DNA of 64,000 nt, taken from Anolis carolinensis. Its lineage: Eukaryota. Below the pieces are notes generated by a model. That model searched no databases. It saw only the letters and a program-made list of their open reading frames with translations, and was not told the DNA's origin. Position numbers and translations under genes: made by a program. The first letter of the stretch is position 1. Each line of letters begins with the position of its first letter. This document shows, in pieces, positions 1 through 64,000 of this stretch. The stretch is from positions 338,777,402 through 338,841,401 of the forward strand of contig NC_085841.1 of NCBI RefSeq assembly GCF_035594765.1. Reading direction: 5' to 3'.

Positions 1-137
1 TTGGCCGTGTTTTTATGACAGATGTCAGTATAGGTTATTTGGCACTGTTCTGAGTTCAAATTGTTGTTTTATATACTAGTGGTTTTATTTTGTATTGTAC
101 TGTGTGTTTATTTTATGTGTTGTTTTAGACATCTTGT

Positions 138-1693
138 CTACACTAATGCACAGAGCATGGGAAATAAGCAAGACGAACTCCAACTTTTAGCACAGCACCA
201 CATGTACGACATCATAGGCATCACTGAAACCTGGTGGGATGACTCCCATCACTGGAATGTAGCCATTGAGGGCTATAACCTCTTTCACAGAAATAGAACA
301 AAGGGGAGAGGAGGGGGAGTAGCTTTATATGTCAAAAACAGTTACGTTGCAGAAGAAATGCAAGACTGTAATCTGGGAAACCAGCTTGAAAGCATCTGGA
401 TAAGAATCAAGGGAACCAGGACTCAAAAAGATCTCGTCGTGGGTGTCTACTACAGACCTCCAAACCAGGATATAGAAGTTGATGAAGCCTTTTGTCAACA
501 GCTGACCAAACAGGCACAAAGAAGAGATGTAGTAGTCATGGGCGACTTCAACTATCCTGATATCTGCTGGAAAACAAACTCAGCCAAGAGCACTAAGTCC
601 AACAAATTCCTCACTTGCCTTGCAGACAATTTTATGGTCCAGAAGGTAGAGGAGGCAACAAGGGGATCAGCAACTCTTGATCTAATCTTAACAAATGTGG
701 AAGACCTGATCAATACAATAGAAGTCGTCGGATCCTTAGGGGCAAGTGACCATGTGCTCCTGCAGTTTGTGATACAATGGAAGGCTGAAACTAAGACAAG
801 TCAAACACACATTCTGGACTTTAAGAGAGCTGACTTCCAAAAAATGAAGGAAATACTGAGCGGCATTCCATGGACGCCAATATTAAAAGACAAGGGAGTT
901 AACAATGGATGGGAGTTTTTTAAAAGTGAAATACTCAAGGCGCAAATGCAAACAGTGCCAACAAAGAAAAAATATATGGCACGTGCGAAGAAGCCAGAAT
1001 GGATGTCCAAAGAACTTCTAACTGAGATAAAACTCAAAAGTGACATGCACAAGAAGTGGAAAAGGGGAGAAATCACCAAAGAAGAATTCAAACGTATAGC
1101 CAACACCTGTAGGGAAAAGGTTCGCAAGGCTAAAACGCAAAATGAGCTCAGGCTTGCCAGGGACATTAAAAACAACAAAAAAGGCTTTTTTGCTTACGTT
1201 GGTAGAAAAAGGAAGAAAAAGGAGGCGATAGGGCCTCTGCGAGGAGAAGATGGGGTGATGGCGACAGGGGACAGGGAAAAGGCAGAACTGCTTAATGCCT
1301 TCTTTGCCTCGGTCTTCTCACAAAAAGAAAGCCATCTTCAACCTCAGCAACATGAAATGGACGAAGGATTTGGGGAAATCCAACCCCAAATAGGGAAACA
1401 AGTTGTCCAGGAACACCTGGCCGCTCTAAATGAATTCAAGTCGCCAGGGCCAGATCAACTACATCCAAGAGTACTGAAGGAACTAGCGGAAGTTATTTCA
1501 GAACCACTGGCGATCATATTTGAGAGTTCTTGGAGAACGGGAGAAGTCCCAGCAGATTGGAGGAGGGCGAATGTGGTCCCTATCTTCAAGAAGGGGAAAA
1601 AAACCGACCCAAACAATTACCGTCCGGTCAGCCTCACATCGATACCAGGCAAGATTCTGGAAAAGATCATTAATCTTAATCGGAGTATAAATA

Positions 1694-1741
<48 letters not shown>

Positions 1742-2949
1742 CATTAAGGAAGTGGTCTGCAAACACTTAGAAATAGATGCAGTCATTGCTAATAGTCAAC
1801 ACGGATTTACCAAAAACAAGTCATGCCAGACTAATCTGATCTCTTTTTTCGAAAGAGTTACGAGTTGGGTCGATAAAGGGAATGCCGTGGATTTCAGTAA
1901 GGCCTTCGACAAAGTCCCCCACGACCTTCTGGCAAACAAACTCGTAAAATGTGGGCTAGACAAAACTACAGTTAGGTGGATCTGTAATTGGCTAAGCGAA
2001 CGAACCCAAAGGGTGCTCACCAATGCGTCGTCCTCATCTTGGAAAGAAGTCACGAGTGGAGTGCCGCAGGGCTCCGTTCTGGGCCTGGTTCTGTTCAACA
2101 TCTTTATTAATGACTTAGACGAAGGGTTAGAAGGCACAATCATCAAGTTTGCAGACGACACCAAACTGGGAGAGATAGCCAACACTCCTGAAGAAAGGAG
2201 CAGAATTCAAAACCATCTTGACAGACTAGAGAGATGGGCCGAAACTAACAAAATGAAGTTCAACAGGGACAAATGCAGGATACTTCACTTCGGCAGAAAA
2301 AATGGAATGCAAAGATACAGAATGGGGGACACCTGGCTAGACAGCAGTACATGTGAAAAAGATCTTGGAGTCGTCGTGGACGACAAGTTAAACATGAGCC
2401 AGCAATGTGATGGGGCTGCTAAGAAAGCCAACAGGATTCTGGCCTGCATCAATAGGGGAATAGCGTCTAGATCCAGGGAAGTCATGCTACCCCTCTATTC
2501 TGCCTTGGTCAGACCACACCTGGAATACTGTGTCCAATTCTAGGCACCACAGTTGAAGGGAGATGTTGACAAGCTGGAAAGCGTCCAGAGGAGGGCAACT
2601 AAAATGATTAAGGGTCTCGAGAACAAGCCCTATGAGGAGAGGCTTAAAGAACTGGGCATGTTTAGCCTGCAGAAGAGAAGGCTGAGAGGAGACATGATAG
2701 CCATGTACAAATATGTGAGGGAAAGTCATAGGGAGGAGGGAGCAAGCTTGTTTTCTGCTGCCCTGCAGACTAGGACACGGAACAATGGCTTTAAACTGTG
2801 GTGGAGGCTCCTTCTTTGGAGGCTTAAACAGAGGCTGGATGGCCATCTGTCAGGGGTGCTATGAATGTGATTTCCTGCTTCTTGGCAGGGGGTTGGACTG
2901 GATGGCCCATGAGGTCTCTTCCAACTCTACTATTCTATGATTCTATGAT
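138..2949 (+). mobile_element. CR1 LINE, 5'-truncated at the ORF2 start; ORF2 (APE endonuclease + RT) is disabled
   Basis: YTNAQS..GITETWW..GDFN..SDH endonuclease motifs, QGSVLG and KFADD RT motifs, and an (ATTCTATG)n 3' tail. TSD TCTTGT at 132-137 and 2950-2955. Disabled by an insertion at 1674-1739, a TAG at 2541-2543, and deletions near 1892 and 2797. Confidence 0.96.
1674..1739 (+). mobile_element. Extremely 5'-truncated L2/SINE-type 3' tail inserted in CR1 ORF2
   Basis: cggagtataaataaagta(tta)n flanked by an 8-bp TSD ATCATTAA (1666-1673 and 1740-1747). Confidence 0.75.
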
Positions 2950-3013
2950 TCTTGTGTATATATAAGCCATCCCGAGTCCCTTCAGAGAGACGGAGGCGGG
3001 GTACAAAAATATA

Positions 3014-3067
<54 letters not shown>

Positions 3068-3069
3068 CA

Positions 3070-3393
3070 GCCTCTGTCCTAAATGTTTGACTTAGGGTCG
3101 CTCTAAGTCTTCAAGACACACAACAACAATCCTAATTAACTTAACTATCTCATCAGCCAAAAGCAGGTCCACAATTCCCATTGAAATACTAGTAAGTTTA
3201 TGTTAATTAAAGTTATTATTCATCTTGAATATTGTATTGTTCTTTCATATATTTTTTTGCACTAAAATTAGATATGTGCAGTATGTACAGGAATTCGTTT
3301 GTGGGTTTTGTTTTTTTTAAACTACAATATGGCACCCCAACAGCCTGAGGGACCATGAACTGGCCTTCTGCTTTAAAAGTTTGAGAACCCCTG
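3070..3393. mobile_element. hAT-type non-autonomous DNA transposon fragment
   Basis: Ends aaagtttgagaacccctg, the reverse complement of a CAGGGG-type hAT terminal inverted repeat (TIR). Confidence 0.6.
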
Positions 3394-3774
3394 GTTTAAA
3401 GGACTGGAAGGAATCTCTACTCAGAGATAGAGTCACAGGTCAGTAAGGACCACTGAAAGTTTATTCAGAGCAACTCCAAATTCAGAACACTATTTTAAAT
3501 GCGTTTAGCTTAAATGTAATTACAACTGCCTGTATTTCATGCATCCCAATCTCCTCAGATCTTACTGGTAAAATTATTTTTCTTCATTCTATATACCATA
3601 GCCCTTTTCAATAATTCTGTTAATACACAATGAGGGCATAACTACAGCAAGGGAGCACAGTAATTCTTTCCCCCTGCCATCACTGTCCCTGTTTCCCTCC
3701 ACTTATTGAAAAGGAATGTCTGTCCGTCAGATCAGTTTAGGTAGCACCAAAGCTTAGAAATGTATAACTAGTTT

Positions 3775-4003
3775 CAAGGCCCTCCATATGCACAGATTAT
3801 TCATCCATGGATGGAACTATCCACAACTTCAAAATGTTTTTTTTTTAATATTCCAAACCTTGCTTTTGTCATTTTACATAAGAGACACCATTTTTTATGC
3901 TACTGTGTATGACAGGACTTGAGCATCTGAGGATTTTGGTATCCACGTTGTGGGGAGGAAAATTCCTGGAACAAAACCCAAGCAAATACCAAGGGCCTAC
4001 TAT
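3775..4003. mobile_element. Tc1/mariner (Tigger-like) MITE, degenerate
   Basis: Shares gacaccatttt..ggacttgag..gattttggtatcc blocks with the copy at about 57940-58140. Confidence 0.55.
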
Positions 4004-4134
4004 ATTTTCCAGGGGAGAGTAAAGCTAAGGAGAAAGCATTTCATCTCTGTTGTTCTGAACCAAGCACAGTATTGTTTTAAATGCAAAAGCCAGATAGTGA
4101 CCATGAAATCACCATCTTATTTAATAGGGGTATT

Positions 4135-4295
4135 ATAAAGTTGGAAGAAACCACAATCCAGACCTTTGCCATACAGCAACACTTAACTAAAGCACTTCTA
4201 AAATATGAGCATCCGACCTTAGTTTAAAAACCTCCAAACAAGGAGAATCCATCATAATTCTGGGCAGTATATTCCAGTAAACAGTTCTTGCAGCA
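4135..4295 (-). mobile_element. Old CR1 3' fragment
   Basis: Minus-strand translation WNILPRIMMDSPCLEVFKLRSDAHILEVL resembles the CR1 ORF2 C-terminus [29 protein letters not shown]. Confidence 0.7.
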
Positions 4296-4304
4296 AACAA
4301 GGTT

Positions 4305-4572
4305 TTGTTTTTGTTTTTCATGTCAGGAGCAACTGGAGTTGCTTCTGGAGTGAGAGAATTGGCCGTCTGCAAGGACGTTGCCCAGGGGACGCCTGGATGT
4401 TTTGATGTTTTACCATCCTTGTGGGAGGCTTCTCTCATGTCCCTGCATGGAGCTGGAGCTGATAGAGGGAGCTCATCCGCGCTCTCCCCGAGTGGGATTC
4501 GAACCTGGCAGCCTTCAAGTCAGCAACCCAACCTTCAAGTCAAAAGGCTTTTATGCCCTAGGCCACCAGAGG
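4305..4572 (-). mobile_element. tRNA-derived SINE (Sauria-SINE-like head)
   Basis: Reverse-complement homologue of 42966-43238; B box GGTTCGAATCC on the minus strand; A-rich tail. Confidence 0.85.
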
Positions 4573-6112
4573 CAGTTGACTCATGCTCTGAATTTTGTAT
4601 TGAAAATATAAAATCTAAATCTAAAATATCAAATTTCTATAAGAAATTTGCATCCCACCACTATATCTTAGTTACCTCTCTCTCAAAACATTAAACTTTA
4701 GATAAAATGGCTGATTCCATCTTTCTTGAGTTTGCCCCATCTCTCTTTCAGATTGATCTCCAGCCATAACAAGCAGAAATGCAATTGTTCCCTTGTAATT
4801 TCATTTCCTCCCTTTATGTCATCAAAGCTTCATCATTTAAGCTGTTCATTTTGCCTGAAAGGTCAATATCGTGCTACATAGAAGGTGTGAAGTAGTAATA
4901 TGGTTTCTTGTGGTGAGCTTCTTGGAGAATTAATGGCTTTAGGTGTATGTTGATTGGTCCCACTGCCTATATCTTACAATCAGAAGGAGAAGCTGTAAAA
5001 ATCTGATAGAGTGCCCTCCTGGATAACATGAGACACAGAGGTAAGGGAAAAGAAGAACAGCCCAATTTATGGCCAAGTATCTTGGGTGCATGAATATGGT
5101 TCATTAGATAGAAGATTGATAGATAGATAGATGACACCACACAATCACCAGAATCTTTGCATCAAAATGCACATCCACCATGTAAGCCTGTGCCTGAGGC
5201 ATTACATGGAAACTTGTACATGGATGCATTCTTTACATAAGAAATAATATAATATATGTTGAGCTTGGATCTCAGTTGATTTATGACATCAATCACTAGA
5301 ATCGGCCTTAAGGAGTTTTGAAACTGAATGATAAATATTGCTTTCCTTTTCTTCTTTCTCTCAATAGCTGGCATCTTCAGTTCAGTCCTTTCATGTTGTT
5401 CCGGGAGATTTATTGACCACGAGAGAAATTAGGAGTGAAAATAAGACTAGTTGCTCTTTTTGAGCTAGTTGCTCATGTCCAAAAATAGGGCTAAGGAGGG
5501 CTAAAGATGGTTGCAAATAGATCCATGTCTACTGGGGTTGCTCTGATGTTGCACAATGAGGAGTAAGAACAAAATTTTAGTTTTTAAAAACAAAGTGACT
5601 AAAAGACCACTAGAATCCCATATAATCTTTAGTTAACATAGCTTTATGCATACTTAGCTAAGTAGCAGGGGTGCTAAAACCCTGTTAGTGAATTCTGAAG
5701 ATGCAAATTAGGACAACAGCAAGGGTGCCCAATGCCCATCAGTCTGTAATGGGCATAAGAAACTCATCAGCTTTGATATATATTAATGTAACAGCAGCTC
5801 TCTACTGGATATGGACATTACAAAAATTACATATCTAATTCCTACATATGTGATTCCGCTTATGAAAATGTGCCTCCCAGGATTCCTGTAATGTCAGCAT
5901 GCAACTTGATTAAATGTTTCTCTTTAGACACCGCTGGTAGCTTGTCATATCAAATCTGTACCATTGAACAATTAAAATCAGGAAATTGTTTTGATGGTTC
6001 CTGATCCGTCAGATAATAATGCCATGCAGCTAAAGGAAAACTGATGACTTATTTTGAAGTTATAGCTAATTATTATTTATTTCAGACAATTTTCCAAGAC
6101 AGAAAAGTAGAC

Positions 6113-6280
6113 TGAGCATGGTGTAGTGATTTGATCATTTGACTATGACTCTTGAGACCAAGTTTCAATGGCTCATGTATCCATGGAAACCCAATCAGTG
6201 ATCTTGGATAAATCATACTCTTTCAGCTCCAGAAAACACCATAATAGGTTTAGTGTCAGAAATGTCTTGAAAGCACACAA
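6113..6280 (+). mobile_element. Old tRNA-derived (MIR/CORE-like) SINE
   Basis: catggtgtagtg..gactatgactct..ccatggaaaccca..gtgatcttgg; reverse-complement homologue of 34925-35097. Confidence 0.55.
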
Positions 6281-7959
6281 GGCAATAAAAGGACAAAGGA
6301 ATATGGCCCAGACAAGAGAAAACTTTATCTGATTGCTTCTATATGTGTGATAGGAAGCAAGAATGGTGTTCATCTCCACCTAATCTCCTGGCACACTGGA
6401 CCAGCTCCACCTCGAACTCACATGGGATAAATGAAGGGACTGGGGCTGGAGTGGAAAACAACTAGCCAGAACTGGGAGACTGAGACTTGGAGTGGAAAGT
6501 TACCAGCCAAAGTAGAGAGCTCAGACAAGGGGAAAATTCAAAAGGAAAATATCTAGTAACAAGTAGGTGCAGGAGAGGGACACAGGAGGGAAAATCGGCT
6601 GGTGAGAAAAAGCAGGAGCAGGAATACTGATAAGAGCTGGTGACAGAAAGAGTTAGAGATGAGGTACAAATCAGAGAAAATAGCCAGTGCACATGCTCAA
6701 GTTATTGACCATAAAACTGAGCTGTGTCTCAGTATGGCATGGCACTTTCTTCTGTTCACCCAGCAAGGTAATTTGGTCAAATTAACCTGTTGAATCATCT
6801 GCTTGCTTCCAGTATTTGATTGGATTAAAGAGACCCTGGAGGTTTTGGGGCCATTTGAGAATAAAGGGACATGGCAGTGAGTCCCAACACAGTAATAGTC
6901 TAAAGTATCCTTCAGGTATAATTCAGTATATGTAGACTCGTATCCTGTGCCTAATGCCCAAGTGTCATCTAGGAAATAAACCATATGATATGATCTTGCT
7001 AATCTATACAGACTTTATTTGAATATTTATCTTTTTTCCCCTAAAAAGTTATATAGCCACTCATCAACGTATGCAGTGAATAGTTGGGAAGAAGGCACTC
7101 ACAGTAATTGATGGACTTGCTAAATGGATGATACATAAATACACCCTAACTCCCCTCCCCTTCTCAAATAGATGAGCAATGGAATAAATTTTCATCCAGT
7201 TCCAGATATGGAACACATTTTGCTTCCAAGCATTTCTGATAAAAGATACTCAACCTGTAATACTGACTGATTAGGGAAGTGTTGCTCAAAATATTGGAAA
7301 TGTGGGGATATTGGAGAGGAAATAATGATAAAGCTTCCTTGCAATGGTAGTTAGCCTTATAGTCTAAAACTCTGCTTTCTGTTGCTATTAAAAAGATTTG
7401 TATTTCTGGAAGCCGTCAGCAAAATAAGTTGATCATCCCAGCAACCTCCTATTGATAAGTTCTATTTTTGTCCCTCAAGAGTATTTTGGTGGTATGTACA
7501 ATTGTAGGCCAATGAGGAAGAGTCAATACTAATTGATTAAGGAGACCATATGTCCTTCTCAGGTTCAAAGAGAGTATAGATTACTGATTTATGTGTGCAA
7601 GGTAGGGAGAAGGAAGGCATATATCACCCCTTTCTACAGGGATATAATTTGCAAGACCATACAAAACAGCCTGGTTAGAAATTGCCTCCATTAGGAGTAA
7701 AGTGAATTACTAACAGAGAAAATGATTTCTTAGAAGTTGTTTAACTGAGTTCCCAGTAGCTTAATTGAGTTTAATATGGCAAAATGTACAAAACACGTAG
7801 GTGGCAAGTATGAGAACATCATATCATAGTTTTGATATTAGTGAGGAGTGAATCTAAACCTGGTGCTGAACTTGTTTTCAGGACAGGGTTCAGCATCTTG
7901 AAAGGGTGATTTAAAACTTGGACTGAAACCCAGAGTAGATTCCCTGCCCAACTGACATT

Positions 7960-9139
7960 GGGAATGCCGTGGATGTAGCATATCTAGATTTCAGTAAGGC
8001 CTTCGACAAAGTCCCCCACGACCTTCTGGCAAACAAACTAGTAAAATGTGGGCTAGACAAAACTACGGTTAGGTGGATCTGTAATTGGCTAAGCGAACGA
8101 ACCCAAAGGGTGCTCACCAATGCGTCGTCTTCATCATGGAAAGAAGTGACAAGTGGAGTGCCGCAGGGCTCCGTCCTGGGCCCGGTTCTGTTCAACATCT
8201 TTATTAACGACTTAGACGAAGGGTTAGAAGGCACGATCATCAAGTTTGCAGATGACACCAAACTGGGAGGGATAGCTAACACTCCAGAAGACAGGAGCAG
8301 AATTCAAAACGATCTTGACAGACTAGAGAGATGGGCCGAAACTAACAAAATGAAGTTCAACAGGGACAAATGCAAGATACTTCACTTCGGCAGAAAAAAT
8401 GGAAATCAAAGATACAGAATGGGGGACGCCTGGCTTGACAGCAGTGTGTGCGAAAAAGATCTTGGAGTCCTCGTGGACAACAAGTTAAACATGAGCCTAC
8501 AATGTGATGCGGCAGCTAAAAAAGCCAATGGGATTTTGGCCTGCATCAATAGGGGAATAACGTCTAGATCCAGGGAAGTCATGCTCCCCCTCTATTCTGC
8601 CTTGGTCAGACCACACCTGGAATACTGTGTCCAGTTTTGGGCACCGCAGATGAAGGGAGATGCTGACAAGCTGGAAAGCGTCCAGAGGAGGGCAACTAAA
8701 ATGATTAAGGGTCTGGAGAACAAGCCCTATGAGGAGAGGCTTAAAGAGCTTGGCATGTTTAGCCTGCAGAAGAGAAGGCTGAGAGGAGACATGATAGCCA
8801 TGTACAAATATGTGAGGGGAAGTCATAGGGAGGAGGGAGCAAGCTTATTTTCTGCTGCCCTGCAGACTAGGACACGGAACAATGGCTTCAAACTACAGGA
8901 AAGGAGATTCCACCTGAACATCAGGAAGAACTTCCTCACTGTGAGGGCTGTTCGGCAGTGGAACTCTCTCCCCCGGGCCGTGGTGGAGGCTCCTTCTTTG
9001 GAGGCTTTTAAGCAGAGGCTGGATGGCCATCTGTCGGGGGTGCTTTGAATGCGATTTCCTGCTTCTTAGCGGGGGGTTGGACTAGATGGCCTTTGAGGTC
9101 TCTTCCAACTCTACTATTCTATGATTCTATGATTCTATG
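7960..9139 (+). mobile_element. Young 5'-truncated CR1 LINE with an uninterrupted RT/C-terminal ORF
   Basis: ORF 7969-9048 (359 aa; [20 protein letters not shown]), 3' UTR and (ATTCTATG)3 tail. Highly similar to the CR1 at 138-2949. Confidence 0.96.
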
Positions 9140-9226
9140 AAACCACCAATCACCATTGTGCAAGCATTTTCTCCAGTGGGCTCAGTAGTATTCATGGATC
9201 TCTCCTTCCTCTTCATTGTAGTCTTA

Positions 9227-9376
9227 GGGCCCTTCCACACAGCCCTATATCCCAAAATATCAAGGCAGAAAATCCAATATTATCTGAGTGTGGACTCAGA
9301 TAATTCAGTTCAAAGCAGATATTGTAAAAAAAATTGCCTTGATATTCTGGGATATAGGGCTGTGTGGAAGGGCACC
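9227..9376. mobile_element. PIF/Harbinger-like palindromic MITE
   Basis: About 45-bp TIRs gggcccttccacacagccctatatccca / tgggatatagggctgtgtggaaggg(ca)cc, flanked by TTA and TAC. Confidence 0.8.
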
Positions 9377-10279
9377 TACAGCAACCATGTGAAGTAAATC
9401 TGATGAAAGAGTATCCATCATGAGGATGAGGATTCGAACTCAGTGCGATTCAAATTTAGATTTTCCAAGTCACAACCAACTACAATACCACATTAGCAGT
9501 TGTACTCATTCAAGTGAGAGTGAGATTTGTGGCTCTTTCTTCTGCTGGCATTGAGTTCTATGATATAAGAAATATAAATATATTAAATAAAGCTCATTCA
9601 AATAAAACAAACAACACATTTCTTCTGGGGATTAATCTTAATGTTAGGATGAGAATGATATAGGGACTAATCAATCAAAATCATATTTTAAATTCACTAC
9701 AGTCCATAATTCATACATCCATTTCCCCCAACACACAATAATTTTTCTATCACAGAATTCAGAGAACTATTCTAAAAATGTCCAATATCTGCTGCCACAA
9801 AAGTTTCAAAAAATGTGGCTTGACAGACAAACCCAATACACAATAACAAATGGATGCTGAAATGTGAAGAAGCCAACACAGAATATCATCTTACAATCCA
9901 TTGCTATTAAACATAGCAATCAAGGCATTTAAAATGGGTAATATTGTAAACTATAATATATGACATGAAACATAAAGGAAACACACTAACTATAAAAAGC
10001 AATTACTTTAAGTATGTTTAAGATGCATGACTGGGCAAATTGATTTTTGGGGGGCGGTATCTATGAGCCCAGCATCTCCCAGTAGGCTGCACTGGTATAC
10101 TCTACATGACCAAAAATATTTCACATTTCAATTCCAGCTAATTTTCAACTTATTGAAGGGGGAGGGTTGGAGTAGTTAGAGTATATAGGAGATTGTGAGG
10201 TCAAAACTGTTCTTTATACAATGGTTCAGTCTTCCTTTAAATAAGGAAGACTAAACCTTGGGGGGCGGGGGGGGTAGCC

Positions 10280-10481
10280 TTAATGCTTTAATGTCAAATG
10301 TTTTAATGTTTTAAGGTATGTCCAGTGTTTAATATAGTGTTGATTTGCTTATTTATGGTTATATGTATCGTTTTTAGACTTGAAATATTTTCTTTTATAT
10401 GGTTCTGAGGCATTGAATTTTTGCCATTTACTATGTTGTTAGACCACTTTGGGTCCTTCTAGAGGTGAGAAAAGTGGTATA

Positions 10482-10532
<51 letters not shown>

Positions 10533-10533
10533 A
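10280..10533 (+). mobile_element. L2-type 3' end with (TAAA)n tail
   Basis: ggcattgaat..tttgggtcc..gagaaaagtggtatataaat(aaat)n. Confidence 0.7.
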
Positions 10534-11139
10534 ATTGTCCCTTTAAAAAATATGTGGTCTAAGGCTTTGAATTGGGCTTTGTGGGGCTTCACAGGGTACA
10601 CACGGGGGTCACAAGGGCTTCATGCAACTCATAGGCCACACTTTGCCAATCTCCACTGTGCAGAAATCATTTCTCAAGGTCATTAATCCCCAGTGATAAC
10701 ATGAACTACAGTCTGGAGTGGGGGATGCAAGCAAAACCAGCTAATGAAAACCTGCCCTCCTTCTTAGCCCTCACTGTCGCCATCAAGTATTGATGTTGAT
10801 TCCTTAGGCTGACTGCTTAAAAGGCATTAAGAATAATCCTTATTCAGGAGGGACATTTTGTAACAGATTCCACACATAACTAGACCAATACTGTATGCAT
10901 TTGGTGGCATCGTTACCTGAAGAGTAGCAAATTTCAGCTATCTGCCAGTTTAATTGTATGTTTCTGTACAAAAAAAATATAGACGATAATATGTAAGACA
11001 AAAAAAGTATTAATTTAGCAGTTGGAGTATTTCTTTGTAACATCCCATCTCTCATCAAATCAAGTTTTCAAATGTAAATTAAACACTGTCATTCTGCTAA
11101 GCACTGCATATGCTTGGTTATACGTTGAATTTTAAAATA

Positions 11140-11445
11140 CAGTAGTCTCACTTATCCAACATAAACGGGCCAGCAGAACATTGGATAAGTGAATATGTTG
11201 GATAATAAGGAGAGATTAAGAAAAAGCCTATTAAACATCAAAATAGGTAATGATTTTACAAATTAAGCACCAAAACATCATGTTATACAACAAATTCGAC
11301 AGAAAAAGTAGTTCATTACACATTAATGCTATGTAGTAATTACTGTATTTACCAATTTAGCATCAAAATATCATGATATATTGAAAACATTGACTACAGA
11401 AATGCGTTGGATAATCCAGAACGTTGGATAAGTGAGACTCTACTG
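11140..11445. mobile_element. Tc1/mariner MITE family A, copy 1
   Basis: TA-flanked; TIR CAGTAG(AG)TCTCACTTATCCAA / TTGGATAAGTGAGACTCTACTG. Confidence 0.9.
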
Positions 11446-11656
11446 TACTGAAAAACATTAGAGAGAGAAAGAGTTGTCAAATTTTAAGATTAAAATAACT
11501 GTTCAAAAACATCTAGTCTTAAAATAATATTGAAAGAGAGAATTATATTCACATACATACGTATTTGAATAAAGCAACTGAACAGGACTATTTTTATTCA
11601 GAACCTGCATCTCAGAAGGGTACCATAAAACCGTATTGAAATGATTATATTATATT

Positions 11657-11752
11657 AAAAATCAAGCCAAATCAAATCAAATCATTTAAAAGATATACAA
11701 AAGCAAAAATCAAGCCAAATCAAATCAAATCATTTAAAAAATATACAAAAGC
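11657..11752 (+). repeat. 48-bp tandem duplication
   Basis: aaaaatcaagccaaatcaaatcaaatcatttaaaa(g/a)atatacaaaagc x2, one mismatch. Confidence 0.9.
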
Positions 11753-12689
11753 AAATTAACACACATCCTAAAATGTGTTCTTGTTAATACATTAAAAGTC
11801 TGATGAAACAAAAAGTTTTTGCTTGCTGGTAAAAGGAAAGCAGGGAGAGGCCATCCTAGCCTTCTGTGGAAAGGAGTTCGAAAGGATGAGAAAGGCAGCA
11901 AAACTATCAACAGACACCTTTGTTCCCGGGAGAACTTGGGGGTTGGCAGTTAACATGGGTCTTGAATCCTAATAGTTATGCCAGCATAGTCCAGGTCTTG
12001 GAAACACGGGGGTCATCATCATCATAGGCTATCACTTATGGCTGAGTATGATTGTCTTACAAGTGTACGATCTTGGCAATGGGTCTGTAGGTGACTGTAG
12101 AAAATATAGGGGCATCCAGGTCAGGGAACCCCTGAGTCCATAGATGGTGGCTGAAGGCCTGCCCAGGCGTGAGCAGGCACCCACTGCCAATAAATAGATT
12201 ATTCGGTGGCAGACCCAGCAGCTGTCATAGGGTCAAGTTGAAGTTGAAGTTCATGATGGCATGTTAGCCCACACAATTTGACATGATCCTCGATCCATGT
12301 AGTGTGCCAACCAATTGAGCTATAACCAATAAAGTTGTGGCCTTGTTTTAGCCAACCTATAAGTCTTTGCCATTCATTGTGGTCAGAGGCTTACGTCCAT
12401 GCTTGCCTGGGAACAGCCACTGCCATTAAGAAGGTTCCCTCTCATTTCCTCACTAAGTGAGAGTGGAAGAAAGCCTTCTCTGGAGGATCTTAAAGCTCAG
12501 GCAGGTTCATATGGGGAACTATTCAAACTATTCTTGGAATCATGCATGGGAACAAATCGGTGTCAGCGAAGCTGTTTTAACAAAAATTATATGTTTTCTG
12601 TAAGTGATCCTGGTCAGACATTTCGCCACAACATGTTAATCTGATGAAATCTCAGAATAGACTTCCAATGGCAGCCACATGTAGAGTAC

Positions 12690-13005
12690 AAAACATTAGT
12701 CCAAATTATGTGCAAACAAGGCATTTGTCACCATAGCCAGATCCGATATCTCAACAGCTGGTAACCTAGTTTCAACTGTGCAAACACACTCCTAGCCACT
12801 GCAGAAACCTGAACATTCAGGTTCAGAGTTGAAACCAGGTGAAATACCCAAGTTGCAAGCCTGAGATTTCAGGGAGAATGTGGCCCCATCCACCAAAGGC
12901 AGAGTCATTACTCCCTGTTATGGCTTTTGAATAACCAGGAGTACCTCTCCTTTGTCTGGACTAAGTTTCAATTTGTTTGCCCTCACCCATTTCATTAATA
13001 ATAGA
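12690..13005 (-). mobile_element. L2 LINE RT-region fragment
   Basis: Translation KWVRANKLKLSPDKGEVLLV resembles L2 WMxxNKLKLNPDKTEVL. Confidence 0.7.
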
Positions 13006-13768
13006 TGCCTTTTGATGAAAAAGGCATCAAATATTTGGGCTTCCATTATCTTCAGTGATATCGCCTGAAACAGCATCCAGTGCCAGAGACTTCCTAGGAT
13101 CTCAGCATAACATTTAAAGGATAGTGTTAGGGTCAAGACTGATATTGTCATCTAAATGAAGACTGCAATGTTTCAATATAGTGGACCTGTAAATTCAAAC
13201 AGTGTCTCTTTTTTCAAACATGGCTGGATCACAGAGTTTTTGTACTGGAAGGTGTCGTATTGTGGAAAGGCCATATCTCTCAGCATTAATATGCTTCACA
13301 ACAGGTTGTTACAATCTTTCATTGGTGATTCCTGATGTATTATTTCTATATATTGTGCTAAACCAGTGTGCTTTTTTGATATTTTGCATGTTGCATCTGG
13401 AAAACTGGAGGAATTGCAGTTGATCATTTGTTTAATGTAATAGATTTTACCAACATTGCAGCTTTTAAATGTCATTTCATGCGCCTATGCACAATGGATG
13501 CAACACTTGGATGCAAAGCTATGTGATCCAGGATTTTCAGCTAATGTTTTGTTTTCAACTCTCACTAGCAGTTCCTTCAAAGTAGGTGGCTGACAGAAAT
13601 CAACAACAGAAGTTTTATTAATAGCTTCAGAATTAGCTGTCACGAGTTAACTTTCTTTGATTGCCAAGTGATAATTTGGTAATGATGGCTGGAAATCAAC
13701 CGCAAAAGGCACCCAACTGTCACAATTTTTACTGCTGTTTTAACATGGAAGGCCAAGTCTAGTAAGTA

Positions 13769-14091
13769 CAGTAGAGTCTCACTTATCCAAGCTAAACGGG
13801 CCGGCAGAAGCTTGGATAAGCAAATATCTTGGATAATAAGGAGGGATTAAGGAAAAGCCTATTAAACATCAAATTAGGTTATGATTTTACAAATTAAGCA
13901 CCAAAACACCATGTTTTACAACAAATCTGACAGAAAAAGCAGTTCAATATGCAGTAATGTTATGTTGTAATTACTGTATTTACGAATTTAGCACCAAAAT
14001 ATCACAATATATTGAAAACATTGACTACAAAAATGGCTTGGATAATCCAGAAACTTGGATAAGCGAAGCTTGGATAAGTGAGACTCTACTG
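13769..14091. mobile_element. Tc1/mariner MITE family A, copy 2
   Basis: TA TSD; perfect TIR CAGTAGAGTCTCACTTATCCAAG. Confidence 0.92.
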
Positions 14092-14395
14092 TATACCAGT
14101 CTGGTGGATGTTGCAATCAGTGAAAAAAGGGATGTGCCCTCTTTGAAGCAGGTGGTGGCATTTTAGTTCCTGGATTCTTTCTTGGTAGATAGCACTGTAG
14201 CCATATATGCATTTAACCCTGCATGCCAGAACATAGATGGTTTGCATCCTGTACAGCATTTCCAATGTAGTGTGATAATCTCTTTTGTTGCTGTTGTTTG
14301 CAAAATATCCCAAAATTTATCTGCCATTAATCTGTGTTGTAAAAATGTCACCCACATATCTCCACTATCCAAGTGGTTTAGATTTCTATTCACTA

Positions 14396-14473
14396 AGGCC
14401 GACAGGGAGCTCTGGCTTGGGCTGGTCCATGAGGTCATGAAGAGTTGGAAGCAACTGAATGAATAAACAACAC
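14396..14473 (+). mobile_element. RTE/Bov-B LINE 3' terminus
   Basis: gacagggagctctgg..gctggtccatgaggtca(t)gaagagttggaagcaactgaatgaataaacaac is a typical Bov-B-type 3' end. Confidence 0.75.
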
Positions 14474-14484
14474 CACCAGTAAAT

Positions 14485-14551
14485 AGACGGCCAATTCTCT
14501 CACACCAGAAGTGACTTGCAGTTTCTCAAGTCACTCCTGACATGAAAAAAA
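14485..14551 (+). mobile_element. SINE 3' fragment (same family as 42966-43238)
   Basis: gacggccaattctctcacaccagaagtgacttgcagtttctcaagtcactcctgaca followed by an A tail. Confidence 0.8.
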
Positions 14552-15424
14552 TCATCATATGATGGAGCACCACATGTACTCAATATTGTGCAATTTACTT
14601 TAAGGTAATGGTCTATCTCTGTGTACAATATCACCTGTCTACCCGCAGAAGCAGTACCCATGTTTTCATCTACTCACATCTGACAAAATATGTACTCTCT
14701 AGAAATGTTCTAGGGTAGGCCCTCCAAGCAATTCTGTGGTATGTCTCTGACAAAAGTTACCATAGAGTCTTACTTGAAGAGCTAAAAAACTAACAAGACT
14801 CTCTGCTAACTTCTGGTGGAAGTTGTTCGTTTTGACAAGGTTCATGAATATCCACAGTTATCTGTTTTCAAGAATGCATCCCTCATGGATATAAGGGTCA
14901 GATTGTAGAATAAAAATATAATGCATTTGTAAAGTATCATAAAATATTTATTGAAAAACTGTTGCCTCTTGATGGGAGTGGGAAGACTTGATATGGTGAA
15001 CCCCTTTTTAGATTGTCATTTGTGAACAACATATTTATCCAATGTCACTGAAGAACATAATTCTTATCTTGGCTTGAACATAGGAGATGGAACATTTTTA
15101 TTTAGATCAGTTTCAGTACAGTATATTGATATCTATTTCCACATGGTCTCTTCCAACTCTGTGATTCTATGACTCAATCAAGGAAGCCATGGTCCTGAAT
15201 CTGCAAGACGTGAACAAAGCAGTTGATGAAGGATGACTTGAAAGTCTCTCTTTCATTGAATCGCCATAAGTCAAAGTTGATTAGGCATCAGTTTAAGGCA
15301 ACAACAACAACAACAATCTGAAAACACTTTCTGAAAATGTTTGGGGTAAATATTTATAATTATGCTATTACTCCAACATATGGAAAGGTGTTTTGGATCA
15401 ATGCTGATAAATTTCAGTAGGTAG

Positions 15425-15459
<35 letters not shown>

Positions 15460-16467
15460 AAAAGAGAACAACTTTACAAAGTGAATTTCAAGATAAAAAT
15501 ATTCTGTGAACTTGATACTAAGAGCAAAAACTAAGTGAAATGTTTTAACTGTTTCAGCTGTTTTGGGCACTGATGTAAGATCCATAAAAATAGCATGTAG
15601 GTAAATAAACACAATCCAATAATGGGAACCATTCTACAACCAAACAGTGTAAATGATTTTGCTGGTTTGGTGCCTGAGGTAATAGCCACAGAAAATTTAT
15701 GATCGTGCCTTTCTATTTGGAATCTGAATACTTCATGCTACTCTATTTAAAAAGATGTATGTTAGCTAGATTACTTTTCACCAGGCAGTAAAAATATTTA
15801 TTTCCTATTCAGGTGATTATTCTCTTCTTTCACTTATTCAAATGTTCCTTTTAGTAACAGCTGTAGTGTGCTACAGGTGTTAGTACATTGGATTCGCAAT
15901 GGAGAGATCACAACTCAAATCTCACATAAACTCAGCCATAAACTTAATTGGATTGCCTCATGTCAGTCATTCTCTAGATTACAAAACATTCACTAGATTA
16001 CAAACTATATCACACTTCAATTCAGGGGATAAATTACTGGTCCCTATATCAGTTAATGCTCTCAAATGAAACCTCTGAATTACTGACAGTCTTCAATAGA
16101 GGACAGGGAAGACTGCAGGTTGGGGGGAAAATGAAGAGGCCTACTCAGCCTGAGAAACTGGCACTCCATACCAATTGAAAACTGAATGGTAGCACCATAT
16201 ATGGTTATTCATGCATTAGCCAACCTCATGTGTAAGTTGAGGACAGGTCTTAAGACCAAAATTATAGATTCATTGAGGGTCATTCCATGGAGAGGGGAAA
16301 GCACCAAAGAGCCAGTCATCCCTGGCTGCCATCATCATTTCCCAGGTATTTAACAAGTCCTGAAGCGCACCATGGCAGAGAAAGTAGAAGAGGTTCGTGC
16401 TTCTTTTACGTTCTCTTTGGACAGACTGAGATCTTGCTTTTCACCACTCTACACAAATATGTCAACC

Positions 16468-17137
16468 TGTCGCACCTCAGGTTAGCTTCACCTTGCTATA
16501 TACACCAAACTGCACACATGTTGAAGTCTTTTCAGTTTATTAGAAATTAGAAGATAAAAAGTTATTTAAAAGCAAAAGTGAAGTTCCAAAAGAACATTGC
16601 AAAATACCGTCTTAGAGAATAATTCCAGAAATCACAAGGAATAAACAAAGTCCCAATAGAGCATGACAAAGTCCCAAGAACATGAACACATAGGCTGCAA
16701 GATAATCCAGGAAAATGAGAACTTGCTTCTTGGTAGAACGAAAGTTGCTTTGACAAAGGTTTATCTCCAAACACATTGCTTTAATACCCTTTGCAAAAAT
16801 GAAAGCATTTCTTTGGCCTCTGACCTCCTTCTTGTTTGCTAGTCTCACACTCCTCCGAACCCTGAATTCCAAACGGTCAGCTCGATCCAAGGATCCTGTT
16901 TCATCAAGGTCAGCCTGCTCGTTAGTGTCAGCCAGCCTGCTATCAGACTGAGAACTATCCTCCTTTTCTAAGTCAATTTGCACCTGGCTAGTTTCAGTAT
17001 CATTAACATCATTCCCTGCTGTGGGAAAAACTCTCTGTTCCTCATCTTCTACAACAGGGACATTCTGAACCTGATTTTGAACCTGAATCCCATAATCCCC
17101 ATCAGAGTCACCCTGAGGTTCCAGCTGAGTCACAACA
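16468..17137 (-). mobile_element. Solo LTR 1 (670 bp)
   Basis: TG...CA termini, perfect 5-bp TSD CAACC (16463-16467, 17138-17142), minus-strand AATAAA at 16536-16541, TATA-like ggtattaaa near 16785. Confidence 0.88.
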
Positions 17138-19088
17138 CAACCCAGGATTTGGGGGTCAATTTCTTTTACTAAAATAGACGTATACATGAGTAATATGGAG
17201 CCCAGCTCAGGAAATAAAATAATCTAATATCTAAACTACTACACATTTCCCCCCTCTTTTTCAAAATCCAGACTTTTACTTCTTGTGTAAAGATTGTATA
17301 CACTAGTTTAAAAAGCTTGGAGTCACATACAATGGGAGGTTGCCATCTTCATGATGTCTGGTGAGCATTTTGGTTAGGAGGGGTTTTTTTGTGCTGTTTA
17401 AACCTATTCTACCCACTTTAAACTGACTTTGTCCCATGGCTTCAGGGTAAACTGAACATCTAGATTAGACCTGACTCAGCCCAGTCCTCTGTTCTGACTG
17501 GACTCGAGACTGGCATCATCACACTTTTTCTGCACTGATGAGTGCAGAGAGAGAGGAAGGATTATGCCCATATTGCCACTGTCACTTTTAGATTGTGAAT
17601 TCCTGGCCATTGCCGAAATCAGAATGGGAAGCCTGCATCATCAGCATTTTAACATTGGTCTGGACTACTCTTGAGAACTATAAAACTAGAGTTCTGTACT
17701 ACATGTCGCAGGATTCCTCAAGATGGAACTAAGACTAAGTAATATTGAACTGCTATAACTGTGTAATGTTGAACCACTCAAAGTCAATTAAATCTGTCAG
17801 ATTGTTTGCCTTGCTTTTGTCCTTGGGGCACCCTTCAGGCAACATCAGAATGAAATTTATGTTAAGTGAAGACACAGTGGGAAAGTCACAGACATACTTG
17901 GAAATGTTTCACCTTGTTTGCATATCACATTTTCTTCATCTTCTGTTTTCTTTACCTTTCTAAGCCATGCTGTTTTTAAGATTAAAACACTATTTTTTCC
18001 TGCACTTCAGCATTCAGCCCATGGAGCCTCTATCTCAAGTCAATTTGTTTGTGAGAATGATAGAATATCCTAAAGACTGAAAAAATGAAAGGATAAAGGC
18101 ATGCTTTCATGTACAATGCAAAATATTTTAGATGCTAGCAAGTGGCTGCTGTATTGTGTAGGAAAATCCAACTTAAAATCACCATCTGGAAAATATTTGA
18201 CAGTTTTGTAGTGTAACCCACCTCAGGGATTTCTTGTGAAATGAAAACTAGACTTGAAATTAGGAGTACAAATTTCACCTGGTTCTTTGATGCACACCAT
18301 AGAAAAATTGCAGAGGTCTGTCTTAGGGAGAATTTGCCTTCAACCTGTTATTGTAAATATCTGGAAATTTCCACATTTTTTAACCTTGATAGTTGCTTCC
18401 TTGCTGCATATAGAACTGCTGCATGTGGAAAAACAAAAATGATGAATGGGATCTTTATGTCATTGGGGCATTCAGCCTGTCCTTTTTTGCTTGTTCTCTC
18501 TGTGTATGCGTTTATCTTTACAAAGGGGAAAAGAAGCTAAAGAAATATTTGTACAAGGCATGATGAGGGAGGAAAATGTTGTCCTAGTTTCATGTTGGTA
18601 ATGGTCTTATGGGAGGTTGAGAATCCTTGACAGACCATCCCACCATTTCAAGACCATTTCAAAACTATAAATGAGATATTGGTGAAAATTTTTCAGAGCC
18701 TTTTTTGTTGGAATCTGCACTGGCAGCTGAATCTGCCCTGATATCCTTTTCTCAGGGACAAAACAATAAGAAATCTAGATGCCTGTTCTCTCCCTCATAT
18801 CCTAGGGAAGGACAATTAGAATAATACATTTTATATCCTATCTCAAATACAACCCCCCTCCAATGCTTCAACTTTGAAGATTTCCTCTGTCTACACAAGT
18901 CTGATCATTAAACAGAGTTAAGCAATTGCTTCAAATGGCAAATTATCAAGTGCAGTTGATGTCCAGCTGCATCTCTTCAGACCTGTCCTGCTCTAGCATC
19001 CTCCTTTCCCACATCAGATCAGCCTACTGGTTGCACAGATTCCAGAGATTGGGCAATTTTGTTTTGGATGTCTGAACATCCAAAACAA

Positions 19089-19580
19089 AGAAGCAGGAAA
19101 TCACATTCAAAGCACCCCTGACAGATGGCCATTTGGCCTCTTCTTAAAAGCCTCCAAAGAAGGAGCCTCCACCACACTCCGGGGCAGAGAGTTCCACTGC
19201 CGAACAGCCCTCACAGTGAGGAAATTCTTCCTGATGTTCAGGTGGAATCTCCTTTCCTGCAGTTTAAAGCCATTGTTCCATGTCCTAGTTTCCAGGGCAA
19301 CAGAAAACTAGCTTGCTCCCTCCTCCCTATGACTTCCCCTCACATATTTATACATGTCTATCATGTCTCCTCTCAACCTTCTCTTCTGCAGATTAAACGT
19401 GTCCAGCTCTTCAAGCTGCTCCTCATAGGGCTTGTTCTCCAGACCCTTGATCGTTTTAGTTGCTCTCCTCTGGACACATTCCACCTTGTTAACATCTCAA
19501 AATTGGACACAGTATTCCAGGTGTGGTCTGACCAAGGCAGAATAGAGGGGTAGCATGACTTCCCTGGATCTAGACACTAT
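19089..19580 (-). mobile_element. CR1 3' fragment with an internal deletion
   Basis: Reverse-complement homologue of about 8560-9065 ([32 protein letters not shown]). Confidence 0.92.
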
Positions 19581-22494
19581 AGAGTCATTACCAATGCCCA
19601 GAGAGTGACAGAGAGAGGTCATAGTCACATCTGCCCTTTGCACACAGACCAAAAACCTGAGCTCAGGAAACATAAACTTTGCACTCATCAGTTTAAGCAT
19701 ATGATATTTTTAACTCTACACAATATACAATAACATCATGTTTTGGCCCACCAAGAACTGTCCCCTTCAATTCAGGAGACAGCCCCCAAAGTTATGAACA
19801 GGTTAAAAATAGGCAAAGGAGCAAAGCAAGAGAGAGCCTCCAGTGAGTCTCCAGTGAAATAGAGAGAGTGTGCCAAAAGGCCTGTCAGAGAAAGAGAGTG
19901 TGTACATGTCTCCAGAGGATCTTCTTCACATCACCTCCTGGTCAAGAACCTGCTTCAGTGCTTTCTCAGTTGATAACTTGAAGGCACACAACAACAATGC
20001 AGAAGGGAGAATTTAATGAACACCTAGGGGACACCATTTAGTGAACAAAGATTCTCTGTGTGGATTACTTTTATGAAGCAACTCAGACGATGGACTTGAG
20101 GTCATTGTTGGGATTGGTCTTGATTGCAACACCCCCTCCCCTTAAACAACATGGCTTGAGGTGTGTTATGGTCTTCCCATGAAGTTTATCCAGCCAGTTT
20201 CACGTTGTAACAATACAAATAGGTATCAGGGCTGGGAATTCTCTCTCCTATCCAAAAATTGTTGGGCCTCTCTCTCTATCCCAAATTTTAAAAAAGTTCA
20301 ACAGCATTGTTCGATTCAGAATTTAAAAGATAAGTAAGTTGCCCTGGTCTTGTTGACCTGTTTCTTATTATCAGGGAGAGGAGGGGTCACATCCTATGCA
20401 GTCCAAGGCAAAATACATATAACTCTACAGCATATTATTTCCATATTTCTATTTCCTTTCCTTTGCGCTGTTATTTCCCCCTGTTGGATAATATATTGCA
20501 TTCCTCTTGCACTCTGTAATGACAGTGCATATTTGCACATTATTACTGTCACCATCAACTTCAACATCATCACCATCAAATAACTCCACAGTTATAAAGC
20601 TCCATTAAAGTCTCTAATAATATGTCTTCCAAAGGAGAGAGATTTCATGTTTATGACTCAGGACAATATCAAAAACCACCCAGAGTAGCAGCGATGCAGA
20701 AAATGAAATATTTAGAAGGCACTTTGGTGCTGTCAGAATTGAACATTGTGGCTTGCTGAAGATGGATTTAACAATTTCAGAATCAAAGTCCAGCTTTTAG
20801 CACTCAAGCATTTAATCAGGTTGCAATTTTGTTGTTATCACCATTTTACTATTCAACCAGAGTGATAACACAGTCTTAGAGGCTGTTATTTAAGTCCTAG
20901 GGGAAAATCACAGTTAAAGGATATAAGACATTGTCCAAGGTGACAGCTTTTATTGATGCTCCCTATAGAAGCAGGTCAACTTGGAGGGGTTCCCTCTAAA
21001 AATAAATCGGTAGATGTTATTCATGTCTTTTAAATGCTCATTTGATTTTATTCCTCATATGCTTGAAAGAGATTATTATATCTTTTTTTAAAAAAGGAAA
21101 GAGGGAATAATTAAAATATCTCTGTTAGTTTAGCAAAGAGCATTTTAACCAGAGCACAGTCCATCTGCCATATGAACACGTACTGTGCATTATGTTTGTA
21201 AAACAGTATATTTTGTCTTCTTCAAATATTTACAAACCACTCTCTATTTCTCAGCCAATCCCATCTTCTCTCTCAGCACCATGAAGAGATTACAAAAGAT
21301 TAGAAAAGCCTAGACTCACAACATATGATCCTCCAATGTGTTGCTGGACTACAGCTCCCATCATGCTTCACCAGTGGCTATGTGGTCTAGGTTTTTGAGA
21401 GCTGCAGTATCAAAATATCTGTGGCATCACAAGTTGACCACTTGTAGCCCAAATCTCTCATTAATGTAGGACCATGCTTCTCAGTGGCAGTGCATTGCCA
21501 AGTGAAAATCAAAATATTATGGAAATGTTGATTGTGAACAAATGTAAGGCTTTGCTGAATAATACTGAAGAAACTGCTGAAAACCCAGAAAAGATGACAA
21601 ATCTGACAATGGAAGAAGTTCAGAAATGATTCACCATTTCTGTACACCACCATATATATCACACCAGGTCACAGATGGAAAAAGAAGTAGATGGGCAGAT
21701 AAGTAGATGATGCAATACACAGAAGCATCTAGAGGAAAAACTGAAGATAGAACGGAAGGAGGTTGCTCTTCATATATGGCAGACTATAGCTGGGATCTTG
21801 GTGAAATTCATATAATAACTCTGGTTTACAGCTCTTGAAAATACACTGCAGCAAGCCAGAGAGCAGTCTCATTTCTCTTCTCCTGGCTGCAAAACTTTGT
21901 CACTATTCCATCTTTCAATAGTAAACAACCATGGCATCATCCCTGGGATTTAGATGCTGCCTTTAGGGGACAAGAGCGATGCAAAACCACATATATGAAG
22001 CACTGCACTCTCTTCACTCTGATACAGACTTCGGGTTTTTATCTTCTGCTTCCATTACCATTCTATTACCTTTTTGCAAAGACTTCAAGGGATGCGAAGT
22101 TGAACATCTCCCATGGCATTTATAATTGCAGAAGATCTAACGTCAGCCAGAAGAAATTTTCATTTTTTTAAAATAGTGACCTTTTCAAAAGTTTGCATGT
22201 CTCAAAAATAATAAAGAGAAGGTTGCATAAATATGGGGAAAATACTGAAAAGTTACTAGAACCCATTTATTTTATTACATTTTTAATTTAACTAGCTCCA
22301 CTACATATAATGGTCACATCTGCCTTATGATTATGTATTGGCCTCACATGACTTTATTGCACAAGGAGGAAAACTGGCATTGAAGCAGTCTCTATAGCAC
22401 AGCGCTATGTGCATCCTATTGCCAGTCTGCTTCATAACCATGATAAACCCATCCCTCACTATTGACTAGATTTTAAGTTGTAGTTTCATTTTTA

Positions 22495-23035
22495 ACATCT
22501 TAGACTATCTGGCTAATCTCATTTTCTTGTATAAGCCTGCCTGGGCACTTCGATCAGCAGGGAAGGCCTGCTCTTGGTCCCACCCCATCTCAAGCACGGC
22601 TGGTGGAAATGAGAGAGGGGGTCTTCTCCATGGTCACCCCCGCCACTGGAACTCCCTGCCTAAGGATATCAAAATGGTTTCCTCCTTACTCTTTTTTTAA
22701 ATATAGCTAAAACCCTTTTTAGGCTCTCAGGCATGTAAAGAGGAGGATGTATAGAACTTTGAGCACAGAAATTATGCAACTGAAATGGCTTGATATTCTG
22801 ACTAGGTTGGCTTTTAAATTTTATATTGTTAATAGTTTTAATCATGATGTTTTTAATGTTTAAATGTGGAAATTTATTTTTTGTAATGTTATTGTCTAAT
22901 TTTCATGGTAATGTCTTTATCACTGTGGCATTGCATGTTTGTTGTTGCTTGTTGGAAACCGCCCTGAGTCCCCACAGAGGATAGGCTGGGATATAAATAA
23001 AATTGTTGTTATTATTATGAATATTATTATTACTA
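22495..23035 (+). mobile_element. L2 LINE 3' end
   Basis: tggaactccctgcc ORF end, T-rich UTR, and a ccgccctgagtcccc..gggatataaataaa(tta)n tail. Confidence 0.8.
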
Positions 23036-23129
23036 TCTTTATACTTCCTACAATTGCAAAATTGCTTTACAAGTTATTTTTTAAAATTATGGAGCAGCAG
23101 ATGTGTAAGAGGGAGGGGTTACAAAGTTA

Positions 23130-23330
23130 TATTGAGAAGTGATTGAGAAGGCAGTTGCCCTCCAATTCCAGACAATCTTGGATGACACACGCTTCCATGA
23201 CCAATTTCAAACTGGCTTCAGAGCAGGATATGGGGTTGGGACTGCTATGGTCACCTTAGTGAATGACCTCTGTCTCAACACTGACAAGGGGGTTGAGTCT
23301 CTGTTGGTGCTTCTAGATCTCTCAGCTGCC
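23130..23330 (+). mobile_element. L2 RT fragment
   Basis: EKAVALQ..DQFQTGFRAGYGVGTAMVTLVNDL..LLVLLDLSAA. Confidence 0.8.
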
Positions 23331-24184
23331 AATCATCTCAATAATTTCATTTTAAAGGGAATTTATATGTTGCTGAGGACAGAAATAGGTATCTCAGCAA
23401 GAATTTGCCTTTAAAAAGCCATTTAGTACATTGAAAATACCAGTCTCTTCCTAGTTGCTTTGATACAAACCCATTTCCACATTTCAGATATTTTTTTAAA
23501 AGTCAGTTTCACTAAATCTGGTTTGAAATGTGCACTCAGATACCATGACAACCACATGTATTTCTTGGTATGCTTTAAATTTTTAGCAAAGGACAAAGAG
23601 AACCCATATTTGCATCCAAGAAATATTGGATTCTGGATGCTGTGAATGTACAATTCTCTCAAATCAAATGTATTTCTAGCATTCCTTGAGCCCATTACAT
23701 CAAGAATAGCTAAACCACTTGCTTTCTCCCTGAGGTTTTGTGCCCATGTAGAACCATATCAGAGGTACTTGTTACAGGTTCTAATCTGAAATATAAGGAA
23801 GCTACCCAAGGTAATGAATCTGTTCTATAAATAGGGCTTCTAAAGTTTGAAGCAAATCCCACAGCAGATGCACTGCCCACCAGCTATGGAGAAGATTCAA
23901 ATTCATGTTCATTTATAAGCCAGTTAATGACTCCCATAATCAAACCCTGAAGCCAGAATGAAATTGATCTAGATAATCCAGTTCAACCCTTGAGATTTCA
24001 GGTAAAGAGGAAGGAATTATTTGATGAGAAAGACAATTCCCTTCATAAGAAATAACATGTTATTTTCAAAAGCCACTGATATCTCCACCTTTAAAAATAA
24101 TGTGTTACAGAGCTTGAAACCTTACTACTTTGGACTATGATGCAGTGGTCATGATGTTTGGAAGCTGTGCTCTAAAAACAAATA

Positions 24185-24507
24185 CAGTAGAGTATCCAAC
24201 ATAAATGGGCCGGCAGAACACTGGATAAGCAAAAATGTTGGATAATAAGGAAGGATTAAGGAAAAGCCCATTAAACATCAAATTACACTATAATTTTACA
24301 AATTAAGCACCAAAACATCATTTTTTACAACAAAATGACACAAAAAAGCAGTTCAATAAACGGTAACATTATATAGTAATTACTGTATTTACTAATTTAG
24401 CACCAAAACATTGCAATGTATTGAAAATATTGACTACTAAAAGGCAGACTGGGTTGAATAATACAGAATGTTGGATAAGTGAAGGTTGAATGAGCAAGAT
24501 TCTACTG
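24185..24507. mobile_element. Tc1/mariner MITE family A, copy 3 (more diverged)
   Basis: TA-CAGTAGA...TCTACTG-TA, with the same internal sequence as the other copies. Confidence 0.85.
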
Positions 24508-24740
24508 TAAATAGGATCATAGTAAGGTCTCCACCTGAGAGTAAAGAGAGTCACAACTGGCTGGAGCAGAAAGTTTTAGTCATGAGAAAATGGGAATGGT
24601 GCATCTCAACCTGAAATGTTGGGCGTAGTTTCCCACCTCATCTTGGCCCAAAAACCATCCATGCCACTGGGCTATCTGAGGCAGTAATCTGCATCTTAAA
24701 TATTACTACATATTGATATTAAGCAATCAATATACATGTA

Positions 24741-25053
24741 CAGGCAGTTCTCGAGTTACAAATATTCAACTTACACATGACTCATAGTTAAGAACAGAGA
24801 TGAGAAAGCAGGAAGTGATAGAAACCTACCCCTTGGAATGGAAATTCACTCCTGAAAGAGTCATCATGGGAAAAGGTGTCTCAACTGAAGCTTCATCACC
24901 AACCCTTGTTTCACCAACCAAAATTTTTCAAAATTTTCACAGAGACACAAAGTGCAATGAAATCTTCTGAACAAGGGCACAGACAGCAAGCAAAACAAAG
25001 TGATATCCAGATATCCAGATATCTAAAGTGATAGAGACAGACATGGGGGGGGG

Positions 25054-25133
<80 letters not shown>

Positions 25134-25175
25134 TACATTTAGAATATATCTTGTTTGTAACCTGGAGACTGCCTG
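24741..25175. mobile_element. Tc1/mariner MITE family B containing a (GA)n microsatellite
   Basis: TA-CAGGCAGT..TTACAAA / TTTGTAA..ACTGCCTG-TA TIRs. Confidence 0.8.
25046..25130. repeat. poly-G plus (GA)n microsatellite
   Basis: Seen directly in the sequence. Confidence 0.95.
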
Positions 25176-27440
25176 TATAGGTCAGTGCAGGGGTGAAGGG
25201 CCTGTTGCCTTCAGATCTTATTGGTCTAAAACTCCCATTGCCTCTGAACTTGACTTTGGCATTTGAAGCTGATAGGAACTAGACTCCAAAAATATCTGGA
25301 GGGCCATGAGTTCATTGCCCTTGTTTTGTAGTTGAAACAAAACAAGAGTTAACCCAGAGAGACCAATTGGTTTGTCCCAAATAGAATAGACCTATTGAAT
25401 CAACTGTAAAGTGGTGATATTGCACTTGTGTACATTCTACTAATATAATGAGCATATACTATTTAGAATTAGCAATAGGAGTCAAGCCAGAAAGTTCTGT
25501 CAAGAGATGAACCCCATCCTTTTACACCTCTTTAAATTATATTCTCACTTGGGAAGTTCATTTTACAAGCTATGTCAATAGACACTGTTTTCTAAAGAAT
25601 TAGATGCAAATAACTGGGGGCTAGTATATTACATATTGTGCTCAACCCAAAAACCATGTTTTGTGTAAGGAAACTGACACAGCAGGAGTTGCATATTTAT
25701 TCTGATCTTCATAATTAGATTGATCTTGAGATCAAAAAAATATTCCCTTGGGAAAATCAGTCTAATTAAATTAAAGACATCACCATCTGTTGCAAATAAT
25801 TCATAAACGTCAGAAGGTAACATTTGTCAAGCAGTCTCTTCATTATAACTTTTTCATCTGCATCTATTACGCAAGAGATACTTGATATTTACTTCTACTC
25901 TCAGTTATATATATGATTTAAAGCCTTCTTTTACAGCTGTTGAGAATATTAGAATTATAATTGCTTCATTTTCAGTTGGACAAGATTAATTTTTAAAAAG
26001 GCACTTCAACATAGCTCTACCATTATATCCCAATAAATCTAACCCCTTAAAAAACCTCCTGCTTCACCATGTTTCACAATCAAATGTTTCCTATTTCCAC
26101 TACACAGAAAGATATTTTCTCTGTTTTATAGATCTGCCTCACTGAAAATGTCTGTATGCATTTATATCACCCCAATGATTTTTTTCTCTTCAGTCTCAAA
26201 ATTTCTAGCATTGCAAAGTCTGAGACCATGAAAATCACTTCCATATAGAACCCTTATATTGACTGTGTTTGCATTCTTTGCTATCATTGTCTGTCCGTTT
26301 TTCTTTGGATACCTAAAGTGTATTTCAAAATGCTCACCTGAAATTATAAGTTAATTAAATATTAGAATTTTGAGGGCTGAAAAAATTGCATTGAAGCAGA
26401 AATCTTTGTTCCATTCTACTGCTACTCTTCCACCTCTGTGAGTTTACCACTTATATTTCTTTCAAAGTCCTCCTTTGGGGATCATAACATTATTTAGTTG
26501 GGGATCATAACATCATTTAAAAAATAATAGTAGAAGATGTTATATGTAAGTGACTGAAAGTTTTTCAAGTATATGAAATCACTTGCACACTTTCAGTAAG
26601 GGTGCTTTTTCTTTGGTCTACATTTGATTCTCTTCATTTTTCTCTTTATTAAAAATATGTATACAGTGGCTGTGATCCTATTAGTCAGTTACAATACAGC
26701 CATGTCAGACTTAGGCCATCATAAATGCCTTATATTTCTAATTGCAATTGTGGTGTAACTGGTGAAAAATTCCCTGGAGAATAACTTCCCTAACACTGGT
26801 TGCAATGCCAGTAATAGTGCCCAGAACTGAACTAATTTTGCTTTTGAGAAGCGGCATATAATTTAGTTTAGAACTATATCCTATAGGATTATAGTGATAA
26901 AAATACCTTTTTGCTTTAGAAACAAAGTGCCTCCATGTTGTTACAAAATTCACATTTCTGTCCCGTCCCTTTTAGATGAAGTATCAGAGAAAAGGAATGG
27001 CTAAGGTTTGTGTTAACATACCAACAGCTTCATTTAGTTCTCACCTGCCTTTACACATACATTGATAGAAGGAATAGGATCACCTTACATTGCAACTTAA
27101 AGACTGAACCATTGTCCTCCGTTTTTTTTCTTTGATGACTCTAACTTTTCCTGTGAGAACTAAACTAACCTCAATCTATGCCTGCATTGTAATTGCCATT
27201 AACTTATTACAGTACAACAATATAAATTTGTGACAACCAATCAATAAATAAAATCTGATCAAAGTGGTTTTGAGGTAAGGGGAAACTCTTTGATCAAAGA
27301 CTGGGGTATAATTTTTCCATTGATTTGTGGGGGGGGGGGCAGCTGTTTATGCAACTGAAAATGGATTTCATGGCAAATCTGCCATTCCAAACTCTACCTC
27401 CTACAGTGACACTATTGTCAGGTCCACAAATTACCCTGAA

Positions 27441-27530
27441 TCTCTGAGGATGCTTGCCATAGATGTGGGCGAAATGTCAGGAGAGAATACTTCTGGAACA
27501 TGGCCATACAGCCCAGAAAACACACAACAA
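27441..27530 (+). mobile_element. Penelope-like element terminal fragment with hammerhead core
   Basis: ctgaggatgcttgccatagatgtgggcgaaatgtcaggagagaat..catacagccc; homologous to 47912-48000. Confidence 0.75.
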
Positions 27531-28115
27531 CGCTACCCTGAAACCTACTTTAAAAGCCATTTGGTCATCTTGAACTATCAAGGTCAGTGCTGCCGCTGAG
27601 TTCTGCAGGATAATGTGGCCACTTCCCTCCTGCTAACAAGAGAAGCTGGAATCAAAATCTGTAATAGGACTCCATGGGGGCTCCGTTTCCACTCCTCATT
27701 ATATGACTTATTGATGGAAGGGGTCATTCACATTGCCCCTCTTAGCAGCAGGGGCACCTCTATCACTTGGGATGGTTGACATACTTTTCAGGCGGGGTTC
27801 AGGGGTCAGAGAGGAAGATAAAGCATAGCCACAATATCATGGCTACATGTTCGATTCAGGATCTCAGCCAGGCTTTGGTAGTCTCAAACAGAGCAGATCT
27901 ATCAAATCAGTGGAATTTATGGAAGTGCTGACTGACTCAATAGTCTGTGGGATTTAGCAGATCGCTTCCTTTTCAGAGTAACCCTTGGATTTAGGACTTT
28001 CATTTGGGCAGGAGGAAAATACTATTTCAAATGTTCATTTACCAAGCTCAAAAAAAATTATAATTTTAAATTGGTAAAGAAACCTCAGCCAGAAGGTGCC
28101 CATCAGTTATAGATA

Positions 28116-28535
28116 CCCTGTTTCCCTGAAAATAAGACATGCCCGAAAAATAAGACCTAGTAGAAGTTTTGCTGAATTGCTAAATATAAGACATCCCCCA
28201 AAAGTAAGACCTAGCAAAGGTTTTGTTTGGTAGCATGGCCAGCGCCTGCCAAACAGAACACCAGAGCATGCAGGATTGGTAAATGTACGTACCAGTTGTA
28301 CATGGAAATAATTGTAGTAACAAGAATTTTTTGATAGGATTCACAATTTGTCTGGTTATGCTGGTTTGTGATGACAACTATCGTACAGTAAATAATAAAT
28401 GTTCATTTTTTTGTTCAACAATAAATGTGAATTCTTCTTCATGGAAAAATAAGACATCCCCTGAAAATAAGACCTAGAGCATCTTTGGGAGCAAAAATTA
28501 ATATAAGACACTGTCTTATTTTCGGGGAAACACGG
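28116..28535. mobile_element. Tc1/mariner (pogo/Tigger-like) MITE family C
   Basis: TA TSD; TIR CC(C/G)TGTTTCCC(T/C)GAAAATAAGAC; repeated internal TAAGAC motifs. Confidence 0.88.
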
Positions 28536-30481
28536 TAGATACAGGGTTCCAAAGATGGCTGTGTCTTCTAGAGATAGCAGCATTCAGAGCAAGACTTCTT
28601 CAGGGAATGCTCATATAGTCCAATGCACCAGAAAGTTAATAAAACCTTGAGTTTCTGCCTCTCCAATATTTCCAGCATAGGCTATATATGAAGTTTTCAG
28701 GACTCAGCCCAAACACGCAGCATGATCTCACATACTGCAGTGGCTGCTGCCATTGAATAATCATTGCTACGTCTTACAGCTCTGTCAAAATAACAGGAAG
28801 ATACATGAGCAGATTAATGTGTCTGTCACCAAATATGTATGTTTAAAGCAACCTGAATGATGTGTTGTAGGATTAATTCATGAAAATCAATACAGTCTCA
28901 TTGATTTTACTGCGGGGGCTTCGTTGCCTGGATGTAAGCATATTGTGTTTAAAGACATGTGTTCTGTTATGCTTTTAGAGACATTACTCATGTGTTCTTC
29001 ATTTGTCTTTCATTACCAGGATCTTTATTCTTTGTAAAAAAAACTTCATTGAATTACAATATTTTGAGATTTTTTAATGTATTAAATCTTTGTCTTTGAA
29101 ATGGATTTTATGGGACTATTTGTCTGGAATTTTTCACACCAGACTGCTGTAGGAGAATAGACATAAACAAAGCCAGCAAGATGTGGAGGAAGGGTTTTTT
29201 TCGTGCCGTTGCTGTTCTTTGTCATTGTAATTCCAAGTTTCTTGCACCAAAACAACATCCATTTGTCAGTCCAAATAATGGCACTGTTTGGTTTTTTTCC
29301 CTACTGCAAAATATCTCTTTTGCATGTATTCTGGTTGAGAGGCCTAGGAGTTTGCATTGGATAGATTCCAGATATGTCTATTATCAATCAATCAATACAT
29401 GTATTGTGCTAGCCAACAAGCATGACAAAGAGTTATAAAGATAACAGAACATTCAAGATACAAAAGTACTAATGATAGTAACCCAAGTTATTACCAAGCT
29501 CATATAAAGAATAAAAACATTTCAATTTATAAATAAATTTCTAACATGAAATTCAAATTAATACTTTGAGTCTCCATGGCAATTCGTGGCATGTGGTTCT
29601 CAAAGGAATACTCTCCCCAGTCTCACTCATTTCCTATTGAGAAGGTGAAAACAAAGTGTAAATGATAACATTACAATTCTGCTAGCATGGTACTAACATA
29701 ATTGTAAGTAGGACTGTAAATCCTACTTCTCTAGCAAGACAAGAGCTAGTGTGAAAGCTCTATATGATGTGCATGCAAAGCTATCTTTACAAAAACAGAA
29801 AAATAGCATACATTTAAGATAAATACATCAACAATCGATTTGCTTCTTAATGCATTGGATCTCATTACATTGTTTAATTCTAGTGTGGAAAAGTACCATG
29901 GACAGCTCCAAGCCAGTTTCCATTCAGCTGCACCAAAAACAAGGGTTTCCTTACATCTAAAGCTCTGAAAATACTCTGGTCTTTGTTCTCATACACTAGC
30001 AGTACAATTAGCTATCATGACATTTTAACCATGCAACTAATTGTCATGCCATATTAATTGCCCACGTTTTGTTCATGCAGCTACTCCAAATAAAAAACCA
30101 CAACACATTCCTGGCATAATATAGTATGCCCCCTAATAGTTTTAACAGATGCACCAGTCCCATGATACCTATTAACATTTTTTTCAATGGCAAAAGATGT
30201 CACATTTGATGACAAGCAAAGAATAATTAATTAAACAGCTGGATAGAAAGCCATGGTGAAGCAGTGCTCGCATATTTAAACCAATGACTAGCAAATAAAA
30301 ACTTTCCTATGTATTCAGGAATATGGAGGTGTGAATGTTTAAAGATTTGGTTTTATGAAATAAGGAATGGAATTTGGGCATGGTTTTTAACCTGTTGTTA
30401 ACCTTGTTTTATTTATATTGTGTAACTTATCATTATTTTTATGTGATTTGTTTTTTGTTGAATGTTCTGTACTGTCTAGTT

Positions 30482-31081
30482 CAGTGGTTCCCAACCTGTG
30501 GTCCATGGACCACCTGTGGTCCCCAAGAACTAAAATATGACCCATGGCCTCATCATTATGTCACCGTTGCAACAAGAGCAACTGGTCTTGTGAAACCCTC
30601 TTAAAGTGCTGAGGCAACAGGGATGTTGAGAGGGGGGAGGCTGACTACCTACAAAAGGCATCACAACAAACATCCTGACTGTTGCTTCTCCTCCTCCTTT
30701 CTCCCCCTGAGCGGAGCCATTCTATGTAGTGCCTGGAAATGGGGGCAGCTTGATGTCTTCATTTTTAGACCTGTTCCTGGGGTTATTTGGGGTGCTTATT
30801 CAGAAAATTGCATTGGATAGACCACATCGGTTCTAGATTATTAAATATGGTTTTCTGTGAGCGAGCAGATGGCAACTACTGGATGGCATATGTTCTGTAT
30901 CAGAATCTAGAGCTGATATGATCTATCCAATGCAATTTTCTGAATCAGCACCCTAATAACCAAACTGAATCTAAAGTTGACAAAAAACTGATTCGGTACT
31001 AATGTTGGAGAGTGGACACTAGTCAAAGTGGTCCCCGGTCAAGTGGTCCCTGATCCAAAAAAAAGAGGTTGGGAAACACTG
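30482..31081. mobile_element. hAT non-autonomous transposon inserted in an L2 3' end
   Basis: TIR CAGTGGTTCCCAACCT / AGGTTGGGAAACACTG; 8-bp TSD GTCTAGTT / GTCTATTT. The L2 tail continues to about 31210. Confidence 0.88.
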
Positions 31082-31931
31082 GTCTATTTGAATTGTTTAG
31101 TTTATCATTGAATTGTACAGCATTGTATGTTTGCCTTTTATGTTGTGAGTTGCCCTGAGTCCTCATGGGGAGATAGGGCAGGACAGAAATAAAGTTTTAC
31201 TTACTTACTAAATATTTTATAACCACATTGACACACATTAGGTTATGGTTGATTCTATGAACATGGAGATACTATTATTATTTCTTAACTCTAAGTTAAT
31301 TAAACTTCTCTTAATATGTAGGAAAGGTACAAATATTGAGATGAGAGCAATATCCAAACATATTTTCATTTATTTAATTATTTGTTTGGCTATTTTATTG
31401 GCCAAACCTTCCCCTCCACCCTGAAAATTTGCATTCTTTAGAGAGTCCCCAAAATCTTAAAAATCAATTTCCTAAAACTGTGTTGACAATATAGTAGAGA
31501 AGAATTATAGTATTCTCTTTGTTGTTGCTTTAAAAATATATATTGATTACAAGCATGGACTTTTTAAATCAAAGGCAAAATACAGAACAGAGCCAAGTTT
31601 TACTGTCCTCTTGTCCCTGTGTTCAGCTATTCATTATCAGATAGCCTGTCTATACCAGCAAGACACTCCATTAAAGTGCTGTAGAGAAACGACATCATTA
31701 TTGATGGAATAATAGCACCAGAAGAATAGCAGAAATTTAGGACAGGCCTTGAGACCGAGAAACTGCAAAACTGCCAACTATCAATCACAGATGATTCATG
31801 ATCATATTGAATGGTCTTTAGAATTATTCTGTTGGGAAGCAAGAACTAAAGGATTGATGATAAGAGCAAAAAATATCCTTTAAATATCAGTCATCTGCAG
31901 GGCTGTAACCTGGTGTGCTTTGCATGAATTC

Positions 31932-31932
<1 letters not shown>

Positions 31933-31987
<55 letters not shown>

Positions 31988-32013
31988 TATCTATCTATTT
32001 ATCTATCTATCTA
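31933..32013. repeat. (TTTC)n-(TATC)n compound microsatellite
   Basis: Seen directly in the sequence. Confidence 0.95.
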
Positions 32014-33127
32014 CATTTTAATTTTTTTGAGTTTAGGAAACATGTTGTGACAGCCCCCAAGATCAAGAGCACCAACTACTCAGACACGGCATTTTTCCTA
32101 TTGCTCATGATGGAAAAGAAGACCGGTGGCATCATAAAATAATTGAGCATTCGGAATGTACTGGCAGATTCTGCAGAATTTTAAAAATGGTCTCTTGTGC
32201 TTTTGCTTGTAATTATGATGTCTTTTCTAGACCAATTTCTCACTGTAAGTAAGTAGGAATGGAGGAATCCTCCTGTTTCACTTTCTATAAAGTTTTCTTT
32301 CTCTCTCTTCACACATTACAAGCACAGATTAATTTCATCTAATTTATTTGCATGAGTTTGTGAATCTTTGAAAAATCTGCATGAAAATACATGTACATGT
32401 TTTCATATGTACAAATACTTATTCACATTTTAACACAAACATTTTTGTAAGCAATTTTGCCTTACATATACTTTGTTGTATGCTATTTTCCCCAAAGTAC
32501 CAAATTCAGTATGTAGTATTTTTATCAGGGAACATCATTACAAAATACGGAAATTTGAAGAAAAAATGCAAAGAGTAATAAATGTTAATGATTTGCATAA
32601 CTGTTAATGAGGCATGAATTAGGTCCATTTATATTTCAATATCCATCAAGCAAATACATACACCATTTCCAGAGTGAAATGATTCTTCACTTCACTTAAA
32701 ACTTTATGCCAAAATGCAGTTACTATACTATTTCTTATACTAAAAGTGAAACGTTTCCAGCATGTAATATGAAGGATATTGAAGGAGGATAAATATTTAA
32801 ACATCTAGAAAGCAGAGTACCTATAAGAGGAAGATAGAGCCACAATAGAAAATTCAATGCAGGACTGGCATAGAAAACCACATATTATGTGAGATTAAAT
32901 AAATATATGCAGCAAAAATAAAAAATAAAATATTGAACAGTGATACCGATCAAAGAATAAAGCATGAACAACAGAGGAAAATGAAAAAAGGGGATATTTA
33001 TTTATTACTTCAATTAGAGAATAATGTCTAAAACAAACTTATACCAGGTAGGAAAAAAACAAGGAGAACAGCAGAGTGTGAGCCAGTGTGATGGTTAGGA
33101 TACTGTTGAGAGTCATGGTGCGCTACC

Positions 33128-33520
33128 AACTGTTAGCCCTAGCTTCTGCCAATCTAGCAGTTTGAAAGCATGCAATGCGAGTAAATCAATAGATACTGCC
33201 TCAGTGGGAAGGTAAAGGGGCACCCCATGCAGACATGCAGATATGCCAGCAAAACACTATTGGAGATGTCTATGGACAATAGACTCTTTGGCATGGAAAA
33301 TGGAACAAGAGGACCTCCCCATGGCCGGTGTTGAGCATCGCCTCAACTCGCCGGAGATTAAAAAGAGGAAAGTCTTTGTGTGCGTGTATTGTATGTCATT
33401 GTTGTGTGAAAGGCATTGAATGTTTGACTTATATGTATACTGTAATCCACTCTGAGTCCCCCCGGGGAGATAAAGCGGAATATAAATAAAGTACATTATT
33501 TTTTATTAGTATTATTTTAT
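33128..33520 (+). mobile_element. Sauria-SINE-body SINE with L2-type tail (Anolis SINE2-like), 5'-truncated
   Basis: ctgttagccctagcttctgccaa..gtaaatcaatag body followed by an L2-type ggcattgaatg..ctgagtcccc..gcggaatataaataaa terminus. Confidence 0.75.
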
Positions 33521-34924
33521 TGCATCACACAGCTGGATTTTGTATTATTATGATTAGTAGTAGTAGTAGTATTCCTAGACTACTTTTTCTGCTCCTAAAA
33601 TTCCCTCTTTCCCTTTCTAGAAAATGGTCAAGTAGCCATCTATAATATGAAACAATGGTCTCTAGGACATTTTAACTGCAACTCTGTTCACTTAGAAATG
33701 CATTGGGGATATGTATAACTACAGAGAAAACATTAGATCTCATTCTAGATCATACATGCATAAGTCTGAACAACAGTGCCTAAACCCAAAGCCAGTAAGC
33801 TCAAACATGCCAAGTATCTCTTTTATGTAACTCTTCTGTTCTTAAGTTTGATTCTCCCTGGGTGACTTTCAAAAGTGATGTGCTGCTAAGAGGTAAAGGT
33901 CAATCTGCTCTGTATTGATGCTACAAAGTTTGTAGTGATCTCTCAGACAAAGTTAAGAGAATGTGAGTGGGATATATCTGTATAAGGATTATCTCTTTCC
34001 CCTACCAGACAAAAAACCAAAAGAAAACATAACTTGGCAAATTTTTCATTCAAGCACCATAGCATCGTCAAAAATAAGAAAATAAAAGAGATAACTCCAT
34101 CTGCACATAAGCATGCCTGCACAGAACTTTGTTCCTCAGCAGAATGTTTTCACTCAGAATATGAAAGTCATGCCTCAACTGTACTTGGTCCAAGGTGATC
34201 CTCCAGGTTCACTGACTGAAAGCAATACAGAGCAGGACAGTGTAGAGATCATATATGACTTCATGACAGATCATATTTTGAAGATCTCAGGTTCAGTATC
34301 TGGCACCTGCAATTCCAAAGGATCAGGCAGCAGAGAGCTGGAGAAATGTATAGCCCTCAAAATGTTACCATGACGAAGCAGACCACACAAATTCAGCCTT
34401 ATCTTGTGCAAAACTATAAAAGCACCAAAAGGCTCATCATTAAGACTGCCAAGATATTGATCTGTTCAAATTTTCCTCTCAGACAGTTGTCCATTCCCTT
34501 TAAGAAACACCTGAGGGATTTGTTGGGGGTCCTTTCTTTTCTTGTAGACAGGCTTACAAGTCTCCTTCTCTTGAAAGATAGTTTGGTGAATTATTCCAGA
34601 GAACCCAATGAGTATAGTGACTATTATTTTAAAGTGTATAATTCACTATTTCTGAACTTCTCCCCACTTGGTTCTTTAATAAACATATTAAACAGGGTCT
34701 GAGGTTTGGTGTTGCAGAAGTACCAGTGTATCACAGACTCCTCCAAAGAACTCCAACCAGCATGGCCAAATGTAGTCCAGGGAGAGATGTAGCAGACATT
34801 GACAGGGCAACAAATTTCCTAACCTGAAGTAGCTCAGCCAATCATGCATCTTGGCACATGGGGTCAAGTAGTCTGGCAGGATTTAAAGCAGCCTGATAAC
34901 CTTTAGCTCAGAAAGCTAAAAGGA

Positions 34925-35097
34925 TGTTGTTGCTGACTTATGGCAACCCTAAGATAAATATATCACAGGGTTTTCTGAGGCTAAGAGTGTGTTACTTGCC
35001 CAAGGTCACCCAGTGGGTTTCCATGGCTGAGTGGGGCATTGAACCTTGGACTCCAGAGTCGTAGTCTAAAAACCCAAACCACAGCATCATGCTAGCT
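34925..35097 (-). mobile_element. Old tRNA-derived (MIR/CORE-like) SINE
   Basis: acttgcccaaggtcacccag core and B-box-like ttgaacc; related copy at about 56553-56740. Confidence 0.65.
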
Positions 35098-37223
35098 GTA
35101 AAAGCAAAGGAAGACCAGCAATTTAACAAGTGCCATTTCAGAAGAGAACCTAATGTAATTTAGACAGTCCATATACAGCTTGTTATTTAAGTAATGATCC
35201 AGACACAAGCCATTTCCTGGGGATTAATGATCAAATTCAAATGCCTAGGTGATCAAAAGGAAAGTAAATCTGTAGGAAATATCCTGCTGCTTAGTCTTTA
35301 TTATACACTAAGTACAGGAACCAACAATCTCAATGGCATGCCTTAATTTCTTGGGAAGATTTTCCCTGTGAAGCCAGGTCTTTGGTTAAAGGAAGCTGAT
35401 TTAACAACACCTATAAAAATAGACACTTTTAAGTCTCAAAAATTATATATGTATTACCAACACAATTGGTAGAACCTGAGTCTATTAGGTTCAGATAACA
35501 GTTTGACCTGGAAATGGGGGGCTCAGTGGGGAACATTGACCGCACATATTTGCACATAGTTCTTGAAGAAAGAATGACGTGAAATGATAGAAGACAGTTG
35601 GTGGAGCTGTGAAAGAGTGGTGACAGAGGCCCTGGGACTTTTCACATGCAATTCATGTGCTTAACTCTTACAGAAACCAAAGTACACTATTCAAAGTGGT
35701 GATCTCTGGACTAGTGCCAGTCTCTGAGCCATTGGCTGACAGTCACTGGCAAATATCCAAGAAAGAAAGAAATAATTGTATCCAATGGGATCAAGTGTAG
35801 TGTCAATCCCTTCACATTGGAAAAAATAATAATTGCCAGTCCTCTAATCAGACAGCTTGAGAAGCACCGCTCAAGGAAAACCTTGTTGTGAATATATCCT
35901 CTACTTCATATTTTGTTGCCATTATCCTGACAATTTGGCATGACTTTCTGGAAGAAGCAACCTGTTACATTGCAACCATTGTAACTTAGGCTGTGGGCAA
36001 GCTGTGTTCATGCTGTCTCTTTAGAATAGAGCTGTTCTCTGTTACTGCAAAAACATACAAATGCTTCTCATTACCATGACTCCACCTAGCAGGCAAGCTC
36101 ACAGATACCACTGGATTGATCAGTCAAGAAATCTGTCCAAATTTTGAATCATCCTCACCCTCTAGGCTGGACAACAGACCCAGCTGTTGCTACCTGTTTG
36201 AGCCTCCATAAGGAGCAGGGAACCTGTGAGCTTTCACATTTTATTGAACTCCAGCTCCCCTTAAGCCTGTTTAATGATGGTGGATGAGGGAAGTAGTTGT
36301 TCTCCAACATCTGGAGGGCCACAGGCTCTCCATCCATGTCCTACAGCGAATGTTTGTTCTTAATAATACTAACGAATTGCCCTTTGCTGTACTGTTCTTG
36401 CCATATGCAGCCAACTCATTTGCATACATTCAAGTAACCAGGAACTCCCAGAACTATTTTTTCAATCCACAGAGCTTAGAGGGGTTTTTTTTGTTCTGAT
36501 CCATCCCAGGTCCAGCTTTTGAACCGCTGGTGTATTTAAACACTGTTTTTTACCCTGTACCTGTAATGAAGGTTGGGCAACAGGTGTTCTTTCCTTTTGC
36601 CTGGGTATCCCACATTGGGGAAGATGTATAGCATTTCATTCCCAGTGAGAACATTTGTAGCATTTCATGAAAAGAATATTTGTAGCATTTCATTCCAAGT
36701 GAGAATTTTGCATAATTTTCTTCAGATATTCTAATGACCTAAAGTGCTGCAGTGGAATTTTTATGTGGAGTATTTACTTGGTGCTGTTTTGTGTGTAGAA
36801 AATCCATTTGCTGCACAGAAAACAAAGAGGGTTTTTTGCATACAAACCCTCACATGCCTTGCTTTGCTGAGCATTTCTTCTGCAACACTTTTGTGTAAAT
36901 GGAAACTGCTGCAGAGGAATGTTGTTTTATCCTTCTAGTCAAGATTCAGTTAATGTAGAATGTTGATTGTCAAGGAGAACTAGATGTACTAGACAGAAAA
37001 CCTGAGAAATATGACCACAAACCTCACTGTGCCCACTCAAAAATGTATTAATCAACCATGTCTACCACATAATATTGGTAGCCAGGGGTTACTTAAATTG
37101 AAGGAAATTGATCAAGAAGAGAAAAGATGCTTGAGTGAATAGAGAAAACACAGCAAAGAAAAACTTTTCGGATGCAAAGAGAGAGTATATTGAACACTAA
37201 AGAAACAAAAATGAAAATGTATT

Positions 37224-37311
37224 ATCGAAGGTTTTCATGGCTGGAATCACTGGGTTGCTGTGGGTTTTTTTGGAACATGGGCATACAGCCCGAAAAACTC
37301 ACAGCAACCCA
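37224..37311. mobile_element. Penelope-like inverted terminal fragments
   Basis: tgggttgctgtgggttttt ... aaaaactcacagcaaccca inverted pair; the same terminus as at about 47970-48000. Confidence 0.7.
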
Positions 37312-37329
37312 AAAAAGAAATTTTTAAGA

Positions 37330-37985
37330 AAAAACACCTTGAAGCCTGGCAAACAAACCACTACATGCTAAGTATATTAAAACCACAGATGAAAGGTCTA
37401 AGAGGGGTACTAGGAGGAAATGGTTATAGACTGGGATAGTGAAAAAAGAAACTGGAGTACTTATATTTGGAGAACAATAATAGATGCTTCAAACAAATTG
37501 CATCAAGGTAAAAACAAAAAAACTATAAATAGTAAATATTGTCTATTTAAAAAGATGAAGCCTTTGATCATCTAAGCTATTGTGCAGCAAAAATGTGCAG
37601 ATGGAATATACATTAGAAATGCCATTCAAAAGTGGCTATGATGATGAAGTGCATAGGTTCCATACACTGGAATCTATACAAAATATATTATACTATCTAG
37701 AGAGCAGAAATCTGAAAAGATTGCCAAAAATGATTGCATAAGAGTCCTTAGAGACTTTAAGATTAAAACGGATAAACAACCAAAACAGAATATGCTTGAC
37801 ATAACTATGGTTGATTAAAAAAAAGGAAACTTGGATTATAGATGTGACAAACCCAGGGAACTGCAGCATTGAAGACCAAAAAAAAAAAAGGGAAATGAAT
37901 TTGCAATATGGGGAACTATGAACAGAAATTCAGCACCTCTGGGGGGGGGGGGGAACCATGGTGGTTTGAGTAGTGATAGATGGAA
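37330..37985 (+). mobile_element. Degenerate R4/Dong-clade (RLE-type) LINE C-terminal region
   Basis: Frameshifted remnants of DFKIKTDK..PDITxV..WIIDVxxPG..KYxEL..EIQHLW (restriction-like endonuclease), preceded by a decayed zinc-knuckle region. Confidence 0.6.
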
Positions 37986-40900
37986 TCAATAGTAAATGGT
38001 TTGATAAAACATGAAATCATCATAGGTAGGATCACAGGAACACTTGTCATGATCATCATCACCACCAAAAACAATAAGTATCCAGTCTTGACATGCTGTT
38101 CCTTTTATGTGTGCTAGTACTTGTCCCTTAATGTATCCTACCCACACACGAAAGTAGATTTGTATTTTTTTCAACTTTACACATGTCTTTGAATTGTAAT
38201 AGTTCTTCAGGCCACCCAGCGGCATATCCAAAAATCTAATTCATAGTCAAAGACATTGTAATGATGGATATGTATATGGCCCCAGAGTTATGGCAACAGT
38301 CCAGAATACTATATTCCTGGAGTGCCCAAGATAATTGCCATGTATAGCAAACAGCAGGACCTTCCTGTTTTCAATTTGTACATGCCACAGATCTAACTCT
38401 TGGAAGATATATGACACTTGGGTATATTTGCCTGAGGAAGCTTCATTATTACAATATGCATATGATTGTCCAGGCAGTTGCCCTCTCTTTAATCACATGC
38501 GAAGAGCTAGTATGCTAAAAGACCAGATTTGGGATAGTATGTTGCTTCATGAACAGAGTTGTAAAGAAGACGCACAGGTCTTCTTATACTTGTCAAGACA
38601 ACTATAAAGACCCTATTGTGGTGGCTGTTGCGTAATATTAGAATGTAAATACTGGTGGGTGTTCAGCAATTATAATAGTCAATAAAATAAAATAATTTGA
38701 AAAATAACAGATTAAAAATGTGGAAAAATCTCACAGTTTTATCCAGTAAGGAAAACAACTATAAACATTGTGTTGTTGCAAATGGAAATGAAATCAAATG
38801 ATTTACTTCCCAAGTGAACTGTGTATATCTGTGTATATCTATGTACATGTGTGTTTGTGCCTTACAGTTGCCTGTCAACCTGAGAAGACTTCATACATAT
38901 AATATAGTTTTCTTAGTTAAGGAATATTCAGAGGTGGTCTTGCTAGTTCCTTCCTCTGAAATATGTACAGCAGCTGGACATTGGCAGTCTCCCATCCAAA
39001 TACTAACCAAAGCTGTCCTTTCTTAGCTTCTCCACAGGATCTGGTGCCATGTATATCAATACTACATTTATAGCCATTTGATAGCACTTCAGCTTATGGG
39101 AACCTGGGATTTGTAGTTTGGTATGGCATTTAAAGTGTTCTGCAAACATGGGTCAATGAGCAACCATCAGCAGTTAGGATGCCGCATTACCCACTGTACT
39201 GACCTTTGAATGCTACAGATCCCTGGGAAAAAGAATCAAATGTTGTTCCAAACTGTCCCCAGCATTTCCTAAGTGCATTGGGATATTTTTGGATGCTTTT
39301 GGCAATCTATAGGCAATTTTAGGCCCGGAAGAGTGACCCAGAGCAAAAGGTCTCTTCTGAACGTAAAATGGTCTAGAGAGGCTACAAATTTTGAGAAATT
39401 GCTATAAATTGGGAAGCAAAATAGGCGCTTTGTGTGGCTCTGAGGGTCTCATCTCTGGTTTAGGCATATCCTTCAACATCTCACAGTTGAAAACTGGGAC
39501 ACATGTGCGCAAGCAGCCTCAAAGTGTGTGCTCAAGAAACAAAAGATTTTTAATTAGGAACAATACACAAGTCTATCCCTTCCTTAAACTATAAGTCTCT
39601 TCCTGTCTCCTTGGTTGCACATATAGTGCCATGTGAATCTCTGTGTGACGTAGTCCTATCCAAGCTGGCCTAGGTCTTGAATGCCTGCCACTCTCACCTT
39701 GCCCTATAGACCCTTCTCAATTCCTCCTTGGATTTGGGTCTTGGACCTTCAGGTGACTTTGGTTTAGACAAATTTATTTTATCGTTAGTTCATTTAATGG
39801 TAAGTATGATATTGTAGGGTCCAATCTTAAGGAACTGAATAAGGTTTAACAAAACAACTTCCCCTCACAAAATCATGTTTGCAGCCAGCACAATTTCACA
39901 ATAAATGTCTCATCTGGAAGCACCCATAATCAACACACATGAACTTGTCCTGTGGAATACCTTATTGGTCTCCCAAAGAAACCTTTATGATAGTGCATCT
40001 GGAACTCCTATTACCACATGACCAGCCAGTTTCCAGTTTCCCCACCAAACGGCACCCATGAATTATATTTTAAGTAACTTCCACTCTGCTACTGCAGTAG
40101 AACTACTGCAATGATAAATAATTAAGATGAACACATTCTGCTGTTTATTCATGGCTACCTGAATAGAGTGTTTTCCTGGGTCTTTATGTAGTTGTGAAGA
40201 GCATTTCTTTCTGTTTAAAACATCTCCCACATTATTACATGAGTCTGCAGTGAATTTCTATGTCAGTCAGGTGGTGGAGGCCAAATCCATTAACGATTTC
40301 CCAAATGCATTTACTCTTGTTTCTGTGGCTAGGCATTTTCACCTAGCAGGCAAAGACAATCCTCAGCCAGTGGGAAGCCAGAAGCAATCTGTAGCTGCTT
40401 GGCAGGCAGAAAAACATCTATTATTGTGTCCTCTGTTCTTTAGGAAGTCATCTGTTACTTTCCTTTTACTTGGGATAATCCCAGGTACTTTAAAAAGCTG
40501 GAAGGTAAAGAGTAGAAATTAAATGCCCAGAGGATGCTGGGAATTTATAGGAAAGTTTCCTTATTTTAAATATACACGTTACTATTATATTAATAATGTC
40601 AGGTAGTTAATTTTCTCAACCTAGCTCACACTCTTTCAAAACATGCAAGTCCCAGACTCACCTGGGTCCTTGTATACAAGATGTAGATGAAAACATGGCG
40701 ACTTCCTTGCAAGGAAATGTGGCTTACTTCCAGGGGCATCAATCACTGTGTCATTGTTTTCCATGGACCAGCCAATCAGAGGTTTAGTTGGCCCAGCTGA
40801 GGGGATGGGACTTCCCAAACAGATGTCAGAAGGGAAGGTTTCCTCTTTGGTCCACTTGAGAAATATGAAATCACTCCTGCTCAATCTGCCACACTTATTT

Positions 40901-42965
40901 GTCTATAAGACATTTACTTCCAGATGATCTCACAGTGATATGGCATGATGAGGAACTTGAAAAGTCCTTGAATGATTCACTGAGCAGATGGAACCATGAC
41001 CTCCAAGAGACATTTTGCAAAGTGGAACACAACTGATTTCAGAGTCTAAGAGAATGGGGTGCTCATCTCAAAATTAATCTCTATTTGGGCTTTAAATCCT
41101 CGATGTATTATTTGCAGCAAAGACAATGGTATAACACAACAATTTCAAGTGGTAGTTTTTCCTTCTTTGTAGAAAAATATGGTTCTGGTAAAATATGGAC
41201 AAAGTAGTCAGTCAGAAATTCACAAGCCCCTCCTTGGCTCTCTGGGTCTCAGACCAATGCACAAGCTGAATCCCTGTCTTAAAGGCCCTGGATGGAACAA
41301 CTGGGACTCTGTTGCAAATGCCCAACCCACAGTCAGCAACAGATGCCATGCCAGCATTCCAGGAAAGCCAAGCAAAGCCAAGAGCAAGAAACCAGGAGAG
41401 GGTGGGGGAGACAACTATTGCCCTCTAGCAAGCCCTCTATTATCAGAGAGGATCTTGCAAAAACAAGAACAAGATTGCCAAGAAGAATCACAGTAAACAA
41501 AGTCCAAGAAAGGTACCCAGGGACTAAGGCAAATTACACAGAAGGGAAACCACAAAAGGGGAGTCTACTCATCCACCTGGGAATTATTTGTCGGCAGTTT
41601 CCCATAAGCTGGCCATGACAGTATGTGCCCTAAGAAAACTGGCTCAGAAATTTATCTAAGATAAGCAGTCCCACTTCTACCTCATACATAAAATACAGGG
41701 GCTTATTATATGGATATTTTTCCATTGCTGCTGCAATGGAGTCTCATGGGCAATAACCAGAAGTGGCCTTGGGTCATGTGATGGTCTCTGTGGGACTCTG
41801 TTTTGGCAGCACAGAGAAATGGAAAGAAGGCTATGTCTGATGAGGTAGACAAGTAATATGCAGAGATGGTTTTACCAGTTCCTGCTTCTGTAATATACAA
41901 TATCTGGCATTTCTTAGCAGTCTCCCATCCAAGCAAGTTCTCAAGATCAGACAGGATCATGAGCTGATGTCAAAAGGAAGCCTGCCTAATGACAAGCAAT
42001 GGCTATTCATGGTAAGTCCTCATATCAGGGTAGTTCAGACCCAGCTTATTGTTTCAATAAAAACTTTGTAAATCAACATTTATGTAGATTCCATGGATTC
42101 AATGGGCATACTCTAGTTGGAGGTTACCAATGCATTTAGCATCCAATTCAGTTCCTGAATCTGTTTATCTGAAATTTGTTGTTCCTATAAACTCACATAA
42201 GTTCAGACATCATGAACTGAAATCTAATGAGAACATTCATGAAAGAATGTAAATTACCATGTAATGTATAAGCTAACTTCATGTATAAACTGAAGACAGG
42301 TTTTGGGACCAAAATTATGCATTTTTGATAAGTTGGGGGTTCATTCGATGGACAGGGAAACATCAATGCCAACTCAAGGGGCCAGCCATCCCTAGCCACC
42401 ACCATCAATTCTCTGCTTAGACAGTCAAAACAAGCCAAAAATAGCACCATGTTGGAGAGAGTAGAGGGAGTCAGTGCTTCTTTTAGGTTCTCTAAGGACA
42501 TTTGAAGCAGTTGCTGCACTCAGTGTAATTGTAATGATGGCCATGGTGACACCAATCTTTTTTATGAATGCAAAAAAAAATCTTCATTTATGCTTTTGAA
42601 ACAATATTGTTTCTAGCATTTGGAAAAGGCCCTTAGGACTTGTATTCCAAAGTGGGATGCTAAGTGGCCGCTTTGAGTCTCCTTCTAGAGAGAAAAAGGG
42701 GGTATGATAAACATAATAAACAAATAATAATAATAATAATAATAATTTTCAGGTTTTCATTACTTCTTCATCCAACACATCAATGCATGAAGATTAAATA
42801 TTACTTTTTTCAAACAGATCTTTACACATACGCACAATGTAATCAGTTGTGGTTTATTTGTTTTAAATGGTGAAAACACCATGAGATTGCTCAGAAGAGA
42901 GCAGAAGAGGTATTTTTACTTCTGTGCTTGGAAAGTGATTATTACTCATAATCACCACCATGATT

Positions 42966-43238
42966 GGAGCCCCCGTGACTCAATGGGTTAAACCCTTGTG
43001 CCGGCAGACAGCTGACTTGAAGGTTGGGTTGTTGACCTGAAGGTTGCCAGTTTGAATCCAACCCAGGGAAAGCATGGATGAGCTCCCTCTGTCAACTCCA
43101 GTTCCATGCGGGGACATGAGAGAAGCCTCCAATAAGGATGGTAAAACATAAAAACATCCAATGTTCCCTGGGACGGCCAATTCTCTCACATCAGAAGCGA
43201 CTTGCAGTTTCTCAAGTCGCTCCTGACACACACAAAAA
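42966..43238 (+). mobile_element. tRNA-derived SINE, near full length
   Basis: ggagccccc head, B-box-like gtttgaatcc, 3' end caagtcgctcctgacac plus A-rich tail; possible degenerate TSD caccaccatgatt / caccacaattatc. Confidence 0.85.
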
Positions 43239-45990
43239 CACCACAATTATCTTAATCCAAACAATCCAATGTAAGGGGTCTGCACTTTGCAGATATAGAT
43301 AAATTGACAATGTTCATTAAAAAAAATTACCAGTTTTAAGAAAGAATGGGAAAACATAACTGGTTCTGAGAGAATGTTGAGAGAAATTATCTGTATTGGT
43401 TTAGAGGACTAGTAAGTCTGAATAATAGCTAGAAGTGGGATAAGTAAATAACTATATTGGCAGGGAGTTTGAAAGTCGTTTGTTTTCCCCCCATATTTTA
43501 AAACATTTTTGGACCATAGTAGTTTAGTTTGTCAATTGCAATTGTAGTTTAGTTTTTATTTGGCTTTTTCATTATGTGTTAATTTGTATTATTTTTGTTA
43601 TTTAATCGGATTTTATTCAAAGTATCTGATTTATGGCCCTGCTTACCAGTTTTACACAAGTAATATTTAGTTCAGCTTCAGACTCAGGAAATAACTGTTT
43701 CGTAATGTAATCTGGTGGCACAGAAATCATGTTACAGGAACATTTGAGGGTGGCACATAACAGTATAAACCCCATGGAATTTTGCTAATCTACTGCATTC
43801 ATTTATAGAAGGTCAACTAGAGAAATATGTGAGCGCACTGGGGGGGGGGGGGAATCAGTTGTTCCATTTTAGCAAGATAGCTTCTGATTTATTAGAGCTA
43901 TAAGTTTTCAAGAATGCTCTTATTTTCAAGGTTCTCCTTTATTTGTTGTTTCATAGAAGCTAATAATGGAGCATACTGTGATCTGGGGGCCTCCATCAAG
44001 TGTACCATAAATGTGTCATGGAAACTGCCCCAATCCTCTATAAAGCCAGAGCTGATTCAGTTGTGTATTGGCTTAAGGTTGCAAAAGAAGAAGAGCTCAG
44101 TGAAAACTAAACTCCCCTAGGAAATGCTTAAAGTTCTGTTTGGAAAAGGTTTGAACAGGTGAACTTGGTCAAGTAATCCAAATAAATTTCACCGATGTCT
44201 GTCTCCACATCCTTAGTTGTAGTTCATCAGTTCAGACCTTTTCCAAACATATTTCTAAGCATTTCTTAGGGGACTTGACTTTTCACAGAGCTGTCCTTTC
44301 TTTGTAAGTCTGAATCTGTCAAGGATTCTCAAGACCTCAGGAGGAATTTTGCCACCGACTCAAAAATACATCAAGTACTTTTGGGACGGATCATTCCTTG
44401 TGGGAAATCATCATCTTGTACCTTAGTGCAGCAAGCAAAAAGGAACGAGCTGTCTCCTTAACAAAGAGACAAGCAACTTATCTGATGTTTCTGCTTTTTA
44501 GTAACCATGTAAGAAGGAATCATGTATTTAGGTTTTTCACATTTACAAAAACTGACTAGCATCCTGTTAAGCAAATGCATGCCCTTAATGCAACAGATAT
44601 ATTCTGCCTACAGTGGCAGATGCAGAGCTGCACATACAACAATCTTTGTTGTACACCACAATTGCAAACCAACACCATCACACTGCAAAACACAGTCACT
44701 GAGATATGTTTCACAATGTTGCAATTCTACATGGGGATGGCATCGTCCTTGCATAGCATATCTCCAAATATGGACATTATGCTATGCTGAGGAAATGTTG
44801 GATTGCAGCCAAGGTAAAACAGAATAAATTTGAAAATCTAAATCCAATCACTTTTCTCAGCTGGAGACACTGAATCAATAAGACTTACATGAGTGTTGAA
44901 TTTACCATTCAGCAATTGATTCAGTGAGTCCAGTTGCTCAACTAGTAACTCAATAGGGCCTTAGTTTTTACAGTCTCACAAGTTTCTTTACTGATTTTAC
45001 TGTAACAATATGACAGCTTGGAAATAAAAAATTACACTCCAATATTTTATTAGTCCAAATGAAATTAATGAAAATCAAAAACAAAGTGGAATTCAGGATC
45101 AGGATGCTTAAAATAACATTTATAACTTTCAATTATAAATGGATTAGATGATATGTAGGCAGAAATTTATAGAATATGGTGGAGAAGGAAGGTGGAGATG
45201 GAAGGGCGCAATGCAAAGTGTAAGTTATGGCCTTTAAAGTCTGCATCATTTTGGTCCAGCTATTTAAAGATCATATCTCCCTCTATGAGCCCACCTGAAT
45301 TTTAAAATCTAGGGAGGGCTTTTTCTATATTTTGCCACCATGACAGGTTCATTTGCTGAGGAAAGAATTCAGAAAAGTTACTTTGGAAATGATGGCCTAA
45401 TCTCAGTCATTAATCCCCACGAGGGTAAACCCCTTTGAATCAATGCCACCAAGACGGCCCTCTGCTGTGTCCTCATCAGGTAGGACTATGAGGGTGGCAG
45501 GACAAAAAATAGTCTTGTCATGAAGATATTAAGACTCAGATAAGGTCATATAGTTAGATACAATCTGTCTGAGTTTAGAAAAGAAAGAGGTACTAGAGAT
45601 CACCTTGCAGATAAACACTGGTTAATGTAATGCATCAAAGAATTTAAGGAAAAAATCTGTTGGAATATATTATGTTATAGCAAAGTCTTTGTGTAGTTCA
45701 CAAAAAACAATGAATCGGTCTAAAAGGAATTGAAGTTCTGTGATATTTAATTAAATATTAAATATTTAAATATTTGAAACATTTAATTGTCCTAATATAT
45801 AATATATAATTTTGAGAAGAAGGCATACCATCCATTGATCAATTTTCAGAAGATCTTACTGATTTAGCCAAGCATGAACATATGTGTTATAGATTTCAAG
45901 AAAACTGATGTTTGGAAATATTACCAGTTTATATTCATCTATATGTTTAGCTCTTTTTTGTATTCCGTGTATATGTTAACATACATGTAT

Positions 45991-46120
45991 NNNNNNNNNN
46001 NNNNNNNNNNNNNNNNNNNNNNNNNNNNNNNNNNNNNNNNNNNNNNNNNNNNNNNNNNNNNNNNNNNNNNNNNNNNNNNNNNNNNNNNNNNNNNNNNNNN
46101 NNNNNNNNNNNNNNNNNNNN
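45991..46120. other. Assembly gap (130 N)
   Basis: Run of N. Confidence 1.
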
Positions 46121-46139
46121 TAATAAACATGAACCATAA

Positions 46140-46546
46140 AATGATCTGTGACAGCATATCTCTGATTTCGAAATATAGTTGTGAAGGCTGGAAGCAAGCC
46201 TGGCAGGAAGAAAATCAACGTATTTGATATGAAAAGAGTTCTAGGGATGCCACAGACTGCGAAAAATAAAAATAAATGGGCCCAACAATAAATTAACCCT
46301 GAAGTTTTAGATGCCAAAATCACTAAACCAAGGCTGTTGTTCTTTAGAAACATCATAAGGCAACATAACTCATTGGTAAAATGACAGTAGGAAAAGATTT
46401 AAAAGCACATTAGATATGGATTGCCTAAATAAAGGAAATCACAGCTCTGAGTCTGCAAAAACTGAGCAGGAATGTCAATAACTGTGGATCTTGAAGGTCT
46501 CTTATTCATAGGGTCACTATAAGTCATAGCTGAAATAACAAAACAG
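46140..46546 (+). mobile_element. Old RTE-clade LINE 3' end
   Basis: Remnants of YxCExW..RKKINxF..RVLxxPxTA..AKITKxRLxxFxxIxR, ending cttattcatagggtcactataagtc. Confidence 0.7.
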
Positions 46547-47809
46547 CAAAAGTTGGCTAGTGAGACAATATTAATAGGCGGGGAAAGGTTTAACCCCTTT
46601 TTGCACTCAGCTATACAATGGCCAGGACATAACACACTGTTGGAAACTGTTCAGAAACTTCAGTGGGTTCAAAATGTTTCAGCCAGAATCTGACTGGGCC
46701 CAGTTATAGATATCATATAACTAACTGCCCTATTTAAACAGTTTTACTGGCTAATGGTTCATTTCTTGGTACAATTCAAATACTGGTCATGATAAAGCTT
46801 GGTCTTGGTTTACTGTTTTCAGATAGTATGGGTCTAAACCAGATAGGGCTTTATAGGTTGTTACCAGCATTTGAATTGTTCCCAGAAATGAACTGTTAAC
46901 TAGTGATGCTCTTTTAATGAGGCAGTTACATGCTCTGACTGCAGCATTGAAGTTTCTCAATGGGTTTCCAGCAGTGTACTGTGACCTAGCCATTGTATTT
47001 ACACACATGAACCTGAGCTCTAAGACTTTTGAGAAGGTTTTCTCTTGGGCACCTTCTACACTGCTGGTCCCATTGTTGTCGAATCACAGTAACCCCCCCC
47101 CCAATGATTTATAGTAAGGGCTCAGAAATGAATATATGATTTTTGCCCTTTTTAAAACCTTTTTTCACAAGTTTGAGGCATCGGGAGACCAGGAGCGGAC
47201 CAGCAGCAACTTCACTCACATCTCAAAGACTCAATAAATCGTATCTATTTTTCATTACTTTCTGTGTAACTTGTATCTTTCAACTGTGGACTGCATCTAT
47301 TTCTTATTTAAAATGTATACACTGCTCATGAAATGTATCAGGATGTAGCCCAGAGACAGCCACAAAGATAATCCCTTTGAGAACAGGAAGGCTGGGCAAA
47401 CCCATCTGACCATTTTCCAAGCCAGTTTATCATTAGAGCCATTGTTCATGTATATGCAGACAAAGCAACTTCCCTTGCCAGCCCAGCTAAACTCAAAACT
47501 GTTTGTATAGTTATATGGTTCACTTAATGCTGAGAGATTGCTCCCCACGGATGTAGAGATTTAAGAGCATGTGTACTTGTTAACTCTTTTATTTGACAAC
47601 CAAGCCCTGGATTGTCACCTTTGTTCCTGGAGTCTCATACCTTTGTTTCCTGAAAACCATATCTTTGTTCAACACAGAACTGGACAGTTGAACAAACCAA
47701 AAGCTCATTAAGACTTATTTGGCATTGTTTCCCCGGATTATGTCTACTTCCACAGGTGCATCATGCCAGCTGATTGGTCCCTCGCCTGACCAATCCCCAG
47801 TTGTCATTT

Positions 47810-48000
47810 CTCCACCAGAGGGAATCCCTGGCTGGAGCCAGCAACATCATCTGAGCCTGGACATTCCACAGATATATAAACCCCAATTGCTTCATTTCCA
47901 ACAAACCTCACAACCTCTGAGGATGCCTGCCATAGATGTGGGCGAAACGTCAGGAGATAATGCTTCTGAAATACAGCCCGAAAAACTCACAGCAATCCAA
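47810..48000 (+). mobile_element. Penelope-like element terminal (pseudo-LTR) fragment
   Basis: gacattccacagatatataaaccc..acaacctctgaggatgcctgccatagatgtgggcgaaacgtcagg..cagcccgaaaaactcacagcaa. Confidence 0.8.
47912..47957 (+). ncRNA. Minimal type I hammerhead ribozyme motif (Penelope-associated)
   Basis: CUGAGGA (47917-23), stem II GCCUGC/GUGGGC, GAAA (47944-47), ACGU palindrome, GUC triplet (47949-51), stem I CCU/AGG. Confidence 0.7.
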
Positions 48001-48101
48001 TCATCTAAGCTCTCAGTCAATCAGAACATGGATCCTAACCAGCCACTTTGTCAATCAGGAAAGGGAGCAGGAGTTCTGAATAGCTGTCAAACTGTATAAG
48101 A

Positions 48102-48236
48102 CAGTGGCTCTCAACATGTGGGTCCCCAGGTGTTTTGGCCTACAACTCCCAGAAATCCCAGCCAGTTTACCAGCTGTTAGGATTTCTGGGAGTAGAAGGC
48201 CAAAACATCTGGGGACCCACAGGTTAAGAACCACTG
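48102..48236. mobile_element. hAT palindromic MITE
   Basis: Long TIRs CAGTGG(C/T)TCT..; 8-bp TSD GTATAAGA / GTATACGA. Confidence 0.9.
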
Positions 48237-48564
48237 GTATACGATGTCTTGCCTTCTCTGTATGTTTATGCTTGCACATTTGAAGCATCCTGCTTGTACT
48301 TGCATCCCTTTTGGCCAAATTGTATTAAACCTCTGTGACTTGTCTTCATCCTGAATTGTTTTTCAGTACTGGCTTGTTTAGCATATGCTCACCAGGCACA
48401 GATCCTCATATCTGTGGTCCTAGCTAACCACTACACCATTGGAAGTCAACCTCTCACTGCTCAAATCTACAGTCCTCAATTAGGAATGATTAGTTACCTT
48501 TAGAATAGGCTGAGGGAATCCCTTCCCCCTGGCTCCTGAATGTCAGTTGGAATGTATCTCTTGT

Positions 48565-48605
<41 letters not shown>

Positions 48606-49299
48606 TCTCATCCTGATTGGTGGTGTAGAATGGATACTCTTCAGGTTGCACGCCTTTGCTTAAGACTTCTGCTTTTTCATCTTTGCACTCACCCTCTTTC
48701 TACTCTGTGTGTTTGAAGAGATGAAGTGTTTGGAAGTTTTTTCTTCTTATTTTGGAACTTAGAAGTTATGGAGTTAGAGAGAAGCTTAGACCCAATTATT
48801 TCCTATCAAGAAATGTAGTTCTTATTTTTTATAAAGAAATCTTTTTGTAACTTTAAATATTGAACCCTGCATCTTTTGCCTGCTAAGCTCAAAAATCTTT
48901 TGCAGCCACACAACACTGCACCTTTCTGCTTGCTGTGAGCTGAGTGCTCACTTAAGTATCCTGTTTGTATTTTTCGATGCTCTGCTATTTTGGGAAGAAT
49001 TCCCTAATATACAGCATCACCATCACAGTGAGGATACAAGAGAGAGCTTTCTCAGTGGCTACTTCCACCTTCTTGGTGTTGCATCAACACCATTTAACTG
49101 TCACACAATTCTATGAAATCCTGGAATTTGTAGTTTGGTGAGACTGAGAGAGAGAAGGCTAAAGTTTTTGTAAAGCTACAATTTCCAGGATTCCATAGCA
49201 TTGAGCCATACCAATTAAAGTGGTATCTACTACATTGATGTTATAGTTTTGACACACCCTTGGACATCAGAATGAGTATACAATGAGATGATCTAATTA

Positions 49300-49622
49300 C
49301 AGTAGAGTCTCACTTATCCAACATAAACGGGCCAGCAGAACGTTGGATAAGCGAATATGTTGGATAATAAGGAGGCATTAAGGAAAAGCCTATTAAACAT
49401 CAAATTAGGTTATGATTTTACAAATTAAGCACCAAAACAACATGTTATACAACAAATTTGGTAGAAAAAGTAGTTCAATATGCAGTAATGCTATGTAGTA
49501 ATTACTGTATTTATGAATTTAGCACCAAAATATCACGATATATTGAAAACATTGACTTCAAAAATGTGTTGGATAATCCAGAACGTTGGATAAGCGAGTG
49601 TTGGATAAGTGAGACTCTACTG
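49300..49622. mobile_element. Tc1/mariner MITE family A, copy 4
   Basis: TA TSD; perfect TIR CAGTAGAGTCTCACTTATCCAAC. Confidence 0.93.
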
Positions 49623-52056
49623 TAAAATCATTAAATCATTAAATAAGCACCAAGGAAGGATGGCAGTGGTGCTGGTGCTGGAGATAATAAATAATTTGCC
49701 AGAATAAACGTCCTTCCACAGTCTCAGCTAGAGAGAAGAGGAGAATATTGATGAGTGTTTGGAGCAACAAATCGGATCAGGTTAAATTCCGCACATGGAA
49801 TGTACTGCATTATTGATGGCTGTGTCTTCCTCTCCATCTTTCCCTGCAATGACAGGTGATGTTGATCCAAAGCTTATGGAAGCAATAGGAAATTGTGGCA
49901 ACGCACCGCTTAACCAGCATCACACTCTGAAATTCAGTTGGAAGATAGGATGGATTTACCTGGATTTTTTTCTTGACATTTAATGACCTTTTGAAGTTAC
50001 CTGATAGCAATGATAATCCATGGGCAATCCAGTTCTGTGCAAGATTTCAGTTGGAATTGTGATGATGTTTGTAATATACCTAGTGTGCCTGCCCTTTGAA
50101 ATACAAACACACTCTTGCTCCGTATACAAATGAAGCTTGGGAAGTTCCTTGCAAAAAGTACCCATCGTAAAGAAGCTGAAGTTTTGTTTTTTCTTTGTTC
50201 ATAAGATACTGTTAATGTTCAGTGTATTATTTTCTAGTAAACATTTGGAAATTGATTTTAATAAGACAGAGGCTTCTTATGGTACTGTACTAAATCATTT
50301 GAAAGTTAAAAAAACTGCTTTTTAATACTGTTCTTATCTTAATTTTGTATGCTTTAGCTATATGTGCTTATTGTATTTTATAAGCTGCCTTGAGTCCTCA
50401 TCTGAGAGGAAAGTGGGATATAAATGAAATAATGGATAGATTATAGTCTGGACTGCTACCCAACCCTCCCTGGTAGTAGACTCTATGTGGAAGGTGTGCA
50501 ATGGAAAACCTAGTCCTATTCAGGTATTATAAAGACTGGAGAAAATCATCACACCTGCCAAATTAGGGTTGCACCCAGTACCACCACTCTTAGCCTAGCA
50601 TGACTTTATTGTTCCACGTCACAATCACCCATACTTAAATGGTCTTCGTGTGCAGTGATCTATACAGGGAAAAGGGTCTTGTAAGGGGCAGAACACAGAC
50701 TACTCAGGGTTCTTCATCATATGGAAGCATCTGTCAATACATGAAATTCATGTGAAGGCTGTTCCACCAAAATTTAATTAATTAATTTCAATTCAATTTA
50801 TTTTAAGCTTATGTTTTGTATGTGTTTAAGGCATTGAATAATTGCCATATGTAAGCCGTCTTGAGTCCACTTCGGGGTAGAGAAAGGCAGGGTATAAATA
50901 GGGTAAATAAAAATTCAAGGTGTTGTGAATATTACTTTCATTGGGATTTGTGGCCTAGAAGGAAAGAGGTAAATCATCTATATCCACATGCCAGAAGTCC
51001 AGACCTCAACATGAAACTTTGTAACTGCTATTCACCGGGTTTTTCAATCATGCAATTTTTAGGCTTCCTAGATCTTATGGTCTGGGCCCCTTTCTAAGGA
51101 GAGAGGGAGGAAATTTAAGGCAAGAATACTGCCTTAAATTGGGTATGTTCTTTATTTGTAAAAAAATCCAATCTTCAGGGATGGAATATCAGAGCAAGAA
51201 ATCCTATTCATTTATTTTATTTTTAATTAATCTATTATTATTTCCTGCCTTTATCCCAGAAATGGGTTCAAAGCAATGCTGCTCTTATGTATTGATTTTA
51301 TATTTATTTGTTTAATTAATGTATTGTATTCTGACTTTTTTCCAGTACTGATTTCAAAGTGACTATACTGTATACATTATTTTTCATTTGTTAGCCCTAA
51401 TGTTTTTTATTCAAATGGCATATCTTGTGCAAACATGGTGATGTTTAAATGTAGTTTACTACTGTGAATCAGGTAGCAAAATATGAATAGGCTGGCCCAT
51501 AAGGAAAGAAATGAAATGAAAATTAGAGTTTTCTACGATTACAGATTTTAGGACCCCAGCAATACTGTTCATCATTATAACATATACGTAATGTGATTTG
51601 TTCAGGATGTGTGTAATCATGCTAAATGCAATCTTTCTGTATTATACTGGTAATCACAATATTTGATCATTATCTCTGCTGGGTAAAGTAAATAGATCTC
51701 AGCAACTACATTAAAACATCTATTCACATCACCATCATGCTTCATCAGACAGGAAAGGATAAGCCTTGGAGAAACAAAGAGAAGATAGACAAAATGCTGA
51801 ATTGTAGCACTGTGCACTTGGAAAGTCCCTTTGAATTCACTGAATTACTTCCAAGAGAATATTACATTCTATGTTAGTTCCAGGAGAAGACTCACTAGAT
51901 CAAAAGGAACTTGCATAGTCAACACTTAGGTAGGTTTCATTGACTACTTAGAACCCACAATTGGAGTTAGATCATTATATTTTTAAGCAGGACAAAAAAA
52001 ACCCAACATAGTTCCACGAATGTCTACTAGATACTGTTCTATAATCAAGGCAGAGG

Positions 52057-52068
52057 CCACTAGGGGGC
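52057..52068 (+). promoter_or_regulatory. CTCF consensus motif
   Basis: CCACTAGGGGGC matches the CCASYAGRKGGC core. Motif match only; no binding data. Confidence 0.5.
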
Positions 52069-52148
52069 ACCAGAGAGAGACATATTGTCCATTTTACAGG
52101 GGGAGAGTTGAAGGAGGAAAACATTTTCTCCTGTTTTTGCTGGTTATG

Positions 52149-53038
52149 TGTGATGTCTCATGGGCCTTGTAGTCCCGTTCCTAGTGCTATTGTGGCAGAT
52201 GAGGAGGAAAATTTGGGATTTCCACCGGTTCTGCTTGAATCGGAGCCTCGCCACCTGGAGGATGTTTGTCCTCAGGAAGTTAACCAAACAAGCCTTGGGC
52301 AGAATTCTCCCCCGTTTTCCCAAAAGGACAATTATAATAGAGATAGAGGGGCGAGGGAGGCTAATCGCCGGAGCCTCAGAATCGCTGCCAGACAATTAGC
52401 TGATTAGGTCTGCTTCCCTTGGGAAATTCTAAGGAGTCATGCATCTGGACACAGTTTGGGTTTCACTTCTTGTTCTCCAGGGAAAGTATTCTATTGGCGG
52501 GAAAACAAGACCCTATATAGGGGTTTTGCCGCAAGGGGAACCTTGCGGAGTCAATTTGTTCAGCTTGAGGAGAGAGATCGTGTGTAGACTTCGTACCCCA
52601 GTTCCCTGTTTCACGGATCAAGTTTTCAACCTAGCCTTGTTTCACGGATCAAGATTCCAGCCTTGTCTTGTCTCACGGACTTCTATGGACTCAGTTCTTG
52701 TTTCATGTTTGCCTTGTTTCAAGTTTGATCTAGCCAAGATTCAAGCCTATTTTCCAGCCTTGTTGTCAAGCTCCCTTGGTCTTTAAAGACCCTGTCATTC
52801 CCCACACCATTGCTTGGCAAGGTGTGTGTTTCGGTCAAGTGGATTATAACTTTGGACTTTAATATCTTATATTGGACAATATATTTCTGGACTATATTTG
52901 ACCTCACCTGAAAGGTCTGCTTTTGAACTATACTCTTCACTTGTTTTTATTGACTTTATATATTTCTTTAATAAAGATATTAGATAGATTCTGGTCTCTG
53001 CGCATGGTTATTGGTGCTCTGCAGCCTGGGACGTGACA
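52149..53038 (+). mobile_element. Solo LTR 2 (890 bp)
   Basis: TG...CA termini, perfect 5-bp TSD TTATG (52144-52148, 53039-53043), TATA-like cctatatag near 52512, AATAAA near 52970, internal tgtttcacggatcaag repeats. Confidence 0.9.
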
Positions 53039-56000
53039 TTATGCCCCCTTCCCCCTTCCCATATCATAAACTAGGGTTGTTTCCGCAACAAGAACATGTG
53101 TGGCAGGAATAACAGGAAAAACAGAGGAAAATAATTTAACTCCTTCAACCCACCCTCCACCACTATAAAATAGACCTCTCTTTAGCGCCCCTAGTGGCCC
53201 CTGCCTGGATAATGGAACAGTACCGTTTACAAAAACCTAAGTGCCCCTGTGCTGAATAGAACATACTTCCAGATTGACATCCATCAGGCAACAAACCTAG
53301 GCTTCAAGTCTATACCCATTTCTTTGGGAGTGAGTTCCATTGAACTTTATTTGGCTTATTTCTGAATAGACATGTAAAGTGGGCTTTTAAAAACAATTAA
53401 AACTTCCATCAGTTGAGCATGTGTCTCCAATTTCTTCTATAGATTTTATTGCCTGCGCCCTACTCACTGCTTCCTTTACATTCATAAAACCAATTATTGT
53501 GAATACACCCCATGGAATAAAGTAGGATTTACTTCACAGTAAATCTGAAATTGATTGTGCTCTTCATTAATTTTCATCTTAACATCTCCAGTTCTTTTTA
53601 CTTGTGTAGATGTGTCCACCTTGATTTGCATTTGAGATGATTTCATTCTCATATGAACAGCTTACATCACAGAACCATAGGTCCTTATCAGACAGTCAGG
53701 GGTAAAGCGGGGGACAGTGGAGAAAAATGCGGGGCAGTGGAGAGAACCATTACTCAGTTATGGAAAGTCACCGGGTGATCTTAGACTAGTCACACTCTTT
53801 CAGCCACAAAAAGCAGAGGCAAGCCCCCTCTGAACAAATTTTTGCCAATAAACACTTGTTAAGAGTCAGCAATGACTTGAATATGCACCAGAAAAGAACA
53901 ACAGTAACTGTTTTATCAACTACTGACAATAAATAAAAGGAAAACAACAAATGAAGGAGCAGCAAATAATAACAAAAAAGAAACAGCATAAAAGAATGAA
54001 AAAATATTTCTAGCCCGATTGATTTAACTGTAATTCATTTCTTCCAAGTCTATGTGCACAACAAATGTTATTAAAATGTCAACCTCCGGAAATACTTTTC
54101 AAAATACCATTACTTGGTCCTCTAAAAAGCCCATCCTAAAGGTAGCTTTAATTTGTCCGAGAATTAGTTTCCATAGTTCAAATGGTACCAATGTATTTGC
54201 TATTTTTACACAACATAAATGACCTGCTTTCGTAATGCCTACAAATAAAGACTAAGGACATACTCCCAAAATATTTTCTTTCCAATGCAAGAAAGCTTTT
54301 GAAGCCAATTTACAATTTGAGATTTATTATATGTGAATTTACATATGCTTGCTTTAAAGAGAAAAGAGCATTTTCTGTGTAGGGGATCATATTCCTGCAG
54401 AAAATCCTGCTTCCTAAGCAGAAAATGTTGTTTTCTATGTAAATCACCCACATGTGAATGTTCCACATAATAAGTCCCCAATTACAAAATTTTATCACAG
54501 GAAACACCTTTTGCTGTAAAGTAAACAATATTTTTGCATTAACTATGCAGAAAGTACCGTTTTCTGCGCAAAACAACCATATGTGAATTTTGTGCAGAAG
54601 TAGACCACAGCTACAATGGTTCTTGTCAGTCCAAATTTCTTCTCACTGGGGTTTTCCAACAGATTATTGATATGCAATTTGTTTGTAAACCAGGATAAAC
54701 AAAATAAACATGACCATAGATATATGCTATTTCTTCTTGCAAGCAGAAATAGCAACCATGTATACATATATCTCTCCATAACATCTACTAGAATCTACCT
54801 GAGCTGTGATATTTTAAAATTTTGCATTTGCTTGTTTTCCTTAACAGCTGAGTATGCACAGAAAAAGCACACAATAGAACCCCAAATGTTTTCAAAAGGT
54901 ACTGAGTCCATCTGAACAAATTTTCCATGAATCTAAAAAATATGTTGCATTATTTTGCTATTAAATGCAATTTTCCAAGCCCTGTACCAAAGAAATTAGA
55001 TAAATTTTGATAGTTTTGATCTGAACGTATTCTACCCTTGGCCAACAATGTGCTGCCACCCATTTTTCATTTTTTTTTTTGAGATTTGATACCGTTTGGA
55101 AACAAACTCCACAAATCGAATTTCTAGTTCCAACTAGAATAGAGAAACATTTACATAAGTTCCATTGATTCTATAGATCTATCCAACTCATCATTGCTAA
55201 AAATGGTCTTTAAGTCATTGTGACAGTAGAAAGCTGAGATTTGCTGTTGTTGATCTGCATTTCTAAACATTCCTCTCTATTGGCTGTGAAAATTAGGTTT
55301 CCTGGAAATCACAATCCAGTGATATCCATAGGGCCATACAATTCTTAACCCTCCATTACAACACGAGGCAATTCCTACTAGATGTTACAATGGATTATTT
55401 CTACTCTGGCAACCGAAAGACAGCTATGAAGAATCTGTAATGTAAAATAAATTATAAGAATTTAAAAAACTAGAATAGTAGAACAGGACTTAAACCTAAC
55501 AGAGTGAAAAAATGGTAATTTATTCAAGAATGTATGTCATAGCTCATCAATAGCAGAGGCAGCTTGCAAGTGAAACTATCAACCACCTCCAATGAAATGT
55601 AGATGAATCCTTCAGATAGCTGTGTCTTGTGTCCATTTTCTCCATGCCTGACTGTGGGGTGAATCGATCCCATTTATAGCCAAACACATTCAGTGAACTT
55701 CCAAGGCACATCATATTGGATCCACCTTGATCCTTGATTTACAAGTAAATCCATCTATTTACTTCTATTAGCAAATAAAGGAGCCAAGTGCAACTTACAA
55801 CCTGTCATTAAGAGAAATTGAAATGCTAGAGTGCTGTAATGGTTAGAGTTGGACTCAGTCATGTATTATAGCTGGTAGCTGTATTTTGCATAATTAATTT
55901 GAAATTTTAAGGCCCTGAGATGAGTATTAGTATCAAATGAATAAATCAATGTTTTGAATACCAGAAAATGAATATAGTGCTGTAATGGGTATAAGGGAAA

Positions 56001-58699
56001 TGCCTATAGCTCTGGACATTACATTTCTGACCATTCACCCAGTTAGCCAGACATACCATCACCAAAGATTTTAAAAAGAAGCCAGGAAGGCTTATGCCCA
56101 AATCTATTTAATTAGTAAAATAAATTTTTATTTATGCTGTGGCAGGAAGCCAGTCCAGTGCTTTGTCCCTCTTTGGGAGAAGGTAAGGATCACCAGGTGT
56201 AATATTAACAGAGAATGAGCTGACAATTAATGCACACCTATAAACCTCAATTATCATTTGCCTATAACTAAAGACCAATTAAATGTAAATATGTAAATGT
56301 ATTCCATTGGTGCTTGACATTTTTTTCTTCTGAATTCTGTTAGGAGTAACACTGATTGTCATATAGTATTATTCCCTGCATTTTCAAGAGGGAAAAAAAT
56401 GGCACACAACCAAGCTGTTGCTACAGAGTCCTTTAGCCATCTCACATTATACAACTATAGTGCTATGTTTCCTATTTACCTATCATGGTGCATAATATGG
56501 AATCCTTTTGCAATTTGGTGCCGCACTAGAACAATCTGCTGAGACTTCATAAATTGTTGTTGTGTGCCTTCACATTTCTGAATTATGGCAAACCCAAGGC
56601 AAATCTTTCATGGGTATTTAACCAGATTTATTCAAAGGGGGTTTGCCTTTGCCTTCCTCTGAGGCTGAATGTGTTATTTTTTTTCAAGATCACCCAGTGA
56701 GTTTCCATGGCCGATGGGCAGATTTAAGACTTGGCTATCCAGGCCCCATCTACACTGTCATATAATGCAGTGTGAAACTGCATTCCATGGTTAATGTAGA
56801 CTAATAAATTGCAGTTTAATGCAGTTAAGCTGTATTATATGAGTCTACTCTGACCATATAATGCAGTTTCAAACTGTACTTCCTTTCTTACGTAATTCTA
56901 AATGCCGCTCCTTAAACTTAAATTCTTCGGACTCCATTGGATGGGACCATAAAAGGATCCCTAGAAAAAAGCAGATAGAGAGCTGCACATCAGAAAAAAT
57001 TGCCCCCTCCCTTGAAATTTGCTCAGTATTCTACCCGCTTTTCGTTCCTTTTTTCTAAACCTCATGTGGCAACTTTCAACTTACCTTGTTCCCTGATGGA
57101 TTCCAAAAGTTGTGGTCCTCAAAATAGTAATGTCTCCAGTCTTGATGCTAGTAGTGATGCAGTCAACTCAAAAACTGCATTCTTCCTTATTATCTAATCT
57201 AGGCAACTAGGCAATGGATGCTTATTCTTGTGGCAGCTTCCTCTGGGAGCAGATAATTTTGTTGACAATATGCTTTGGACTCACTGAAACACACTTTTGA
57301 TAGTGAATTAACTTCTTACAGCATTTTAGCTGCTCCCTTTTAGTAGCCCCTAGTATACTCCCTCGGAATTATCTCCCTAATTAAAAATAAAAGGCGGAAG
57401 CCAAAATGTCTAATTGTGGGCATTTTCCTGGCTACTCAATATATGATGCTCAGAGAAAAAAACATTTGAAAGGATTAAGCCTTTAAAACCTCAGATTGGT
57501 GTGATTAGTACTTTGCCTAGCTATTTCTCCCCTCTCAAAATTATCACATAAACAGTGCATGTTAAGAAGATGTCATTCCTAGTATCTGATTGCAGAGTGA
57601 AGTTCAATGCATTGTGCAAGAATTGCCAGCTGCCCATCTTTAACACATCTATAGACTGCAAAGGTGGAAGAAGAGAGTAGCTCTCCTAGCCTTTGTTGTT
57701 GTTTTTTTAAGTAGATGTTTCAAGCATCACCTTTCGTGTTAAAGATCAAGTTTGTAAAACATTGCTCAATGTCCATGATTCAACCACATTCTAGATTAAA
57801 CACTTTCATTGTTTTACCTTAAACACAGGTAAAAGATTGGCAGCCCATATTCTGACGTTGGCCTTCAAGACCTTTGTGTCTGGCCCACAGTTCCAAGTAT
57901 CTCCTTTGGTTGTGCATCAGTAAGAACTATGCCAAATATTACAGTTGGTCATCCATATCCATGGATTCTGCATCCATGAATTCCAACATTCACAGTTTAA
58001 AAATATTGCCACTTTTTCTGAACACCAAAAATTGATTTTTCCATTTATATAGGGGACACCATTTTCCTATATCAGTGTGTAGGGACTTGAGTATCCACTG
58101 ATTTTGGTATCCTTGGGAGAAGGGGAGGTCCTGGAATCAGAAACAAGTTTTTTATCTTCATATGCCTCTCAAGAAGAGCCAATTCCCATCACATATTAAT
58201 GTCACCAATAAACAGGATAAGCCTTTGTAGATAATACACAGAATTTTACAGGCATAGGTGCTTGGTTCTCAGTCCCCTATGAAAATCACAATCCCTCACT
58301 CGATACCGTGAGACTAGGAAAAAAGAAAGGACACTGGTTTAACAGTTGCAGTAGAAAAGCCTCACATACCAAGAAGAATCTATACCCATCACTCTGTCAA
58401 AGTCATCTACTCAAATTGTCCCACATCCAATCTACTTGGGACAGAGGATGAGGTCAAAAAATAACCATGTTGCATACTGGCAGCCAACAGACATGGTTAC
58501 AGAATTTAGCAATATGGTTCCATGTTAATAGCCATGGCTACATGCTGTGGGATCCCGGGTTTTTGGTTTGGCAAACACAGTAGAACTGTCTGGCAGAGAA
58601 CTCTATGTACTTCTTAAACTGCAAATCCCTGGATTCCACAGAGTGAAACCATACCAGGTAGAATGGCACCACAGTGCTATAATTCTTTGGTGTGAAAAT

Positions 58700-59169
58700 T
58701 GTCAGGGTATTGTGTATTGTGAAATGTTAAAATCAATCTGGGTTATTAGAAATGCCTTATGTGTTAGTTTTTCGGCAAGGCATTTCAGCAGTTATGGAGT
58801 TAATGAGAGTCTGCTATGATTGATGTATCACAGGACCAATGGGGTCAAGTTTGTTTTGACCGGGACTTCCTTTCTTGTCCTGTGGAATGCAGAGGAGTTT
58901 CCTGAAGAGCAGCGTTGAGCAGTGTGTGTGCATGCATGAGTTCGCTTCGGCAACAGCGCTCTTGGAGAGAAGGACTGATTTGCTCTGTTTGTATATAGAA
59001 ATGTAAATAAAAGTTTATTGCTGTTGGATTTCCAACCGAACCCTCATCTGCTGGAGTGTGTTTGTCCAGTGCTGTTTTTCCACATGGGAAACAGTCTGGA
59101 GAGAAGGAGGTGAAGACCGGGATGGTGAATTTTTGGATTTCACTCTGCTACCCATCATCCCCGCTGACA
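58700..59169 (+). mobile_element. Solo LTR 3 (470 bp), inserted in a Harbinger-like MITE
   Basis: TGTCAG...CTGACA termini, near-TSD AAAAT / AAAAG, CCAAT box, AATAAA at 59005-59010. Confidence 0.75.
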
Positions 59170-59309
59170 AAAAGGCCCTTAGCATCAACCAAGCTGTCTT
59201 AGGGGTATTGTTTTGACAAATTATGCTTGACTAAGATTATGAAAAAGTATATAAAATGTTGCAATAGATTTTGTCCATTTTGAACATTCAGGGGCAAAAG
59301 AGTACAGTA

Positions 59310-59627
59310 CAGATTGAGCATATTTTATCCAGAATTCAAAAAACTCAAAAATTCAAAATGGCCCACATAGTAGCTGAGATAGTTACACATTTGCTTTCTG
59401 ATAGTTCAATGTACACAAACTTTGTTTCATGCACTAAACTATTAAATATGTTGTGTATAAAACTACCTTCAGGCGAAGTGTATAAGGTGTATATGAAACA
59501 TAATAAATTTTGTGTTCAGACCTGGATTTCATCTCCAAGGTATTTCATTATGTACATGCAATTTTTTTTTAAATCAAAACTGGAAATGCTTATCCCAAGC
59601 ATTTCAGAAAAGGAATGCTAAATTTGT
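59310..59627. mobile_element. Tigger-like MITE, degenerate
   Basis: tacagattgagcat..ttatcc start and cccaagcatttcaga..aagg end; related fragments near 7205-7258 and 63745-63830. Confidence 0.6.
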
Positions 59628-61244
59628 TTTTAAAAGAATGCCTCCTGAATCATATCGGAAGGATTGTTTAAACTTATGTGGGCTTCCACATGTGTTCAAA
59701 GTATGTTTCCCTTTCAAATGAGCACCAGTAATGCACCACACACTTTCTCAAGCACATAAACATACACAGGAGTCCAGCATTGTATGTATTTCCCATTGAT
59801 TAACTTTCTCACAGCCTCTTCATTTAACATTCATTTTGAAGTTAAAACAATTTGTGCTTTCTGTGTCCACACAGCAATGATATGACAGTGAATATAAAAC
59901 ATGTGATTTTTTTCCGCTTGCCATTTGGTTTGAGAAAAAGAATGAGATATTCCTTAGGTTCTGAGGGAGGGGAGGATGGAAGAAAGGAAAGCTAAAGAAA
60001 CAGGAAAGAAATGTAAAACTTAAGGGAGCATATTTGTTAAAATATGTGATTCAACAGTTGCACAATTATGATGTTATTAATGGCACTTAAAGCATTAAAA
60101 TATTTCATCACATTTTGTCATCATCTTCTTTGCGGAATTTAAGGTGACTTGTCTTTCTTCTTTAACCCTTCATGTTAAAAGGGACACAGAGCCCTGAGAT
60201 CTGAAAGTTGCCCTGCCCCTTTGACTTTACATTGTCTATGAACTTAACATCTACTACTTTCCTTCTTTTCTTTTTAAAGATTTACATCTTGCTACAGAGA
60301 ATAGCAAATGCTTGACAACATGCAAAGGCTTTGTTTTCTGTCTTCACAGAATTACAGCTTAAAAACTGAAGCTCCTCAGTAATACAAAGTGTGAACGCAA
60401 AAAAATTTAAAAAGGAAAGTGGCTCACTGCTTATTGAACCAAGCACAAGATTGTGATGTTTTCTTCTCCCATAAAAAGCAGCTTCTAAAGTTCTGAAGTT
60501 TATCCCCTAGTATTATTGAGTCCTATTTCATTTCCCCCTCTTTCTTCATTTGTCATGATAAGTATTCACAATGTGTTGTTTCCATGGGTTTTCTTTTCTT
60601 TCCCCTGTTAAAAAAGCATCCTGCACTATTTTCATCACTGTTTCCTTGGCATCCAGGTGGCTTCCTTATATGTGGGCACATTATTGTTTTTATGTTTTTG
60701 GATTACTGAAAGCTAATTCAGTGGTTTTAACATACATTGGGGGGACAATCATATTTGGATCCTAGATCAAACTATAAAGACTGCCTTATTGACCATTCAC
60801 CCCATAATTTTGCATTTTTATAAAAAGGGAGAGAAGAAATGTGTGATTCATTGCAAAGACACGCAGAGGCCTTCTTTCCTCACTACCCCAAATGCTCTTG
60901 CAAGATGTCTGACTCTGAACTCACACACACATTCCTGCCATTGCTGTTCACCTTCCAGCTGCATTACCATGGCACTTTTGAAGGACATACGTAGGCTGAT
61001 GCTGTCATATTCCACATTCAGGTGCCATTCTCCAGGGTTTTATCTGTGATTTCTTTTGGCAGAGCAAGCTTCGGTCATTATGGCACAGTGAAATATTCTA
61101 GGATGCTATGTAATTCAGACTGAATTTGGAGTCTGTTTAAGGCACGTGTCTTGATACATATATCTACCTAACTATCTATATACCATGTACATGTATAAAA
61201 AACTAACATTGGGTCTGCAGACAGTCAAAAGACAGATTTGACAT

Positions 61245-61865
61245 TTAATTCCTGTCTTCAAGTAATGATTTGTTTTCATGTTCCCTTTCTTTGGTTTCAC
61301 TGGGGATAATTCCATTCTCCAAACCCAAGTGTTGCTCAATACAGTCAGTGAGGACAGCAGTACTAGAGTGGTCCGAGTGACACCCTTTCTCAGAATCCTC
61401 CTCTTTCTTCTCTTCGTCCAAGGAGTAGTTCCGGAATGTCTCGTATATTTTCCGTACATCTTCCGGAATACACTTTTTAAGGTCTTTGTTTTTCCTCTTG
61501 GTCAACTTGGACGAAGAGCCAAATTTGTTGATGATGTTGTCCTCGGATGCCCCCTGCCCGTGCTTGGTCAACTGCTCTGATCCTTTAAGGCGCAAGTTGT
61601 TCGGTTTGCTGTTAATGCTTTCCTGAGATGAAGCCTTGAAGTGGCCGCTGTCCAAGGCAGCAAAGACGCAGCGCTTCTCTGGGGACAGCATGTCCAATGA
61701 ATGGGCTCTCTGGTCCAGACCAAGGCGCCGGCGCTCCATGCTACGGATGGTGGCTGCCCGTTGGAGCTTATCATGGATCTCCACACTCAACCGTCGGCGG
61801 GTTTCTCTGAACTCTGCAGTCACATTAGCCTTCCATTCAGCTGCATGGGCTTTTATTTCACCAAC
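61245..61865 (-). CDS. KCNK10: KCNK10 (TREK-2) last coding exon, cytoplasmic C-terminus
   Basis: Acceptor (ttgcaaag|GTTGGT), then [65 protein letters not shown]...SLLEDRN*. This matches the vertebrate TREK-2 C-terminus, including the RRRLS PKA site. 621 nt, phase 0, TAA stop at 61245-61247. Confidence 0.97.
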
Positions 61866-63408
61866 CTTTGCAAGAGGATTAATAAAGTTGAAAAAAGAGA
61901 GAAAGGAGGAAATCTTAAAATATTTGTCAATAACAACATATTAAAGAAGCACTTCTGATCAATTTTAAAAACTGGTTATTATCAGCCAGTTCATTTCCAA
62001 ATGGTTTTTGTCTACTTCCTGACTTCCATTAATACAATTTAAAGTAATGCATTTAGAGCTAAAAGGAAAACAACATGAGTCAAATGCCTCCTTTCTAGGA
62101 GCTATTAAAGGCATAGGAACTCCCTTTGGGCCCACTGTTATTGTAAAGCTCTAACATATAATTACAACATAATGCAAAGCATAAGGACTATTGTTATGTA
62201 GGGTACCTGATTTAAATAATAACTGGCAGAATAAGAGTAAATTGTACGTAATAGAAGAGGTAAATGTGCTTATATAGTAGCCTTCAATTATACATTGAGA
62301 TTCTTACTGCTGGTGTATTTTCTTGTTGCATAAAATGGATTTCCTGGAAACAGTCCTGGGAATACACATACACCCTTCTTCAAATGCTTTGATCATCAAA
62401 GTGCACTAAGTCAATTCATGGATCCTTTCTTTCACCTTATAGGATCAATGCTACAGTTCTACTAAGTGCCTCCAGACAGAATGCTGAAAGGCTCAAAAGC
62501 AATTTCAGTGGACTCAGTGATGAAGCTCTTTGTATCCCACCTTAACTGAAGAAAGACTGCTTGAAAGTGCGCAGAAGCCTCCTTTGTGGCCATTTCTACA
62601 CTTCAGAATTTTCTCCCAAGGGCTCCCAACCGGTCATCTTTCTTCTATTATCTTCTCCAGGTCTAAGAATGCCTCTTAATCTTCTGAGTTCAATTTAGTA
62701 TTGTTGATCTGGATGCATTTTAATGTTGCTGTTTCAATCTACAAGGATTGTCTTTGTTGTGCTGACAATGTGTACTTTACATTTAAATTGCCTTTAAAAC
62801 TTACTGTGAGCCATTCTGGGAATTGCTTTCAGCAGTGGAAGGGTAGGCTATGCGTTTTCTAAATCAAGGGTAGGGCACGTCTCATGTGGACTTCTCAAAG
62901 CTCCCTGGATTGATCTGATGGCATTACTATCAGCTCTCCACATTCGCTGGGTTTAGGGGCCAAGAACCTCCATGAAAGTGAAAAAATGCAAATAAACTGC
63001 TATTTTCTTACCTAAGAGAATTTCTAGGTCTTCCAGCATGACTTTATGGTCAACTTTCACTGGAAGACGGCCATAAAATCCCATTGAAGGACCTAGAAAG
63101 GTGTTCTCTCTGGAGGGTTTTCACAACAGAATCACATTGGAAAACACAGAGATTCCCAAAGAAAACATTTTAGTCAAATCTGTGAATAATAAAATCCAGA
63201 TAAGTCAAAGCCATAAATGAGGAGGTATGGCTGTATTTGCTTTGCCACCAGAAAATCAGTGGCACAACTTTCTGCTCAATTTCAGTAGAGTGACAGCAAG
63301 TTTCTAATCTCTCTTCTACATGAATGAGACCAAAAAATAATAATACTATTATTATTGCACCAATAAGCACAGAAAATCATGTGAAATCAATCATTTTTCA
63401 GTAATTAC

Positions 63409-63551
63409 CTCTTCTTTAGTCTTCTTTGAAATAACCCGTAACCAATCTCCAATCATGCTGAGGACAGCAGCAAAGTAGGCAAGGCCTACAAGAATCCAGA
63501 ACCACACCAAGGGCTTATACCACTCCCGGTAAGGGATTTCAGCATTTCCTC
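63409..63551 (-). CDS. KCNK10: KCNK10 penultimate coding exon (M4 transmembrane helix)
   Basis: 143-nt exon bounded by AG and GT, encoding (G)[47 protein letters not shown]. It ends in phase 0 and joins the last exon in frame. It is not in the ORF track. Confidence 0.96.
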
Positions 63552-63974
63552 CTTTAGATGAAGAAGGGAGAAAACCAAAGAATAAAATTTGATAACTATT
63601 CAGGAATTATTTTGATGCAGACACATTTCAAGATGCAATCACACACTCTATTTTTTCTGTTTGTAGTACACTCCCCTGTCCTCAAAATTATGGGTGTTCA
63701 AATGACACTTCATCATATTATGCTGTTTCCCCTGAGTAAATTTATAGAGGTTGAATATCCTTTATCTGGAATTCTGAAATCCAAAATACTTCAAAATCCA
63801 CAATTGTCCACATGAGTGGCTGAAATAATAAAACCTGCATGTAAGCGTGCACATGTTTATTTTTTGAAACTGCCAACCAATGCAAAATCCTGTCCAGGTC
63901 CACTCAGAAGTCAACTCCATTGAGTTAAATGGGTTTTATACTGAAATAAGTAATTACAGGATTATACACATGTA

Positions 63975-64000
63975 CAGTAGAGTCTCAATTATCCAACATA
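63975..64000. mobile_element. Tc1/mariner MITE family A, copy 5 (cut by the window edge, in a KCNK10 intron)
   Basis: TA-CAGTAGAGTCTCAATTATCCAACATA. Confidence 0.8.

Follow-up and report, generated by a model that had tools for sequence, protein, structure and literature searches.

The open reading frame at the start of solo LTR 2 is almost certainly the LTR-encoded C-terminal tail of a lizard chromovirus integrase, which has been stranded in a solo LTR of the window (the whole 64,000-nucleotide stretch of Anolis carolinensis DNA analysed here). The frame translates into the 85 residues VMSHGPCSPVPSAIVADEEENLGFPP...REANRRSLRIAARQLAD* and comprises, as the first-pass annotation had reported, an acidic segment within DEEENLGFPP and a terminal RRSLRIA motif, which belongs to the C-terminal sequence RRSLRIAARQLAD*. 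It is fairly probable that both parts of a wider reading hold, namely that the peptide forms the C-terminal 85 residues of a chromovirus integrase and that the motif would act as a tether to the acidic patch of the nucleosome. The coordinates are compiled in the table below.

Features of solo LTR 2 and of its sister solo LTR 1 in the window
Feature	Position	Strand	Basis or remark
Solo LTR 2, Tf1/sushi-type chromovirus (Ty3/Gypsy)	52149..53038	+	890 bp, TG...CA ends
TTATG, left 5-bp target-site duplication of LTR 2	52144..52148	.	sequence
TTATG, right 5-bp target-site duplication of LTR 2	53039..53043	.	sequence
C-terminal 85 aa of integrase and stop, U3-encoded, severed from upstream pol	52150..52407	+	translation, junction comparison
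Acidic segment DEEENLGF, kept as EE..GF/FP, not FxGF	52198..52221	+	copy comparison
RRSLRIAA, HMGN-like motif, putative anchor to the nucleosome acidic patch	52366..52389	+	motif comparison
TATATA, likely promoter of LTR 2, 3' of the ORF	52514..52519	+	sequence
10 nt complementary to the primer-binding site of the element; probable 5' end of the self-priming RNA (U3/R border)	52545..52554	+	
AATAAA, likely poly(A) signal of LTR 2	52970..52975	+	sequence
Solo LTR 1, sister lineage, GGTTG duplication, same-phase tail with DEEQRVFP and RRSVRLAN	16468..17137	-	670 bp
RRSVRLAN motif of LTR 1	16834..16857	-	translation

LTR 2 derives, as a solo LTR, from a chromovirus of the Tf1/sushi type (Ty3/Gypsy group). 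A genome search recovered at least 40 scored copies with 95-99% identity; the 30 that were fetched comprise 19 solo LTRs with 5-bp duplications, four 5' LTRs, six 3' LTRs and one unresolved copy. Four pairs of neighbouring family members were retrieved, and all of them (4/4) proved to be two-LTR elements of 4.5-6.2 kb. Pfam searches with six ORFs of one of these elements, L033, detected gag, zinc knuckle, protease, RT, RNase H, integrase zinc finger, rve, SH3_Tf2-1 and Chromo in this order, so that gag followed by PR-RT-RH-IN lies between two LTRs, as in chromoviruses. The chromodomain resides at the integrase C-terminus behind the GPY/F-SH3 module (PF24626, E 8e-13; PF00385, E 5e-10), it matches HP1/CBX chromodomains, and it presumably contains the aromatic cage, which we assigned by eye. 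The best PDB match is Ty3 Gag-Pol, and the closest named proteins are the UniRef Anolis carolinensis entries called 'Gypsy retrotransposon integrase-like protein 1' (P0002-P0006, P0122, P0123). In these gene models the tail follows the chromodomain with 71-92% identity, and their entries mention neither an LTR origin nor the motif. Moreover, the element has the hallmark of self-priming: a 10-nt complement of its primer site is found about 31 nt after TATATA in 4/4 copies of the LTR 2 family. L124 has a different 10-nt pair of primer site and LTR complement, and L115 and L126 match over 6-7 nt only. Primer site and complement thus change together between L031-L034 and L124, which supports self-priming, a mechanism that the part of PMC6317226 available to us describes for Tf1/sushi chromoviruses of yeast and vertebrates, where it replaces the tRNA primer site. 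The element is widespread, as a pattern for the junction between internal region and LTR occurs at 2,419 places in the genome. The first 100 of them are spread across 63 Mb of contig 1, and the junctions listed have a density of about 1.6 per Mb on this contig versus 1.3 per Mb overall. By this spacing the copies look dispersed, and they may not be concentrated at centromeres.

In all four two-LTR copies the internal ORF enters the LTR in phase +1 and ends at LTR base 256 (stop 257-259). In L033 this ORF has 445 residues with rve, SH3_Tf2-1 and Chromo matches, and it reads ...chromodomain...GLEEGDS|VMSHG...RRSLRIAARQLAD* before it ends in the LTR tail. Since the integrase frame crosses into the 3' LTR in the same phase and with the same stop, the ORF of LTR 2 corresponds to the integrase C-terminal tail. 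Among the 30 fetched copies, the open codons upstream of the LTR number 121-461 in 6/6 copies that are preceded by a polypurine tract, versus 2-88 in the other 24. We then inspected the first 30 of the 2,419 junctions, which were selected by their DNA pattern (polypurine tract) alone and 25 of which belong to one young family. The frame runs from the chromodomain through DS|V into the LTR in 30/30 cases, in one of which a stop precedes the junction by 8 codons, and the tail ends in RRS[AT]RIAA in 29/30. A second pattern, which excludes the start of the young family, yielded 19 places. Of these, 11 have the motif in frame, 3 have it frame-shifted and 5 do not have it: L172 and L187 are one residue off, L182 has none, L186 is deleted and L185 is not an element. 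As a control we used a Gypsy family that does not have a chromodomain and that stops before its own LTR in 30/30 loci, which shows that reading through into the LTR is no default. This family (L116-L118) surfaced in the PF24626 search and served only as a control; its members are young and abundant, with a single long ORF of 1,553-1,601 codons and LTRs of about 300 bp, and L118 lies inside a tandem array. A continuation of the frame past the tail stop was also considered and rejected, as its length varies from 4 to 125 codons and is not conserved.

The sister lineage represented by solo LTR 1 has the tail as well. Its frame, T|GTT GTG, is in the same phase as that of LTR 2, with DEEQRVFP at 17046 and RRSVRLA at 16857. 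The two LTRs had been described as not visibly alignable as DNA, and indeed blastn returns no match between LTR 1 and LTR 2; a direct comparison of their tails gives a weak match of about 19% identity (E 0.04-0.05). The LTR 1-like loci L115, L124 and L126 show the same DS|V junction, and their chromodomain regions are about 61% identical to the LTR 2 family. The common phase of LTR 1 and LTR 2 is therefore explained by an integrase-LTR junction that was inherited by common descent. The first-pass annotation had attributed the shared phase to selection at the protein level. Selection on the frame stands, as outlined below, but the reason for the frame had been missed: the pol ORF crosses the polypurine tract and continues into the 3' LTR, and the phase is inherited with this junction. 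No full-length element close to LTR 1 was seen in the flanks of its 30 best genome matches. Three pattern searches for such a relative gave mainly solo LTRs (loose pattern), five loci of which two have kept the integrase (primer-site pattern), and three loci of which one has an integrase, at the same place as L115 (junction pattern). The open frame of LTR 1 itself (16612-17136, minus strand) extends beyond the usual stop of its relatives, which lies about 20 codons after the motif; this longer ORF is peculiar to the window copy.

Purifying selection on the tail frame at the level of the protein, which had been suspected from the LTRs alone, is supported by several comparisons. In 15 pairs among six individual copies, which are not independent, dN/dS (NG86) is 0.17-0.66 in the tail frame versus 0.61-3.46 in the other plus frames; in the integrase region it is 0.06-0.14 (10 pairs). 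The same frame continued after the stop also remains below 1 (0.34-0.84), so that dN/dS alone is no clean test. The tail differences are, however, distributed over codon positions 1/2/3 as 60/55/101 (p 1.4e-4; six pairs among four copies, not independent), whereas the counts after the stop are 27/31/37 (p 0.45) and 93/70/88 (p 0.17). Moreover, the six pairs have no indel in the tail as opposed to 6-18 after the stop. The motif R[RK]SxR[LI] is found in phase +1 in 73/107 LTR copies, while 7 copies have it in a different plus frame and 0 in a minus frame, compared with 41/25,680 frames in shuffled controls; the 107 copies are 110 loci minus three without a located start, and being related they are not independent trials. 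The motif is thus more frequent in this frame than expected by chance. Its variants RRSLRIAA, RRSARIAA, RRSARLAE, RRSVRLAN and RRSARLAR occur across U3 lineages that are barely alignable as DNA, the Arg, Ser and Ile/Leu residues being encoded by differing codons between lineages. Finally, the motif occurs only once in the 1,211-residue Pol, at its C-terminal end.

The frame might instead be open merely because the element is young and reads through by default, with the motif kept by descent or as a promoter element at the DNA level. LTR 2 copies that are 95-99% alike, one ancestor common to all lineages and a dN/dS below 1 beyond the stop would all fit such a scenario. We nevertheless consider it improbable, because third-position bias and absence of indels both end at the stop codon, because there are synonymous changes within the motif, and because the family without chromodomain stops before its LTR in 30/30 loci. 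Thus, lizard LTRs that are annotated as non-coding repeats carry protein-coding constraint.

The constraint applies to the integrase tail, and the window copy is probably an ordinary, silent solo LTR. Its ORF ends 107 nt upstream of TATATA (52514) and 138 nt upstream of the position at which the RNA would begin (52545). In the 5' LTR, the RNA of the element would therefore begin past the ORF; only the copy in the 3' LTR would then be translated, and a solo copy most likely stays silent. Reverse transcription would copy U3 to both ends, which would account for the presence of the ORF in every LTR. The L033 stretch is covered by contigs from four runs whose kind is uncertain, and these do not reveal start, strand or level. 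The in-LTR ATG at 52153 had raised the prospect of a stand-alone micropeptide, and a related possibility is that the ORF was exapted as a host exon. The ATG is present in the LTR 2 lineage, and three gene models (P0145, P0177, P0196) end in the LTR tail. Still, expression from solo LTRs in either form is very unlikely: both the TATA box and the likely RNA start lie downstream of the ORF, the ATG is missing from the LTR 1, L172/L176-L178 and L182/L187 lineages, and solo copies show one-off changes in the motif (5/30), as expected if selection ceases once a copy has inserted. All three gene models were built automatically, and one of them is a UniRef Anolis cation-transporting ATPase. They are probably artefacts of gene prediction and possibly cases of exonisation; an integrase tail encoded in the LTR explains why automatic models end in this peptide.

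The acidic segment of the tail recurs as EE..GF/FP in 77/107 copies, and D17, E18, E20, N21, G23 and F24 are invariant in eight aligned tails. It had been likened to the FxGF motifs that bind LEDGF and other TFIIS N-terminal domains (TNDs), which would make it a TND-interacting motif (TIM) tethering the integrase to LEDGF/HRP2 or to another protein with such a domain. According to the accessible part of PMC9987994, FxGF is essential for partners of LEDGF and HRP2, both phenylalanines filling a pocket, and some TIMs do without it. The conservation of the segment would suit a TIM, but LTR 2 has NLGF rather than FxGF, LTR 1 has RVFP or GGFP instead, and neither FxGF nor the proposed pattern [DE]+..[FL].GF occurs in any of the 107 copies. 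In addition, there is no clear sign of the helix that a TIM requires ahead of its acidic linker, the region being proline-rich and predicted as coil in a low-confidence model. We therefore regard a TIM as very improbable. In our preferred reading the acidic middle of the tail would be a flexible linker.

The basic end of the tail, RRSxR[LI], shares its pattern with nucleosome-binding proteins. In the parts of PMC13347269 and PMC12480509 available to us, the HMGN core is given as RRSARLSA, the corresponding sequences as RRSSRLTS in Dsup and RRSARIAT in yeast Dot5, and arginines 1, 2 and 5 as required for nucleosome binding via the acidic patch. The lizard tails fit this pattern as RRSxR[LI], whose arginines occupy the same three positions; the match spans six residues and was made by eye. 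Judged by this likeness, the motif is somewhat more probably than not an HMGN-like nucleosome anchor: it would tether the integration complex to the H2A-H2B acidic patch in the manner of HMGN. The chromodomain, a methyl-lysine reader, together with the arginine anchor would then allow two-point binding of the nucleosome, which in turn may favour broad integration that is not restricted to centromeres. A single-sequence fold of chromodomain and tail places the motif in a predicted helix (residues 163-189), with a mean pLDDT of 56 and the chromodomain not recovered; such a helix would also fit other binding modes. When tail residues 54-85 were modelled in complex with H2A and H2B of the same genome (score 0.02, mark 0.34), the outcome was counted neither way, the method being unproven on peptides. 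No Pfam family covers the tail, and its sequence was not found in the ESM Atlas.

Outside Anolis, where many homologues are unreliable gene models, the strict motif follows the chromodomain in 1/111 homologues, in 1/35 of the longer ones and in 0/98 single-chromodomain representatives. The latter come from a set of 138 new ids, from which proteins with several chromodomains and two tail-only matches had been set aside. The snake tails P0011 and P0015 are acidic and then basic and do not have the motif. Together with the relatives P0179, P0198 and P0236, they show a similar junction and an acidic tail, and the complete members of this group end in other basic stretches (DARRRR, QKRGRP). Two chromovirus integrases from metagenomes, P0067 and P0160, carry RRSSRL or RKSKRL a short way past the chromodomain, by chance or convergence.

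The main rival to an acidic-patch anchor is a role in nuclear localisation or nucleic acid binding, in which the tail belongs to the integrase and its basic end serves as nuclear localisation signal (NLS) or as a DNA/RNA-binding helix. The relatives P0011, P0015 and P0179, whose acidic-then-basic tails have other basic ends, would be consistent with this, as would the helix predicted by the low-confidence model, and the Ty1 integrase is reported to have its NLS in the C-terminal tail. Charge alone, however, needs no fixed R-R-S-x-R-[LI] spacing, and this spacing is kept across poorly alignable lineages in which the codons have changed. Moreover, classical NLSs are lysine-based, and the LTR 2 tail contains a single lysine. 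We thus judge this rival unlikely, though it deserves to be taken seriously, and continue to favour an anchor to the acidic patch.

A few other features of the window are of note. LTR 2 is nested in a small MITE-like element with inverted arms at 52032-52147 and 53109-53222, which are 72% alike over 123 nt and 89% alike over the outer 35 nt. Both arms contain CCACTAGGGG, which we take to resemble a CTCF motif. A 231-codon open frame without a Pfam match (61245-61940, minus strand), presumably similar to the last coding exon of the two-pore potassium channel gene KCNK10/TREK-2, has LTR 2 about 8 kb beyond its stop. At the other end of the window, 34-2543 and 7939-9048 (plus strand) contain LINE endonuclease and reverse transcriptase frames according to Pfam, which are 95% alike over 908 nt and which we assume to be CR1-like. 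Finally, positions 45991-46120 are a run of 130 N.

How the integrases of vertebrate Ty3/Gypsy elements are targeted to chromatin is largely open. If the proposed anchor holds, a retrotransposon integrase would dock on the acidic patch, and the HMGN-like motif would extend beyond HMGN, Dsup and Dot5. Plant CRM elements are already known to extend their coding into the 3' LTR, and a lizard HMGN-like integrase tail is not found in the literature searched. Repbase Reports, subscription journals and supplements being outside its scope, this search found no vertebrate chromodomain integrase with an LTR-encoded HMGN-like tail and, within the same limits, no HMGN-like motif in a retrotransposon integrase. 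The three papers found that join RRSARL, transposon and nucleosome concern Dot5, Dsup and HMG proteins, and the part of PMC3601003 at hand, which deals with LTR structure, covers Sushi LTRs and does not contain the words ORF and Anolis.

The element shares with the Tf1/sushi chromoviruses (V-clade, Sushi-ichi and Amn), as far as they are described in the available part of PMC6317226, the order gag-PR-RT-RH-IN, an SH3 module and a chromodomain at the integrase end, self-priming and TG...CA LTRs. Unlike in these elements, the lizard integrase continues past the chromodomain for 85-150 codons into U3, whereas most of the homologues found in fungi, fish and frogs stop within a few residues of the chromodomain or have unrelated tails. 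In plant CRM elements of group A, according to the accessible sections of PMC3059260, coding likewise extends into the 3' LTR and yields a targeting CR motif that replaces the chromodomain. The lizard integrase resembles them in this layout, and it keeps its chromodomain, to which the tail is added. With HMGN, Dsup and Dot5 the lizard tails share R-R-S-x-R-[LI] and arginines 1, 2 and 5; RRSARIAA is one residue from the Dot5 sequence RRSARIAT, and RRSARLAE has six residues in common with HMGN. In contrast to HMGN proteins, the motif sits on a retrotransposon integrase, is coded by an LTR and is only predicted to bind. Foamy virus Gag, KSHV LANA and CMV IE1 also use a short arginine anchor that docks a mobile genome on the acidic patch, and loss of the foamy virus Gag anchor redistributes integration (PMC9040877, in the part available). 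These anchors belong to Gag or nuclear antigens and have other sequences, whereas the putative one described here is borne by an integrase. It is tempting to go one step further, though here we are slightly more doubtful than confident: a lizard chromovirus clade may have gained a second, U3-coded tether, consisting of an acidic linker and an HMGN-mimicking anchor, which would form a bivalent reader with the chromodomain. The fast-evolving U3 would then be an exchangeable targeting cassette, as the different basic ends in snakes would illustrate, and every solo LTR would scatter a nucleosome-binding exon through the genome, the layout being convergent with plant CRM elements and the chemistry with foamy virus Gag, LANA and HMGN.
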